DNA of 64,000 nucleotides from Cyanobacteria bacterium P01_A01_bin.123. Lineage in GTDB: Bacteria > Cyanobacteriota > Cyanobacteriia > Phormidesmidales > Phormidesmidaceae. Positions within the stretch are counted from its first letter, which is position 1; each line of letters opens with the position of its first letter. Positions 1 to 64,000 of the stretch are shown one piece after another. The stretch covers positions 128,001 through 192,000 of the forward strand of contig JBCBZT010000007.1 in the NCBI GenBank assembly GCA_039815185.1, written 5' to 3'. Under the pieces are notes generated by a model. The model was given only the letters and a program-made list of their open reading frames with translations, searched no databases and had not been told where the DNA came from. Position numbers and translations under genes: made by a program.

Positions 1-37
1 TTTATGACGGCAGTCTGGGGATTGGGGAGGCAGGGTT

Positions 38-934
38 GTGCGTCATCGATTAGCAACGGCGATCGCCCGTCAATCGGCTCCCATCCGTATCGTGGTTTTC
101 CTGGGTCTGCTGCTGCTCATCTGGCTACCCTTTGCAGCGCCCATCCAGTGGTTGGCCTGGCGCTTGAATTCAGACCAGATTCCGCTGATTGCTCTCGGAA
201 TTCTTTACGTTGAGTTTTTGCTGTTGCTGCGAGTTTGGCGACAGGAGTTGTACCATGAGCCCCACCCTTTGTATCGCTGTGGCTTTAAGGTCTCTCGTCG
301 GTTTATGAGGCTAACCTTGCAGGGCTTTGCCATGGGCTGTCTGGGAGTAGCAGTGTTGTTTGGGGTAGAAGTGCTATTGGGATGGGCAACGCTAGCTGCA
401 CCAGGGCGAAGTTTACTTGGTCTGGCTTTGGAAGGGTTGGTGACGGCGATCGCGGTGGGATTTTGTGAGGAGTTGTTCTTCCGGGGTTGGTTGTTGATCG
501 AGCTAGAGCAAGACTATGGGACGTTTGGGGCGCTTGTTGTCAGCAGTGGTCTGTTTGCCATTGCCCACTATATCCGACCCTTAGCGGTGATTCTGGCGAC
601 TTGGCCCCAGTTCTTAGGCTTATACCTACTTGGGATAACACTGGTGTGGGCCAAACGGGCATCGCGTTCTCCACGCTATGTTCAGCAGACAAAACGAATC
701 GGGGAATCTTTGGGTGCACCCATGGGGCTCCATGCTGGCTTGGTGTGGAGCTATTACGTGGTCAATGTGGGTAGCCTGATTGATTATTCTCCAGCGGTGT
801 CCCCCTGGATCGTTGGAATTGACGGCAATCCCTTAGCGGGGCTATTGGGGATCATCTTGCTGGGTGCGATCGCAATTTATTTTCGCATCATAGCTGAACA
901 GAGACTTAAAACTGCTGGATTGAGCGATCGCTGA
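38..934 (+). CDS. CPBP/CAAX-family intramembrane glutamic endopeptidase (Abi)
   Basis: Multi-TM protein with EELFFRG, FAIAH and HAGL motifs; start uncertain. Confidence 0.85.
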   Translation: MRHRLATAIARQSAPIRIVVFLGLLLLIWLPFAAPIQWLAWRLNSDQIPLIALGILYVEFLLLLRVWRQELYHEPHPLYRCGFKVSRRFMRLTLQGFAMGCLGVAVLFGVEVLLGWATLAAPGRSLLGLALEGLVTAIAVGFCEELFFRGWLLIELEQDYGTFGALVVSSGLFAIAHYIRPLAVILATWPQFLGLYLLGITLVWAKRASRSPRYVQQTKRIGESLGAPMGLHAGLVWSYYVVNVGSLIDYSPAVSPWIVGIDGNPLAGLLGIILLGAIAIYFRIIAEQRLKTAGLSDR

Positions 935-938
935 GCTG

Positions 939-1862
939 CTAGGCTACTCCCAAAACTAGGGCAAGAAGCGCCTTTTGGGCATGCATCCGGTTTTCAGCCT
1001 GATCCCAAATGCGAGAGGCTTTGCCCTCCATCACTTCAGCGGTGATTTCTTCGCCTCGATGGGCCGGAAGACAGTGGAGGATGATGGCATCTGGTTCGGC
1101 TTTGTCCAAGAGAGCCTGGTTGATTTGGTAGGGCTGAAACACGGGTAGGCGAGCATCTGCTAAATTTTCCTGGCCCATACTGGCCCACACGTCGGTATAG
1201 AGAATTTGAGCATCGGCAACGGCCGCTTTGGCATCGGTGATGACGCTTACCTTGCTGCGATCGCCCGCAAGTTTTTGCGCTTTTTCAAGTACGGTTGCGT
1301 CGGGTTCGTAACCTTTGGGGCAGGCAAGGCGGATGTTCATGCCGACTAGGGCACACCCCAGCATTAAAGAATGAGCCACGTTGTTACCGTCACCGAGGTA
1401 GGTCAGCGTCAGACCAGATAGGGTGCCAAATGCTTCTTGTACTGTTAGTAAGTCAGCCAAGATTTGGCAGGGATGTTCTAAATCGGTTAAAGCATTGATG
1501 ACCGGGATATCAGCGTAGTTAGCAAATTCTTGAATTTCTGATTGTTCAAAGGTACGAATGGCCACAACGTCTAGATAGCGGCTCAAAACCCGGGCCGTGT
1601 CAATCGTCGGCTCCCCCCGACTGACTTGGGTAACGCTGGTGTTCAAATCAAGCACCTGTCCCCCTAGCTGATACATCGCTACGGAAAAGCTAACCCGAGT
1701 TCTGGTGGACGCTTTCTGAAATAGCAACCCCAAAACCCGAGTTGGACATTCCGCCTGAACTTTGCCAGCTTTCATATCTGCTGCCAGTTGCAAAATCGAA
1801 TAGATTTCGTTGCTGTTGAGATCTGCCAGGCTTAGTAAATCCCGACCTTTCAAAGACTCCAT
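939..1862 (-). CDS. argF: Ornithine carbamoyltransferase
   Basis: STRTR, HPCQ, SMG and HCLP motifs; start taken at MESLKGRDLL. Confidence 0.97.
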   Translation of the reverse strand: MESLKGRDLLSLADLNSNEIYSILQLAADMKAGKVQAECPTRVLGLLFQKASTRTRVSFSVAMYQLGGQVLDLNTSVTQVSRGEPTIDTARVLSRYLDVVAIRTFEQSEIQEFANYADIPVINALTDLEHPCQILADLLTVQEAFGTLSGLTLTYLGDGNNVAHSLMLGCALVGMNIRLACPKGYEPDATVLEKAQKLAGDRSKVSVITDAKAAVADAQILYTDVWASMGQENLADARLPVFQPYQINQALLDKAEPDAIILHCLPAHRGEEITAEVMEGKASRIWDQAENRMHAQKALLALVLGVA

Positions 1863-2530
1863 AGTTATCCCTGATGTCAGCCATAAAAATAACAACCTAC
1901 CAGATTTTCCTTGACCCCACTGTAAAACTGCAAGCGTTCGCAGCGCTATCAAGCGGTGTCATCAGCAACAGCGGATCTAAAGGCGACTATCTCGACAGCC
2001 AATCGCGATCGCCGAGCCCCCGATATGCGGTATAACAGTCCTAGGTGCGGTATCGAATCAAGTTGTAGATCTACTTTTACCGAAGCATTATTCTTGTATG
2101 GAAAGCTTTCAGTTTTCCCCGGTTCTCATTTGCCAGAGGCTTCAGCAGTGGGTTAGTGGTGCTGCAGATGGTTTAGGTGGTTTGCAACCAGTTCAGGCAG
2201 CGATGTACCGCATCTCCCGCCAGAGGCATCTCAATCCGAGCCCAAGCATGGTGAATTCAAGTTCTTCGATTCTGAGGTCAAGATTAGGTTGTCATCGACA
2301 CATCAGGTTTTATCCTGTCTTGAATCCTTTGATAAGAGCACCATGGGTTCGCACAACGGGAGTTTCCCTGATTTTAGGTATAAGGCGTTTTAGACTAACA
2401 TCTAGAACGCTTTTTCTCAATTTAAGCGTGGCCCATCTAGCGTCAGAGGGTATGGATTTTGTGGGCTTCGACTCAACGCTTGGCGACGGCGCGGCTAGCA
2501 TCTGCTGTTATCGTTTGGGGTTGAGCGCTA

Positions 2531-4144
2531 TTGTCTGCTAGTTATCCCTTAACCCGGCATTTGGGTGGTGGGTCTTCGGGCTCAGCGCCACTCAGGCTCC
2601 TGTCTCCAACGCGTTCAGATGCGGCGACTGATCCTTATTGGTTGACGGATCAGATGCTGTTTCACTACCAGCGGTGTCCGCGACGGGCGTTTTTAGATCG
2701 CTATGGCGATCGCAGCCTACGTGATGCCCCTAGCGACTATCTGCAAAAGCTGAAACAAGATAGCGCTGACCACCGCAAACAAATTTTGGCCGATTATCAG
2801 CCCCTCCACTCTCCTCATTATCCCTTTCGAGATTGGCGAGCTGGCGCGATCGCGACAGCGGCATTAATGCAGCAAGGGGTTGACTATATCGGTCAAGGGG
2901 TTTTGATTGCTGAAACGGCAACTAACGTGGTTTTGGTGAGCAATCCCGATTTGCTGATTCGGATGCCGGGGGAGTCGATTTGGGGTGACTGGCAGTATAT
3001 TCCTGCCGATATCAAATTTGGCAAGAAACCCAAGCTGGATTATCAGATGGTCGCTGCCTTCCATGCCCTGGTACTGATGGATGGGCAAGGCACTTGGCCA
3101 GCGGCGAGCTGGTTGATTTTGCGAGAAGGCAAAAGTTATGCCATTGATTTGGATAAACAGTTGACGCGGTTAGACGAATTGCTCTATGCCTGCATTGAAG
3201 ATTTGCAGGACAGTGAACCGCCAGAGGTATTCATTGCCCATAGTCGTTGCGACTTGTGCCATTGGTTCAGCCAGTGTCATAGTCAAGCCAAGGCGACTAA
3301 GCATCTGTCATTGCTACCTGGCGTTACCCCAGCGCGATATGTACACTTGCAACGATTGCAGCTAACCACCGTTGCGGCCCTGGCCACGGCTCGCCCTGAG
3401 CAGCTTTCGTCTTTACCTGGATTTGGTGAACAGGTGGCTGAGAAAATTGTTCACCAGGCTCAGTCGGTGTTAAATGATACGGCGATTGCCCGGGTCTCTG
3501 TACACACCGCTCGATTCCCGCTAACGCCAGAGACGCTCCCCTCGGCAGCAGTAGAGCTGTATTTTGACATTGAAGCTGCCCCCGATAAACAGTTGATTTA
3601 TCTCCACGGCGTTCTAGTGGTTGATAAAGTCGCAAATACAGAGACCTTCCATCCGCTGTTAGCAGAACATCCCGAGCAAGAAGCTGAAGCTTGGACGGCA
3701 TTTGTGATGTTGATGCAGCAACATCCGACTGCGCCCGTTTATCACTTTTGCCCCTATGAAGCCCAAACGGTACGGCGTCTGGCGGCAGAATTTGGCCTCC
3801 CTGAAGGGGCTGACGTTGACCGCTTGTTGGATCGCTTTGTGGATGTCCACAAGTGCTTTACAGATGCTGTCACCCTGCCCACTGAAAGCTATGCCCTCAA
3901 GCACATTGCCCGCTGGATTGGATTTGACTGGCGCGATGCTGATGCCAATGGAGCTCAATCGATTTGCTGGTATGACGACTGGTTAACCACAGGCGATCGC
4001 CAGTATCTAACTGCTATCCTGCGCTATAACGAAGATGATTGTCGTGCAACCTATCAGATTAAAGAGTGGTTGGTCAATTTTGCTCAACCTTTCTGGGATC
4101 AAGATGGGGGTGATGATGTTGACGCAAGGGCGGATGGGGTTTGA
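2531..4144 (+). CDS. TM0106-family RecB-like nuclease with C-terminal RNase H-like domain
   Basis: YQRCPRRAFLD, PDLL...DIK, CDLC..C, YFDIE, YNEDDCRAT; start uncertain. Confidence 0.85.
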   Translation: MSASYPLTRHLGGGSSGSAPLRLLSPTRSDAATDPYWLTDQMLFHYQRCPRRAFLDRYGDRSLRDAPSDYLQKLKQDSADHRKQILADYQPLHSPHYPFRDWRAGAIATAALMQQGVDYIGQGVLIAETATNVVLVSNPDLLIRMPGESIWGDWQYIPADIKFGKKPKLDYQMVAAFHALVLMDGQGTWPAASWLILREGKSYAIDLDKQLTRLDELLYACIEDLQDSEPPEVFIAHSRCDLCHWFSQCHSQAKATKHLSLLPGVTPARYVHLQRLQLTTVAALATARPEQLSSLPGFGEQVAEKIVHQAQSVLNDTAIARVSVHTARFPLTPETLPSAAVELYFDIEAAPDKQLIYLHGVLVVDKVANTETFHPLLAEHPEQEAEAWTAFVMLMQQHPTAPVYHFCPYEAQTVRRLAAEFGLPEGADVDRLLDRFVDVHKCFTDAVTLPTESYALKHIARWIGFDWRDADANGAQSICWYDDWLTTGDRQYLTAILRYNEDDCRATYQIKEWLVNFAQPFWDQDGGDDVDARADGV

Positions 4145-4174
4145 GGAAGCGGTAACCTGCTGGCATCCAGCATC

Positions 4175-4206
4175 CCGAAGTCAGCCTCTACCGAAGTCAG
4201 CCTCTA
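4175..4206. repeat. Perfect 16-bp tandem duplication (CCGAAGTCAGCCTCTA x2)
   Basis: Read directly from sequence. Confidence 0.9.
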
Positions 4207-4536
4207 AAAGAGATAGACTGATAGTCTCCGAAGACAAGCACCCAGCAAGAAAAGAGATCACTCATGGCTTTAAAAATTGAGAATTCGGGAAAAAGCTATT
4301 CTTCTAAGTTCTGATTTCTAGATTTTTGTGACGCCTTGCCTAGACAAAATCATTTGGCTTCAGTTGATCCCCCTTGATCGGCTGGGCAGTTTCGTGAACA
4401 GTTGGGAAACCTTAAACTTAGACTGAACTTGAATTAGCCTGCTGTTATTGTTTCGGGATCGCTTGGAACTTTGCAGGCTAGGGTAAGTCGAGCAGTATAG
4501 CAATGTCATTGTCCATCAGTGGGCATCTAGAATGCG

Positions 4537-7164
4537 GTGGCTCAAGAGTTTCACATTTCAATCACGACCGTTGGGGAAGCGAAATACCTGATTCGCACAG
4601 AGCAGGTTGAACCTGGTGTTCCCTTAGCTGAGACCCAATTAATTTGGGATGTGGAGACTTGGCTAGAACAGGCACAACGGCTAATGCATGGCCCGTTGGC
4701 TAGGCTTTTGCAGGGGTCATCAAAATCATCTGGTCTGCGATCGCCTACGGATTTTTCTGAATCCGATTTGGCTCCTGAATTGCTTGACCCTAGCGTTATG
4801 ACGCTGGGCAAGCAGCTCTACGATGCCTTATTTCAAGACTTGATTCGAGATAGTTGGGTGACAGCCCAAGGTGTCGCTCAAAATCGCCGCCAACTGCTCC
4901 GGTTACGGTTGGGGATTAAAGATCATCGCCTACAACATCTGCCTTGGGAAGTCATGAATAGCGGTGATCGCTCTCCCATCGCCACGGGAACTAACCTCAC
5001 ATTTTGTCGTTATCATCCCAACTTGCTAACCCCATTGCGGGCTGTTACGTCGTCCCAAAAACAGGCTCACCAACTGATTCAAGTTTTGATGGTGGTGGCA
5101 GGGCCTGACGACCAGGAAAGACTGGCTTTGAGTCGCGAAGTCCGGCAGTTGCAGCAAGAACTGGGCCGATCTGATCAGAGTCAGCGTCGACCTAATGCGA
5201 TCGCAAATGCAGTGCCTATCCAGGTCACCCTCTTAGAACAACCGGGCCGCACTGAACTTACCCAAACCCTAGAACAAGGTCACTTTCACGTGTTGCACTA
5301 TGCTGGTCACAGCAACCTGGGTGAAACGGGGGGAGACTTATACCTAGTGAGTCGTCAAACGGGGTTGACTGAGCGTTTGAGCGGTGACGATTTAGCGGGT
5401 TTGTTGGTCAACAACGGAACTCAATTAGCCATTTTCAATTCTTGTCGCAGTGCCTATGCTACGGCTGCAGATATTGCGGGCTGGCGAGAACAGAACTTAG
5501 CCCAGGCTCTAGTGAATCGTGGGGTTCCTGGGGTGATTGCCATGGCTGAGCGTATTCCCGATGAGATTGCAATTACCTTCACCCAATTGTTTTACCGGAA
5601 CCTGAAGGCTGGTTACACCATCGATCTCAGTCTGAACCGCGCCCGACAAGCATTGCTGTCTGTGAAAGGGTCAGATCAGGTGTATTGGGCATTGCCTGTG
5701 TTGTATATGCAGCCTGGGTTTAACGGCTATTTGGGTGAGTCGGATCCAGCGTCAGATTTACTCCATTCACTGCTTGAAGATGATGGGGATGAGTTGTGGT
5801 CAGATGAGGCAGAAATTTCTGACGCGATACCGTCTGTGGTGGTTGCTCGACCGAACCAGTTAGATGATCGTGATCTGCCCTCTTTGGGTGGGTTGGACGA
5901 GGGTGATGATGATTTTTGGGATGATGATGAAGAAATCGATTTAGACGCGATCGCCGATACCCTAGATGCCACTGCCGACGAAGAATATGCCGAAGATAGT
6001 GCCTTTGTTGGCAGCATTATGCAACAGCTAGCCAATCCGGCTACCGCTGCCGCCTTGGCTTCAGCTCCCCCCGGTGACTCGCTACAGAGTGATTCTTTGC
6101 GCAATGAAGCCTTACAGTCGGATAACATCACGTCACGGTCGATTAGCAGTTATGCTCAGCCCACCAGCAGTCCTGATCGAGCGGCTGGTGACCCAGCCAT
6201 GACTGGTAGTCAGGCAACCCTCCAGACGTCAGACTTACCCCGACCCTCCGTTAGTAGGGTGTCTCAACAGTCAACCTTTGTTGAACCTGATTTTTCGACC
6301 CCGCATCCCCGCTCCACCCCAAACTTCACGCGTTTGTTGAGGCGTTTTTCCCTCGGTAACTCGGCCCAGCCCTGGTTATGGCTGGCGTTAGGGATGGTAG
6401 CTGTAGGGTCTGTGGTTGGGGTTAGTCGTCTCAACAGACCGAAGCAAACTGAGCTGTTCCCAGCACCCGTGCAGAGTGGTGGTGGTCTTGCTGAAGCAGT
6501 GCTCGCATTGAAACGTGATGACTTGGTGGCAGCAACCAACACAATAGAATCTTTGTTAGACAGCGATCAGCTATCCATTGCGCAAGAGGCGCTTGATGCT
6601 GCTTCACCCAGGCAGCTTACCAACCCTGAAATTCTCTATCTCCGAGGTCGATTGCAGTGGCAACAGGGGCAAAAAGACAACCTTGATTTTGATCTGAATG
6701 ATGTCTTGCGATCTTGGCAACAGGCTGTCGCAGACACTCGAAAGACCAAGGAAACCTTAACCGCGCGTGTTAACTACAATACCGCTTTGGGATTTGCTTA
6801 CTATGCCCAAGGCGATTTCCCTGCGGCAGTTGACACCTGGAAGGAAGTGATTAGGTTAAACAATGAACGATACCGCCAATTGGCCCCAGACGGATCGGAT
6901 GAGGATTTTGCTGTTCAAGAACTTCCCTTTGATGCCTATGCAGGCTTGGCGATCGCGCTTTACAACATGGCTCAAACAACACCCGATCCGAATCAGTCTG
7001 ACTTTATCAGAGATGCTCGCAAATCTTACTGTCTAGTCGTGACCAGCGATCCAAGTCGATTTGGGACTGCAAGCGGGTTGAGCGGTGACTCAAATTGGCT
7101 ATGGGGGCCAGCGCAGATCAAGGATTGGCAAACGATTGGGCCAAAGCTGGCAAGTTGCCAGTAA
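4537..7164 (+). CDS. hetF: HetF-like CHAT (caspase-HetF) protease with acidic linker, TM helix and C-terminal TPR-like region
   Basis: N-terminus QEFHISIT...YLIRTE...PGVPLAE; catalytic HYAGHS and FNSC; TM WLWLALGMVAVGSVVGV. Confidence 0.85.
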   Translation: MAQEFHISITTVGEAKYLIRTEQVEPGVPLAETQLIWDVETWLEQAQRLMHGPLARLLQGSSKSSGLRSPTDFSESDLAPELLDPSVMTLGKQLYDALFQDLIRDSWVTAQGVAQNRRQLLRLRLGIKDHRLQHLPWEVMNSGDRSPIATGTNLTFCRYHPNLLTPLRAVTSSQKQAHQLIQVLMVVAGPDDQERLALSREVRQLQQELGRSDQSQRRPNAIANAVPIQVTLLEQPGRTELTQTLEQGHFHVLHYAGHSNLGETGGDLYLVSRQTGLTERLSGDDLAGLLVNNGTQLAIFNSCRSAYATAADIAGWREQNLAQALVNRGVPGVIAMAERIPDEIAITFTQLFYRNLKAGYTIDLSLNRARQALLSVKGSDQVYWALPVLYMQPGFNGYLGESDPASDLLHSLLEDDGDELWSDEAEISDAIPSVVVARPNQLDDRDLPSLGGLDEGDDDFWDDDEEIDLDAIADTLDATADEEYAEDSAFVGSIMQQLANPATAAALASAPPGDSLQSDSLRNEALQSDNITSRSISSYAQPTSSPDRAAGDPAMTGSQATLQTSDLPRPSVSRVSQQSTFVEPDFSTPHPRSTPNFTRLLRRFSLGNSAQPWLWLALGMVAVGSVVGVSRLNRPKQTELFPAPVQSGGGLAEAVLALKRDDLVAATNTIESLLDSDQLSIAQEALDAASPRQLTNPEILYLRGRLQWQQGQKDNLDFDLNDVLRSWQQAVADTRKTKETLTARVNYNTALGFAYYAQGDFPAAVDTWKEVIRLNNERYRQLAPDGSDEDFAVQELPFDAYAGLAIALYNMAQTTPDPNQSDFIRDARKSYCLVVTSDPSRFGTASGLSGDSNWLWGPAQIKDWQTIGPKLASCQ

Positions 7165-7170
7165 CCCTGA

Positions 7171-7650
7171 TCAGGACACTTTAACCAGCACTAAATCGCC
7201 GTCAATTTTGGCTTCAAATACGTCAAGGGGTGATTCTGCGGGGCCTGCAGTGACGCTGCCATCAGGGTTAAACTTTGACCCGTGGCAGGGGCAAGCAAAG
7301 ACAGAAGTGCCATCCCACTCGACAGTGCAGCCTTGATGGGTACAGAAGGAATTGACGGCGATTATTGATGCGTTGTCTGTGGGGTCGCGGATGACGGCCA
7401 CTTGCTCTCCCTGAAAGGATTTGTCAGCAACAAATCCCATCTCATCCAATTCCGCGACGGTGCCGACAGCGGCAAATCCGTCTTCACGCGGCGTCGAGTC
7501 AACCTCGGTAGGCTCAGCAGCGGTTTCGTTCTCAGTCTCGCCTTCTGGGGCAGAAGCGGTATCGTTAGGTTGACAGGCCGCGATCGCGACGGGTAACGAA
7601 CTCGCTAATACGCCTAATCCGACCCAGTTGATAAATTCACGTCGTTTCAT
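7171..7650 (-). CDS. Rieske [2Fe-2S] protein, Tat-exported lipoprotein (PetC3-like)
   Basis: MKRREF Tat motif, IAAC lipobox, CTHQGC and CPCHGS. Confidence 0.92.
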   Translation of the reverse strand: MKRREFINWVGLGVLASSLPVAIAACQPNDTASAPEGETENETAAEPTEVDSTPREDGFAAVGTVAELDEMGFVADKSFQGEQVAVIRDPTDNASIIAVNSFCTHQGCTVEWDGTSVFACPCHGSKFNPDGSVTAGPAESPLDVFEAKIDGDLVLVKVS

Positions 7651-7663
7651 CGATTTTCAAACC

Positions 7664-9379
7664 CTACAAATTTTCAGCCGGTGCTAAAGTGCCCGGACGC
7701 CGCAGCCAGCCATGATGACGTGCTGCCGCGATCGCCACAAACAAAAGATCCACACCCACTACGCCAGCAATCAGCAGCTCGGATCCGCCTGTGCCGAAGC
7801 CGTAACTGTGCAGCCCTGTACCTAGCACAAAGTTCACCCCATACCAGGCCATGAGCACAGCATTGAAGGCAACCACGCTAGCCACGTTGATGCCAAAATC
7901 GCCAATCCAGCCCACGAGGCGACCATGCAGGGGAGCCAAATAGCACAGTAGGGCAATCAGCGCCCAAGTTTCCTTAGGATCCCAACCCCAGAAGCGTCCC
8001 CAGGAGAAGTGGGCCCAGATGCCGCCGAGAATAATCCCTGCTGTCAGCAATAGCACGCCTACCTGCAACACTCGATAGTTCAGTTGCGACAGGGTTTTGA
8101 TGCGCTGCTTAGCATCGGCGGCAAACAGGTAGTTCCCCAGGGCAACATGACCTAGCCCCAAGGCCAGGGCGAAGCTGGCATAGCTCAGGGCAATCGTGGG
8201 GACGTGGATACTCAACCAGAAGTTATCTCGTAGCACCGGCACCAGTGGGGCAATGCTGGGGTCAAGTACGGCAGGCAGACTATCTGCCAACAATAAACAC
8301 ATGACTGACAAGGGTGCGGCTGCCAGCAGGTAGTAGCGAGCCCGGGAAACGAGTTCAAAAGTAAGCGCGATCGCCGCGATGCCAAACCCAACCCAAACCA
8401 CCGACTCATACATATTGGTAACTGGAGGGCGACCGGCAATCTGCATGCGCAAAAAGAAACCATAGCTTTGCACCCCAATGCCCGCAGTAAATAGGCCAAT
8501 GGCGCTCCAGTAAAGATTCCAGTTACTATCTCGGGCGTTTATCAAGAGGCTAACCAACAAAATCCCAAACGCCAGCCCATAGAGCCACCAGGCCTTAGCA
8601 AAAGGATGGAAATGGTTAAAGTGCACTTCCCGCTGTAGAACAGCATCGGTGGGATAGATTGCGGGACTGAGCTGCTGTAGGCTCGCCTTTAGTTCAGCGG
8701 CAAATGCCCCCACCATTGGTACATGGGTAATGCCACCATTGAGTAGCGTTTGCTGCGTCATGGCAAACTGAGCTATCAGCGGCGCCACAGTTTCTGGCGC
8801 GTAAAGCTGCTGGGCATCATTCAATCCGGCCCATTTGCCCTTGATGTCATCAGGGTGGGGCACGATGGGCAGATTGTTATCGCCAACGGATTGATACAGC
8901 AGGTTAAGGCGATCTTCAATGGTCAGTGCTTCGCGCTCATCGCGGTCGAGCGCTTCGTCGTTGAGCGCCTTTTGATGGGCTTGGCGTACGATCGCGCTCA
9001 AATCCTTATTGGTCATCAGCTCTCGAAACGTGAAATGCTTTCGTTCTAAATCAAGACCGACCGCTGCTTTCAGGGGGCGATAACTGACCAGTACAAAGGG
9101 TTCCTCGTTCCAATTGCGGTTGTTTAGCCACATCCCCAAGAAGGTGCTGAGGTAGTCCTCTTTTTCACCGTCAGCCTGTTTGTAGGTGGTGGCACCGTGA
9201 ATTTTAGCGACGGTTTCTTTGGCCACAGTGTCTAGGGGCTTTTTGCGTCCGTCAAGCTGTACGGCTAGGGTTCGCAATTCCTCCAAACCATCAGGCTGAA
9301 ACTGGCTCAAGGGCATCAGCAATAAGATGCAGCCCAGGCAGAAGCCCACGAAGAATTTAATCAGGTTTATACCTTTCAT
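7664..9379 (-). CDS. ccsA: System II cytochrome c synthase CcsA/ResC-like, with large N-terminal soluble domain
   Basis: WGRFWGWDPKETW WWD motif, PPVTNMYES, WLSIHV, GLHSYG. Confidence 0.93.
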   Translation of the reverse strand: MKGINLIKFFVGFCLGCILLLMPLSQFQPDGLEELRTLAVQLDGRKKPLDTVAKETVAKIHGATTYKQADGEKEDYLSTFLGMWLNNRNWNEEPFVLVSYRPLKAAVGLDLERKHFTFRELMTNKDLSAIVRQAHQKALNDEALDRDEREALTIEDRLNLLYQSVGDNNLPIVPHPDDIKGKWAGLNDAQQLYAPETVAPLIAQFAMTQQTLLNGGITHVPMVGAFAAELKASLQQLSPAIYPTDAVLQREVHFNHFHPFAKAWWLYGLAFGILLVSLLINARDSNWNLYWSAIGLFTAGIGVQSYGFFLRMQIAGRPPVTNMYESVVWVGFGIAAIALTFELVSRARYYLLAAAPLSVMCLLLADSLPAVLDPSIAPLVPVLRDNFWLSIHVPTIALSYASFALALGLGHVALGNYLFAADAKQRIKTLSQLNYRVLQVGVLLLTAGIILGGIWAHFSWGRFWGWDPKETWALIALLCYLAPLHGRLVGWIGDFGINVASVVAFNAVLMAWYGVNFVLGTGLHSYGFGTGGSELLIAGVVGVDLLFVAIAAARHHGWLRRPGTLAPAENL

Positions 9380-9420
9380 GGTTAATGGCTAAATCGTCAA
9401 TGGACGGTAGGAATGGATGA

Positions 9421-9496
9421 CTAAACCACATCCGATTTGAAACTTGGAGTTTTAGCTCAAGGAAAAACTATGGATCTGGATGTGGACACGGTTTGA
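9421..9496. repeat. Short dispersed element with CCACATCC/GGATGTGG inverted ends; related copy at 37845-37936
   Basis: Reverse complement aligns by eye with 37845-37936. Confidence 0.65.
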
Positions 9497-9512
9497 AAAG
9501 AGAAGACGAGGT

Positions 9513-11324
9513 TTATTTACCAAACACAGCCAAAATCGGAATTGTGGCCGCGTCTTCATCTGTGGAGATTTCAGTTTCAGGGACTTCAACCCCAAGGACT
9601 TCAGCTTCAGGCGATTTTCGATTAGACAATCGTCGATATTTTTTGACTAGTCCAGGCCCATAGAACATCACACCAATGCCCAAGACTATCATCAGCGAAC
9701 CACTCCAAGTCAGCGCCGTTACCCACCAGGGTTCGCGCTTGAGTTGCAGGGTAGATTGCTGCAAATCACCAGGGTTCCAAGACGCTTGGGCCAGCTTCCA
9801 ACCCCGAAACCAAGTCGGATGGTTCATCCAAACAGACCGATGTACGGCGGTGTCAGTTTGCGGATCGAACAGCGTCACGTTGCTCGTCCACATCGCAACG
9901 GACTCACTGCCCTCGTTACGTTCCACAATGAAGTCGTTGAGTTTGACGTAAAAAGGCAGCTGTAGCAGCTTGGGGCTAAAGGCAGTGAAGTAATCCCCCG
10001 AAGCGGTTTCTAAGTGGGTGGGTTCACCCCAGGGGAGCCAAAAATCTTGACCATCGGCTGTTGCAACCTGTAGCGCTGGCGATCCTTCGTTCGCCAGTGT
10101 GCCATCAGCTACGGGAGCCATTGGCACGACCTGTCGCTGTACCTGAGCCCGATCTAACTGCTGAGTGACCGAAATCTGAAAGTCTGCCCAACCGGGCGCG
10201 ACGGGTTGACCTGCCTGCAATTTCCCAGACTTGAAACCTTTAGAAGACCGAGCCGCATAAAAGAGCTGATGGTCAGCAGCAGCAACGATGCGAAAGTAGT
10301 CAGCGTCGTCAATCGGGGGCGCGTTGTAATGAACCGTTAGGGCAATGTCATCCCCGGTGCGCACGGTATCCAACCCAGGCTTGGCAAAAACGAACCAACG
10401 GGCTTGGGAACTTCCCTGAGTCAATGCTAGCTGTACGGCTGGGTTGCGAAACTGGCTAGAAGCTGATGTCGGTTGATTATTAGCCCCTAAGCGGAAATCG
10501 GGCCAGACGTTGACCACTTCGACTGTGGTGCCGTTCTGCATTTGTAAAGATCGGCCCAGCTTTTGGTTCACATCTACGACGGTATCGCCAATCTGCAGGG
10601 TCCCAAAGTCTGCGAAGGAGTCTTGGGGAGGACTGAGTAACTGCTTCAGTTCTGCTGCGTTCTCAGCTTGGACAATTTCTAAATGGGCTGGGCCGATATC
10701 CATTTGGCGATAGCCTGTAGGGGCTATGGCTAACCAGCGGTCTAAGGTTTGCCCCATGCGATCGCTGTGGAGCCTCACCTGCACTGCCAGATTGTCTACC
10801 ATCCCTTCATTGGTGAAGCGGACGGTTTTAATGGCGCGATCGCTATATCCCAGTAAAGACAAGCCAGCAAACGTTTGGGGATACACTGTGCCATTGGGCT
10901 TAATGAACACATCTGTTTGCTGTTGTAATTGATCAGGGGCGACAACTTCCATTAATTCGCCTGCGACTCGGATTTGGTTGTTTGGGCCGCTGTCGGTGCG
11001 TACTAACAACATACCTTCAGTACTGAGGTGGATGACAGCGGCAGAGCCTGCAATGATTACAATCAAACCCCAGTGGGTTAGGGCAAATCCGACCTTGCGG
11101 GGGCCTCGCCAAGGGAAACGACTGAGGGTAGAAATGCCTAAGTTGACGGCCAAGAGAAACATCAACGCACCAAACCAGACGCTCTTATAAATTTCCCTTT
11201 GAACTGTGGCTGAGCCAACTGTCGATTCATAAAATGTGGCTCCAATTAGAATAGCTGCGATCGCAACCAGCAAGGGCACCGCTAGTCTAATAGAACCTAA
11301 AAACCGCACGAAATTAGATGTCAT
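9513..11324 (-). CDS. CcsB/ResB-like cytochrome c biogenesis protein
   Basis: Three N-terminal TM helices with THWG His, large soluble domain, MNHP motif, C-terminal TM; adjacent to ccsA. Confidence 0.85.
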   Translation of the reverse strand: MTSNFVRFLGSIRLAVPLLVAIAAILIGATFYESTVGSATVQREIYKSVWFGALMFLLAVNLGISTLSRFPWRGPRKVGFALTHWGLIVIIAGSAAVIHLSTEGMLLVRTDSGPNNQIRVAGELMEVVAPDQLQQQTDVFIKPNGTVYPQTFAGLSLLGYSDRAIKTVRFTNEGMVDNLAVQVRLHSDRMGQTLDRWLAIAPTGYRQMDIGPAHLEIVQAENAAELKQLLSPPQDSFADFGTLQIGDTVVDVNQKLGRSLQMQNGTTVEVVNVWPDFRLGANNQPTSASSQFRNPAVQLALTQGSSQARWFVFAKPGLDTVRTGDDIALTVHYNAPPIDDADYFRIVAAADHQLFYAARSSKGFKSGKLQAGQPVAPGWADFQISVTQQLDRAQVQRQVVPMAPVADGTLANEGSPALQVATADGQDFWLPWGEPTHLETASGDYFTAFSPKLLQLPFYVKLNDFIVERNEGSESVAMWTSNVTLFDPQTDTAVHRSVWMNHPTWFRGWKLAQASWNPGDLQQSTLQLKREPWWVTALTWSGSLMIVLGIGVMFYGPGLVKKYRRLSNRKSPEAEVLGVEVPETEISTDEDAATIPILAVFGK

Positions 11325-11682
11325 ATCTCGCCCTCAATTGCGATCAGAATTAGGCCTAAAGTGCATTCAACCAGAATCCCTGGAGATTAAAAGCGCATTT
11401 GTATCGTCGGATTCAAAAAAAACAGCTTTATGCAATAAACGAATAAATTTAATGCTTGATCTGCATTGATTTATCCTGCCAATAAAATAGGCCATAGCTT
11501 AGATCTAAAATAAATTGTCCACAGAGAAAAATAAAATCTGTGCTTTTCGCTACGAATTTTAGTGATTTAAGTCTTTGTTTTATCTATTTGAGTCCGCGAT
11601 CTTATGAGGTCTAAGAACAAAATCTTCCTATGCAAAAACGTCATTGATCTGGTGCGTAAAACGAATTGACAGGTTTGTTTTA

Positions 11683-11724
11683 GTATTTGGAGCTACAAAA
11701 TAACTTGATTTATCCCCATAGTCT
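11683..11724 (+). promoter_or_regulatory. NtcA-activated class II promoter motif (GTA-N8-TAC, 22 nt, TA-N3-T)
   Basis: GTAtttggagcTAC at 11683-11696 in A/T-rich flanks; TAGTCT at 11719-11724. Confidence 0.65.
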
Positions 11725-12018
11725 GAACAATGTTTACGGTATCTCGTGTAGTTCAAGTATGTCTTGAAAGTTAGATTGTTCTGAAATCTTGAATCATTTC
11801 CATCCACCCATGACATCAAGATTGTGGATCGTGATTGCAGCTGCTTTTAGGATCTGTGTTCTTTTGATTGACATTGGCGGTTGTACTAAATCGTCTCTGA
11901 CGAATGGCTTTTTCAGGTTAATTGTCTCAATGGAATGGGTTGGAATTTAGTCAGCCCTTGACTACTTAAAGATTGCCTAGACTCTGTGTGTTTATTTGCT
12001 AGGAGCTGTGAAAAAAAC

Positions 12019-13062
12019 ATGACCGCAAATCCTGATGCAACGTCCCAAGAAGTTGGGCTGCAGGTTGAGCTACTGGAAGACAGTTTCGAGCTGGTAAAGC
12101 CTCAAGCTCAGGCATTCTCAGTTAGCTTTTATGAAAACCTGTTTGCCGACTATCCAGCGGCTCAGCCGCTGTTTACAAGCACCAATATGGCTGAGCAAAG
12201 CAATAAGCTGCTGACCTCCCTGGTGTTTGTCGTTGAGAATTTGAAAAGGCCTGAGGCGCTCACTGAAGCGCTGAAAGGCTTGGGCGCGCGTCACGTCAAG
12301 TACGGCGCGCTTCCTGAGCACTACCCTCTAGTTGGCAATACCCTACTCAAAACCTTTGAGCAGTATCTGGGTGCAGCTTGGACGTCTGATACGAAGCAAG
12401 CTTGGGTAGATGCTTACAGCGTGATTACAGAAGTGATGCTGGATGGCGCTGATTATTCTCAAGACGACGTACAGCTAGGTGCTGACGCCGCGGATAATTT
12501 GGATGCGGTGGATGAAGCCACTGGACTCAAAATTGCTTTGCTAGAGCAGAGCTTTGAAAAGGTAAAACCCCACGCGAACGATTTCGTCACCAGTTTTTAC
12601 GGCAATTTGTTTACTGATTATCCAGCGGCCAAGCCCCTGTTTGCCCACACCAATATGAAGGAGCAGGGTAATAAGCTGCTGATGTCTTTGGTGTTTGTGA
12701 TTGAAAATTTGCGTAAACCTGGTGAGTTGACCGGGGCTTTAAAAGGTTTAGGGGCGCGTCACGTCAAGTATGGGGCCCTGCCTGATCACTATCCTCTGGT
12801 GGGTAACTCTCTGCTCAAAACCTTTGAACAATATTTGGGTGCAGATTGGACTGCCAGTACCAAGCAAGCCTGGGTTGATGCCTACGGTTTGATTACAGAA
12901 GTCATGTTGGAAGGGGCTGACTATTCCCCTGAGTCGGTGCAGCTTGAGTCTGCCACATCGGCTGGTGTGGAGAAGCCTGAGGGCAGCATCGGTACCGGGA
13001 CTGCGGCAGGCATTATTGGGGGCAGTGCTCTCCTTTTGGTGCTGCTAATTCTGCTGGTGTAA
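12019..13062 (+). CDS. Tandem two-domain globin (flavohemoglobin/Vgb-type globin folds) with C-terminal membrane anchor
   Basis: Two near-identical repeats FY.NLF.DYP...EQ..KL...LGARHVKYG; hydrophobic C-terminus; AGGAG at 12001-12005. Confidence 0.9.
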   Translation: MTANPDATSQEVGLQVELLEDSFELVKPQAQAFSVSFYENLFADYPAAQPLFTSTNMAEQSNKLLTSLVFVVENLKRPEALTEALKGLGARHVKYGALPEHYPLVGNTLLKTFEQYLGAAWTSDTKQAWVDAYSVITEVMLDGADYSQDDVQLGADAADNLDAVDEATGLKIALLEQSFEKVKPHANDFVTSFYGNLFTDYPAAKPLFAHTNMKEQGNKLLMSLVFVIENLRKPGELTGALKGLGARHVKYGALPDHYPLVGNSLLKTFEQYLGADWTASTKQAWVDAYGLITEVMLEGADYSPESVQLESATSAGVEKPEGSIGTGTAAGIIGGSALLLVLLILLV

Positions 13063-13092
13063 ACGCTGAGACGAACTGAGGATATAGAGTCG

Positions 13093-13740
13093 ATGGCGTT
13101 GAATGGAGGTCGTTCAGTCAATTGGCGTTCGTTTATCAGCCTGAAAACGGCGATCGCGATCGCTTGTATTGTCCTAATTGGCTGGTTTGCAGCAGCTTTT
13201 GCGATGGATAATAAGCAGGTGTTTCTACCCGGGGAAACCTCGGTGGGGCACTATCTGTTTGAAACCTCCTGCAATTCCTGTCACGAGGGCTTCAAGCCAG
13301 TCTCAAATGATACATGTATGCGCTGTCATGAGGCTGAGTTGGTCGAGGATGAACACGGGACTCAGAAGTTTTTGGATCCCCGCTGGGCTGAAGACTTGGC
13401 CAAGCTCGAGGTGCTGACCTGTACGACTTGCCACAACGAGCATGTCCACATGTTCGGTCGGGGCGTCAACCTCCAGCCTGACATTTGTATGACCTGTCAT
13501 GAGGGCATCATTACCGGTGACCTCAAAAGTCATGACGGCTTTGCTGCCGATGGCTGCTGGACTGCCGGATGTCATAACTATCACGATCATCGTTCTATTT
13601 CCACAGGTTTCTTGCGTCAAAACCTTGATCAGCCGCCAATGCTACCCGTACAGCAACTCCCAAATCGGGTTGTGTTGAGCGAATTGGATGCCGCACCTAA
13701 CCCAGATCTTGCCCAGGAATTCTTGGGAGGTAGCTTGTGA
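13093..13740 (+). CDS. Pentaheme c-type cytochrome (4 CxxCH + 1 CX4CH), N-terminal signal/TM
   Basis: CNSCH, CMRCH, CTTCH, CMTCH, CWTAGCH. Confidence 0.9.
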   Translation: MALNGGRSVNWRSFISLKTAIAIACIVLIGWFAAAFAMDNKQVFLPGETSVGHYLFETSCNSCHEGFKPVSNDTCMRCHEAELVEDEHGTQKFLDPRWAEDLAKLEVLTCTTCHNEHVHMFGRGVNLQPDICMTCHEGIITGDLKSHDGFAADGCWTAGCHNYHDHRSISTGFLRQNLDQPPMLPVQQLPNRVVLSELDAAPNPDLAQEFLGGSL

Positions 13741-14546
13741 AGTTCTTGCTCCCATGGATGTTGGCTATTGTGATGTTATTTGGCTGGGCAGCTCCTGCTT
13801 GGAGCGATGGTGTTGATCAGGCCAAGCTGGATGAAAGTACTCAATTATGGCGGAGCAGTGCCCATGCACTAAATGACGTGAACTGTTCTAGTTGTCACCA
13901 GAATACCGAGACCCAAACATTTGTAGCCCGTCCCAACCACGAAAGTTGCCAGTCTTGCCACGAGCAATCGGTGGATACCTTTTTATTGGGTAAACATGGC
14001 ATTCGCCTACTAGAAGGTGAACCGCCATTGACGCCATCGTTAGCGCGATTACCCATGCAGCCTGATGCCCATGATTTGCAAATGACCTGTGCGACCTGCC
14101 ACGATGCCCATTCTGTGAATACGGTGCAGGCAGCTGTAGAGTCTTGCCTGACCTGCCACGCTGACACCCACTCCTTAAACTACGAAAATTCTAGCCACGC
14201 TCAACTGTTTGCCGATGATCGCAACTTACCTCGGCCATCAAGCAGTTCGGTGAGCTGTGCTACCTGTCACTTGCCGCGCCATGAAGTGAAGCGCGGAGAG
14301 ATCATGACCGCCTTAGTGAATCACAACAATACCTATACGCTGCTGCCGCGCGATCGCATGGTGCAGGAAGTGTGTATGAACTGCCACGGCGTTGAGTACA
14401 GCTACAACAGTATTTTTGACGACGACTTGGTGGAGTCCAACTTTGATAAACCCCCCACCTTATCCCTAGAGACCTTTGATCTGGTGCGCGACCTAGAGAA
14501 TCGCCGCGGCGGTCAGCCTGATGCGGCCCCTGACGACAGTGAATAA
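13737..14546 (+). CDS. Hexaheme c-type cytochrome with HAO-family-like motif spacing, Sec signal
   Basis: CSSCH, CQSCH, CATCH, CLTCH, CATCH, CMNCH; GTGA overlap with the upstream gene. Confidence 0.9.
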   Translation: MKFLLPWMLAIVMLFGWAAPAWSDGVDQAKLDESTQLWRSSAHALNDVNCSSCHQNTETQTFVARPNHESCQSCHEQSVDTFLLGKHGIRLLEGEPPLTPSLARLPMQPDAHDLQMTCATCHDAHSVNTVQAAVESCLTCHADTHSLNYENSSHAQLFADDRNLPRPSSSSVSCATCHLPRHEVKRGEIMTALVNHNNTYTLLPRDRMVQEVCMNCHGVEYSYNSIFDDDLVESNFDKPPTLSLETFDLVRDLENRRGGQPDAAPDDSE

Positions 14547-14669
14547 GGCTAGGGCAAGGCCTTCGTCAAACCTCCCGTTCGGTTTACGAACATGGCTTAT
14601 GCCATCTGATCACAACAGTACACGTGTAAACGCAATGCAGTTCACGCTTTCAAGAAGGAGACCCTGTCA

Positions 14670-15323
14670 ATGACACTTGTAAATCGATGGATGAGTACCC
14701 TCCGCACCCGCACTGTGGCATTTATTGCCATTGTGTTGGCGATCGCGGTTACGGCTGTTTCTTGCAGCGGTGGTGGTACCACAGCCCAAGCACCTGCGGG
14801 CGTTGCTCCCGACTTAGTTGCTGACTATATTCACACTGTGCTTGCAGCTGATCGCACGGCTTACACCAAGCACGTGGTTAACCGCTCCCAAACATTAGAA
14901 GGTAAAGCCAAAGAAGACGGCGTCTTGGCAGTTGAGGCTACCGAAGGCTGGCAGCAAACGGATGGTATTCCCCTCCCAGCTCAGATGTTCCGTTTGGGGT
15001 CTGAGATTGCCAATGAAGCAGGCTACTTTACCTACAACCTGATTTCTCCCTGGTACATCAATGACAACCATGCCCCCAAGGGTGAATTTGAAGAAAGTGC
15101 GATTCAAACCATGATCGATTCTGGAGAACCGGTCAAAGATTACCAGGAAGTTAACGGGCAGCAGTTTTTCTCAGCCATGTACCCTGACAGGGCCGTAGCT
15201 GAAGCTTGTGTCACCTGCCACAACGAGCACCCCATTCACCTAGAGCGCTATCCCGACAAACTGTTTGTCATGGATGAAGTGATGGGCGGTGTTGTGATTA
15301 ACATCCCCCTTGAGGGAGCGTAA
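14670..15323 (+). CDS. Tll0287-like (DUF3365) monoheme c lipoprotein
   Basis: AVSC lipobox, PLPAQM, YPDRAVAEACVTCH, VMGGVVI; AAGGAG RBS. Confidence 0.8.
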   Translation: MTLVNRWMSTLRTRTVAFIAIVLAIAVTAVSCSGGGTTAQAPAGVAPDLVADYIHTVLAADRTAYTKHVVNRSQTLEGKAKEDGVLAVEATEGWQQTDGIPLPAQMFRLGSEIANEAGYFTYNLISPWYINDNHAPKGEFEESAIQTMIDSGEPVKDYQEVNGQQFFSAMYPDRAVAEACVTCHNEHPIHLERYPDKLFVMDEVMGGVVINIPLEGA

Positions 15324-15354
15324 GCGCTAGTCATCCAGCGCTGGCTGATGGGGT

Positions 15355-15381
15355 AATAGGGGTGATGCGATCGCCCCTATT
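15355..15381 (+). terminator. Stem-loop after the Tll0287-like gene (terminator or processing site)
   Basis: AATAGGGGTGAT-gcg-ATCGCCCCTATT, 12-bp stem with one G-U. Confidence 0.6.
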
Positions 15382-15652
15382 GCTTGAGTAGAAGTCCAGC
15401 AGTCTTTATTCAATTGGTTGCTACACGGGGTCATATCAGCATTGGGATGACCGACGGCTTGTAGAAGCGTTGTTAAAAATACGACATCTCTGCTGCCAGC
15501 CTTGTTGTATAAAGTTAAGTAAAGGGCTGTTCTGCAACCAGATCTGATTTGAAACCTTTGGTTTCTGGGTTCAGCGAAAGCGATGAACCCCAGATACTGT
15601 AAGAGATTTAGTCTTCTAGCCTTGATACCAATTTTTGATTCTCCCTAGGGTA

Positions 15653-16390
15653 ATGAGCCAATTTAGCCACCAACATCACGCGCTCGACTCCCAAGACTCA
15701 ATCAGACCCAGTCTTGATGCCGACACTCCAGCGATGCCGATGCCAAATATGGAAGCAATCGCTCCTCAGCGACGGTCGCCCCTGAAACCCCGTGGGGTTC
15801 AGCCTGGTTTCAAAGTCCTGATTGGCTTGACGCTGCTAACGGCTTTACTGCTGTTACCGTTTGCGTTTAGCCAGGGTTATCTCGACTGGTTACGGGCTCA
15901 GTCTTTTGATCTACATCGCTTTTTGCGAGGGGAGTGGTACAAGCAGATCACAGGCTTTACGGCTTTAACCTTGGTCTTATTGGAAGTGATGCTGACGGTG
16001 CGTAAGCGCAGTCGTAGCTGGATCGGCCGGATCAGAATTCCAGGGTCTATGCAACTTTGGCGCAGCATCCACATCTTTGTCGGCGTGGGATTGGTTGGGT
16101 TGGTCTTGATCCACACGATGGGGGCCAACGGTCTCAATTTTAACGCCGTTTTTCTTTGGGTGTTCTTTGCTACGTCCCTCACTGCGCTGGTTGGGGTTGT
16201 GGCTGAAACCGGCATTTTAGAGTCTACCCGCAACTATTTTGGCAAAATACCCGGCAGCGACAAAATTTTGACTAAAGGCCCTTTGATCCGTGGACTCAGG
16301 GCAGTGTGGCTCGTCAGCCATATTTTCTTTGTCTGTGTGTTTGCTGTCATGCTGGTGTTTCACATTATCCTGGCTTACTACTTCCAGTGA
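15653..16390 (+). CDS. Polytopic membrane protein, predicted bis-His di-heme b (cytochrome b/ferric-reductase-like)
   Basis: About 5 TM helices; two carry H-X13-H pairs (HIFVGVGLVGLVLIH, HIFFVCVFAVMLVFH). Confidence 0.7.
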   Translation: MSQFSHQHHALDSQDSIRPSLDADTPAMPMPNMEAIAPQRRSPLKPRGVQPGFKVLIGLTLLTALLLLPFAFSQGYLDWLRAQSFDLHRFLRGEWYKQITGFTALTLVLLEVMLTVRKRSRSWIGRIRIPGSMQLWRSIHIFVGVGLVGLVLIHTMGANGLNFNAVFLWVFFATSLTALVGVVAETGILESTRNYFGKIPGSDKILTKGPLIRGLRAVWLVSHIFFVCVFAVMLVFHIILAYYFQ

Positions 16391-16473
16391 TTACTGCCAC
16401 TGAGGATTTTCGTTGTGGCTTGAGTGGATGACAGCTTTACCTAAGTTAATCATGGTCAAATCAGGGGAAACAT

Positions 16474-16977
16474 ATGACTGCGGATCGGTTGACTGAAAAC
16501 TTGGTGAAGCGCCAAAAGAGTCTGATTGCGATCGCAGTAGTGGTTATTTTCGCGATCGCGGCTGTTTTCCTCACCCGGCCTCAGACCTCTACCACTGGTC
16601 TTTCGCCGGTGTCTGGCTTAATCACGCTCAAAGCTTCAGCCCAGTCGGCCATCAGCTATGACTTAGCCATCGCGAATGGCAATCCCACACTGGTTGAGTT
16701 TTATGCCGACTGGTGTACCACCTGTCAGGCTTTGGCCCCTGCCTTACAAGCGGTTCATCGCCAGTTTGGTTCAGATCTCAACTTGGTCATGCTCAATATT
16801 GATGATCCCCAGTGGCGATCGCAGATTCAGCAGTTTCGGGTAAGCGGAGTGCCCCACCTCGTTTTACTCAACCCTGACCAAGCGATCGTCGATAGTTTTA
16901 TTGGTGACGTCCCTCGCCAAGTCCTGGCCAGCCGTATTGAGGAGATCGTGGCGGATGCTACACCCGTCTCCCTTTAA
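16474..16977 (+). CDS. Membrane-anchored thioredoxin (TxlA/HCF164/CcsX-like)
   Basis: N-terminal TM, EFYADWCTTC, GVPH. Confidence 0.88.
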   Translation: MTADRLTENLVKRQKSLIAIAVVVIFAIAAVFLTRPQTSTTGLSPVSGLITLKASAQSAISYDLAIANGNPTLVEFYADWCTTCQALAPALQAVHRQFGSDLNLVMLNIDDPQWRSQIQQFRVSGVPHLVLLNPDQAIVDSFIGDVPRQVLASRIEEIVADATPVSL

Positions 16978-17035
16978 GTCAGCCCTTTCAAATTGGTTCA
17001 GCTAATGCCGTGTAACCCCTTTAGGAGCTGTATTC

Positions 17036-17254
17036 ATGGCTATTTTAAATCGGTTTCTCCGACTGTTGAAGCTGCTAGAACAAGCGGCTGATTTAACTGA
17101 ATTTTTAACCTCGCCCACAGGCATTGCCCTCAGCCTTTGTTTATTGAGCTATCAAGCATTTTTATTAGTGGGTTGTGACGCTCCATCGGCTGCTATTTTG
17201 GCCAGTGTTACAGTTTTAACCCTGCACTGCGCCTTCAATCACCCTGAGCGTTAG
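17036..17254 (+). CDS. Small hypothetical membrane protein
   Basis: AGGAG RBS, two hydrophobic stretches. Confidence 0.45.
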   Translation: MAILNRFLRLLKLLEQAADLTEFLTSPTGIALSLCLLSYQAFLLVGCDAPSAAILASVTVLTLHCAFNHPER

Positions 17255-17265
17255 AGGCACTAACT

Positions 17266-18189
17266 TCACGATATATTGAGTGCGCCGTTTCGCCGAAGCC
17301 ACTGCTTTTGCTCACGAGATAGACCAGTGGTGTCGGTGAATAAAGCCCCTTCTACCCGGCAATGGTCAAAACAGGCACCGTTGAGCTGAGCGTTTTCTAG
17401 ATTAGCCTCACGCAGGTCAGCACCGCTGAAATTAACGTCGCTGAGATTGGCGTACTCCAGGGTGGCATTGTAGAGTGAGGCTCCCTGTAAATCAGCTTCT
17501 ACCAGCACTGCATGCCAAAAATCAGCCCAGTCTAACTGGGTCTGTCGCAGGGTTGTTCCCGTTAGGTCAGCTTGCTCAAATTTAGCGCTGAGTGCATTGG
17601 CCTCCGACAGGTTAGCCCCCACTAAAATTGCCCCGGTTAAGTCAGCCTGAGTTAAATCAGCAGCAACAAAAGCAGTACCTGAGAGAGTCGCTTGCTGCCA
17701 CTGCGACTGACCCAACTGTGCGCCTTCAAAACTCGATTGGCTAAAGTTAGTCCCGGTCAATTGTGTCGCGACGAAACTGGCATATTTGAAGCGAGATTGA
17801 GGCCCACTGGCAGTACGGCAATCGGCTCGATCTAGGCGGGCATAGGAGCCATCGATATGGTCTAGGCAGGCCCCATAAAGTTGAGCGCCAGCAGCCTGAA
17901 CCCGCTGAAAATTCACTGCTGCTAAATTGGCCTGGGTTAAGACAGCGTGGTTGAGATCAGCTGCCTCTAAGCAACTCCCAGATAAATCTGCGAGAGTCAG
18001 TGTTGCATAGGACAAGTTAACGCCACGACAGGACGACCAGTTTAAGCGCGTGCGTCTCAAATAAGCTTCTGGGAAATCTCCCTGATCCAGGCAGGCTCCA
18101 CTTAAATCTATGCCGCTCAGTTCAGCCTTGCCTAAAGACTGGCCTGCTTGTACTCGAGCCAAAACGTCAGAAATAGTGAGTTGAGCCAT
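17266..18189 (-). CDS. Pentapeptide repeat protein
   Basis: A(D/N)Lxx repeats throughout. Confidence 0.93.
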   Translation of the reverse strand: MAQLTISDVLARVQAGQSLGKAELSGIDLSGACLDQGDFPEAYLRRTRLNWSSCRGVNLSYATLTLADLSGSCLEAADLNHAVLTQANLAAVNFQRVQAAGAQLYGACLDHIDGSYARLDRADCRTASGPQSRFKYASFVATQLTGTNFSQSSFEGAQLGQSQWQQATLSGTAFVAADLTQADLTGAILVGANLSEANALSAKFEQADLTGTTLRQTQLDWADFWHAVLVEADLQGASLYNATLEYANLSDVNFSGADLREANLENAQLNGACFDHCRVEGALFTDTTGLSREQKQWLRRNGALNIS

Positions 18190-18421
18190 AGGACGACTTG
18201 ATCAATGTGGATACCATCATAGATTCTTTCTGTATCTAAAAATACAGAATAAACCCTGATTTCCCCAAAGATTTTCGATTTCTTTGGAATTCATTCATTA
18301 ATCTAAGCGGCAATGGGGAAGAACTGGGGAAGCCAACGGCCATCCCAAAAGCCATTCTGTATATGGGCGACCCTCCATCTTTTGGTGCCTTATTCCAGGC
18401 AGCAGATGTCATGCCACTACT

Positions 18422-18437
18422 TGTGACCTGCGTCACA
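18422..18437. promoter_or_regulatory. CRP (SyCRP1)-type box TGTGA-N6-TCACA
   Basis: TGTGAcctgcgTCACA, perfect consensus in a divergent intergenic region. Confidence 0.65.
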
Positions 18438-18557
18438 GAATAGTCTGATATGGGTTACTAAATCTTGCTCGTACAATCACGCAGGCTGGGTTGTGGTGTC
18501 ACGGGAAGTTGGCTGATTACTGGCGATACTGTATTTAATCGCACTAAACGCTTTGCC

Positions 18558-18776
18558 ATGACTTCTCTTGTTTCTCTTCTCCCCGGCGCACTTTCTGAAC
18601 TATTTGCCCGGAGCTCAACCACTGGACAGATTACCCTTGCCGATCGATATGGGTTGATGGCTGCCTTACTAGAAGACGCGCTGACCGAAGAAGATCAGCG
18701 CGTCTTAAATCGCTTGTTGAGAGCCATTTGTAAAGGTCAAATTGCTATCGTAGATGACTTGTCTAACCTGGCGTAG
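18558..18776 (+). CDS. Small conserved-looking cyanobacterial hypothetical protein
   Basis: LLPGALSELF...ITLADRYGLMAALL pattern recognised; function unknown. Confidence 0.7.
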   Translation: MTSLVSLLPGALSELFARSSTTGQITLADRYGLMAALLEDALTEEDQRVLNRLLRAICKGQIAIVDDLSNLA

Positions 18777-18825
18777 GCATTCAATCTGCCGCTAGTCACG
18801 GACAAATTCTGTTGTGCGATTTCCT

Positions 18826-18858
18826 ATGGCGACGTTGTGATCATCACAACGTCGCCAT
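18826..18858. terminator. Perfect 16-bp inverted repeat between convergent genes (bidirectional terminator candidate)
   Basis: ATGGCGACGTTGTGAT-c-ATCACAACGTCGCCAT. Confidence 0.7.
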
Positions 18859-18875
18859 TTCTTTTGGACTTAGAT

Positions 18876-19184
18876 TTAGACGCTCGGGGCAACCACATGA
18901 CGTGCAAGGGGAGAGTCTTGGATCAACAGTGCCAGATTGTGGCGACCTACCACACGAACCCGATCGCCAGGTGCTAAATCCATCTGGGGGCCCACTGCCC
19001 GAGCTTTCCAAAAGCTAGCTTGATATCGGACTCGCCATTCTTTACCGGGATGAACGACCCGGTCGATGACTGCCTCAGCGCTGATATTGCCGGGTTGAGA
19101 GGGTGTGAGACGGAACCCTTGAACTGTTTGTTGTGATTCTGACTCAGCAGCGAAAAAATGAAGCAGATTGTTCAAACCAAGCAT
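18876..19184 (-). CDS. NfeD-like C-terminal OB-fold protein
   Basis: WRVRYQASFWKAR...LAPGDRVRVVGR. Confidence 0.75.
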   Translation of the reverse strand: MLGLNNLLHFFAAESESQQTVQGFRLTPSQPGNISAEAVIDRVVHPGKEWRVRYQASFWKARAVGPQMDLAPGDRVRVVGRHNLALLIQDSPLARHVVAPSV

Positions 19185-19598
19185 GACCCTGACCTCCAAA
19201 TTAGTGACGTGTTCAAAGCGTAGTGGCCGTGCAGACTTCCAGTGACAGCAGCACACATAAGCAAAGCGATAACTAATCAGACAACGTTGGATCTCCAGAT
19301 AGATGGGGTAATATACAGATAAGCGTTATTATCTTTAGGGAGCTATTTCCCTAAAGATAGTATCACTTCTTAGAAATATCAATACTTCGAATGAATTAAA
19401 CCAGTCCAAAGACCCCAAATACATCTCAGTGATCGGGCTGTATTGCCCCATGTCAGGGAACTTTACGGGTTGTTCAAATTCCTACAAGGAATTTGAAGCT
19501 GAAACAAACCGTTAAGAACTTTAGGCCCAGGACTGCCTAAAGTGTCTTAATCTTTACGAAAATCTATTTGCTGTGTGAGTACTCTTGGAGGAGCGATT

Positions 19599-20018
19599 AT
19601 GGTTGATACCCATGTCAAGTTAGATCCCCTGACTTTGGGCCGTGGAAAGCGTCCGAGGCTGAACAACCAAACAATTGGTATGCGCATGTCAGCCAAGACC
19701 CGACAGAATTTGGAAAAGATTGCCCAAAGCTATGATTGCTTGTACGGGGGTAAGCCCTGGATTGCTGGTCTACTTGAGAAAATTGCGGCTGGACAGTTAA
19801 TCGTTGTGCCTGCTCCCCCGCTGTTGTCCGACGACTTAAATGCTGAAGCTGTGAATTCTAAAACGCCGCAGTCCTTAAATCGAATTAACCCAAAGCAGGG
19901 TATGAAGAATCGGCTGAAGAATAAACACTACAATTCTCCAATGCCGAGCGAAGGTGCATCTCCCAACAGTTATGAAGACGATTCCGCGAATTTTGATTTG
20001 TCTGGATACCCTAGTTGA
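19599..20018 (+). CDS. Hypothetical protein, possible ribbon-helix-helix DNA-binding N-terminus
   Basis: GGAGG RBS; TIGMRMSAKTRQNLEKIA strand-helix pattern. Confidence 0.55.
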   Translation: MVDTHVKLDPLTLGRGKRPRLNNQTIGMRMSAKTRQNLEKIAQSYDCLYGGKPWIAGLLEKIAAGQLIVVPAPPLLSDDLNAEAVNSKTPQSLNRINPKQGMKNRLKNKHYNSPMPSEGASPNSYEDDSANFDLSGYPS

Positions 20019-20508
20019 TTTGGTCTTAGGGCCTGGTTGGAACGGGGACTATAGCCACTTAGATATTCGATTAGATGGGATTCATCGGCTGCGTGAGTTG
20101 GTTGAAACCGATCGCTTAGTGATTTATGTGCCTCCGCCTTTGGTCTCAATCGTTCAGCTCACCGTCCAGCAAGGCTATGGGGTTGAACAGGCTCATCACG
20201 CGGTTCAAAAAATCTTGAAGTTGTGTAGTACAAATCTAGGCATTGATCACGATCGCATTTTAAGTCAGGCAAATGACCTACTCCTCATTTCAAAAGGGCA
20301 TCTTGACCTTTACGAGGTGATTTTATTACCCGTTGCCAGCGCGTTAAAAATAGATGCTATTGTGGCTCACCGGCCCTCCTTGCTAACCCAGGTATGGATG
20401 GCAGACGATCAAGAGATACCCAGTGTTGATTTTCCAGTGGTAACGGTCAGTGGGTTTATACGCCTGATGGCTGAGCCTCGAACCGGATCGACATGGTCTC
20501 ATTATTAA
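19972..20508 (+). CDS. Degenerate PIN-like domain protein
   Basis: ILICLDTLVDLV N-terminal strand; DLYE...IDAIV pattern. Confidence 0.5.
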   Translation: MKTIPRILICLDTLVDLVLGPGWNGDYSHLDIRLDGIHRLRELVETDRLVIYVPPPLVSIVQLTVQQGYGVEQAHHAVQKILKLCSTNLGIDHDRILSQANDLLLISKGHLDLYEVILLPVASALKIDAIVAHRPSLLTQVWMADDQEIPSVDFPVVTVSGFIRLMAEPRTGSTWSHY

Positions 20509-20659
20509 CACTGTGGTTTCTAGAGAGTTGGGGCATGGGTGTACCCAAAAGAAATTCGCTGTAGTCGGCCAGGGTGTCTAGACCAATCGTGGAAAGCACG
20601 ATTTCAGCTAAAGCCCACACAATGACTCTGATCCAAAGTCTTTTCCACTGAATGCCCAT
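20456..20659 (-). CDS. Small cyanobacterial hypothetical protein
   Basis: W..AEI.L..IGLDTLADYSEF pattern. Confidence 0.65.
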   Translation of the reverse strand: MGIQWKRLWIRVIVWALAEIVLSTIGLDTLADYSEFLLGTPMPQLSRNHSVNNETMSIRFEAQPSGV

Positions 20660-20750
20660 GATGATTGATCCTGAGAACTCAACAGTGAGCTAAATTCCTC
20701 ACTATTAAATTCATAGGTCTAGGTCTTCCAGACTTATGCAGGCCTTCAGA

Positions 20751-21641
20751 TTATTCGCTGTACCAGAGAATATCCGCGATCGCGCCTTCATTGCCCTCAA
20801 CGACAACTGGAGCCGGATTGAGCAACACGATTTGCTGGGTTATCCCTTCTCCTAATCGTCGGCCTACTCGGTCAGGAATACCGTAGCCGTAAACTACATG
20901 TCCTTGTCCTGCCAGGACAACAACCTGAGTATCTGGATGGGTTTGTCTAAATTCGGCAATGCCCATGGCCATCGTTTCATCCCACACCACTTGGGCGGCA
21001 AAGAAGTTGTCAAAGTTAAAATTTCCATGACTGCCGTGGGCGCCAAAAGCAGCTTTGACATAGTTTTGGTAGTCGCGGTTGCTGGTGTCAATGTCAGTGA
21101 TTGGCGGAATGTATTGCAAATCTTCACCTGCCAAGCTGTCTAGCCCTTCACGGGCAACTTTACGGGTCACTTCGGCAGGCGCATTGAGAGCAAGGACGGG
21201 AATTTGGTGGGTTTGAGCAAACCGTAAAATTGGCGCGTAATGCTCCCAGGGGAAACCCCACCGTGTTTCATACTCGCTTTGCTCAATCAGGTCAGCTTCA
21301 CTAATTTCTCCAGAGAGGTAGCGATCGAGCACGGGTTGGAAAGGACGTTGAAACATCTCCATACCAATCGCGAGGTTGGGATTTTCCTGGTGAAGGGCTG
21401 TAATAATGGCCAACTGGGCAGCGTGATCGTCAGTACTATCATGGCGTTCACCCAAGTACATCACATCCGCTGCCACCAAAGCCTCAAAATCCTCAACCTG
21501 TTGAGGAGACAGGCTGTGGGGTGAACTGTCTAAAGCCGTCGCGCCTTGGTCAGCATAGGAGCACCCCACAGCTGAAAATATTAGCAAGCTGCTGCTGAGT
21601 ACCGTTAAGCCTAGATTTAACCACCGCGATCGCTGTTCCAT
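20751..21641 (-). CDS. ChaN-family (EreA/ChaN) lipoprotein
   Basis: AVGC lipobox; YLGERHD, GMEMF, AQVVWDETMA, AGQGHV. Confidence 0.88.
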   Translation of the reverse strand: MEQRSRWLNLGLTVLSSSLLIFSAVGCSYADQGATALDSSPHSLSPQQVEDFEALVAADVMYLGERHDSTDDHAAQLAIITALHQENPNLAIGMEMFQRPFQPVLDRYLSGEISEADLIEQSEYETRWGFPWEHYAPILRFAQTHQIPVLALNAPAEVTRKVAREGLDSLAGEDLQYIPPITDIDTSNRDYQNYVKAAFGAHGSHGNFNFDNFFAAQVVWDETMAMGIAEFRQTHPDTQVVVLAGQGHVVYGYGIPDRVGRRLGEGITQQIVLLNPAPVVVEGNEGAIADILWYSE

Positions 21642-21784
21642 TAATTCTTACTCTAACCCCAACGACTGCTGGTCTCAGATACCAATGTAACTCGGGAAAG
21701 TATGCTCGTAGGAGAAACAAGGATTTAGGAGCCGTAACCTGGAGTTGAAGCGACTTCTTCAAGCCTCTCTCTTACTTTCTCACG

Positions 21785-23212
21785 CTATCCAAATCGCAAA
21801 GTAGTAAACGCAAAGCGAAGTACAAAAACCGCCGCCAGAATCCAGGTCACTACAGGCACCTCACTAGCGCGACCGCTGACGATCTTAGTAAAGGGATAGA
21901 GAATTAAGCCTGCAGCCAACCCCTCTGCGATTGAAAAACCAAAGGGAATAAAGAAAATAGTGACAAAGGATGGCACTGATTCAGTCAGGTCTTCCCAGCG
22001 AATGCTGGTGATGCTAGACATCATGAGTACTCCCACGATCATCAGCGCCGGAGCTGTGGCAAAGGCGGGAATGGCCTCAAAAATTGGCACAAATAGCAGC
22101 GCGATTAGAAACGCGATCGCGGCCACCACTGCCGTCAAACCCGTACGCCCCCCCTCAGCTATCCCAGCGGCTGACTCAGCAAAAGTGGTGACCGTAGAGG
22201 TGCCCATAATCGCCCCGGTTGTGGTGGCAATTGCATCGGCGGATAAAGCTTGATTGGCCCGGGGCAATTCGCCATCTTGATTGATGTAGCCAGCCTGGGT
22301 ACCCACGCCCATCAAGGTACCAATGGTGTCGAACATATCGACGAATAAGAACACGAGCAACACCGCGAGAAAGTCAATAAGATTACTCCCGTTAATTCCG
22401 CCTAATCCAGTAAATGCTGCGCCAAATAAATTGCTAGGGAAAGCTGGGATTGCTATGAAGCCCGAGGGAGGGGTGGCTACCCCTAATATCCAACCTAGAA
22501 TGGCAGTTCCAGCAATGCCCCATAGCAATGCCCCCTTGATGCGCCGAATCATGAACAGAACGGAGATCAAAATCCCGAAGGTGGCCAACAAAGTAGCGGG
22601 TTCTCGGAAACTGCCAAAGGAGGTTTTGGTGACCTCGTTGCTGATAATTAGCCCTGCTCCGCCGATCTCCGTCGCACCAGACAAGCCAATGTAGGCCAGG
22701 AATAATCCAATTCCGACGGTGGTCGAGGCTTTGATACAGTTTGGCACTGCTGTAATCAGATGTCGCCGGATGTCGGTAACGGTCAGCCCAATAAAAATGA
22801 TGCCCTCGATGAGTACACAGGCCATGGCGACTTTCCAGTCAATGCCAAGTCCCAACACAACGGAGTAGGCAAAAAAAGCATTGGTTCCCATGCCAGGGGC
22901 CTGGACAAAGGGATACTTGGCATAAAGCCCCATGACCAGACTGCCGATGGCAGCGGTGATACCAGTCACCACCACCAACTCTCGAAACAAATCCCCAGAC
23001 TCGTTGAGGAACACGGCATCAGACATGATCAGCGGATGCACGACCAGGATGTAAGCCATGGTCATAAAGCTAGTGAGCCCAGCCAGGATTTCGACACGGA
23101 AGCCCGTTTTATAGGTTTCAAATTGAAAATATTCGGCGATCGCAGCCTGCCAACCCGAATAGGGCGGCGGCGGCGGTACAGTTTGTTTCAGGTTGATATC
23201 GCTTTGGCTCAT
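21785..23212 (-). CDS. NCS2/AzgA-family purine permease
   Basis: EILAGLTSFMTMAYI, APGMG, DMFDTIGTL, ESAAGIAEGGRTG. Confidence 0.93.
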   Translation of the reverse strand: MSQSDINLKQTVPPPPPYSGWQAAIAEYFQFETYKTGFRVEILAGLTSFMTMAYILVVHPLIMSDAVFLNESGDLFRELVVVTGITAAIGSLVMGLYAKYPFVQAPGMGTNAFFAYSVVLGLGIDWKVAMACVLIEGIIFIGLTVTDIRRHLITAVPNCIKASTTVGIGLFLAYIGLSGATEIGGAGLIISNEVTKTSFGSFREPATLLATFGILISVLFMIRRIKGALLWGIAGTAILGWILGVATPPSGFIAIPAFPSNLFGAAFTGLGGINGSNLIDFLAVLLVFLFVDMFDTIGTLMGVGTQAGYINQDGELPRANQALSADAIATTTGAIMGTSTVTTFAESAAGIAEGGRTGLTAVVAAIAFLIALLFVPIFEAIPAFATAPALMIVGVLMMSSITSIRWEDLTESVPSFVTIFFIPFGFSIAEGLAAGLILYPFTKIVSGRASEVPVVTWILAAVFVLRFAFTTLRFG

Positions 23213-23510
23213 GACAAAACCCCAGGTAGGAAATTGCGCTTTCAACCTGCGTTTTGCCCTGAGAAAATCTAGCGCAGGCTGCAGGCCCATGCCCCATAAT
23301 TGGTGCTAGAAAAATCCCTAGATCCTTTAGCGTTGTAGGACATCGAAGCGTTTTCATGACACTATCGGTCAGTTCCGATCCATTGTGTTGCAATGAACAC
23401 ACTTTTGGATGCTGTAGAGGATCCCGTCTGTTTCTGGGGGCTATCTACACTGGGACAGTTAGGTCATAACTGTCACTATAAGGATGACGCATACATCCAG
23501 CAGGTAACCC

Positions 23511-23801
23511 ATGAAAAATCTAGTCCAAGCTTTTTATACGTGGTATCGCAACACGCTACGAAACACAAAATATCGTTGGCTAATTGTGGCAGGGACGCTC
23601 GTTTACTTGTTGAGCCCCTTTGATATTGCCCCTGATTTTATCCCCATCATTGGTTGGATCGATGATGGTATTTTAGTTACGCTACTGGTGAGCGAAGTGT
23701 CTTTATTGATGACGGACTTTCTAAAAGGCCGCAGCCGCTCTGTCGCTAATCAAGAGGCTGAAGTAGTGGTAGATCAGGTAATTGACGTGCCAGCGCAGTA
23801 A
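23511..23801 (+). CDS. YkvA/DUF1232 protein
   Basis: YLLSPFDIAPDFIPIIGWIDD. Confidence 0.9.
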   Translation: MKNLVQAFYTWYRNTLRNTKYRWLIVAGTLVYLLSPFDIAPDFIPIIGWIDDGILVTLLVSEVSLLMTDFLKGRSRSVANQEAEVVVDQVIDVPAQ

Positions 23802-23883
23802 AGATTAGCTTTGAACCAGTGAAGACAGAATTTCACTAGGCAATAAAAGATTTGAGTCTCCTCTCTCAATAACCAAAGTGATC

Positions 23884-23920
23884 GCATTTAAAAAAGTGGT
23901 GCGATGGCTTTTTTAAATGC
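23884..23920. terminator. 13-bp inverted repeat between convergent genes
   Basis: GCATTTAAAAAAG...CTTTTTTAAATGC. Confidence 0.65.
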
Positions 23921-23973
23921 CATTGACTGATAAGCGAAGTCTTGATGTTTACCTATCGTAGTGATTTATTCTC

Positions 23974-24528
23974 TCATAGCGCTTCTTCCCTTTTCGTCTG
24001 CAATAGCTGCACGATCGGATCCGCTTCACCTCGCCTTAGTGCATAGTCTAGAGCGGTACGATGCCATTGATCTCTAACTGTTGTATCAGCTCCGTGGTCG
24101 AGCAAAAGTTGGACTAACTCGATATGACCTTTGAACGCGGCCAAAATCAGTGGTGTGACGCCTTCACCATCAATCCAGTTGACATCAGCACCAGCGTCAA
24201 TCAACACGCGAGCAATGTTTGTAAAACCATCTCGGGCCGCATAAGTTAGGGCGGTGTTGGTGGCGTAGATCAAATTGGGGTCGGTGCCTGCTTCGAGCAG
24301 CGATTTCACCGTTTCTACATCCCCTGCTAGGGTCGCCTCAATCAGGGGTGGTGGGTTAGATGCAGGTCTTGTCTCAGAGGCAGAAGATGCTGAGGATTGG
24401 TAAGTTTGATGGCACCCAGTTGGCCCTAATAGCATCAAGGGCACGATCGTTAAAACGCAACTCCACAGACCTATTGCAGCATACAAATGATGGGTTAACT
24501 GTGATCTTTTTTCGATATTTCTAGCCAT
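23974..24528 (-). CDS. Ankyrin repeat protein, probably exported or lipoprotein
   Basis: TALTYAA, TPLILAA, TALDYA repeats; hydrophobic N-terminus. Confidence 0.85.
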   Translation of the reverse strand: MARNIEKRSQLTHHLYAAIGLWSCVLTIVPLMLLGPTGCHQTYQSSASSASETRPASNPPPLIEATLAGDVETVKSLLEAGTDPNLIYATNTALTYAARDGFTNIARVLIDAGADVNWIDGEGVTPLILAAFKGHIELVQLLLDHGADTTVRDQWHRTALDYALRRGEADPIVQLLQTKREEAL

Positions 24529-25049
24529 TTCTCTTGAGTTAAAACCCATCGATTGACAGTTTGATGAAAGTTGATCCATCCAGGCGTGGTGTCGTACGTT
24601 TTAACCAATTCAAACCCGACCTTAGGCAAAATTCGATTGGGGCCAGGATTCATCGCATAAGGCTCACAAAATAAGTTTTTTAGCTTGAATTTCTCGAAAT
24701 ACCCAGTAATGCAGGCTTTAATGAAGAATTTTCCATGGCCACTCCGACGTTGTATGGGTTGCCAAAGATGAAGATGCATGTAGGCTTCAATGCCAAAAAT
24801 GATCTGGTTAATATTGGAATGCCCGATTGGATCATCCTCTAATTTCCAGATTAAGTAGTAAAATTCTTTGTTTTGAATCGAGCGTTCAAAATCTTCAAGT
24901 AAGCGTTGCCGCCATTCAGCTAGGGATGGAAGTTTATTTGGGTCTGCACCCATGCCTTTTAAGAAATCAGGCTCTGCCTGTAAGAAATAATTGATCATGA
25001 GGTCAACATCATTTGACCCCATTTCTCGGATAGTTCGTTTCAAGAACAC
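24495..25049 (-). CDS. GNAT-family N-acetyltransferase
   Basis: RRSGHGK motif A; NPGPNRILPKVGF. Confidence 0.8.
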   Translation of the reverse strand: MFLKRTIREMGSNDVDLMINYFLQAEPDFLKGMGADPNKLPSLAEWRQRLLEDFERSIQNKEFYYLIWKLEDDPIGHSNINQIIFGIEAYMHLHLWQPIQRRSGHGKFFIKACITGYFEKFKLKNLFCEPYAMNPGPNRILPKVGFELVKTYDTTPGWINFHQTVNRWVLTQEKWLEISKKDHS

Positions 25050-25051
25050 CT

Positions 25052-28000
25052 CTACTTGCTGATTGCCTCAACAGCATCACTCACTCGATAATCCTCGGGA
25101 TCTTCGCCAATGTCGCCTACAAATGAAAAGGAGCGGAGCAGGTTGAAAATTTCGTGGGTCATGCCTTCTAGCGTAAGCGCTGGCGGCAAGATGGTAGTTT
25201 GTAGGGCATCGTGTTTAAGGTGGTCAAATTCTCGTCGCAGATAGCGATCGCCGGGTGGGCGGTAGTGCTTGAAGCAGTCCTGGAGTGGACTCTCTAGATG
25301 CAGCTTTTGACCTGACTTTTCAGCCTCTGCTTGGGTGCGTTGTTCTTCGTAGCAGTTCTCGATGTCGTCGAAAATACCCCGCATTAGGTCTGGATAATGT
25401 CCGGAGAGTGCCAAGAGCGCCAAAATAGCCTGCTGTACTTGAGGGCTGGGTTTGGTGCCTCGGGTGCGGCAGACAATTTTGAAAAGCTTGTAGATGTTGA
25501 TCAGGCGTTTAAGGGTGCGGGGAGAGAGGTCGGTTTGTTTGCAGCATTCCAGCAGCATGTTGAATTCTTGACGGCTGAATTCGTTAAATTTGGCACTACC
25601 CGTAGCATTGTCTTGAATCACGACCTGGGAACGCAGATAGGTTTCCAGCGTGTTGGCCATGATCGGTCGTACCCGATAGGGGAGCTGAATGATTTTTTCG
25701 AGATAGTCGGTGCCAGAGGGGCTGCCGTGGCGCAGCAGAATCCCCTTATAAAATTGTTCTAGAGCCCGGGTGATATAGCGCTCATCAATGGCAAGTACGG
25801 CAATGAATAGCGGTGTTTTGACCAAGAGCTGCACGGCTTCGAGCACTGCAACCACGCGATCGGGCGGACACCGATCGAGGTCGTCAATATAGACGATGAT
25901 GCGGGCTGGACCTCTGGGGAAGATTTTCTGGAGTTGTTCCACTTTTGAGCGAAAGGCTTGGCTGGCTGCCGGGGGCGGTAACAGCCGTTGACTTAGGTCG
26001 GCTAGATCGCCTTTTACCTGCTGCATCAACCCTAAATGTTTTTCATAGCTGCCTGCCTGGAGGCGATCGCTAACGAATGCCTCTAGCGATTCATAGACGT
26101 TTTCAGGAATGCGCTGGCGTTGAGTATCGATCTTGTCCTCTAAAACCTTAATTTCGGTTTCTAGCTCACTAATGGCTTCGACTTCGTCCAACTGATTTTG
26201 AAAGATTTCTTCTCGTCGTTTTTCCAGTTGTTGCGAAATCGCCCCGATCTGGATTTCATATTCTTTGACTGCCAGCTTGGTCTCTTCAAACCACTGGTGA
26301 AAACTCTTGAACAAGGCTTGAACACTGACGATACCGGGTGTGAGTGGAGCTAGAAATGCAATCAGCCTGGAGGAAAAACTATCTATGCTTACATCTAGCC
26401 ATGCCAAAGTCTGCTCAACGGCTATCGGCAAGACAATCGCCAACACCATCAAGATCAGAACAAGCCCCAGCAGGCGTACATTTTTCCGGCACCATGTCCA
26501 GAAACTAAAGAAGTCGATTTGTCCATATCGCCTTTCCATGACGTCAGCCGTCACCAATCGAATCATTGCCTTAAGATGATTGGTATCAATTGGTTCTAGG
26601 GTTTCTGATGCGGCGTCGCTATCGAGTTGGGCTTTGATCTTGCGGGTGATTTCTTGGTTAATCTGCTCGAAGACGGTTTTGCTAACACGATTAGACAACA
26701 AAATTGAAATCGGCCCCGTCAACTTATTGATCAGTTGATAGAACTGATCGTTATCGATTTTGCTTCTAATCGCCTGGGTTTCTTGCTGGAGTGCTGCTTG
26801 TTTGCGTTTGAGTTCTGCCTCAAGTTCTTTGAGCTTCTGATTTTCGGCTTGATAGGTTTCCCCAAGCTGTTGCCAGAGGGCGTTATCTACCTCTTCCTGG
26901 TTGTTGATGTCTTGAAATTGGGCCAGTTGTTCTGGGCTTAAGACCCGTTCTAAAAACCACTGTCGATCTTCATCACCTGATTTGTAGAGCACGGGCCAAT
27001 ATTGCCCTGCTGCACACAACACCTTGGCCCGTGATTCAGCGTTATTGGGTTGCTCGGCCAGAACTCTAGCGAGCTTCTGTTCAAGGGAAATCTGGCGATT
27101 TAGCTCCAAAAAGATGGTCTGCATTAAGCTGGCCCAGAGATCAGACTTGGCAAAAGTCCAAGCATCAAATTTAATTTGATACACATGGCCGACGTAGGGG
27201 GAGAGCCTTTCGTGATTGGGATCTAGGTTCCAGGCTTCAGTGTCCGGGTGGATAGGGCGACTACGTATCTCAGTCATGCGCGATTGCATCAAGTGCATGA
27301 TGTAAGATTTGCCGCCCCCCCAGCCGCCCAGAATGCCAACCGTCATTGGGGGTTCTAGGTCTCGCATGAGCAGCAGATCGGTCAAGGCGTTGACCTCGTC
27401 TTTGAGGTTGAGCAGGTCTTCATCTTGGGCCGATTCGTTGCGCAAGCTGCCGCCCTTGAGGGCATCGCGATACCCCCTAGCCATCAGATAGAGGGCACGT
27501 TGCCAAAGTTCAATGGTGATCGGCTGACCTAGGCGGTGCTCCCGAGTGACCTCTCGGTTAATGCGCATGGGGAGATGGGGGCTTAGGGCAACCAATGTTT
27601 TACCCCGAGCTAAGGGCTGCTCAACTGTGGCGGCGATGTCTGTGACTTCGGGCAAAATTTCTGGCATTTCGATAGCCAGGGTGCTGAGTTGTTCAACGCT
27701 TTGCACGAGGTTGCTCAGTTGCTGGGCGCTAGTTTTGGCTTCGCTGCGAAACTCTGGAAATTTGCAGGCTAGGGCAACTAGGGCAGTTGTACGGAAATAC
27801 AGCTCGCCAATTTCGCGAATGACGTTGGCTGCTTCTAAACGCTGATTGTGATGCAATCTGGGAATCAGGCGTTTGAGGCATCTTACTTCTAAGTCATGAT
27901 TACCCAAGCCTCGAATTTGGCGGAGTGCTGCGGGTTGATATGCATGACCGCTGGGGTGACTGGCTATTTCTACCAACGCTTCGGCTTTGCGATGGGGGCT

Positions 28001-31000
28001 TTGAATTTGACTGAGCAGTTGGGCGAGGGTTGGGCGATCGAAGCTACTCAGGGATGCTGTGCGTACCTTAATGTTGAGCCAAGTCCGGTAATCATCGCCG
28101 TTAAATGATGCGAGGCATTGATTCACTTGCACCAGCAAATCAGTGCTGCCAATCCTGGCAACGGCACTCAGCACCTGAGCTTGATAGGCGGGGTCTTGAA
28201 ATTGCTGTACCGCTTCAAAAAAGATTTGTCGCTGGGGTATTTCCAGATAGGTGAATGCGGGGGCTAAGCGGCTGAAGATCTCTGCTGCGGCTTTGTCATA
28301 AGCAAACTCAGGTTGCGGATATGCTTTGAGGTGTGGGGTCACAGTTGCGATTTGAGTCGCTAGCTTTGTAATGACATCGGTAGGTGCTTTTGGGGCAGAG
28401 TCTTGGGCTGTTTGGGATGCTAAAGCCGTTGCAATGCTGCTGAGGATGCGGGTTTGGAGCATGGGCAGCTTAATGGTTTCTAGTTTGGGGGAATCGGCGA
28501 TCGCGGCTGACGCTGCCACCGTTTCGAATGGGGATGAAGTTTGGATTGATTCAGTAAGGGTTGAGTTTTCTCCTGAAACCTCTTGATAGACTTCGATCAG
28601 GCTCAGAGCGTCTGTGAGGGTATTAATCGACAAGAGAGGAATCAAGCTTTCGAGGGCTTCTGTCCGGGGGTATGGCGCAGGGATCGATTGAACAATCAGG
28701 TTGAGGGTGTCTGGCAATTGATCTGTGGGCAAGTAAGGCAGCAAGTTGCAAAGGGTTTCTACTTTGTCGCGATCGCGACTAAAGGCCGTCTCAATCAACC
28801 GCAGGGCGTTGGGCATCAACCCGATGGAGAGCTTTGGAGCTAATTCGCTGAGCAACCAGGTTTTGTCAGTGTCTTGGGGTAAGTGGGGCACCAGAGCTAA
28901 CGCAGCCGCCTGTTGGTCGGTCACCGCCGCAATTGTCAGGTGAGGAGCAATATCTTTGAGGGCATAGGGAAGTTGCTGCTCATTGGGAATGGTCTGTAAC
29001 TCAGCTAATGCCTGCTTGATGATGATCAGGCACTGAGGTTCTGGCAGGTGAGGGGCAATCCGCATGAGGGCATGAACGCGGTTGATTGGCTCTGGGATGG
29101 CTGCGGTGGCGTCGAGGGCTTCTGTCCAAGCTTGATCTGCTGGGTTGGGCAGTTGGGGTGCAATCTTAACCAATGCATCAAACCGAGCTGAATCATCGGT
29201 AAGGGATCGAGCAGCATTGAACGCTTCTGTCCACGCCTTATCGCTTGGGGTCTCGGGTAATTGGAGCGCGATCGCCATGAGGGACTCAACCCGCTGCTTT
29301 TCGTCTTGAACGATAGATGCAGCCGACAAGGGCTGTTCAGACGCTTCGGAAAGCTCGGTTGCTGGCAAAGTGGGGGCGATTGCCGCTAGCGCATCAGCAC
29401 GGATTTGTTCATCTTGAATCGTCTGCGCGGCAGTTAAGGCGGCTTCTAATAAATGGGGTGTGTTTGGCGGCAGATAGGGGGCGATCGCCTGCAAGACAGT
29501 GGCCCGGTACTGTTCGTTACGGATAGCACTAGCAATCTGCAGGATTGTTTCGAGCAATTGCAGTTCCGTATCAGGTGACTGAGGCGCAGGTTGCGCTAAA
29601 AGTCCTGCTAGCCCAAGTCGCTGTAAGAGTCCGCCGCGCTGGTTTTCATCCCGAATGTTGGGGGCCACAGATAAGATCTCGGCTAAGACTTGCAGCCGCT
29701 CAGGTTCGGGAAAATAAGGGGCGATCGCCAGCAGGGTGTAGCCCTGATCCGTTGGATTGTCCATGGCTCGCCCCATTGCTAATGCCTCTTGTAAGGCTTG
29801 ATTGCACTCAGTGGGGGGTAAGTGGGGGGTGATCGCAGCTAGGGTTCTAGCCCAGGCTTGTTGATCTGTCATCACCCGCACAACGGTCAGAATACGTTCG
29901 AGGACACTCAGGCGTTCTGCGGGATCTGGAAAATAAGGGGCGATCGCGGTCAAGGTTGCAGCCCGGTATTTTCCATTTTGAATGGTCTGGGCAATATCCA
30001 ATGCCCGTCTAAACAACTGAGGTACTGTTGCGGGCAAATAGGGGGCGATTGTCGCTAAAGTTTCAGCACAAGATTGTTGATCATAGTCGCCTTGTTCAGC
30101 CCCTACAAGCTGCTCCAAGGCTTGAATAACATACTCTAGGGTTCGCAGGTGAATGGCTGGCGGTAGCTGAGGAAGTAGCTTGGCTAAAACTTCAGCCCTG
30201 TGGGATTTGTCGGAGAGCGCCTGCACCACAGCAGCCAAGGCTTGCTCTAGCAGTTGTGATGCTGTTTCTGATAAATGGCATAAGAGGGTGATGAGTATGT
30301 TATGGCAATACCAGTCGTTTTCGATGGTTTGTGAAAGGTCTTGGGCAACATGCAATGCCCGTTGGAAAAGTTGCGGTTCGGTATGGGGCAATTTGGGAAT
30401 GATCTCGTACAAAGCGCAATTGGCATCGTATACATCTCCCGCTCGGGTTTGGGTGATAGCGGTTAACGCCTGTTCAAACGCTTGAAACCGCTCTGTCGCT
30501 GGCAAATGGGGAGCAACCGCCGCCAAAGCTTGAGTACGTGGCAACTCAGACTGCACGGCATAAACCGTGGTTAAAATCTGATCGAGGGCTTGAAAGCGCT
30601 CTTCCTCAGGCAGATTGGGAAGCCCTAGTAAGGCATAGCCTCGACGTTCTGGATCTTGAATCGTACGCGCAGCCGTCAAGGCTTGATCTAACAGGGGTGT
30701 TGCCGTAGTTGGTAGGTGAGGGACGATCGCCATCAGCATTTGAGCGCAAATGGAGTCATCTTGGATGGCGGCAGCGATATTTAGGATTTGTTCAAGGATG
30801 CGCGGTGCGGTTTCGATGCTGTGCAGGGCAATGGCTATGAGCACATCAGCTCGAATCGTGTCCTCTTGAATTGAATTGGCAATGGAGAGGGCCTGTTCTA
30901 GGGCTGGGGGGTGCTTAGCTGCTGTAAATCGTGTTGCAATCTCAGCTAATAGAACAGATCTAGTCTGTTGATCGTGAACGTGATGGGCGGCAGCCAGCAG

Positions 31001-31909
31001 TTGTTCGAGCAGTGGAACTGCTGTGGCGGGTAACCGACACGCGATCGCGGTTAAAGCTCTGCCTCGGTTCCCGTCATCTTCTATGGTGGGTGCAATTGAG
31101 AGCGCAGCGCTTAATTGCGGCAGATGTGTCGTTTCTGTCAAGTGGTGTATGGTCCCCGTCAGGAGTTCATCCCGGTGCTTTTCATCTGGCAAGGCCCCCA
31201 CAGCAGTGATGAGTGGATCTAATAATTGCGGGTCTATTTTCGCCAACTCACTGGCGAAAATAGGGATTTCAAAAGTCTCTAAAAAGTCTCCGCTTGCCAA
31301 AGTCTGCGCTAACGATTCAACCGCTTGCGCCATCTTCTGCGTGCTGGCTGGCTCCGGCAGGCGATGGGCAATGATGGCCAGAATCTGAGCTGGAAACAGA
31401 CCATACTCACCGAATTTCATCGCCTGGGCAGCGATTACCGCTTGTTCTAAGGTTTCTATGTGTTTGAGGTCAGGCAGTTCAGGCGCGATCGCGACTAGGG
31501 CTTGGGCACGAGAGCTTGCTGATTCAATCCCATCGGCCAGACTCAAAGCCTGCGCTAGGGTTTCAGTACGCTTTGGTTCGGGGAGTTGGGGTGCGATCGC
31601 GATCAGCGCTTTAACCCGCTTAAAGGCATTTTCAATAGACTGGACAGCGGTTAACGCGTGTTCTAAGGCTTGGGTACGTTCTGGGTTAGGCAGACGGGGC
31701 GCGATCGCAAGTAGCTGTTTACCCCGTTCGTCGGCATCGATAATGGCCTGTGCTGCATCCCAGGCTGCTTTTAGCACATCCAAGCGGGACGGTAAGACTT
31801 CAGAAGCGAGTTGAACTAATGCTTCACCCTGCTCAACCGGATCTTGAATGCGCTCGATCTCGTTTAAACGCGCTGCGATCCAATCATCCCTGTTTGCCTG
31901 TTCGCCCAT
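25052..31909 (-). CDS. Giant helical-repeat (HEAT/TPR-like) protein with C-terminal KAP-family P-loop NTPase
   Basis: About 1450 aa of ~40-aa R..AL.AIAP.LP repeats; Walker A GGWGGGKS, FDAW, two TM helices in the insert, Walker B IIVYIDDLDRC, YLEKIIQLPY. Confidence 0.9.
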   Translation of the reverse strand: MGEQANRDDWIAARLNEIERIQDPVEQGEALVQLASEVLPSRLDVLKAAWDAAQAIIDADERGKQLLAIAPRLPNPERTQALEHALTAVQSIENAFKRVKALIAIAPQLPEPKRTETLAQALSLADGIESASSRAQALVAIAPELPDLKHIETLEQAVIAAQAMKFGEYGLFPAQILAIIAHRLPEPASTQKMAQAVESLAQTLASGDFLETFEIPIFASELAKIDPQLLDPLITAVGALPDEKHRDELLTGTIHHLTETTHLPQLSAALSIAPTIEDDGNRGRALTAIACRLPATAVPLLEQLLAAAHHVHDQQTRSVLLAEIATRFTAAKHPPALEQALSIANSIQEDTIRADVLIAIALHSIETAPRILEQILNIAAAIQDDSICAQMLMAIVPHLPTTATPLLDQALTAARTIQDPERRGYALLGLPNLPEEERFQALDQILTTVYAVQSELPRTQALAAVAPHLPATERFQAFEQALTAITQTRAGDVYDANCALYEIIPKLPHTEPQLFQRALHVAQDLSQTIENDWYCHNILITLLCHLSETASQLLEQALAAVVQALSDKSHRAEVLAKLLPQLPPAIHLRTLEYVIQALEQLVGAEQGDYDQQSCAETLATIAPYLPATVPQLFRRALDIAQTIQNGKYRAATLTAIAPYFPDPAERLSVLERILTVVRVMTDQQAWARTLAAITPHLPPTECNQALQEALAMGRAMDNPTDQGYTLLAIAPYFPEPERLQVLAEILSVAPNIRDENQRGGLLQRLGLAGLLAQPAPQSPDTELQLLETILQIASAIRNEQYRATVLQAIAPYLPPNTPHLLEAALTAAQTIQDEQIRADALAAIAPTLPATELSEASEQPLSAASIVQDEKQRVESLMAIALQLPETPSDKAWTEAFNAARSLTDDSARFDALVKIAPQLPNPADQAWTEALDATAAIPEPINRVHALMRIAPHLPEPQCLIIIKQALAELQTIPNEQQLPYALKDIAPHLTIAAVTDQQAAALALVPHLPQDTDKTWLLSELAPKLSIGLMPNALRLIETAFSRDRDKVETLCNLLPYLPTDQLPDTLNLIVQSIPAPYPRTEALESLIPLLSINTLTDALSLIEVYQEVSGENSTLTESIQTSSPFETVAASAAIADSPKLETIKLPMLQTRILSSIATALASQTAQDSAPKAPTDVITKLATQIATVTPHLKAYPQPEFAYDKAAAEIFSRLAPAFTYLEIPQRQIFFEAVQQFQDPAYQAQVLSAVARIGSTDLLVQVNQCLASFNGDDYRTWLNIKVRTASLSSFDRPTLAQLLSQIQSPHRKAEALVEIASHPSGHAYQPAALRQIRGLGNHDLEVRCLKRLIPRLHHNQRLEAANVIREIGELYFRTTALVALACKFPEFRSEAKTSAQQLSNLVQSVEQLSTLAIEMPEILPEVTDIAATVEQPLARGKTLVALSPHLPMRINREVTREHRLGQPITIELWQRALYLMARGYRDALKGGSLRNESAQDEDLLNLKDEVNALTDLLLMRDLEPPMTVGILGGWGGGKSYIMHLMQSRMTEIRSRPIHPDTEAWNLDPNHERLSPYVGHVYQIKFDAWTFAKSDLWASLMQTIFLELNRQISLEQKLARVLAEQPNNAESRAKVLCAAGQYWPVLYKSGDEDRQWFLERVLSPEQLAQFQDINNQEEVDNALWQQLGETYQAENQKLKELEAELKRKQAALQQETQAIRSKIDNDQFYQLINKLTGPISILLSNRVSKTVFEQINQEITRKIKAQLDSDAASETLEPIDTNHLKAMIRLVTADVMERRYGQIDFFSFWTWCRKNVRLLGLVLILMVLAIVLPIAVEQTLAWLDVSIDSFSSRLIAFLAPLTPGIVSVQALFKSFHQWFEETKLAVKEYEIQIGAISQQLEKRREEIFQNQLDEVEAISELETEIKVLEDKIDTQRQRIPENVYESLEAFVSDRLQAGSYEKHLGLMQQVKGDLADLSQRLLPPPAASQAFRSKVEQLQKIFPRGPARIIVYIDDLDRCPPDRVVAVLEAVQLLVKTPLFIAVLAIDERYITRALEQFYKGILLRHGSPSGTDYLEKIIQLPYRVRPIMANTLETYLRSQVVIQDNATGSAKFNEFSRQEFNMLLECCKQTDLSPRTLKRLINIYKLFKIVCRTRGTKPSPQVQQAILALLALSGHYPDLMRGIFDDIENCYEEQRTQAEAEKSGQKLHLESPLQDCFKHYRPPGDRYLRREFDHLKHDALQTTILPPALTLEGMTHEIFNLLRSFSFVGDIGEDPEDYRVSDAVEAISK

Positions 31910-32522
31910 CCTTAATGACCCAGCTGATTGTTTTCACTATCCTAGGGGTCGAATCGCGTCTAGTCGTCCGTAGGCATCAGCTCTTTTGAGAGATGCCATC
32001 ACTTATTTGCAGTAGTTTTGGCAACAGTTGATAAGGACAGCCAATAGATGATTGAAATGGAATTGACTCATATTCAGTAGTTGCACCCTATTCAGGCAAA
32101 AATACTGGGCGATTTCTACTGTCCAGCACTTGAGCTATTGCTCAAATCCTTTGCCCTAACGTGCGATGGCCTCGACTTGCATCCAAACTATCGACCAGTT
32201 TATCAATATCTAATTAAGTAATTTTTTATACAAATAATTGGTATTGATACAGACTTTTTACTCAAGTTTCAACAGCGATGCTTTGCATGCAACGTCTTTT
32301 TACTCATTAGCTAACTCCTGTAAAAATCCTTTGGAAGTCTTTTATATAAAGCTCTGAAGGGTTTGAATAGTGCTCTTTGGACATAATGACTTGACTGATT
32401 CAGTATGTATCAGTGTCATTCGAGCATACTTAAGTGTCAGTGTATCTATGGAATTAAGTGTTTCTTTGTTTGCTCCGTGTATGACTGGGAACGCTAAGGT
32501 CGTCGCATTCAAAACCTCGCTA

Positions 32523-32960
32523 ATGACCCGCCCTCAAATCTTGAAATCCATTTTGACAAAAGCAGGTGTCTCACTCTTCACGAGTCTATTAGCTTTTTCC
32601 CCCGCAGCGATCGCAGGCACAGGTACCAGCGTTGATTCTGTATTCGAGCGTATTACCGTTCGTGATGGTAGTTTTAGTGCCGAATATACTGACTATCTCG
32701 CAACGCCTCTAAGAATTAGAGAAGCTGTTGTTTCTCTACCCGAAGGAGTAGAGGGCTCCATTGATGGAATTTTTATCATCGATGAATTGGGTCGGTTAGC
32801 TTACGGTTGTATGGATATTCCGGTTGTTAATGGAACCGACATTTTTCAGGCTTGTGGCTGGGCAGCTTACCTTCATTCTGGTGAAGTCACCTACCAAATT
32901 GAGGGAAGCAACTTTTCTGCTGATGCTTCTGAGTTCGTTCTCAGTATTGAACTGAATTAA
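32523..32960 (+). CDS. Hypothetical secreted protein
   Basis: Signal-like LFTSLLAFSPAAIA; start uncertain. Confidence 0.5.
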   Translation: MTRPQILKSILTKAGVSLFTSLLAFSPAAIAGTGTSVDSVFERITVRDGSFSAEYTDYLATPLRIREAVVSLPEGVEGSIDGIFIIDELGRLAYGCMDIPVVNGTDIFQACGWAAYLHSGEVTYQIEGSNFSADASEFVLSIELN

Positions 32961-35383
32961 TTCTTCAAATGCGTATCAAGCCAGTGAGTCATTTCCCATA
33001 AGACATGGCTGACTGCTTCGCGAGATCGATAGACATGACCCTCTGCGGGCAGCTCTACCCAGCGTACAGTTCCCCCCAGTCCTTGCAAAGCGTCGTAGAG
33101 ACGTTCACTTTGGAGCGGATACGTCCCTGAATTTGCATCCTCTTCGCCATGAATCAGCAGCAGCGGTTCATTAATCTGGGCAGCTTGGGCAAATGGTGAC
33201 ATTTGAATGTAGACCTGTGGAGTCTCCCAAAAGGTGCGTTGTTCCCCCTGGAAACCAAAGGGCGTAAGCGTGCGGTTGTAAGCTCCGCTGTTGGCAATCC
33301 CAGCGTTAAATAAATCGGTGTAGGCTAACAAATTAGCAGCGGTAAAGGCTCCATAGGAATGACCCCCAATTGCAATCTGTCCTGGATTGCTGATACCCCG
33401 CTCCACCAAGTAGTTTACGGCGGCTTGAGCGCTGGCTGTCAGCTGCTCGATATAGGTATCGTTGGGTTCTGTGTCTCCTTCGCCAATGATGGGCATTGTC
33501 GGGTTTCTCAGCAGGGCATAGCCTTGGGTCAGTAGAAATAGCGGTGAGTAGCCGTAGGGGCGGCTGAAAACGTTTTCGGCGGCAGTGACTTGGGCAGCAG
33601 CATCCCGGCTTTTGAATTCTCGGGGATAGACCCACATGACGGTAGGGATAGGCCCGTTTTGGGCTGGATTATGATTGGGTGGCAAGTACAGTGTGGCGGA
33701 AAGTTCGACACCGTCATTGCGGCGGTAGCGCACCACCTCTCGCGTCACACCTTCGAACCAGGGCAGGGGATCGGTGAAGTGGGTCAAGGGTTCTGCCTGA
33801 TTTGCAGTTAAATCTCGCTGCCAGTAGTTAGGTGGCTCGGTGGGAGATTGGCGGAAGGTCATCAGTTGTTCGCCCGAGTTATTCCAAAGTAAGATTACCC
33901 GCTCATAGTGGGGATCGGCTGACTGCCACAAGCGCTCGACCTCATTTGTGGGCAGCTGCCATCGATCCAGGAAAGGATAAACGCCCTCTGGAGAAGCGCC
34001 TCGTCCTTTTAGGTACAACCCTTCACCATCCGGAGTCAGCAGTAGCGTATAGCGATGGTAGGGGCCAGGTGCGGTAATGGGTTGGCCGGGGTTGTTGTAG
34101 CTATCCTGTATATCCCTTTGATTGAGTAAAACAGGAGCTGTGTCTGGGGCAGCAGGGTTGAGTTGCCAGGTCCGTAGCTGTCGGGAGTTGCGCCAATACT
34201 CTTGCCCTAGGGCTAACGAATCATGTCCCCATAAAATTTGCCTAAATCGTAACTCGGTAGTCCAGAGTCGTTGGGGGTCATTTGTGGTGAACGGGGCATC
34301 GAGCTGGTAAACCGCATCCCGTTGGTCAGCAGGTTGCCCTGCATCCCCATCATCTAAGGCTTCTATCCAGTAGAGCGTTGCCGGGCGATCGGCTCGCCAG
34401 CGCACGATGCGCCGTCCCGTGCGAACTGATCCAAACGCAATCGGTACGTCATCGGCTAAAGGTAAATCCGCCACTTGAAACTGTTCATGGCCGGCTAAAC
34501 TCATGACTGTAATTCGCTGCGCAAATCGACTCACAGGCACCTGATAAGAGAAGGGACGCTGAAAGGTGGTGAGGACGAACCACTCGCCATCAGGGGAGGG
34601 ACGGGCGGATGAGATTAACTGGGGTGCGACGATAGGGATCCGTTCGCCATTCAGCGTCACCTGCTCCAGCACTGAAGTCAGGTAGTACTCGAAGAGGGCT
34701 TCGTCGTAGGGGTTTTGTAGCAAGTTTGTGTAAGTCCGTTGGGGCGTCTGACGGCCCAAATTTTCTTCGACTCGGGGGCCGCTAGGGATGTTCGGCGCTG
34801 CTGGTGGTGCGGGCTGATCCTCTGGAATCAATTTGCACAGTAGTCCGGCAGTCTCACTAATCCATTGACAGGGTTGACCATAGGTACCATTGAGCCGAGG
34901 CGGCGTCAGGTCAAGCGCAAGGCCAGTCTTAGCATCGGCGACCCATAATGCAATGCCATTAGGCTGGGTCAGGGTAAACGCTAAGGCGTTGCCTTGGGGT
35001 GACCACTGCACATTACGGATTTGAGCATGCTCTGGTAGTGCGATGGGTCGGAGGTTGCCGGTTTCTAGATCTTGCAGCGTCATGCTCTGGAAGCCAGACG
35101 TTGCAGCAGGGCCGCGAGTCATTGGATTTAACTGGATACCAGCAATTTGTACGCGAGGCTGGGCTAAAAGCTCAATGGGAGGTAGCGTCGGTCGGTCTAA
35201 TTGCACCATCCATTGACGGTTTGGCGATACAATCACCTCTGGAAACCAGGGGACATCCAGCATCTCACTAATTGGCTCAGGCGCATCTTGCCAGGTTGCC
35301 TGAGCAGTTGATGGAATGATCATGAGGCTGGTAAGGCTAAGGGTGAACCCCAAAACGAAATGCAAGAGAAAACGGATCTTCAT
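32957..35383 (-). CDS. S9 family peptidase (prolyl-oligopeptidase/glutamyl-peptidase-like), secreted
   Basis: GGHSYG nucleophile, LLIHGEED, EGH; signal peptide. Confidence 0.92.
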   Translation of the reverse strand: MKIRFLLHFVLGFTLSLTSLMIIPSTAQATWQDAPEPISEMLDVPWFPEVIVSPNRQWMVQLDRPTLPPIELLAQPRVQIAGIQLNPMTRGPAATSGFQSMTLQDLETGNLRPIALPEHAQIRNVQWSPQGNALAFTLTQPNGIALWVADAKTGLALDLTPPRLNGTYGQPCQWISETAGLLCKLIPEDQPAPPAAPNIPSGPRVEENLGRQTPQRTYTNLLQNPYDEALFEYYLTSVLEQVTLNGERIPIVAPQLISSARPSPDGEWFVLTTFQRPFSYQVPVSRFAQRITVMSLAGHEQFQVADLPLADDVPIAFGSVRTGRRIVRWRADRPATLYWIEALDDGDAGQPADQRDAVYQLDAPFTTNDPQRLWTTELRFRQILWGHDSLALGQEYWRNSRQLRTWQLNPAAPDTAPVLLNQRDIQDSYNNPGQPITAPGPYHRYTLLLTPDGEGLYLKGRGASPEGVYPFLDRWQLPTNEVERLWQSADPHYERVILLWNNSGEQLMTFRQSPTEPPNYWQRDLTANQAEPLTHFTDPLPWFEGVTREVVRYRRNDGVELSATLYLPPNHNPAQNGPIPTVMWVYPREFKSRDAAAQVTAAENVFSRPYGYSPLFLLTQGYALLRNPTMPIIGEGDTEPNDTYIEQLTASAQAAVNYLVERGISNPGQIAIGGHSYGAFTAANLLAYTDLFNAGIANSGAYNRTLTPFGFQGEQRTFWETPQVYIQMSPFAQAAQINEPLLLIHGEEDANSGTYPLQSERLYDALQGLGGTVRWVELPAEGHVYRSREAVSHVLWEMTHWLDTHLKN

Positions 35384-35536
35384 GCGTTTAGGTTAAATCT
35401 GCGGTCGATGAGTGGAAATAGCTGCGATCGCAGTACTTTAGTTCACGACATCTCTCTGCGGAGATGGGTCATAAAGCCTGTAGGCCCTACCTCTTTAAGC
35501 CTAGAAATCTGAAATCTCTCTCGAATTGATTCCAGG

Positions 35537-35938
35537 TTAAGAGACATCATTGCCCAAGGCGATCGCGATCTTGGGAAAGTGATTCAGCAGCTTTTTATCA
35601 GCTGTCACAAGTGAGGTTTTCAACTGGATTGCCAGCGCGATGAATTCACAATCATACGCAGAACAATGACTGTTCTCGACGAGACGCAGCACATCAAAGG
35701 AAGCCACTTCAAATTCGCGATCGGATAATAGCATTTCCGCTTCTGATTGGATGGCATAGGCTTGATCAAAAGTTAATAGACGCTTGCGAATATAAAGTGC
35801 TAACACATTGCGGAGTTCACTTCGCCAGAGGAGCGGGGCCGCCCACTCAGGATGTTTGACTAAAAGACGCTCTGCATCGACAGTTTGATTGGTCGGCAGA
35901 TAAAGATAAGCGACAACATTGGTATCGACGACAATCAT
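35537..35938 (-). CDS. vapC: VapC/FitB-type PIN toxin
   Basis: MIVVDTNV...SAYDCEF...LVTAD. Confidence 0.9.
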   Translation of the reverse strand: MIVVDTNVVAYLYLPTNQTVDAERLLVKHPEWAAPLLWRSELRNVLALYIRKRLLTFDQAYAIQSEAEMLLSDREFEVASFDVLRLVENSHCSAYDCEFIALAIQLKTSLVTADKKLLNHFPKIAIALGNDVS

Positions 35939-36180
35939 GGGCGACCCTGCTCAATCGCATCGATAATGTCCTCAGGTTTAAACTTTCCAGATGGTAAAGG
36001 GCTTCTGAGTTGGCGGGCACGGGTAAGTCGCTCTTCACCCGTAACTCGCGCAGACAGTAGTGTCCTTTCTAAGCAAGCAATCACCTCGCTATTAATACTG
36101 CGGTGATTGGCTTGGGCAGCTACTTTGAGACGGGCATAAATCTCGTCAGGTATATTCTTGAGCGTAATCGTAATTGTCAT
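35935..36180 (-). CDS. Arc/FitA-like RHH antitoxin
   Basis: ITLKNIPDEIYARLK..A..NHRSINSE; ATGA overlap with the toxin. Confidence 0.9.
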   Translation of the reverse strand: MTITITLKNIPDEIYARLKVAAQANHRSINSEVIACLERTLLSARVTGEERLTRARQLRSPLPSGKFKPEDIIDAIEQGRP

Positions 36181-36184
36181 ATAG

Positions 36185-36240
36185 CCACCAAAATGGTTCC
36201 ATAACGAAACCATTTTGGTGGACTAAAACGCAGTTGTCAA
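36185..36240 (-). promoter_or_regulatory. TA promoter (TTGACA-17-CAAAAT) with 14-bp palindromic operator
   Basis: CCACCAAAATGGTT (36185-36198) / AACCATTTTGGTGG (36208-36221), overlapping the -10 and RBS. Confidence 0.8.
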
Positions 36241-36277
36241 TCAAGGGATTTGGCAACTCTGTCACCCGTTTAAAGGG

Positions 36278-37483
36278 CTAGCAGTCAGGTAGCTTATACT
36301 GTTCGACGATGCGTTTGGCATAGTCGGGAACATGCTCCTCCAGCTTTTCCGGGTAGTTGCGTTTGACGTAGAGATAGTTGCGAGTAAAGTGGGAATCGAT
36401 TGAAAAGCGGGCGTATTCTAGTCCTTTGGGGCCAATTTTTTCGATCACCACCCCCATCAACTTGGCGGCCCACATCGGCAGGGTTACCCCTTTATCGTAG
36501 GCGGGGATGCTTTGCTGTACAGCCTGTTGGCGATTGCCGCTGCTGTCTACGGGCTGAGTGTCGAGTTGATCCATCACCAGGTCAAGCATGTCTTGACCGC
36601 GATCGTTGCGCACCACAAGCCACTGCCAGCCAAAGGGAGCACCCATGTAGCCCACGACTAGATCGGCCAGGGAATTGACATAGTCAAAACAGCTCATGCA
36701 AGATGGGGCAAAGACATCTTTGAGCTGATTGGTTTTGAGACCAAAGAAGGGCACGGTTTCTGTCGACCCGTCAGCGTGCTTAAAGTGAACTCGAAAATCT
36801 TGCATGAATTCGTAATGCACCACGGTTTCGGGGGAGCGACTGGTGGTCTCGAGAAACTTTTGCAACCCAGCGCGGGTGACGTTATCAACGCAGGGAGTGC
36901 CGAGTACATAGAGCTTTTCCAAGCCCAACTGCTGCTCGACGGCTCTTAGCGCTTGGATTTGGCACCCCACCCCAATCACCAGTAAGCGTTTGAGGCCGCA
37001 CTGCTCAATCTGCTCTAACACGGACAAATTAGGCGATAGGGTTGGCTTGTTCACCCGCGCAGCTAGGATATCTTCGGGCGTGCGGGCAATGATCGGTTGC
37101 GGTTGAAACCGATCGGCTTCGGTGTTTTGGACGCAAACGACCCCTTCTACGACCCCACGGGTGAGCATTTCAATCGCAATCGTGCTGACGATGCCCGTCC
37201 ACTGTGCCCCTTCAATGGGGTCTTGCTTGCGAGCTGCGACCATGGTTTGCCGGACACCGAAGTACCAGTCTTCAGAATCATCTAGATTGCGGCTGCGACC
37301 ATGGGTTTGAGTTTCGAGTTGAGCGACCTGCTGATTGAGAAATGCGCAGGCATCTTTGACGTAGTGAATGTAATAGGTATCGCAAAGCCCGCACTCACTA
37401 CACAGCGCTTTGGCAGGACGACGAGCACCAGGCCGCAGGGCTTTGGCTTTTTGATGGGGCTGGGAAGGCTGCGCCAGGGTCAT
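36278..37483 (-). CDS. bciB: Ferredoxin-dependent divinyl (8-vinyl) chlorophyllide reductase, FrhB-like
   Basis: CSECGLCDT, GAQWTGIVS, GVGCQ, GTPCVDN, SCMSCFDY. Confidence 0.88.
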   Translation of the reverse strand: MTLAQPSQPHQKAKALRPGARRPAKALCSECGLCDTYYIHYVKDACAFLNQQVAQLETQTHGRSRNLDDSEDWYFGVRQTMVAARKQDPIEGAQWTGIVSTIAIEMLTRGVVEGVVCVQNTEADRFQPQPIIARTPEDILAARVNKPTLSPNLSVLEQIEQCGLKRLLVIGVGCQIQALRAVEQQLGLEKLYVLGTPCVDNVTRAGLQKFLETTSRSPETVVHYEFMQDFRVHFKHADGSTETVPFFGLKTNQLKDVFAPSCMSCFDYVNSLADLVVGYMGAPFGWQWLVVRNDRGQDMLDLVMDQLDTQPVDSSGNRQQAVQQSIPAYDKGVTLPMWAAKLMGVVIEKIGPKGLEYARFSIDSHFTRNYLYVKRNYPEKLEEHVPDYAKRIVEQYKLPDC

Positions 37484-37795
37484 GGTTATAGATTCAGTTA
37501 CAGGAGCTTTGATCACCATACCGCAAGGCTTTTCTTCCTTGGGGAAGCGCTGAGGAAATGTAACGAAATGCTGCGATTGCAGTTTAAAGACTATCATCAG
37601 CTCTGGAAATTTAGCGCTAATCCGGTTTAGAGCCCCAAAAGCTGTGATTTCCCGCTAGTGGTGGCTGTGACCCCTTATGGCTACCAATCTGATTAAAATC
37701 AATCAGGCTGAGGCACTGAAATCAGCCCGGAGACGGCGGATTGCTCCTAAACTAAATTAAACCTTCTCCGTAGTTGGCGCTCGAGTTAAAAACTT

Positions 37796-37936
37796 AAGTT
37801 CTCAAATTGGATGTGGTTTATCTAAAACCTTGAGTTTAGGCTGCTTTAAGCCTTGTCCACATCCAGCTCTATGGTTTGCTTGTCGGGTCACAATATTCTA
37901 AGCCCTGACTCAAGTTCTCAAATTGGATATGGTTTA
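37796..37936. repeat. 25-bp direct repeat pair (37796-37820, 37912-37936), part of the element also seen at 9421-9496
   Basis: AAGTTCTCAAATTGGATRTGGTTTA x2, one mismatch. Confidence 0.8.
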
Positions 37937-38009
37937 AATTTCCATTTTGCTGGGTTTATCACCACCCAATGCCCCATTTCTGCGTCTATCCTATGTAACC
38001 GAATTGAAG

Positions 38010-40037
38010 ATGATTTGCTGTCTTAACCCAGACTGTGCCCAACCGATCAATTCAGACACTGCGGAAGTTTGCCAGCAATGTAACAGTGTCTTAATTCCGC
38101 TGTTGCGGGGGCGTTATCGGCCGATCAAGGTCTTGGGACGGGGCGGCTTTGGCAAAACTTATTTAGGTCAAGACAGCGATCGCCTCAATGCCTACTGTGT
38201 GATCAAGCAATTTGCCCCCCAAACTCAGGGCACTAAGTCCTTTAGAAAAGCGATTGATCTGTTTCAACAGGAGGCTGAACGACTGCATCAGTTGGGGGAA
38301 CATCCCCAGATTCCGACCCTGCAAGCCTACTTTGAGCACGATGGCTTTCTTTATCTGGTGCAGCAGATGATTGAGGGCAAAACCCTCCTGCAAGAGGTGC
38401 GACGCAGTGGCACATTTGATGAAGATGCCCTGCGATCGCTGCTGATGGAGCTACTGCCTGTATTGCGGTTCATTCACGAACACAACATTGTTCACCGTGA
38501 TGTCACCCCGTCTAATATTATTCTGCGCAAATTAGACGGCAAACCTGTGCTGATCGACTTTGGCGTGGCAAAACAGTTTAGTGAAACCCTCTCGCACGAA
38601 CCGGGCACCCGGATTGGTACTGAAGGCTATGCTCCGATTGAGCAATTACGTGGTGGTCAGGCTTATCCTTGCAGTGACCTCTACAGTTTGGGGACAACTT
38701 GTCTACATTTGATCACTGGGGTCAAACCTGAAAAGCTCTATAGCCCGTTGGATGGGCGCTGGGTATGGCGCGAAGAGCTAGAAAAAGCAGGCAATCAACT
38801 CAATCCCCAACTGGGTGATATCTTAGACAACTTGGTTAAAGATTTGCCGAGTGAACGCTACCAATCGGCCGAGCAAGTCTTAACCGCACTCCAGGCCATA
38901 CCGTCGCGCCATGGTGTGGTTCCGGGCTGGGTACGTCAGCATCCCACTCGCCGGATTGCGGGTTCTTCACCGCCCTTGAGTGACCTTGAAGCACTGATCT
39001 CTCGGTCATCTCAATCATCTAGTCGACCGTCCAGTGGATCGGCCAGTGGATCGGCCAGTAGACCCTCCAGCCGTCCGTCTAGGAATTCCGGTGCTAACCC
39101 TTCAAAACCGCCGACTACTAACACTCGTGCAGCTAAGGTGCCGCGTCAGGGATGGCACTGTATTCAGACCCTCAGCAGTCATCAGTCTTGGGTGACTTCC
39201 GTAAGCTTTAACCCGAAGGTCCCGACCTTGGCCAGCGGTAGTCTGGACGACACTATTCGCTTGTGGAACTTGCAAACGGGGAAGTTGCTCGATACCCTCT
39301 CGGGGCATCGCCGGGGGGTCAATGAAGTGGTGATCAGTCCAGGGGGACAAGTTCTGGCGAGCTGCGGCGACGATGATTTGGTCAAGGTCTGGAACCTTTC
39401 GACTGCGGCCAAACTACACACCTTGAAAGGCCACATGCGTGATGTCAACACCGTTGCGATCAGCGCCGGCGGCCTTTTGTTAGCCAGTGGCGGTGAAGAC
39501 CGCACCATCATGCTGTGGAAGTTAGATAAAGGGAGTCTACTCAAAACCCTCAGGGGCTCAGCCGGAATCATTAAAACGTTGGTATTCCATCCCAATGAGC
39601 AAATTTTGGTGAGCGGCGGTATGGACAATAAAGTTCGGATCTGGGATGTCCGCAAGGGAGAGATGGTACGGGCGTTATCGGGCCATTTGAATTCGATCAA
39701 TCAGGTCGCCCTGAGTCGAGATGGCAAGTTAATCGTGAGCGCCAGTAAAGATCGCACGGTGCGACTTTGGAGCCTGGGGACAGGGTCATTGATTCAAACC
39801 CTGAGTGGTCATACCCAAGATGTGAACGGCGTTGCGATCGCGCCTGACAGCAAAATAATCGTTAGTGGTGGCCGTGACAGCAATGTCTGCGTGTGGGAAA
39901 CTGTCAGCGGCAAGCTGCTGCATACCCTTTCAGACCATACCGCTGCCGTCAATTCGGTCGCGATTCACCGCAGCGGCAAACTAATTGCTAGCGCCAGTGC
40001 CGATAAGACCATTAAAATTTGGCAGTGGTTTAAGTAG
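38010..40037 (+). CDS. Ser/Thr protein kinase with N-terminal Cys4 motif and C-terminal WD40 propeller
   Basis: CLNPDC..C..C; GRGGFG, HRDVTPSN, DFG, GYAPIEQ; seven WD40 repeats. Confidence 0.95.
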   Translation: MICCLNPDCAQPINSDTAEVCQQCNSVLIPLLRGRYRPIKVLGRGGFGKTYLGQDSDRLNAYCVIKQFAPQTQGTKSFRKAIDLFQQEAERLHQLGEHPQIPTLQAYFEHDGFLYLVQQMIEGKTLLQEVRRSGTFDEDALRSLLMELLPVLRFIHEHNIVHRDVTPSNIILRKLDGKPVLIDFGVAKQFSETLSHEPGTRIGTEGYAPIEQLRGGQAYPCSDLYSLGTTCLHLITGVKPEKLYSPLDGRWVWREELEKAGNQLNPQLGDILDNLVKDLPSERYQSAEQVLTALQAIPSRHGVVPGWVRQHPTRRIAGSSPPLSDLEALISRSSQSSSRPSSGSASGSASRPSSRPSRNSGANPSKPPTTNTRAAKVPRQGWHCIQTLSSHQSWVTSVSFNPKVPTLASGSLDDTIRLWNLQTGKLLDTLSGHRRGVNEVVISPGGQVLASCGDDDLVKVWNLSTAAKLHTLKGHMRDVNTVAISAGGLLLASGGEDRTIMLWKLDKGSLLKTLRGSAGIIKTLVFHPNEQILVSGGMDNKVRIWDVRKGEMVRALSGHLNSINQVALSRDGKLIVSASKDRTVRLWSLGTGSLIQTLSGHTQDVNGVAIAPDSKIIVSGGRDSNVCVWETVSGKLLHTLSDHTAAVNSVAIHRSGKLIASASADKTIKIWQWFK

Positions 40038-40040
40038 GTT

Positions 40041-40862
40041 ATGCCAGAAGGGCCAGAAATTCGGCAGGCGGCGGATGCATTAGAACGGGCGATCGCGGGC
40101 CAACCTGTAGACGCAATTTTCTTTGCTTTTGAGCATCTCAAACCCTATGAGGCCAAACTAACGGGCACTGCAGTAAGCCAGATCCAAACCTTTGGCAAGG
40201 CTTTGGTCACCTGTTTCGATAATGATCTGTGCATTTATAGCCACAACCAGCTTTACGGCAAGTGGATGATCCGCCAGGCTCATCACTATCCCAATACCAA
40301 CCGCCAGCTGCGTCTCGCCATCCACACGGCCAAAAAATCAGCTCTACTCTACAGTGCTTCAGATATTGAGATTTGGCCCCAAGCTGAGATTGGTCATCAC
40401 CCATTTATTCGGAAGTTGGGCTTAGACGTGTTGGATATGAGCGTGATCGCGGCTGAGATCCGAGATCGCGCCCTGAGCCCGACCTTTCGCCGTCGTCGCT
40501 TAACCGGACTGTTGCTCGACCAGGGCTTTTTGTGTGGGATCGGTAACTATCTGCGCAGCGAAATTTTGTTTGTAGGTGGCATCCATCCGACTTGCCGCCC
40601 TGTGGACTGTCAGCCTGAGCAGCTTGATCACCTGGCTGAAGCTGCGATCGCACTGCCACGCCAATCCTACGCCCACAGCGGCATCACTAACGATTTAGAG
40701 TTGGCAACCCTGTTGAAAAGCCAAGGTTACGCTCGGCGGCAATATCGTCACTGGGTCTTTGGTCGTCAAGGGCAGCCCTGTTTTCGCTGCGGGACGGCGA
40801 TCGTCAAAGATAATACTGGGGGGCGGCGGGTTTATTTTTGTCCCACTTGCCAACAGGCATAA
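40041..40862 (+). CDS. nei: Endonuclease VIII (Fpg/Nei)
   Basis: MPEGPE, GIGNYLRSEIL, C-terminal zinc finger. Confidence 0.93.
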   Translation: MPEGPEIRQAADALERAIAGQPVDAIFFAFEHLKPYEAKLTGTAVSQIQTFGKALVTCFDNDLCIYSHNQLYGKWMIRQAHHYPNTNRQLRLAIHTAKKSALLYSASDIEIWPQAEIGHHPFIRKLGLDVLDMSVIAAEIRDRALSPTFRRRRLTGLLLDQGFLCGIGNYLRSEILFVGGIHPTCRPVDCQPEQLDHLAEAAIALPRQSYAHSGITNDLELATLLKSQGYARRQYRHWVFGRQGQPCFRCGTAIVKDNTGGRRVYFCPTCQQA

Positions 40863-40978
40863 TTTGGTTTCCAAGATGACATTGTGTTCAAATCCGTGTC
40901 TCATATTGATGGCGAAATGTGTGAGTAAGCAGCCTATGCCAAGCTAGAATGATCCCGTTCGAGGTTGGATGCTCGCCC

Positions 40979-42469
40979 ATGACGACTGCCGCGCCAGCAA
41001 AAACTCAGTATGAAGCCATTATTGGTTTAGAAACCCACTGTCAACTCAGCACTGAAACCAAAATCTTCTCGCCGAGTTCGACCCAGTTTGGGGCTGATCC
41101 GAATACCTACATTGATCCCATTTGTATGGGGTTACCTGGGGTGTTGCCTGTCCTCAACCAAAAAGTGCTGGAGTATGCCGTTAAAGCGGGTCTTGCCCTC
41201 AACTGTGAGATTGCACCCTACAGCAAATTCGATCGCAAGCAGTATTTTTACCCCGACCTGCCTAAAAACTATCAAATCTCCCAGTACGACTTGCCCATTG
41301 CAGAACACGGCTGGTTAGAAATTGAATTGGTGGAGGGTAAGGGTGAACCCATCCGTAAGCGCATCGGCATTACCCGCCTGCACATGGAAGAAGATGCTGG
41401 GAAGTTAGTGCATGCGGGTAGCGATCGCCTGGCTGGCTCCGCTTACTCCCTTGTAGACTACAACCGAGCTGGGGTTGCTCTGATTGAAATTGTCTCTGAA
41501 CCTGATATGCGCTCAGGCCAAGAAGCTGCCGAATATGCTCAAGAACTGCGGCGGATCATGCGTTATCTCGGGGTAAGCGATGGCAATATGCAAGAAGGAT
41601 CCCTCCGTTGCGATGTGAATATTTCTGTGCGGCCTGTCGGGCAGGCAAAATTTGGCACTAAGGTCGAAATCAAAAACATGAACTCCTTTAGTGCCATTCA
41701 AAAAGCGATCGATTATGAAATCGAACGGCAAATTGAAGCGGTGGAAAGTGGAGAGCCCATTTTTCAAGAGACGCGCTTATGGGAAGAAGGCAGTCAGCGC
41801 ACCATCAGTATGCGATTGAAAGAAGGTTCCAGCGACTATCGCTACTTCCCAGAGCCTGACCTACCGCCCATTGAAGTCTCCCTAGAGCAGCGAGAAGCTT
41901 GGAAAACTGAGCTGCCGGAATTACCTGCCCAGCGGCGATCGCGTTATGAAACAGCGCTTGATCTCTCTGCCTATGATGCCCGCGTCCTCACCGATGAACG
42001 GGTGATCGCCGATTTCTTTGAAGCTGCGGTTGCGGCCGGTGCTAATCCCAAAGCTGTGACTAACTTGATTACTCAAGATATCGCTGCCTACCTCAATAAC
42101 GAGAAACTCAGCATCAATGACACTGCCCTGAAGCCTGAGATGCTGGCAGAGATGGTTCAAATGACTGACCAAGGCACCATCAGCACCAAGATTGCCAAAG
42201 ACCTGCTGCCTGAATTGTTGACCCAAGGCGGTTCTCCCAAAGCCATCGTGGCACAAAAAGGATTGAGTCAAATTTCTGATCCGGCAGCTTTAGCGGTTAT
42301 CATCGACGACATCATGGCGGCTCACCCTGATGAAGTGACCAAGTATCGAGGCGGCAAGAAAAAACTCCAGGGCTTTTTTGTCGGCCAAATTATGAAGCAA
42401 ACCAGCGGACGGGCTGACCCAAAATTAGCGAATCAATTGCTGGCTAAGAAGCTCAACCAATCTGGTTGA
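40979..42469 (+). CDS. gatB: Asp/Glu-tRNA amidotransferase subunit B
   Basis: IGLETHCQL, YFYPDLPKNYQISQ, EGSLRCDVN, YRYFPEPDL. Confidence 0.98.
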   Translation: MTTAAPAKTQYEAIIGLETHCQLSTETKIFSPSSTQFGADPNTYIDPICMGLPGVLPVLNQKVLEYAVKAGLALNCEIAPYSKFDRKQYFYPDLPKNYQISQYDLPIAEHGWLEIELVEGKGEPIRKRIGITRLHMEEDAGKLVHAGSDRLAGSAYSLVDYNRAGVALIEIVSEPDMRSGQEAAEYAQELRRIMRYLGVSDGNMQEGSLRCDVNISVRPVGQAKFGTKVEIKNMNSFSAIQKAIDYEIERQIEAVESGEPIFQETRLWEEGSQRTISMRLKEGSSDYRYFPEPDLPPIEVSLEQREAWKTELPELPAQRRSRYETALDLSAYDARVLTDERVIADFFEAAVAAGANPKAVTNLITQDIAAYLNNEKLSINDTALKPEMLAEMVQMTDQGTISTKIAKDLLPELLTQGGSPKAIVAQKGLSQISDPAALAVIIDDIMAAHPDEVTKYRGGKKKLQGFFVGQIMKQTSGRADPKLANQLLAKKLNQSG

Positions 42470-42516
42470 GGTAATGTGATTGTAAAAAAGTCATGAAGCC
42501 TTAAAAAATATCGAAT

Positions 42517-42552
42517 AGGGGGTTTCACCCCTCATCACATTTGTGGCATACT
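42517..42552 (+). promoter_or_regulatory. HetR-box-like palindrome plus extended -10
   Basis: GGGGTTTCACCCC (GGG-N5-CCC core) at 42519-42531; TGgCATACT at 42544-42552. Confidence 0.45.
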
Positions 42553-42557
42553 CTGTT

Positions 42558-42610
42558 ATGTAGATGCACCCTGATGGTAGGGAGAGCTGCTTGCGGCTCT
42601 CCTTTTTTTT
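42558..42610 (+). ncRNA. Candidate ~50-nt small RNA, NsiR1-like 5' motif
   Basis: Promoter motif, then GTAGATGCACCCTG, then an intrinsic terminator; NsiR1 similarity is from memory. Confidence 0.45.
42581..42610 (+). terminator. Rho-independent terminator
   Basis: GGAGAGCTGC-tt-GCGGCTCTCC followed by T8. Confidence 0.85.
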
Positions 42611-42817
42611 GTTTAAACGCTGTTGCCATCGAGATTTCCCATCCCAATACTCTGCAAACCAGCCTTTTGGCTCTCTATGCCCGCTCCCCTGCTTCCTCTG
42701 CTTGTCCCACCCCATGGCTTCATTGCCCGAATAGCATTGATCCCCCATTTCAATCCATAGTTTTCCCTAATGTTGCCGTGACGTAGAATACCTGTACTGG
42801 GTTCAGCGAGCGCATCC

Positions 42818-43084
42818 ATGACAGACGACGAACTTAGGCAACTGGTCGCAGCAAATGCAACAACCATGGCGGCTAGCAACGAACGGTTAAACGGGATCGA
42901 AGTTATGGCTGAACGCACCCAACAACAAATTGGTGATAATGCTAGGGCAATGGTTGAGGTTCGGCAAGCCCTCCGAACCAGTATTACAGACGTCGCGCAC
43001 ATGATCGCCACGAATAGTCAAGAGACGGATAGGTCTTATCCATTCGTGACATTGATGCCCAGCGGTGAGTTGCCCTTGATATAA
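42818..43084 (+). CDS. Small coiled-coil hypothetical protein, possibly truncated
   Basis: MTDDELRQLVAANA... heptad-like composition. Confidence 0.5.
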   Translation: MTDDELRQLVAANATTMAASNERLNGIEVMAERTQQQIGDNARAMVEVRQALRTSITDVAHMIATNSQETDRSYPFVTLMPSGELPLI

Positions 43085-43121
43085 TCGCGCTCTGTTGAGC
43101 ACTAAGCGAGCTGTAGAAAAG

Positions 43122-44363
43122 ATGACGGATTGGCGCGAGGTTGAGGGGGGCGTGACTGCGCCTAAAGGCTTCAGGGCTGCGGGAATTACGGCGGGATTGA
43201 AGCCCTCGGGGGCGCCGGATTTGGCATTAATTTTGTCTGATGCAGATGCGATCGCGGCGGGGGTATTCACCACAAGTCAAGTGCGTGCAGCCTGTGTTGA
43301 CTACTGCCGCGATCGCCTAGAGGCCAAAACTACCGCCCGCGCTATTTTGTGCAACGCTGGGCAAGCCAACGCCTGTACCGGTACTCAAGGTTGGGAAGAC
43401 GCTGTAGATAGTGCTAATACGCTGGCTGCAGCTTTGAATATATCTGCCGATAAGGTGCTGCTGGCTTCCACAGGGGTCATTGGCCAGCGGATCAAAATTG
43501 ATGCACTCAAAGCTGGGATTCCTAATTTGATTACTGCCCTATCGGACTCGGGCAATGACGCGGCGGCTCAAGCGATTGTCACCACCGACCTAGTGCCTAA
43601 ATCCTACGCGTTAGAAATGACCCTTGGCGATCGCCCAGTAAGGGTGGGCGGCATTTCTAAAGGATCGGGGATGATTCACCCCAACATGGCGACTATGCTG
43701 GCGTTTGTTACCTGCGATGCCAGCGTCTCTCCCCATTTGTGGCAAGACATGTTGCAGCGAGCTGCCGATAGAAGCTTTAACCAAATCACGGTCGATGGGG
43801 ACACCAGCACCAATGATTCTCTAATTGCGCTGGCTAACGGTGAATCCCGAACCCCGGCTATCACTGAGATGGGGCCAGCAGTGGAAAAATTAGAAGCAAT
43901 GTTGACGGAGGTGTGTATTTATCTGGCCAAAGCGATCGCCCGAGACGGGGAAGGGGCCACCTGCTTATTAGAGATTTCCGTGAGCGGCACCGTCAACGAC
44001 GCAGCTGCCTGTCAAATTGCTCGTACCGTTGCTGGATCGTCTTTGGTCAAATCGGCTGTGTTTGGCCGTGATCCCAATTGGGGACGGATTGCCGGAGCAG
44101 CCGGTCGTGCCGGTGTACCCTTTGAGCAAGATGAACTACGCGTGCAGCTCGGCGAAATCGTACTGATGGATAAAGGGCAACCGCTCCCCTTTGATCGTTC
44201 CGCTGCCAGCACCTACCTCACAACTGCTGCTGAAGGAGACTACCTAAAGACAGACACGGTGGCGATCGCAATTAGTGTTGGCTCAGGCCCAGGGCAGGGG
44301 ATTGCTTGGGGGTGTGACTTGAGCTATGACTATGTGCGGATTAATGCTGAATACACCACATAG
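43122..44363 (+). CDS. argJ: Bifunctional ornithine acetyltransferase/N-acetylglutamate synthase
   Basis: KGSGMIHPNMATML, DGDTSTND, DGEGAT, NAEYTT. Confidence 0.97.
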   Translation: MTDWREVEGGVTAPKGFRAAGITAGLKPSGAPDLALILSDADAIAAGVFTTSQVRAACVDYCRDRLEAKTTARAILCNAGQANACTGTQGWEDAVDSANTLAAALNISADKVLLASTGVIGQRIKIDALKAGIPNLITALSDSGNDAAAQAIVTTDLVPKSYALEMTLGDRPVRVGGISKGSGMIHPNMATMLAFVTCDASVSPHLWQDMLQRAADRSFNQITVDGDTSTNDSLIALANGESRTPAITEMGPAVEKLEAMLTEVCIYLAKAIARDGEGATCLLEISVSGTVNDAAACQIARTVAGSSLVKSAVFGRDPNWGRIAGAAGRAGVPFEQDELRVQLGEIVLMDKGQPLPFDRSAASTYLTTAAEGDYLKTDTVAIAISVGSGPGQGIAWGCDLSYDYVRINAEYTT

Positions 44364-44715
44364 GGGGATAGGGAAGATAGGGTTGTGCTCTAAGGGTACC
44401 GTTGGCGTAACCTTCCTACAGGTAATAGGAAGGACGTGATTGCGCTCAGGGGCATGGCATCGGAATTTAGACTAATAACTCAAAATTTACTACAGGTAGC
44501 GCTTTTTGAGATACTATTTTCACTAGATGTAGTGGTTAGTCTGACCTTTCAATGAAATGTGAAGTGTTGATATGCGCTCCCACAGGATCGCGAACAATGC
44601 TTTTTACACGGTGGAACCCAATGTTTGAAAATTAATACAAAAGTATTAGTTTTTGGTGATCATCGTATATTTGAACTAGTGCCATCGCAGCCTCCGCGAT
44701 TCTGCTGATTTGCCC

Positions 44716-46698
44716 ATGAGTACGCCCCGCCTCCATCCTGAAACGATTGATGCCGTTCGTGATCGCGTCGATATTGTCGATATCGTCTCGGATCAGGTGG
44801 TGCTGAAAAAGCAGGGCAAAGATTTTGTCGGCTTGTGCCCTTTCCATGACGATAAGTCGCCTAGCTTTAGCGTCAGCCCTAGCAAGCAGTTTTACTACTG
44901 CTTTAGCTGTGGGGCCGGGGGCAATGCCTTTAAGTTTATGATGGAGCTCAATAAGCGCTCCTTCGCCGATGTGGTCCTAGATTTGGCTCGCCGCTATCAG
45001 GTGCCCGTCAAAACCCTAGAACCGGAGAAACGTCAGGAACTCCAACGCAGCCTGTCTTTGCGAGAGCAACTGTTTGAAATCGTGGCGGTGGCGGCTAAAT
45101 TTTATGAACATGCCCTGCGTCAGGTGGACGGTCAGCAAGCTTTAGCTTACCTGTTCGAGCAGCGGGGGTTAAGCGAAGAAACCATTCAACAGTTTCAACT
45201 CGGCTATGCCCCTGGCGGATGGCAAACTCTCTATGGCTATCTGGTTGAGCATAAACGCTATCCAGTAGACCTGGTCGAAAAAGCCGGATTGATTGTGCCG
45301 CGACAAAAGGGCAGCGGCTATTATGACCGCTTTCGCGATCGCTTGATGATTCCCATCCACGATAATCAAAGCCGCATCATTGGCTTTGGTGGGCGGGCCT
45401 TTGGCGATGACAAACCCAAGTATCTCAACTCCCCTGATACCGAACTGTTTGACAAAGGCAAAACGCTATTTGGCCTCGATAAAGCTCGGGCGGCGATCGC
45501 CAAGCAAGACCGGGCCATTGTGGTGGAAGGCTATTTCGACGTGATTGCCCTCCACGCTGTTGGCATTCAGAATGTGGTGGCCTCCTTAGGCACGGCTTTA
45601 AATGCAGCTCAGGTGCGCCAACTGCTGCGCTACACCGAATCTAAGCAAGTCGTCCTCAACTTCGATGCCGATGCCGCTGGGATCAAAGCCGCTGAACGCG
45701 CCATTGGCGAAGCCGCCGAAATGGCTTATCAAGGCAACGTCCAACTGCGGGTATTGACCATCCCTGACGGCAAAGACCCGGATGATTATCTCAAATACCA
45801 TGCCGCTGAAGAATACGAAGCCCTCGCCGATGCTGCCCCCCTGTGGATCGACTGGCAGATCCAGCAACTGCTCAAAGACTGCGATCTCAAGCAGTCTGAT
45901 CAGTTTCAACAGGCGACTCAAACCGTTGTCGACTTGCTCAGCGACATTGCTAACGCCAATACCCGCACCCACTACATTCGTCACTGTGCCGAAATCTTTA
46001 GCCAGGGAGATGGTCGGTTAGTCCCCCTAATTGCCGAAAATCTGTTAGTCCAAGTTCGCCGCCAGCGTCGTTCCCCTGGCCAATCGCCCAAGACGAGCCT
46101 CCCGACTCAGGTCTGGAAAAATAACGCCCTTGAACAAGCCGAAGCCGCGCTGCTGCGAATCTACATCCACTCCGAACGCGATCGCGATGCCGTCTTGCAA
46201 GCCCTCGAAGCCAGTGACCTGCAATTCAGCTTCTCCCATCACCGTGCCCTTTGGCGACAAACCCAAGCCATAAGACAACAGCCCCCCGCTCTCCCTCCCT
46301 CCCCCGCTCCCTCTGCTTCCTCCACCCCAACTCCCCTCATCGATCACCTCCGCGATCGCTGTGCCGAAGACAGCGCCCAACTCACCCAAGCCGCCCACCT
46401 GCTTTATCTGGATGAAAAAGTGCAGCGGGACATTCTGCGAGCCCCGTTGGTGATTCGGGCTGCGATCGCCTGCATGGAAAAACACCTGTGTGAAAAGCGC
46501 TACCGCCATTTTCTCAATCTGTGGCGTGAAACTGACTGTACCGCCTCGCCCGACCAGCATACCTATTATCAGAAGCAGGTCTATGCTGAGAAACGCCGTA
46601 TCGAAGACTTGGAAAAACAGCGCCACACTAATTTTGAAGATTTGCTGAAACTGCCCTGGATCGGTGAGTTTTATAACGCGTTAGAAAGCCCCCAATGA
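44716..46698 (+). CDS. dnaG: DNA primase
   Basis: CPFH..CFSC zinc ribbon, KYLNSP, VEGYFD, FDADAAG, KDPDD. Confidence 0.97.
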   Translation: MSTPRLHPETIDAVRDRVDIVDIVSDQVVLKKQGKDFVGLCPFHDDKSPSFSVSPSKQFYYCFSCGAGGNAFKFMMELNKRSFADVVLDLARRYQVPVKTLEPEKRQELQRSLSLREQLFEIVAVAAKFYEHALRQVDGQQALAYLFEQRGLSEETIQQFQLGYAPGGWQTLYGYLVEHKRYPVDLVEKAGLIVPRQKGSGYYDRFRDRLMIPIHDNQSRIIGFGGRAFGDDKPKYLNSPDTELFDKGKTLFGLDKARAAIAKQDRAIVVEGYFDVIALHAVGIQNVVASLGTALNAAQVRQLLRYTESKQVVLNFDADAAGIKAAERAIGEAAEMAYQGNVQLRVLTIPDGKDPDDYLKYHAAEEYEALADAAPLWIDWQIQQLLKDCDLKQSDQFQQATQTVVDLLSDIANANTRTHYIRHCAEIFSQGDGRLVPLIAENLLVQVRRQRRSPGQSPKTSLPTQVWKNNALEQAEAALLRIYIHSERDRDAVLQALEASDLQFSFSHHRALWRQTQAIRQQPPALPPSPAPSASSTPTPLIDHLRDRCAEDSAQLTQAAHLLYLDEKVQRDILRAPLVIRAAIACMEKHLCEKRYRHFLNLWRETDCTASPDQHTYYQKQVYAEKRRIEDLEKQRHTNFEDLLKLPWIGEFYNALESPQ

Positions 46699-47423
46699 GA
46701 CTCCCTGCTGATTGGCGCTTACCCGAGACGATTCAAAACCGCTTTGGCCAAAAGGGAGCGGGAAAACAGCGGGCGATGTTGGCGGATGGTCACTTGCTAT
46801 TAGTGCTGCATCGGGTTCCTCAGACCCATGATCTAAATCGCGACGCCGTCTTTTTTTGGCGTAAACCCGATGGCAGTTGGTTACACAGTGGGGATAAGTA
46901 CGGGATTCAACCGTTAGTCAGACACCTCAAACAATATGGTGAAGCCGAGGAAAATTTAGTCCAGGCTTACGATCAGTCCAGCAGCGCGGAAGACTACTTT
47001 AGGCTGCTAGAAGCGATCGCCCCCCTACGGCTTGCCACCCAAAATCTGCAAAGTACACTACAAACAGCACGGGAAGCCGTTCCCAGCGATCGCGACATTA
47101 TCGACCTCCGCGATTGGGCCTACGACATAGAACGCACCCTCAGTCTGCTGCAAGACAACGCCAAAAATGCCCTGGATTATAAAGTTGCTCAGCGGGCGGA
47201 AGAACAAGCCCAATTGAGTCTGGCTTCGGTGGAAGCAGGGCATCGGTTAAATATTTTGGCGGCGATCTTTTTCCCGCTGACAGCCATCTCTTGTCTGTTT
47301 GGCATGAATGTCGCCAGCGGGTTTGAAAACACGTCGTTGGGCACCTTTTGGGCGATCGCGTTGGGGTCTGTCGGCTTAGGCTTAGTGGTGCGGCGCTGGG
47401 TCACTCGCGGCAAATGGCTGTAA
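46695..47423 (+). CDS. CorA-like membrane protein (short form)
   Basis: Two C-terminal TM helices with FFPLT...FGMN. Confidence 0.7.
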   Translation: MRLPADWRLPETIQNRFGQKGAGKQRAMLADGHLLLVLHRVPQTHDLNRDAVFFWRKPDGSWLHSGDKYGIQPLVRHLKQYGEAEENLVQAYDQSSSAEDYFRLLEAIAPLRLATQNLQSTLQTAREAVPSDRDIIDLRDWAYDIERTLSLLQDNAKNALDYKVAQRAEEQAQLSLASVEAGHRLNILAAIFFPLTAISCLFGMNVASGFENTSLGTFWAIALGSVGLGLVVRRWVTRGKWL

Positions 47424-47489
47424 GGATCGACTTGAGTTCTCCTTGCTAGGATGAAGGTGGTGCTCATTCGTGATACTCACGCCTAACTC

Positions 47490-48527
47490 ATGGTTAAGTA
47501 TTACCAGACTCGCCGCAATTTCTTACTGACAGCCCTCAGTGCCACAGGCGGAGCCTTCGGAGTTTCCGCTTGTCAACAGGCCGTTACCCAATTTCAACAG
47601 GCTCAGTCAAGCGGGTCTGTTGCCGCTACCCAAGAGACTGCTGTTGCCATGGCAGATGACGGCTTGGATCAGATCACGGTCATGCCCGAACGGCCTTTTG
47701 GCGGTACGGGGCTCACCTTGCCTGTCTTGGGACTGGGAGGATCGGCCTCCCCTCTTTCGCGCGCGAATGAGGAAGCCGAAGCGATCGCGATTATTCAAAA
47801 GGCTCTAGACCTCGGGATTCGCTACTTTGATACCGCTGCTAGCTACGGCCCCAGTGAAACTTTTTTGGGCAAGGTCTTACCGGCTTACCGATCTGAAGTA
47901 GTCATTGCCACTAAGACGAGACGGTTTAACTATGACGGGGCTTGGCGAGATCTCGAACAATCGTTACAACGGCTCAATACCGACAGGCTTGATCTATGGC
48001 AGTTCCACGGTCTGGCTGTTGATCGAGACGTTGAGACGCTATTGCACCCGCAAACGGGCGCAATTAAAGCTGCTGAAGAAGCACAAACTCAGGGCTTGGT
48101 ACGCCATGTCGGGGTCACGGGCCATCACAGTCCAGACGTGATTGCAACGGCTCTGAAACGGTACCCGTTTGTTGCTGCCTTGGTGCCTGTCAATGCCGCA
48201 GACAAGCATACCCCACGCCCCTTCATTACCCATTTACTTCCCATGGCCCATCAGCAAAACGTGGCTGTGATTGCTATGAAGGTCCCGGCCTATGGGCGAT
48301 TGTTTCAGCCCGGAGTGCTTTCAGGGATGTCAGAAGCGATGGGATATGCGCTTTCTCAGCCGGGCGTTAGTACTTGCATCATTGCCGCAGAAAACATCGC
48401 CCAGCTCGAAGAGAACGTGGCGGTGGCGCAAGCGTGGCAACCGATGCCTGCTGATCTGATGGCGTCGGTTGAACAGCGAACCGCTGCCGTTTGGCAAGAA
48501 AACAGCTTCTTTCGGCGTTGGACGTAA
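47490..48527 (+). CDS. Aldo/keto reductase with Tat-type (possibly lipoprotein) signal
   Basis: RRNFLL...SAC; YFDTAASYG, IATK, SLQRLNTDRLDLWQFH. Confidence 0.88.
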   Translation: MVKYYQTRRNFLLTALSATGGAFGVSACQQAVTQFQQAQSSGSVAATQETAVAMADDGLDQITVMPERPFGGTGLTLPVLGLGGSASPLSRANEEAEAIAIIQKALDLGIRYFDTAASYGPSETFLGKVLPAYRSEVVIATKTRRFNYDGAWRDLEQSLQRLNTDRLDLWQFHGLAVDRDVETLLHPQTGAIKAAEEAQTQGLVRHVGVTGHHSPDVIATALKRYPFVAALVPVNAADKHTPRPFITHLLPMAHQQNVAVIAMKVPAYGRLFQPGVLSGMSEAMGYALSQPGVSTCIIAAENIAQLEENVAVAQAWQPMPADLMASVEQRTAAVWQENSFFRRWT

Positions 48528-48606
48528 TGATTGTAGGCGCGATCGCTGAAGGGATTTCAATCAATTAAAAATTGACCCGCTGTTCTTTGGCAACCAGTTT
48601 GACACT

Positions 48607-49548
48607 ATGGTCACTATTAAGTCTCTAACCCCTGAACAGGAAGCACTCATTCCAATCTATTGCAGCAAGTGGCGATCGCTGATCACGTCTACTGAGCGTC
48701 TAAATCGATCCCGCGTAGAAGGAAGCTTGAGAGCCGCCTATCTGCTGGCGGAAAAACCTGAACCCGAGTTTCGCTTCCTCAATGGGCCTAACGAGCTTAA
48801 GCAGTTGCGAGAACAGCAATCGGCTTTAGCGTTTATCCGTCAGTTTGGTGCACCCGTATCTCTACTTGACACTCAAGTGGTCAAGCGCATCCGCAGTAGG
48901 CTTGATGATGCCTTAAAACAACACATCGAAACTCAACTGTTAGACAATCTTCAACTGCAATCTTCAATTTATTCGTTGGCTACCCATCCTTTTGCTGACC
49001 TAGCTGCCCAAGCGGTTCGAGAAGGGTTTGAAACTGCTGGTGCTAGGGGCCGAGATGATCTCAGGAATCAGTTGGGTGGGGAATTCTTGCTGACAATGAG
49101 TGACACTGTTCAACAAATGACAGAGGCAGTTTTCCAGACAGTAAACGCAACGATACAACAAGTCTCAGCAAGTCAACCTTTCATGCAGCCTATAACCCAA
49201 TGGCAGGAAAGACTACAGGTTACGGGTCAGGCTTTATCAACTGCAGCGACCCTTGCTGGGGTCTTCAATATGGTTGCAGCTATGCAATACAGCTATCTCG
49301 ATTTCTACTCATCCATTCTGGACTTTTCTGATTCTGACCAGAAACATCTGGCCACCATCCGTTCTATCTTTCGGGCCTGTAGCGCATTAGTCATTCCGTT
49401 TGAGACGCTTTGTCTTGTCATCGAACGACCGACAAAAATTTCCTTGGATGCAGAGGGAAAACTCCATGCTGATCATGAACCAGCACTCGTTTTTGCTGAT
49501 GGCGCAGAATTTTATATCCACCATGGTGAGTGCATCACACCTGATTAA
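48607..49548 (+). CDS. DUF6745-like protein
   Basis: LTPEQEALIP N-terminus; PFE..CLV.ERP...LHAD.EPAL.FADG...HG. Confidence 0.75.
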   Translation: MVTIKSLTPEQEALIPIYCSKWRSLITSTERLNRSRVEGSLRAAYLLAEKPEPEFRFLNGPNELKQLREQQSALAFIRQFGAPVSLLDTQVVKRIRSRLDDALKQHIETQLLDNLQLQSSIYSLATHPFADLAAQAVREGFETAGARGRDDLRNQLGGEFLLTMSDTVQQMTEAVFQTVNATIQQVSASQPFMQPITQWQERLQVTGQALSTAATLAGVFNMVAAMQYSYLDFYSSILDFSDSDQKHLATIRSIFRACSALVIPFETLCLVIERPTKISLDAEGKLHADHEPALVFADGAEFYIHHGECITPD

Positions 49549-49633
49549 TGGATAGATATCAGGTGCATTTTTATTGTTTTGATCAATTTAATTCTCCAAG
49601 TGCGATCGCTCTCTATCTACATGTATTATTCAC

Positions 49634-50032
49634 CTATCTAACGCTAGCCACTGCCTCAACCTCAACAAGTATTGAGGGTGATGCGAGGGAAGCTACGCCG
49701 ATACCTGTTACAGATGGACGAGATTCGCCTAAAAAGTTAGAGAGAATAGGGGCAACAGCTTCCATGTATTCTCCGAGTTCACCTCGGATATAGACACGAA
49801 CTTGCAATAGCTGTTCAACTGATGAACCAGCTGCTGTTAGGGCAATTTTAAGATTTTCAAGTGCCTTTCTCATTTGTCCTTCGACCGAGTTTTCTGTGGT
49901 CTCATATTGATGATTCCAATCGACCTGACCAGATACAAAAACTAGCCCCAAGTCCGTCTCAACAGTAGCCTGAGACATGCCAAATGCAGCACCATCGTAC
50001 AGTTCCTCTGGGTTGATTCGTTTTTTGCTCAT
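49634..50032 (-). CDS. RidA/YjgF family protein
   Basis: VFVSGQV, NLKIALTAAGSS, RPSVT, LVEVEAVA. Confidence 0.9.
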   Translation of the reverse strand: MSKKRINPEELYDGAAFGMSQATVETDLGLVFVSGQVDWNHQYETTENSVEGQMRKALENLKIALTAAGSSVEQLLQVRVYIRGELGEYMEAVAPILSNFLGESRPSVTGIGVASLASPSILVEVEAVASVR

Positions 50033-50421
50033 GTTGTCCTCCCACGTGAATTTTAGAAACAGCGATCTTCCTTATGATTTTTTGTCTGAGTTAAGCGCCC
50101 GCAAGACAAAAGCATTAACTGAGTATGAATCAGTATTTGTGGGTGCGCATAGCTTTAACTCATTGAGTATACTCACAAAGCTAGTCTCTGCGATGATTTC
50201 ATTGGTTTCTAATGATCTGACATAAATCCTATGGCTGGTTATACCCAATGATTTAGGGAGATCCTCCGCCAAATTTTCAGACCTGACTTCAAGATTTGCC
50301 TCAAGTTCATCGATTGGGATACGCTCGCCACGTTTGTCTGGATTTATTCGGACGTAGGGAAGTTCGGTTTTATTTTAGAGATTTGTAGAAAAGCATGAAT
50401 TTTTAGACGCCTAGTATCTCA

Positions 50422-50931
50422 CTACCAGAAGAATTTTCGAGATTCTAAAGTCCCTGCTAATATTTTGGCTGCATCTCGAATTGCACGTTGACAACGCCAG
50501 TGTCCATCAGTTGCACATGATGAATTCAACTCTTTATGAACCAGAAGGGCTTCTGCTTCTCCTATCCTGACAGCAGCCTGGAATAGTAAGAACAGTGCCT
50601 CACTGCGAGAAGAAAGTGGCGTGACATTTTGAGCCTGTCTTGTAGCAGTATTCAATATCTTTTTTGCCTTTGAGAGGATATTACGTTCAGATAACGCCGC
50701 AATTTCCCAGGCCCTAACGGCACAGCATTTGTATGCATCATTACATGCGTTTGCAGATTTCTCAATAAGTGAAGCAATCAAATCCAGATCGGCATCTGTG
50801 AACCTGAGGATCCAGGCTAAGGCTTGCGCTCTGAACCATGGATCACTAATTTTGCGAGCCCCTTCAAGAGCTTTCTTGGGATTACTTTTTGCAAGACTAG
50901 CTATTTTGTCTCTAGCAAGCGTATCATTCAT
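50422..50931 (-). CDS. Hypothetical helical-repeat protein
   Basis: Intact ORF overlapping the HD gene stop; DPWFRAQALA. Confidence 0.6.
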   Translation of the reverse strand: MNDTLARDKIASLAKSNPKKALEGARKISDPWFRAQALAWILRFTDADLDLIASLIEKSANACNDAYKCCAVRAWEIAALSERNILSKAKKILNTATRQAQNVTPLSSRSEALFLLFQAAVRIGEAEALLVHKELNSSCATDGHWRCQRAIRDAAKILAGTLESRKFFW

Positions 50932-51352
50932 CACTACTAAGTTTACGCCAGGCTTTGTGATATCTTTCAAGGCGTTCTAAATCTTTTTCTTTCAACTCCG
51001 GAATTCTACGGATATTCATGTTGTCCTTTAAATCCGCTAACTTAACTTCACTTGCGATTCTATTGTTTTGGATTCGTTCAATATAGGCTTCGTAAGTCTC
51101 TCTATCACGATGTGTTAGACAATCTAGTGCTTCAATCACTGCAGGTGGAAACCCTTCTGCTTCTAAATCTTCTAGTGTCCATTGTGTATCCTCTACAACA
51201 TCATGAAGCACTGCCGACATTCTTGCTTCATCTGATGTCACTGATAGCATCAGCGTTAACGGATGAAGTACATAGGGCAAACCGTTTTTTTGGCGTTGCC
51301 CTTTATGTGCCTCAACGGCTATTTCTAAGGCTCGCTGTAGATCTGCCATCAT
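50924..51352 (-). CDS. Small HD-domain hydrolase (SpoT/Mesh1-like)
   Basis: AHKGQ, PYVLHP, LHDVVED, VKLADLKDN. Confidence 0.88.
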   Translation of the reverse strand: MMADLQRALEIAVEAHKGQRQKNGLPYVLHPLTLMLSVTSDEARMSAVLHDVVEDTQWTLEDLEAEGFPPAVIEALDCLTHRDRETYEAYIERIQNNRIASEVKLADLKDNMNIRRIPELKEKDLERLERYHKAWRKLSSDE

Positions 51353-51696
51353 TTCTTCTCGACTCTCTGAGTGTAATGATGCGTTGTGACGCATTCTATA
51401 ATATCGGGCGATCGCACCTTTTTCCTTATCTCATTTACTAGCAACCGTAGTAGGAAATCCCACCTTTAATCCTTAACAAGTGGTTGCAATTTGACGTTAA
51501 TTTATAAGTGCGATTGCGCTACAAAGATAAGAATATAATTAGCGTGCTAATGTTTTCGTTGGATTATACTATCGCCTTTCTTGCATACCTTTGGGCTATA
51601 TCCAATCTACGAAGTGAGCGAAGCACTGAGGCAGTTAGAAGGTGCTTCGGTCACGCCTGTATGCCACATGAATCCAATTGCTGAAGTTTCGAGTCC

Positions 51697-52278
51697 TCAT
51701 CGTGCGGCGAGGAATTCTAGTACCCGCTGCATCAATAGAGCGGATGCATTTGCATCGTACGACGGCAGTGAGCTGTCTGCAAAGATGTGCTGTTCGCCGG
51801 GGTAGAGGAACATTTCTGCGTCTTCCGCTTCTTCAACCAGCGACCGAGCGGCATCAATGTCCCCTTCACCAACAAAGAATGGATCGGCATCCTTAGCATG
51901 CACCTGTACAGGCACCCCTTTCGGCCAGGCCGAGCTAAACTCCGAGACTGGCACGCAGGCATAGAAGAGAAGCGCGCCCCGCGCGCCGACGCGGGTCTGG
52001 GCCAGTTTCTGTGACGGAACTACGCCTAGAGAAAAACCAGCGTAGACCAACTCAGCGGGCAACCCGGCCACGGCTTGCTCTCCGCGCTCAATCACCTCGC
52101 CAAAGCCAAGTTCCTCAACGAATCTCATACCCGTCTCCAGGTCATCGAAGGTGCGACCATCGAAGAGATCGGGCATGTGGACGAGGTGCCCGCTGCAACG
52201 AAGCCTTTCAGCAAACGTAGCGATGCCAGGGGTCAGGCCTTGCGCGTGGTGGAATAATATGACCTCTGCCAATATCAA
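51697..52278 (-). CDS. Dienelactone hydrolase-family alpha/beta hydrolase
   Basis: LFHHAQGLTPG, PDLF, GFSLG, YPGEQHIF; visibly GC-rich. Confidence 0.88.
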   Translation of the reverse strand: MILAEVILFHHAQGLTPGIATFAERLRCSGHLVHMPDLFDGRTFDDLETGMRFVEELGFGEVIERGEQAVAGLPAELVYAGFSLGVVPSQKLAQTRVGARGALLFYACVPVSEFSSAWPKGVPVQVHAKDADPFFVGEGDIDAARSLVEEAEDAEMFLYPGEQHIFADSSLPSYDANASALLMQRVLEFLAAR

Positions 52279-52354
52279 CCCTCCTGCTCGCGAACCGCCA
52301 ATATAGCTAATACCTCTTCTAAGCTAATACCTTCTAGCGGCAATGGAATTGCGC

Positions 52355-52633
52355 TTAAGGGGCCGAAGACAGGTCAATGCTAGCGGACGAAAGCAGCGGT
52401 TCGCCTTCAAAGTAGCTGTCTGAGTCTGCAAAGGATGTGATCACCACCAGTGCTTCATCGCTTGGCAGCGCATCTGCATCAAAGTAGTCAAACTCAAAAC
52501 GGCACCGGCCGGTGCCGGAGCAGCCCAATACTTCTGTGTAGCCCCTGTCGTACATCTTTTGCTCCAGGGGTGTGTGGTGATCCATTGAGACGTCCTTTGC
52601 GACCCAGCCCGTATCCATCAGCCGCGATCGCAC
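52355..52633 (-). pseudogene. Probable 5'-truncated gene fragment
   Basis: ORF begins right at the direct repeat with no RBS; CSGTG..C motif suggests an exported protein lacking its signal. Confidence 0.4.
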
Positions 52634-52695
52634 TTTGACGTTAATTTATAAGTGCGATCGCCAGAATCATACAGGTTAGCTGAGCAAGCGCAGAA

Positions 52696-54186
52696 TTAAC
52701 GAGGTTGGAGCCAGCCTGGAAGCAAACCGTAGGGATCGAGACGAACTTGACTGTTGAAGGCAACGTGATGCTCCTCTAATAGCGTCTGTAATTCTCCACT
52801 CTTAAAGGCATCAAAAGTTTCCGTACAACCCCCAATGAACTTCCCACCTACAAAAATTTGGGGAATAGTTTTGCAACCCGTTTTGGCGTTCAATGCAGCC
52901 CTGATTTTGCCACCCCAACCATCGGCTTGATACTCCACAGAATCCAAATTAACTGAGCGATACTCAATGCCACATTTGGCAAACAGCTTGCGAATCGACC
53001 AACAAAACTCACACCATTGCAAGGCAAACATGATAACAGGCTGTTCTGGCTCATTGATTACAGCCTGCACAAACGCTTCAGCCTCAGGAATTACAACAGG
53101 TGGCTCAACTGCCGTTGGAGCCGATTTTGCAGGGGGTGGCGCATCAAAGCGACAACTGGGTGTTGACTTCGAGATAGCAAGTTCTGCTGCGGTCATCTCT
53201 TCTGGGATTTCTGCAAAAAGTGGTGTGGTGAGATAACGTTCACCCGTGTCAGGGAGCATGCAAAGCACCGTCGAACCTTGGGGTGCTTGTGCACAAACTT
53301 GCAAGGCACCGGCTAATGTTGCACCACCGGAGATGCCTGTAAAAATTCCCTCCTTTTGGGCCAATTCTTGGGAAAGACGCAGCGCATCTGCCCCATTGAT
53401 GGGCATGAACTGGTCAATATGGTGGGCCCTCATGACATCTTCCGCCAATTGAGGAATAAAGTCGGGTGTCCAACCTTGCATCAGGTGGGGGCGGAAATTG
53501 GGATGACTTTCGTGGATGCTGCCATTTTCACTGCGCTTCTGAGGCAGACCACTTGCCATTAATTGTGAATTGTCTGGTTCGCAAACAACAACCTGGGTTT
53601 CCGGTCGCTCTGCTTTAAGAACCCTGGCAGTCCCTTTGAGTGTGCCCCCTGTGCCAAAACCTGTTACCCAGTAATCGAGCGGTTGATCCCGAAAATCATC
53701 CAAAATTTCAGGGGCGGTTGTGCGGGAATGGATATCGGCATTGGCCTCATTCTCAAACTGGCGACAAAGAAACCAACCGTGGGTTTCAGCCAGCTCAATG
53801 GCTTTGTTAAGCATGCCCATCGCTTTTTGAGAAGCGGGTGTTAGAACAACTTTAGCCCCCAAGAAACGCATGATTTTACGGCGTTCGATGCTGCAGTTTT
53901 CTGCCATAACCACAACCAGGGGGTAGCCTTTCTGTGCACAGACCATTGCTAAACCAATGCCTGTATTACCGCTAGTCGCTTCAATAACGGTTTGTCCGGG
54001 GGATAAACTTCCGTCTCGTTCCGCGGCTTCTATAACGCCCAGTGCTAAGCGATCTTTAACGGATCCCATAGGATTAAATGCTTCAGCTTTGATATACAAG
54101 TTAATACCTTCTGGAGCCAACTTATTGAGTTTGATAACTGGAGTACGGCCAATTGTTTCAAGGATATTGTTGTAAAGCTTGCCCAT
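52696..54186 (-). CDS. cysK: Cysteine synthase (CysK-like) fused to a C-terminal glutaredoxin
   Basis: SVKDR PLP lysine, EATSGNTG, GTGGT; Grx WCEFC, TIPQIF, IGGC. Confidence 0.9.
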   Translation of the reverse strand: MGKLYNNILETIGRTPVIKLNKLAPEGINLYIKAEAFNPMGSVKDRLALGVIEAAERDGSLSPGQTVIEATSGNTGIGLAMVCAQKGYPLVVVMAENCSIERRKIMRFLGAKVVLTPASQKAMGMLNKAIELAETHGWFLCRQFENEANADIHSRTTAPEILDDFRDQPLDYWVTGFGTGGTLKGTARVLKAERPETQVVVCEPDNSQLMASGLPQKRSENGSIHESHPNFRPHLMQGWTPDFIPQLAEDVMRAHHIDQFMPINGADALRLSQELAQKEGIFTGISGGATLAGALQVCAQAPQGSTVLCMLPDTGERYLTTPLFAEIPEEMTAAELAISKSTPSCRFDAPPPAKSAPTAVEPPVVIPEAEAFVQAVINEPEQPVIMFALQWCEFCWSIRKLFAKCGIEYRSVNLDSVEYQADGWGGKIRAALNAKTGCKTIPQIFVGGKFIGGCTETFDAFKSGELQTLLEEHHVAFNSQVRLDPYGLLPGWLQPR

Positions 54187-54351
54187 GGAGGCCACCTCAG
54201 TAAAGACAATTAAGAAAGGAAAGTTGCTGGTTGATGAAGCTTCACACTGGGTGTGCGATTTGAAATTTCATCTTTGTACCCCAACCTTAAGCAGCAAGTG
54301 AGAAGAAACCGAGAACTAAATCGGGAAAAACTCGAGAGCTAAGCTGCTGGA

Positions 54352-54828
54352 CTAATGTTTTATCGGGTTCAAACGCCCGGGAAAATAGAAATGTAGAGTC
54401 CGGGCGGTATCATCAAGGCCCACCAGCTCGTGAATCTCGTTGGGCGATGTCCAAGTCCACTGTCCCTGACGAATGACTTTCTCAGAGACGACCGTTAGCT
54501 GCCCTGAAGAAAGGCAGTATTTTCGCTCTAGCAGTTGCCCTGATAAAACACGGGTCAAGTTGATCGAAAGATGATGATTGTGTGGCCTGGAACCGATTCC
54601 CGCTTTCCAAGCTAGAATCAGAATCTCAAGCCAGCGATTGCAAATTAGCTGAATGTATTGGTATCCAAAGGGATGGTTCACCTTTTGGTTAGGAGTATCG
54701 GACCAAACTAGACGTTTCATGGTGGCTTTTCTCAAAAGTGACGGGATTGTCAGGCAGCGAGGGACTATCTTTCCAGAACGATAGTCCTCGCTGAAGTTTT
54801 TTGAATCAGCCCCACCGAGGCTGTTCAT
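54352..54828 (-). CDS. Cysteine dioxygenase-like cupin
   Basis: W..G..S.PHNH, IHEL, TLHFY; start uncertain (alternative 54720). Confidence 0.65.
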   Translation of the reverse strand: MNSLGGADSKNFSEDYRSGKIVPRCLTIPSLLRKATMKRLVWSDTPNQKVNHPFGYQYIQLICNRWLEILILAWKAGIGSRPHNHHLSINLTRVLSGQLLERKYCLSSGQLTVVSEKVIRQGQWTWTSPNEIHELVGLDDTARTLHFYFPGRLNPIKH

Positions 54829-54856
54829 CTAAATCAACGCGTTTCTCTAGCCATCT

Positions 54857-55546
54857 TCAAGTCAGCCGCCTGAGGCGACGCTTCAGGACTGAACCAGTGC
54901 CCACCGTAGCCAGCGTCAGTAAACTGAATATCAAAGAAGGTTCGGGAACAGCTTCAACCTCAGAGGCTGCTGGAAAAACCGCAAATTGCAGATCCGCGCA
55001 CGGGAACCCATCGGGATTTTCGGACGTAGCACATCCCCCGTTAAAGGTCGTGAGTTGCTTTTCCAACAAATTGGGATCCTCGCTGGCAGGCCCATGCCAG
55101 CGGGCAATGGTATGAACCTCAGTCGCGAAGGGGTCTTTCAGGCCATCGCCGAAGAGTATTTGATCGTCTTCCTGAGGAAGCTGACCAACTTCTAGGCGAG
55201 CTTCAAAATTGCCAATGCCGTCCTCTCCAACGAGTGCCCCGCTTGCCCAGAACCCTGAAACGCCGACTGCTTCGTTATCCAGATCGTCGATACCACAGCC
55301 ATCGATGCAGAGATCGGGTTGATCAAACAAGATCCACCAGAGCGTATAAGCGCCTGACGGTAATTCACGGGTCTGGAAAGTAGTTTCAATAGCATCGGAG
55401 AATCGGGTCAAGCTCGCGGTTGAGTCTGGAATGAATTCACCCGACTCGAAGTCAGCGGGTTGCGTGTTTTGCAATATGGCTGCTTCGGCTGGGGCGGCCA
55501 GTGGGAGAAAACTTAAGACAACAATAGGGATTAATTTTTTAACCAT
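54857..55546 (-). CDS. PEP-CTERM sorting-domain secreted protein
   Basis: Signal peptide; VPEPS, TM helix and KRRLRR tail. Confidence 0.85.
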   Translation of the reverse strand: MVKKLIPIVVLSFLPLAAPAEAAILQNTQPADFESGEFIPDSTASLTRFSDAIETTFQTRELPSGAYTLWWILFDQPDLCIDGCGIDDLDNEAVGVSGFWASGALVGEDGIGNFEARLEVGQLPQEDDQILFGDGLKDPFATEVHTIARWHGPASEDPNLLEKQLTTFNGGCATSENPDGFPCADLQFAVFPAASEVEAVPEPSLIFSLLTLATVGTGSVLKRRLRRLT

Positions 55547-55801
55547 GATCGTTCCTCTATTTTGAATTTCGAATCTTTTAGGGATTAACTCAATGCTTTG
55601 ACTGTGTCCGCTGCTGTTGGAGCAGCGGACGGACTCAACTTCTTTAGGCGTTGACAAAATTGGGAGGGAACACACTTAGTCCCCAGACAGATCCTGTAAA
55701 AGGCTCTCTTCGGAAACGGTTAATGGAGGATCGAGACGTCGTGGAAATCCAAGCTGATAAATTCAGAGTTCGGAAAAGCTTGGGCCATGACTAGCACTGT
55801 T

Positions 55802-56992
55802 TCATCCCCACCGAGGTTGTTCATCCAAATTGAGGCCCAATGCAACCTTGGCAATGATTTCATGGGTTAAGGCAGAATTGGCAGGATGGAAGCGGCCGGC
55901 GCGGGCATCTCGGAAGAGCCGCTCTAACTCACTTTTCTTGAACATGCCAAACCCACCTGAAAGATCGAGGGCGCGATCAACAATTTTCCAGGCACTTTCG
56001 ACCGCATGATATTTGGCTGAAACCAGCTTTGCAGGCCATTCACCACCATAGTCAACACCGTTTGACCAGTCTGCGGCAATCTTTTCAATGTGGGGTCCGA
56101 TGGTGTCAAACTCCAAAATCATATCGGCAATGCCATGTTGAATCTCAGCATGATGAGACATGGATTTCGCCATGATCAGAGAGGTTTTTTGGGGAACCGC
56201 CTCGAGGGTGAGATCAATGGCGCGTTGGGCAACTGCCCAATAAACATGGGCAAACCCCATCAGTGCCCAGGCGAAAATGCACAAAATAAAGAAATCAGCG
56301 CCTCCAAAGCCTGTTGGAACAACTCTGGATACGAATTCATCGGGTACGAAAACACCATCGAGAAGGGTGTCGTCACTGCGCGTTGCCCGCATCCCCAAGA
56401 CATCCCAGGTTTCTTTGATGGTGTAGCCCATCGTCGATCGGGGCATAAAGGCATGAACCACTTTCGGTTGATTGGGAACGCTGTTATCCATGCCGTGAAT
56501 TCCTAACCAATCCCAAACTGGCGTAAGACTCCCGAAGGACTTGCGTCCATGAAATCGATAGCCGCCATCGACTCGTTCGGCTTTGGTTGTTGAATACAGT
56601 AGCGGTAAGTCATTGCCTGTTTCACCATGACCTGCGGCAAAGACTTTTCCTTGCCCTGCCTGTTCCAAAATCCAGTCAGTGGAGTGGTCTCCAGAACGAT
56701 ACAGGTCAGCAGCTACCCCTACCCAGTAATGATGCATGTTCAGACAGAGCGCCGTTGCCGGTGCATGGTATGCCAACCGCCGAGTTTCCTTTGACATGTC
56801 TGCCAGGGTCAACCCTTTTCCGCCAAACTCTGGAGGAACGGTGAGCAGGAGATAGCCTGCTGCTTTTAGCTCGTCAAAGTCTTCTTGGCAAAACCGATTT
56901 TCGCGATCATAGACAGAAACGCGATCTGCGCAACGTTGCAACACGTCATCAGGTATGGATAAGGTATCAGGCTTTAGTGGAGTCGCAACCAT
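55802..56992 (-). CDS. Acyl-CoA dehydrogenase-superfamily flavoprotein (DszC/SfnB-like possible)
   Basis: GRKSFGS, WDVLGMRATRS, GGFG, LERLFRDAR; AGGAGG RBS. Confidence 0.88.
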   Translation of the reverse strand: MVATPLKPDTLSIPDDVLQRCADRVSVYDRENRFCQEDFDELKAAGYLLLTVPPEFGGKGLTLADMSKETRRLAYHAPATALCLNMHHYWVGVAADLYRSGDHSTDWILEQAGQGKVFAAGHGETGNDLPLLYSTTKAERVDGGYRFHGRKSFGSLTPVWDWLGIHGMDNSVPNQPKVVHAFMPRSTMGYTIKETWDVLGMRATRSDDTLLDGVFVPDEFVSRVVPTGFGGADFFILCIFAWALMGFAHVYWAVAQRAIDLTLEAVPQKTSLIMAKSMSHHAEIQHGIADMILEFDTIGPHIEKIAADWSNGVDYGGEWPAKLVSAKYHAVESAWKIVDRALDLSGGFGMFKKSELERLFRDARAGRFHPANSALTHEIIAKVALGLNLDEQPRWG

Positions 56993-57216
56993 GAATGGCC
57001 TCCTAAAGATAAGTAAAGGTGTGCAGGTAAGTTGATGGAACTATTGCAAGCAGCTGAGCCTACGATTGACCGGCTTGCATGGGGCCCAACATTTGGGTGA
57101 ATTCGTTTAACGGAAAAGCGTTTTCAGCAGTGTTCGCAAGGTTTCAGAGGTCACTCAGCCGGAAGTGCCTCAATTTCTCCTCTAGAAACCAGAAATGAAA
57201 ACTGCTTTTGCTGAGC

Positions 57217-57888
57217 CTAAATGGAGTAATTTGGCTGACGCAGCATGGGGAAAATCTGAGGTGATTTCCCGGCTTGAATTGTGCCGATAACTTCGAAGCC
57301 GTGATGTTGGTAAAACGGGATATTCTCGGGATTAGACGATTCCAGATAGGCGGGGAGGCGATCGCGATCGCACTTATCCAGCACTGCATGCAACAGCACC
57401 GAACCCAGTCCCTGGCTTTGATGTCTGGGATCTACCCCCAGCAATGGTAAGTACCAGTGGGGATAGTGAGGATGGTAGTGATCCATCTGTTCAAAAACCG
57501 CAAACGCATCGGGTTGATCGGCTTCGAACAAACACCCTTGCAGCAGTTCTTCGACGACCTCGGAGTCGGGTTCAATACCGGGGGAAAACCAGAGTGCCCC
57601 TCCGGTATTGTCTCCACTCACATAGGCAGTACCTTGCTCAAAGGCTTTACCAGCGAATGCGATCACAAACTGTGGGAAATAGGTCAGGTACTGGTGAGGA
57701 TCCGGAAATAGCCATCGCACGGCTGGGTCGTTGCTAAAGGCTAGTACCAGAGATGGAATCACATATTTATGTTCTGTGACGCTGGCAACTCTGGATGCAG
57801 CCAAGGATCGGTTAAGTTCAGGTGGGCTTAACGGTGACGTCAAGATTCCTCCACCGGTGTCGCTTGTGATCAGTTGGGAATGCAGCAT
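57217..57888 (-). CDS. GNAT N-acetyltransferase (puromycin-acetyltransferase-like)
   Basis: WYLPLLGVDP.HQSQGLGS, YLESS, FYQHHGF. Confidence 0.9.
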   Translation of the reverse strand: MLHSQLITSDTGGGILTSPLSPPELNRSLAASRVASVTEHKYVIPSLVLAFSNDPAVRWLFPDPHQYLTYFPQFVIAFAGKAFEQGTAYVSGDNTGGALWFSPGIEPDSEVVEELLQGCLFEADQPDAFAVFEQMDHYHPHYPHWYLPLLGVDPRHQSQGLGSVLLHAVLDKCDRDRLPAYLESSNPENIPFYQHHGFEVIGTIQAGKSPQIFPMLRQPNYSI

Positions 57889-57927
57889 GGTTACCTCCGA
57901 TGCAGTGAGCTTTGTTCAACTGCACTC

Positions 57928-57971
57928 AAGGTAATTAGCCGGATGTTCCGCGATCGTTCCCCCAGCGTTCC
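57928..57971 (-). promoter_or_regulatory. Three GGAAC direct repeats at 11-bp period upstream of a TACCTT -10 (SARP-type activator site candidate)
   Basis: GTTCC at + positions 57945, 57956, 57967; AAGGTA at 57928-57933. Confidence 0.55.
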
Positions 57972-57990
57972 GCCAATCATGTTGCCACCC

Positions 57991-58076
57991 AGCTAACGTT
58001 CCAAATCAGCAGTAGCAGAGAAATTGAAACGAAACAGGAGGCGTTGCAATTGCCCGCTGTATTTGGGTTGTTATGC
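57991..58076 (-). mobile_element. Integron attC-like site
   Basis: Minus strand GCATAAC...CCAAATaCAGCGG...CTGCTGATTTGG...GTTAGCT, 86 bp, just after the toxin stop. Confidence 0.75.
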
Positions 58077-58080
58077 CGCA

Positions 58081-58341
58081 CTATAGCTTGCCAATCAACT
58101 TGTCATACTCTGCATGTGTTCCAATCCAAAACCAAGAGATTCCATTTTTGACCTCTACACCTAGGGCCCGGTACCTCAAACCTGCGCGAACTGACCAGTA
58201 CCGTTTGCCCAACTTCTTGAAATGTAACGATGGGTGGGACGGGTCAACCTTGAGTAATTCGTAGCACTCATCAGCTGTTCGTTGAATATCTTTGGGCAGA
58301 GTGTTGTAGCATTGCCAAAATCTCTGGGTTGTATAGTGCAT
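58081..58341 (-). CDS. RelE/ParE-like toxin
   Basis: FWQCY..LP, P.HPSLHFKK, WSVR, YRALG, WFWIGTHAEYD. Confidence 0.85.
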   Translation of the reverse strand: MHYTTQRFWQCYNTLPKDIQRTADECYELLKVDPSHPSLHFKKLGKRYWSVRAGLRYRALGVEVKNGISWFWIGTHAEYDKLIGKL

Positions 58342-58541
58342 CAGATTTCTTGGCACTGACCCGCTTCAAACTCGGCGATCGCCTCTTGAGCAAACGCCTC
58401 TAATTTACCCTCGTCAATATCTTGCTCTATCTGCTTATCCCAGCGTTCGTAGTCTAAATCAAGGAACCACGACCTTAGTTTCTCAAATTCATTGATTGGT
58501 AAGGAAAGAATTGCTGATTCGATTTGCTCAAGGTTGGACAT
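58341..58541 (-). CDS. Cognate antitoxin
   Basis: Small acidic protein with WDKQIEQDI..GKL; TGATG coupling to the toxin. Confidence 0.8.
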   Translation of the reverse strand: MSNLEQIESAILSLPINEFEKLRSWFLDLDYERWDKQIEQDIDEGKLEAFAQEAIAEFEAGQCQEI

Positions 58542-58682
58542 GGCCGCTCATACCTCTCTAACCTCAAGAGAATTATAGCTTCACCAGGAAGGAGCCTACA
58601 GCCAGGACCTGTTGACCCTTGTACAGCACACCTCTTGACCACTGACAGATGAACTCATGGCTGCGCCTCAACCAAGAACTAA

Positions 58683-58842
58683 GCGGCATAACAATCCTAT
58701 TAGACAGACAGTTTCTGTATATCTACCATGCTGGTAAGGATATACAGAGAGGATCGGCACATCTATCCCGACGGTGAAGAGTGCAAGAAACTTTCTGCAT
58801 ATTATTCCTCTCAGGATTGATCGAAAGAAACTTTCTGCATAT
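58683..58842 (-). mobile_element. attI-like site: GTTATGC core with upstream direct repeats
   Basis: Minus strand CTAATAGGATTGTTATGCCGC; 18-bp AAGAAACTTTCTGCATAT at 58785 and 58825, plus a 14/17 copy at 58706. Confidence 0.55.
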
Positions 58843-58856
58843 GTAGCCGAACCCAC

Positions 58857-59384
58857 TCATGGCTTAATCACCATCGCCGACCAACCCCGGTCAAAAGGAA
58901 CGTTTAACCGCCGATAGGTTTCGCGAATGACTTCGGCATCAGGGGCATTGATTTCACAGATGACACGGGTGCGATCACTAGACACATAAGACTGTACCCA
59001 CTCCACCCCCCGCTCAGCATGACAGGGCAGCACTCGGCGGTTCGTTTCATCCCACTGTTTCCAGGTAAATCCTTGAGGATAGGTGTGCTCAAACACTTTC
59101 AAACCCTTTTCATTGGGAGTTGATGGGGGGGCTTCAGGCATGACAATCTCACCCGACCACATGCGGCTAAAGGCGGTGCCGCCCCGACGAAAGGATTCAC
59201 GAACAGACTCGGTGTCGGGCGCTTCGAAGGTACAAATCATCCGGTGACGCTCGCTTGAGAGCAGGGTATAGAGCCATTGGCAGTTGCGTTCGGCGAGGCA
59301 CTCCTCGGTTCGGAGAACGACCTCATTTGGGATTTCCGGATAAAGGGGCGTATCCGATTGGGTTTCAACTACAACAAAGGGCAT
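58857..59384 (-). CDS. Tandem DUF4242 (SCO4226-like) protein
   Basis: Two repeats of W...S....ICxxxAPD.E..RE. Confidence 0.75.
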   Translation of the reverse strand: MPFVVVETQSDTPLYPEIPNEVVLRTEECLAERNCQWLYTLLSSERHRMICTFEAPDTESVRESFRRGGTAFSRMWSGEIVMPEAPPSTPNEKGLKVFEHTYPQGFTWKQWDETNRRVLPCHAERGVEWVQSYVSSDRTRVICEINAPDAEVIRETYRRLNVPFDRGWSAMVIKP

Positions 59385-59418
59385 AGGAATCTCGAGTTTT
59401 GGACGATTGGGAGCTGGT

Positions 59419-62400
59419 TTAGGGAACTGGATGAGCTGGAATTGATAGTATTTGCTGAGCTTCGGCGATCGCAGTTTGGGCAGTGGCACTAACATTGTGG
59501 AAATCTGCCGTTTCTTGTAGCTGCTGAAATTCGGCCAGCGCTTGCTCAGGGTCGCCTAGCTTGAGCAAGCTTTGAACGAGAACAGCCCAACTCAAGGCAA
59601 TTTGGCTGGGATGGTTGATCGCACGCGCATTGTTTAGCGCGGCCGTGGCGCGTTCATAGGCTAGCGGTAGGTTCGCGTCTGCCAAATCGATTGCAGCGGC
59701 ACGCATCAGGATGGAGGCTAGCACCCGTTTGGCGTCGGCTCGCTGTAAGGCGGCGATCGCAGCAGGTAAGGTTTCGGCAGCGGCAGGTTCTCGAAGCTGA
59801 TATTGCGCTAGGGCAGTCAGCGCTTGGGCAATGGCTGCCTCGCTCCCTTCCCCCTGAATTTTTGCTGCGGCCTCTAGCATGGCTGCCATGTGGGGAAAGA
59901 CGGCGGCTGGGTTTTCGGTCTCTAGCTCAATCATGGCGAGATAGCTCAAGTAGTGACACTCCCGCCAGTGTTCTTGGTGGACATGGGTCAGGTGCAGGGC
60001 TTGGCTAATCAGCGATCGCGCTTCGTCATAACGACCATAGTGCCGATGGATAGCCCCCAATCCGGCGAAGATATCAAAATTTTCCAGATCGACCCGCTCT
60101 GCTAAAGACTGGGCTTCGAGTAACAGTGCCTCTGCTCGGGGGATATCGCGCCCAATTTCAGCCAGACAGCCTCCGCTGTAGGCCAGGGTTCGAGCTACCA
60201 CCGCTGGGTTTGCTACGCGACTCGCTGCCGCTGCCTGGAGTGAATAGCGATGCACACCGTCAAAGTCACTTTGGTTAAACTGCACGATAATTAGGGCTTC
60301 CAGGGCGTTGGTCTCCGCCTCGGGAAGCTGCTGGGCCTGGGCATCTTCCACCAACTGCTGGGCTTGGGTCGTCAATTGCGCGGCGGTTTCCCCCTGAACC
60401 CCGGCAAGCGCACAGAGGTTCAGCAACTTAGCCTGCCGGGTGATGCGTATCCGGTGGCCGAGTTGCTCAGCCGCTCGAAAGCCTTGACGAGCGTGCTCCA
60501 CAGCGGCGGTATAGGCAAACAGTTTGAGGGATTGCTCTACCGCCAAGATTGCCATTTCAGCAGCCAGATCAAAGTCTTCCCCTAAAAAAGCATGGTGGGC
60601 AACGTCACTGGCAATCGCTTCATCCTGGTTGACTTGTTGGTATAAGTGGTAGGCAATCTGCTGGTGAATCAGTCGCCGCCGGGGCGCTGAAAGCTGTTTG
60701 TACACAACCTGACGCACGATGCCGTGGGTAAAGTCGTAACAGCCGCCTAGCTGTCTGGCGGCGTTGGGGCAGATAATGCTTTGCTGCTCCAGTTGTTCAA
60801 TTGCGCTCAACAGCTGAGCGATAGGCATGTCAGCAATCTGGGCTATCATCGCCGGGGAAAAATTCCGCCCCATCGCCGCGGCCCAGGGCAAAATCCCGCG
60901 AGTGCTGTCGTCCAACTGCTGTAGGCGATCGCCAATCAGCGATTCCAGGGTGCTAGCATCTCCAGATTGATATCCCCGCGATCGCGCCAATTCCAATGCG
61001 AATAGGGGATTGCCGCCACTATCCACAAACACTTGATTAATTAGCGAAAGAGACAGTTCGGAGGGCACTAAACTTCCCGTACTCCGTAATAAATGACGTG
61101 TTTGCTCCCGATCTAGTGGGGATAGTTCAAGGCAATGTAATCGCTGTTCTCGCCGCAGGGCTTTCAAGACATCGGTGATGGCGGCATTAGCCTCCAATTC
61201 GCCCGACCGAGCTGTACAGGCAATCTGCATTGGGTGGTGGTGCAACACCCGAATCACGTAGTGGAGCAGTGCTGCCGACGCATCATCCATCCACTGAATG
61301 TCGTCGAAGAGCAGCAACAGCGGAGATTGGTCGGCCCATTGTAATAGTGATCGCACCACCGCATCAAATAGATGACTGGGGTCGGGTAAGGTTTGGGATG
61401 GATGCCCCAATTCCGGCATTAGAAACCCTAATTCAGTCGGTAAATTTGGGATAGATACAATGTCGCTAGACCGCAGTGCATCGATCCACATACCGTAGGG
61501 ACGCATCATCTCCGCAGCAAATCCGCAGCCCCAAAGCAACCGCACGTCAGCTGTTTGCAACTTAGTGTATAACTCTTCCAGTAGCCGGGTTTTCCCAATT
61601 CCGGGTTCCCCTTGCAGTAACAGCATGGGTGTAGCTCTGGTCTTGCCCTGAGAAGGTTTTGCAGACTGCTGGGTACCTGTCAGGAGTGGCTCTCCCCACT
61701 GTTGGATGGTGTCCCACTCTGCTTCCCGGCCCACCAGAGGTGTACTCGCCATCGAAGGATTAAGCGTAACAACCGGTAGCGCTACGGGTTGAGGCGTAGA
61801 TGGGGGTTGAGTCGGTGTGAGCAGGGCTTCGTCTTCGTGCAGCAATTGCTCATAGAGCTGTCGTGTCGCTGCCCCTGGATCCACGCCTAACTCATCTTGC
61901 AGGATGGTCATGCACTGGTGATAGGTCTGGAGGGCACCTGCGCGATCGCCCACCCCATGCTGCAGTCGCATGAGGGTGCAATAGACCGCCTCATTGAGAT
62001 TATCCAGGCGGACTAACTGTTGAGCATAGGTGTTAGCAGTGGAGTAATCCTGTTGGTTTTCTAGGAGCTGTATTAGCTGCTCCAGCGATCGCTGATAAAG
62101 CTGCCGTAATCGTTCCCGCTCTGGGGTCAGCCATTCGTCCTCACAATCCGGTAAGAGATCGCCCTGATAAAGCTGAATTGCTTGTTCCCAGTGGGTTTGA
62201 CGAACCACATTATCCGTTGATTGCTCGGCGGTATTGATGGCTGCTTCGAACGCTGCGACATCTGACTGACAGTCCTCACTTGACAACCAATGCAGCGATT
62301 TCGTGCCGGTTTTCAACAGCGTTTCCACATTCGGCAGCGATCGCCGCAAATGGCTTAAGGCTTTCCTCAGGTTGGTTCGCGCCTGGGCGTCAGTAGACTC

Positions 62401-62580
62401 AGGCCAGAGGTGAAAGGCAACGCGCTGGCGGGGTTGGGGCGTAGCATGATGGAGGGCAAGATAGGCAAGCAAAAGCTGAGCTCGCCCCTGAGTCAAATCC
62501 GTCAGGGGGCGATCACCATAGGTGAGGGAAAATCCTCCCAAGAGCCGGATGTGTAGAACTTGAGCCACTGTCTGTACCAT
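59419..62580 (-). CDS. SARP/AfsR-like regulator: wHTH + BTAD + AAA ATPase + TPR
   Basis: IRLLGGF, LWPES...ARTNLR, LYQGDLLP, LGVDPG; GEPGIGKT, DDIQWMD, GGNPLF. Confidence 0.92.
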   Translation of the reverse strand: MVQTVAQVLHIRLLGGFSLTYGDRPLTDLTQGRAQLLLAYLALHHATPQPRQRVAFHLWPESTDAQARTNLRKALSHLRRSLPNVETLLKTGTKSLHWLSSEDCQSDVAAFEAAINTAEQSTDNVVRQTHWEQAIQLYQGDLLPDCEDEWLTPERERLRQLYQRSLEQLIQLLENQQDYSTANTYAQQLVRLDNLNEAVYCTLMRLQHGVGDRAGALQTYHQCMTILQDELGVDPGAATRQLYEQLLHEDEALLTPTQPPSTPQPVALPVVTLNPSMASTPLVGREAEWDTIQQWGEPLLTGTQQSAKPSQGKTRATPMLLLQGEPGIGKTRLLEELYTKLQTADVRLLWGCGFAAEMMRPYGMWIDALRSSDIVSIPNLPTELGFLMPELGHPSQTLPDPSHLFDAVVRSLLQWADQSPLLLLFDDIQWMDDASAALLHYVIRVLHHHPMQIACTARSGELEANAAITDVLKALRREQRLHCLELSPLDREQTRHLLRSTGSLVPSELSLSLINQVFVDSGGNPLFALELARSRGYQSGDASTLESLIGDRLQQLDDSTRGILPWAAAMGRNFSPAMIAQIADMPIAQLLSAIEQLEQQSIICPNAARQLGGCYDFTHGIVRQVVYKQLSAPRRRLIHQQIAYHLYQQVNQDEAIASDVAHHAFLGEDFDLAAEMAILAVEQSLKLFAYTAAVEHARQGFRAAEQLGHRIRITRQAKLLNLCALAGVQGETAAQLTTQAQQLVEDAQAQQLPEAETNALEALIIVQFNQSDFDGVHRYSLQAAAASRVANPAVVARTLAYSGGCLAEIGRDIPRAEALLLEAQSLAERVDLENFDIFAGLGAIHRHYGRYDEARSLISQALHLTHVHQEHWRECHYLSYLAMIELETENPAAVFPHMAAMLEAAAKIQGEGSEAAIAQALTALAQYQLREPAAAETLPAAIAALQRADAKRVLASILMRAAAIDLADANLPLAYERATAALNNARAINHPSQIALSWAVLVQSLLKLGDPEQALAEFQQLQETADFHNVSATAQTAIAEAQQILSIPAHPVP

Positions 62581-63038
62581 TCCTACTGCCCTTTGTAGAG
62601 CGATCCTACCGTTCTGATAAAGCTAGGCGCCGCGCCGCACCGTGCCACGTCGTTTGTACCCATTTCCTTTTCACCTGCGATCGCGATTTGACAGTTTTTC
62701 ATAGATCTAGAACATCTCTTTTTCCTTAACGACATCCATCGATTAGCTGCACACTCTGAGCAAGTAGGGTATCGCAAAATCGAGAAGTTCTAGGGATGTT
62801 TAATCCACACGCATATCCTTGATTGATGGAGATATTTGTTTACATGCGTCGCTTACTAAGCCGTCCGATGCAGCACAGGGTTAGATCTACAAAGGCATGG
62901 CAGCAGTCAATTAAAAATATTGATGGGTATTGTCTTACATAAGGTCAGTGTGTTGCCCAGCCTAAGGCCCTATATTGGTGGTGGATGGTGTCTGCTCTGC
63001 GAGATCCAATGATCAAGCTTTATTAGGATTAGGTTTCT

Positions 63039-63581
63039 ATGATGAGTACCCAGCTATCTGATACTTTGGGAAGATTACAAGCCAGAATCTATTGGCTACA
63101 TGATGCAGAAAAGTTTGATGAGTTAGCCAGTACTGCAAGCAAAATCTACCAGCTTTTAGGGCATCCTGAATCATTAAGCGATCAAGTGGGTAGCTTTATC
63201 TCTGAGGCTTATCGAATATCTGATGATGCTCAGATCGCAAGATTTGCCGATGATCCACAAAAGGAATTAAAGCACTATGCTGAGGTTCAGATTCAATTAG
63301 AGGAAGTAGTGAAACTACTAAATTTGCCTATTGAGATAGCAGCGTATCAAGTTCAATGGTGGATGCTTTCTAGACACAAGAAAATCTTTGCAGCCATAGG
63401 CTATATCCTTAAGCAACATGATCAATTATCAGTTTTGGCTAAGGCTAAGCTAGCTTATTACTCGTTTCAAATAGGTTTAGGCCATAATCAGAGAAAATTA
63501 GCTAAGTGTGAGAAGTATGCAATCTATTATTGGGATCTACTTCTACAATCAAAAGAGGCTCTTTATCCCTATATTGGTTGA
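63039..63581 (+). CDS. Hypothetical protein, AT-rich
   Basis: 180-aa intact ORF; no motif recognised. Confidence 0.6.
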   Translation: MMSTQLSDTLGRLQARIYWLHDAEKFDELASTASKIYQLLGHPESLSDQVGSFISEAYRISDDAQIARFADDPQKELKHYAEVQIQLEEVVKLLNLPIEIAAYQVQWWMLSRHKKIFAAIGYILKQHDQLSVLAKAKLAYYSFQIGLGHNQRKLAKCEKYAIYYWDLLLQSKEALYPYIG

Positions 63582-63605
63582 TGGCTTAATGAGAATCAAA
63601 AAGAG

Positions 63606-63689
63606 GCATAACGGCAGAGTTAAGCGACAACAAGTAATGCTGAAACGAATCGCAAAGACTCTGTTTGTCGCGCTAATACTGTTTTATGC
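63606..63689 (-). mobile_element. Degenerate attC-like site
   Basis: GCATAAC...TTAAGCGACAA...TTGTCGCGCTAA...TTATGC; the GNAT stop codon lies inside the R'' box. Confidence 0.6.
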
Positions 63690-64000
63690 TGTGGCATCTA
63701 ATCGATAGATATCCATCTCAACGCCATAGAATATTGTTGCTATTTCGTATCTCATGCCTACCCTTTAAAGTACCCTGACGAATGCTATGTTTGCTCGCTC
63801 CACAATTCCAAGGATATATAGAAACCTAAGTTTATTAAATCCATATTGAATTGTTGCTGACGCCGCTTCAGTAGCTAGTTCCAGATTCCAAAACTTGGGA
63901 TCTAATCGATAGCCAAGCTGTCGCTCATCTACGTCATAAACTTGCTCTACTGCGATTCCACAATAGCCAATCAATTCGTTGGTTTCCTTGAAAATAACAG
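63684..64000 (-). pseudogene. RimJ/RimL-type GNAT with an internal nonsense codon (5' end outside window)
   Basis: IGYCG...LGYRL...N.A..RVL*RVGMRYE...; TAA at 63765-63767, frame continues to TAA at 63684-63686. Confidence 0.7.

Follow-up and report, generated by a model that had tools for sequence, protein, structure and literature searches.

A conserved multiheme cytochrome and globin module in a cyanobacterium, with a possible role in nitrate assimilation

To our knowledge, all characterised c cytochromes of cyanobacteria are monoheme. The locus described here, from Cyanobacteria bacterium P01_A01_bin.123, encodes a pentaheme and a hexaheme cytochrome c beside a globin, and the question is what such a set of genes does. 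The locus lies in a window of 64,000 nucleotides (the whole stretch of DNA that was analysed).

Gene content, conservation and maturation genes

The nine open reading frames listed in a first-pass annotation were all present, in position and in strand. Using Pfam and NCBIfam models they were assigned to a leftward run (ResB-like protein, large CcsA and Tat/lipoprotein Rieske protein) and a rightward run (tandem globin, cytochromes c5 and c6, Tll0287-like protein, 4-His membrane protein and WCTTC thioredoxin), with the following features:

7171..7650, minus strand: small Tat/lipoprotein Rieske [2Fe-2S] protein, accessory (PF00355; CTHQGC / CPCHGSKFN)
7664..9379, minus strand: large CcsA-type (System II) heme lyase, dedicated copy (PF01578; TIGR03144 below cut-off)
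9513..11324, minus strand: ResB/Ccs1-like System II subunit (PF05140; in 23/23 full cyanobacterial loci)
11683..11724, plus strand: NtcA class II promoter motif (GTA-N8-TAC at 11683-11696, 22 nt, TAGTCT at 11719-11724)
12019..13062, plus strand: tandem flavohemoglobin-type globin with a C-terminal membrane tail and no signal peptide (2x PF00042)
13093..13740, plus strand: c5, pentaheme cytochrome c (motifs: 4 CxxCH and one CX4CH) with an N-terminal hydrophobic helix
13737..14546, plus strand: c6, exported hexaheme cytochrome c (motifs), overlapping c5 by 4 nt
14670..15323, plus strand: stand-alone Tll0287-like (sCache_heme) monoheme lipoprotein (PF11845, 67 bits against a cut-off of 24.1)
15653..16390, plus strand: five-helix membrane protein with the His pairs H146/H160 and H229/H243, 14 residues apart (sequence)
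16474..16977, plus strand: membrane-anchored thioredoxin (WCTTC), accessory (PF00085; weak DsbE/ResA/TlpA matches)

The total of 12 c-heme sites previously counted was correct, their make-up being 11 CxxCH and one CX4CH (CWTAGCH, residue 155 of c5). Only c5 and c6 had more than two CxxCH motifs per open reading frame in the whole 8.09-Mb genome.

Seven of the nine genes, the large CcsA gene included, co-occurred in all 23 fully flanked cyanobacterial loci, as the proposed co-conservation predicted; the Rieske and thioredoxin genes, each present in 18 of them, are accessory. In other bacteria c5 and c6 correspond to the two halves of a single 11-heme protein with at least 3,215 database relatives, and the core of the module was kept also in 20/20 well-flanked loci of this fused type. 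Of 301 genomes sampled from the class, 39 carried the c6 gene. In a quick tree a branch with SH-aLRT 100 set apart the 31 cyanobacterial-type c6 rows, and the G+C content of the island was 50.7%, against 50.2% in the genome. HIP1 sites numbered 14 with overlaps (13 without) in 9.8 kb, for a genome mean of 11.1 and quartiles of 8-14 in 762 stretches of equal size from the same genome. The count is ordinary, and the suggested enrichment in HIP1 disappears; the long residence that had been proposed is supported by the tree together with the ordinary composition.

A separate housekeeping-type CcsA of 354 aa is encoded on another contig (C43) of the same genome, while the module CcsA has a full-length 29% match to the CcsA adjoining a fused-type module (L095). 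Within the maturation set the thioredoxin probably reduces the disulfides of the apocytochromes, and the dedicated ResB, CcsA and thioredoxin would mature all 12 c hemes, the CX4CH site included. NrfI and CcsA1 of Wolinella are System II heme lyases dedicated to unusual motifs; the module resembles them in having a second, enlarged CcsA/ResB pair beside multiheme clients, one of which carries a non-canonical motif, here CX4CH with a putative client specificity. The description of the island as self-contained holds for its maturation genes and was otherwise overstated, as an electron donor and CcdA/DsbD are absent among the nine genes. The small Rieske protein scored under the PetC cut-offs, and a second one on contig C41 of the same genome is 44% identical to it.

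Membrane protein, multiheme cytochromes and heme-Cache lipoprotein

The membrane protein (likely start ATG 15653) had its four His invariant in 22 sequences, by which it is a putative di-heme b protein. No PDB sequence match and no Pfam or NCBIfam match to cytochrome b/b6 was obtained; matches to cytochrome b561 (12/22 sequences), DUF4405 and ferric reductases (PF01794 in 2/22, best E 0.03) were weak and all below cut-off. Transmembrane di-heme b carriers of the NOX, ferric-reductase and MsrQ types likewise have two His pairs about 14 residues apart on two helices, and the NAD(P)H-flavin domain fused to the membrane domain of NOX-type carriers recurs in the relatives of the module from other bacteria; unlike those carriers, the relatives contain an intervening [2Fe-2S] domain, the partners are multiheme cytochromes and the family models stay below cut-off. 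In 20/20 well-flanked fused-type loci the membrane protein was fused to a flavin/BFD reductase (BFD in 20, NirB-like FAD domain in 19), and in L070, L078 and L126, as read from the sequences, an FNR-type reductase carrying cNMP-like domains has independently taken its place. NAD(P)H-flavin and BFD domains are donor modules in NirB/NorW-type proteins, and these fusions indicate a soluble donor.

The route from quinol through di-heme b and Rieske to the multihemes, as earlier drawn, is not sustained by these fusions, nor by the Rieske gene, which is missing from 5/23 fully flanked cyanobacterial loci, both Acaryochloris loci included, and unmatched in all 84 fused-type loci. A cytochrome bc1/b6f-type Rieske complex was rejected as well, there being no cytochrome b/b6 partner and no obligate Rieske protein (18/23; 0 matches in 84). 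The cytoplasmic loops had a net charge of +8 to +14 in 12 stand-alone membrane proteins versus +2 to +9 in 10 fused ones. More basic loops where the reductase is absent fit an acidic docking partner; they fit the acidic globin no less than ferredoxin, which counts against choosing ferredoxin.

c5 aligned with the N-terminal half of the 11-heme protein of locus L043, with five further invariant His, and c6 had six further invariant His (50 sequences), so that c5 plus c6 and their 11-heme relatives share eleven non-motif His for 11 hemes. To judge from this pattern, the eleven c hemes are probably bis-His ligated, and bis-His c hemes are usually low-potential.

The C-terminal half (residues 207-427 in the model of the L043 homologue) compared with hydroxylamine oxidoreductase (HAO)/HDH folds at VIA Z 8.6-9.4, and with structures of the HAO superfamily at Z 8.6-9.6 over about 190-200 residues, middling values by the tool's own note, with an rmsd of 3.6-4.3 Å for most rows; a Foldseek search yielded nothing at E ≤ 0.001. 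In an HMM alignment hemes 3-4 of c6 fell on residues 232-282 of 1fgj (6h5l also aligned), and none of the 97 matched proteins, out of 120, had a Cys in the corresponding linker, so that the catalytic HAO heme is missing, which we take to be heme 4 (the CxxCH just before heme 5). CxxCK was absent from all 120 fused proteins and from c5 and c6, and the NrfA model TIGR03152 reached 15 bits against a cut-off of 692. On the model comparison, this half reads as an HAO scaffold kept without its catalytic heme, and for this reason c6 is read as a wire. The HAO/HDH/octaheme nitrite reductase/NrfA superfamily (1fgj, 4fas, 6h5l, 6hif, 4qo5, 2ot4) is alike in the multiheme scaffold of this half; it has eight hemes, whereas c6 has six, is much shorter, lacks the catalytic motif and CxxCK and is joined to a five-heme N-half bearing the CX4CH site.

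The Tll0287-like protein, a candidate end point of the wire, matched 5b82 (E 4e-6) and had 25 invariant positions in 33 sequences. It shares with Tll0287/sCache_heme proteins (5b82; bioRxiv 10.64898/2026.02.01.703092, accessible part) the Pfam family, the fold, one CxxCH and the lack of a signalling domain, and differs in its fixed gene partnership with the 11-heme protein and in its distal ligand: 0/44 sequences had a further core Cys ahead of CxxCH, unlike the His/Cys ligation of Tll0287. The Met of PAQMFR, present in 41/44 and sometimes replaced by Phe or Val, is a candidate ligand only. The function of stand-alone sCache_heme members is still open in the accessible part of that preprint, and the module provides a concrete partner and a test for it.

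Globin, nitrogen context and expression

The globin (likely start ATG 12019) had its best PDB sequence matches among single-domain and flavohemoglobins (3s1i, Vgb 1vhb, 1cqx). Both domains carry Tyr/Gln/His at positions that we take to be B10/E7/F8, and by analogy an NO-dioxygenase-type activity is predicted for the protein, which would be cytoplasmic. The hydrophobic tail was found in 36/39 cyanobacterial loci with globin versus 0/42 globin open reading frames of fused-type loci. In the module-less genome G038 a globin 61% identical to that of the module directly follows nrtABCD-narB.

The motif upstream of the globin follows the class II definition GTAN8TAC, about 22 nt, TAN3T, and promoters of this class mark genes scavenging traces of combined nitrogen (PMC3898017, accessible part). 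It was present in 22/32 upstream regions, of mutually related loci, versus 0.97 expected from shuffles, and absent from 10/32. The genome has 21 exact class II motifs including this one, and another precedes nirA (contig C67, with narB) in the same layout. The class II start site is expected about 41.5 nt from the box centre; the predicted start in Acaryochloris marina (4432802) lies about 14 nt downstream of this expectation. Nitrate-uptake, NasT or NirB genes adjoined 14/20 well-flanked fused-type loci (a raw count, uncorrected for background); by the queries used 6/20 had no nitrate genes, and 3/20 had no globin. L043 sits inside nasT-…-nrtABC-nirBD, and L072 adjoins NIR_SIR and molybdopterin reductases. 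NarB-like genes do not discriminate (37/39 genomes with the module versus 24/29 without). The proposed link to nitrogen and NO thus gains from the NtcA motif, the nitrate-gene neighbours of fused-type loci and the G038 globin.

In A. marina MBIC11017 the RNA-seq values under control, microoxic and hyperoxic conditions were 109/42/215 for the globin, 416/70/1567 for the Tll-like gene (3.8-fold up in hyperoxia) and 453/203/460 for glnA (PMC5295598 Table S3); this table of differential expression does not list c5, c6, the membrane-protein gene or the ccs genes. Two module genes are lower in microoxia and higher in hyperoxia, which suits an O2-using globin and argues against anaerobic respiration, although the pattern may be indirect, since glnA fell in microoxia and growth was slowed by both O2 treatments.

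Proposed function and alternatives

A membrane-spanning heme conduit, conserved and with dedicated maturation genes, stands from the first-pass annotation, whose interpretation as a whole is partly supported. We tentatively favour an accessory role in nitrate assimilation under NtcA control, in which NO and nitrite are dealt with both in the cytoplasm and in the periplasm. On the cytoplasmic face, the tethered globin would convert NO and O2 to nitrate, returned to NarB/NirA. Electrons would pass outward from a low-potential cytoplasmic donor, probably ferredoxin in this cyanobacterium and, in the other bacteria, NAD(P)H by way of the fused flavin/[2Fe-2S] domains. They would travel through a putative complex of two b hemes and the eleven c hemes of c5 and c6 to the heme-Cache lipoprotein, which would reduce a periplasmic N-oxide, most likely nitrite or NO. 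Core conservation, the reductase fusions, the nitrate-gene neighbours, the NtcA motif and the G038 globin count for this assignment, and the eleven non-motif His with no CxxCK in 120/120 count for the wire in it. Against it count the 6/20 loci without nitrate genes, the 3/20 without globin, the 10/32 without the motif, the A. marina start offset and the undiscriminating NarB-like genes; so does the catalysis, as no catalytic site for an N-oxide was identified, the HAO/NrfA catalytic heme being absent, and the only characterised stand-alone sCache_heme protein is described, in the accessible part of its source, as binding NO weakly.

In the accessible part of PMC4724949, the Bradyrhizobium narK-bjgb-flp-nasC operon joins a single-domain flavohemoglobin-type globin, as here, and an NAD(P)H flavoprotein with nitrate assimilation under NasST control, and its suggested task is to clear the NO that nitrate reductase produces; the system as described there is without a di-heme membrane domain, 11-heme wire, heme-Cache protein or maturation genes. 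The module globin is doubled and tethered, with an NtcA-type motif and no flavoprotein among the nine genes, and nirA-narB lie on C67; the flavoprotein and nitrate-operon position are found in fused-type L043. If NO removal is all that the module does, it is an extended Bjgb-Flp system; globin and reductase suffice for this in Bradyrhizobium, and 14 extra hemes are left unexplained by that precedent.

Flow in the inward direction is unlikely. Hydroxylamine or an oxime-type N-O compound would yield NO at the heme-Cache protein, and electrons entering the cell by the wire and the b hemes would re-reduce the tethered globin, which would turn NO into assimilable nitrate. The HAO-derived scaffold, a globin tail gained in the lineage without the fused reductase, a promoter class typical of scavengers, the rise of two A. 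marina genes with O2 and many invariant polar residues in the Tll-like protein, as for a substrate pocket, suit this; the missing catalytic heme, the donor modules and the low potential usual for bis-His hemes speak against it. It is improbable that the conduit is a valve which, under nitrogen limitation or high O2, dumps surplus reductant onto periplasmic O2 in a NOX-like manner or stores it on hemes while the globin buffers O2: the His-pair spacing recalls NOX and ferric-reductase domains (PF01794), sCache_heme proteins autoxidise fast and yield superoxide (in the accessible part of the source) and the Tll-like gene rises in hyperoxia, but the location in heterotroph nitrate-uptake operons and the globin-narB link would be unexplained, and NOX has no need of 12 c hemes.

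Very improbable is extracellular electron transfer or Fe(III) reduction, whether for metal reduction, current or iron uptake to supply nitrate-assimilation enzymes. A multiheme wire with a ferric-reductase-like membrane domain and the mat, sediment and soil cyanobacteria among the source records would fit; this part of the initial interpretation is weakened by the promoter type, by the microoxic fall of two genes, by MtrC/DmsE matches far below cut-off (DmsE 43 bits versus 192) and by the nine genes, which include no porin or outer-membrane cytochrome, unlike the MtrCAB conduit with its beta-barrel gene and decaheme partners. A bc-like quinol-oxidising unit of di-heme b and Rieske feeding the multihemes for anaerobic N-oxide respiration, also proposed before, is hardly credible: the Rieske gene adjoins the module in 18/23 loci and b561 matches weakly, but the Rieske distribution, the missing cytochrome b6/b match, the absence of CxxCK and HAO heme 4 and the microoxic decrease weaken it.

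Doubtful is a cross-phylum N-oxide salvage pathway, not previously described. In it an 11-heme wire of HAO descent, linked through the membrane with ferredoxin or NAD(P)H and with the globin, would have the heme-Cache protein as its catalytic terminus, and aerobic cyanobacteria and heterotrophs would use it to interconvert external nitrite, NO and hydroxylamine and feed the nitrogen into assimilation. If true, a photosynthesis-coupled multiheme conduit would be present in about one of every eight cyanobacterial genomes sampled. The module is a candidate route for photosynthetic electrons across the cytoplasmic membrane, of relevance to NO/nitrite cycling in mats and to biophotovoltaics, and transcripts of two of its genes occur in the cultured strain A. 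marina MBIC11017. No published description of such a module was found in the literature searched; what is new is the architecture, every single part having known relatives. The label 'NrfA' on some relatives of the fused form, proteins that have no catalytic heme, could distort counts of DNRA genes.

Composition and distribution of the module

All nine open reading frames that the first-pass annotation had placed in the island were found as stated, with the expected families assigned. The total of 12 c-heme motifs claimed for it was also recovered, with one change of type: the pentaheme cytochrome (c5) contains four CxxCH and one CX4CH, and the other motifs, six in the hexaheme cytochrome (c6) and one in the Tll0287-like protein, are all CxxCH. 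These two cytochromes are the only real multihemes of the 8.09-Mb genome; a second, short CcsA, separate from that of the island, is encoded on another contig (C43). The G+C content of the island (50.7% vs 50.2% for the genome) and its HIP1 density (14 sites vs a genome mean of 11.1, quartiles 8–14) are ordinary. A pentapeptide-repeat gene of ~307 aa (window 17266–18189) borders the island, and a similar gene lies between ccsA and the globin gene of Acaryochloris marina MBIC11017 (L027:6761–7687). Outside the module, a gene convergent to the Rieske gene (window 4537–7164) encodes a CHAT + TPR protein whose linker is long and acidic.

A c6 pattern scan of genome contigs yielded 46 loci, 44 from titled cyanobacteria, one from a bacterium and one from Sulfuricaulis; carriers include A. 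marina MBIC11017, Spirulina subsalsa, Roseofilum and Pleurocapsa. Sufficient flank on both sides was available for 23 of the 45 cyanobacterial-type loci, and in all 23 the genes for globin, c5, c6, Tll-like protein, membrane protein, CcsA and ResB occurred together, so that the co-conservation suggested for synteny analysis held for these seven; thioredoxin was present in 18/23. The order globin-c5-c6-Tll-membrane gene is fixed, and the ccs block shifts in place and orientation. c6 was detected in 39 of 301 class genomes sampled and in 15 of 41 relatives. When 50 rows were placed in a quick tree, a branch with SH-aLRT 100 set the 31 cyanobacterial-type c6 sequences apart from the rest, and these clustered by genus; the pattern would be explained most simply by one ancient acquisition followed by many losses.

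The architecture is real and conserved, and apparently undescribed: no description of the cluster was found in the openly accessible articles and preprint texts searched, and the portions available of PMC7344198, PMC7096707, PMC12875742 and PMC8940962 had no bearing on it. The module would work partly like Bjgb-Flp of Bradyrhizobium, which is a precedent (PMC4724949, in part), and partly like NOX-type carriers, and is assembled from parts of HAO and sCache_heme. Membership in the HAO, NrfA, bc/b6f and porin-cytochrome systems was considered and failed in each case.

Nitrogen context of carriers and fused-type relatives

A PF00042 globin was present in 39/39 carriers vs 5/29 non-carriers. In one module-less genome (G038, L136:637–8110, no c6 match), nrtABCD-narB is directly followed by a single globin gene, 61% identical to the globin domains of the window. 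Among other correlates, nifH over the cut-off (13/39 module genomes vs 12/29 without module) and NO synthase (1/39 vs 1/29) were rejected, and a NarB-like gene (37/39 vs 24/29) did not separate the two groups. A search of the window's own genome with PF00115 revealed no NorB-like heme-copper protein, its two full-length matches both being CoxA-like.

In Sulfuricaulis (L043), c5 and c6 are joined as one 451-aa, 11-heme protein, and a NirB-like FAD/NAD(P)H + BFD [2Fe-2S] protein carries the membrane protein as its C-terminus. The gene run is ANTAR regulator, globin, reductase/membrane, 11-heme, Tll-like, nrtA, nrtA, nrtB, nrtC/D, nirB and nirD-like. At least 3,215 relatives of the 11-heme protein were obtained at E ≤ 1e-20 (8,000 candidates scored), and all 120 listed contain 10 CxxCH, one CX4CH and zero CxxCK; in the phylum sample it occurred in 4/401 genomes. 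The fused-type set comprised 81 loci (L043 and the best 80 of 409 metagenome hits), 20 of them with at least 6 kb on both sides. In these 20, the membrane domain, BFD and Tll-like protein were always present, a NirB-like FAD hit was found in 19 and a globin in 17. As raw counts, nrtA/nrtB/NasT/NirB genes were present in 14 of the 20 well-flanked loci and in 30 of the 81, most of which are short. By genomic context, the nitrogen link of the module is well supported.

Repeated cNMP-binding-like domains, BFD and an FNR-type reductase are fused to the membrane domain in L070:1764–4790, L078:2454–5477 and L126:7376–9943; judged by these domains, the donor module would be swapped there, yet stay NAD(P)H-type. 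The Tll-like protein is doubled in L126 and the globin is tandem in L078. Upstream of the module in L126 (709–7108) are encoded a 965-aa multiheme protein, a monoheme cytochrome and a TonB-dependent receptor. A recurrent exported protein of ~500 aa, possibly an outer-membrane barrel, adjoins nitrate-uptake genes in L066:12339–13838 and nine other loci; L072:6528–7982, with no Pfam hit at 1e-8, is a probable member of this group. In L091:12910–19016 the module is flanked by CP_ATPgrasp/Alpha-E genes and by a sigma-54 regulator of NtrC-like type; nitrate genes are lacking there, and the setting may be one of nitrogen control. Four database relatives of the 11-heme protein (P0040, P0056, P0063, P0074) are named NrfA or nitrite reductase yet lack a CxxCK heme, and the names are likely misannotations.

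Promoter motif and expression

The module is best, though tentatively, read as a putatively NtcA-controlled NO/nitrite-handling accessory to nitrate assimilation. Under the NtcA class II promoter definition given in the part of PMC3898017 available, one feature of the window fits as a sequence match:

11683–11696, GTATTTGGAGCTAC, NtcA class II-type motif, followed after 22 nt by TAGTCT at 11719–11724

The genome contains 21 exact motifs of this class, including that of the island; a further one lies upstream of nirA and shares the A-rich run that follows the box. Upstream regions were compared for the window and the 31 loci with 620 nt upstream, 14 loci being dropped as too short. A perfect NtcA box occurred in 17/32 regions (1.54 expected), box plus -10 in 9/32 (0.23 expected), and box plus -10 with one inner mismatch allowed in 22/32 (0.97 expected), counts that are not independent because the loci are related. 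At gathering score, neither the window nor L027 gave an Rfam hit, and the leader contains no small ORF that is conserved.

In A. marina, Table S3 of PMC5295598 gives 109/42/215 in control/microoxic/hyperoxic cultures for the globin (AM1_4406), 416/70/1567 for the Tll-like protein (AM1_4409) and 10120/1755/8134 for the leader AM1_4405 (L027:7863–8250). This leader, 5' of the globin, is thus ~100-fold above the globin mRNA (10120 vs 109), an excess that suggests attenuation or a small RNA. Several points count against control by NtcA or against the nitrate-accessory reading as a whole. The predicted A. marina start is ~14 nt farther downstream than a class II promoter would place it; in the part of PMC5295598 available, glnA is likewise down in microoxia, both treatments slowed growth, and the remaining module genes are absent from the differential table. 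The A. marina stretch, whole or in part, was also present in RNA libraries of four studies, all as contigs. Of four examined, two span the region and the other two cover it piecewise; such contigs indicate neither co-transcription nor level and may derive from DNA, so they carry no weight here.

Proposed electron path and alternatives

Four His of the membrane protein, arranged as two pairs with a spacing of 14, are kept in 22/22 sequences. Its family hits were weak only, a PDB sequence search with the membrane domain gave no matches, and ESM Atlas searches gave nothing beyond unnamed clusters and Tll0287-like clusters. In the AlphaFold model of the L043 11-heme protein (pLDDT 79.5, N-half poor), the C-half aligns to HAO, hydrazine dehydrogenase and 4qo5 (Z 8.6–9.6, VIA); Foldseek gave no match at E ≤ 0.001, with the c5 half (pLDDT about 36–69) barely tested. 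An HMM of the middle region places c6 hemes 3–4 on HAO residues 232–282. The HAO CxxCH just before these, which by numbering we take to be catalytic heme 4, has no counterpart in c6, and the linkers lack Cys in 97/97 sequences. Five further invariant His in c5 and six in c6 (two more in fused forms) suffice to make bis-His ligation of all eleven hemes possible, and c5 + c6 may be read, from sequence and model, as an electron wire.

The Tll-like protein resembles 5b82 in fold, lacks the distal Cys and has 25 invariant positions across 33 sequences, in excess of what a plain carrier would require. It is a candidate for the reactive end of the wire. One stand-alone sCache_heme protein was redox-like (123 mV), with weak NO binding and fast autoxidation, and the function of such proteins is described as open in the part available of the preprint (bioRxiv 10.64898/2026.02.01.703092). 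Both domains of the island globin are of flavohemoglobin/Vgb type. A hydrophobic tail was found in 36 of the 39 cyanobacterial loci having the gene vs 0/42 globin ORFs of fused-type loci, and tethering thus coincides with loss of the fused reductase.

As the most likely mechanism, we tentatively propose that donor electrons would enter the two b hemes of the membrane protein and pass through the eleven c hemes to the heme-Cache protein, which would reduce an N-oxide on the periplasmic side, while the tethered globin would oxidise cytoplasmic NO to nitrate. Cyanobacterial NarB/NirA stand in for NADH-linked enzymes, and by this analogy the donor in the window's organism is probably ferredoxin; membrane proteins of the stand-alone type have more basic cytoplasmic loops, which would suit both a ferredoxin donor and globin docking.

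Inward electron flow with nitrogen salvage is unlikely, and an electron valve to O2 is more doubtful again. Metal or extracellular electron transfer appears very improbable. Least probable, by a little, is the quinol - di-heme b - Rieske - multihemes unit proposed by the first-pass annotation: a Rieske gene accompanies 18/23 fully flanked cyanobacterial loci, and zero hits were obtained across 84 fused-type loci.

Between the membrane gene and thioredoxin/Rieske, L010 (12594–13124) and about ten more cyanobacterial loci (L003, L004, L014–L016, L018, L020, L023, L045, L046) encode an additional globin of ~175 aa, which is untethered and has a conserved C-terminal tail; the window lacks it.
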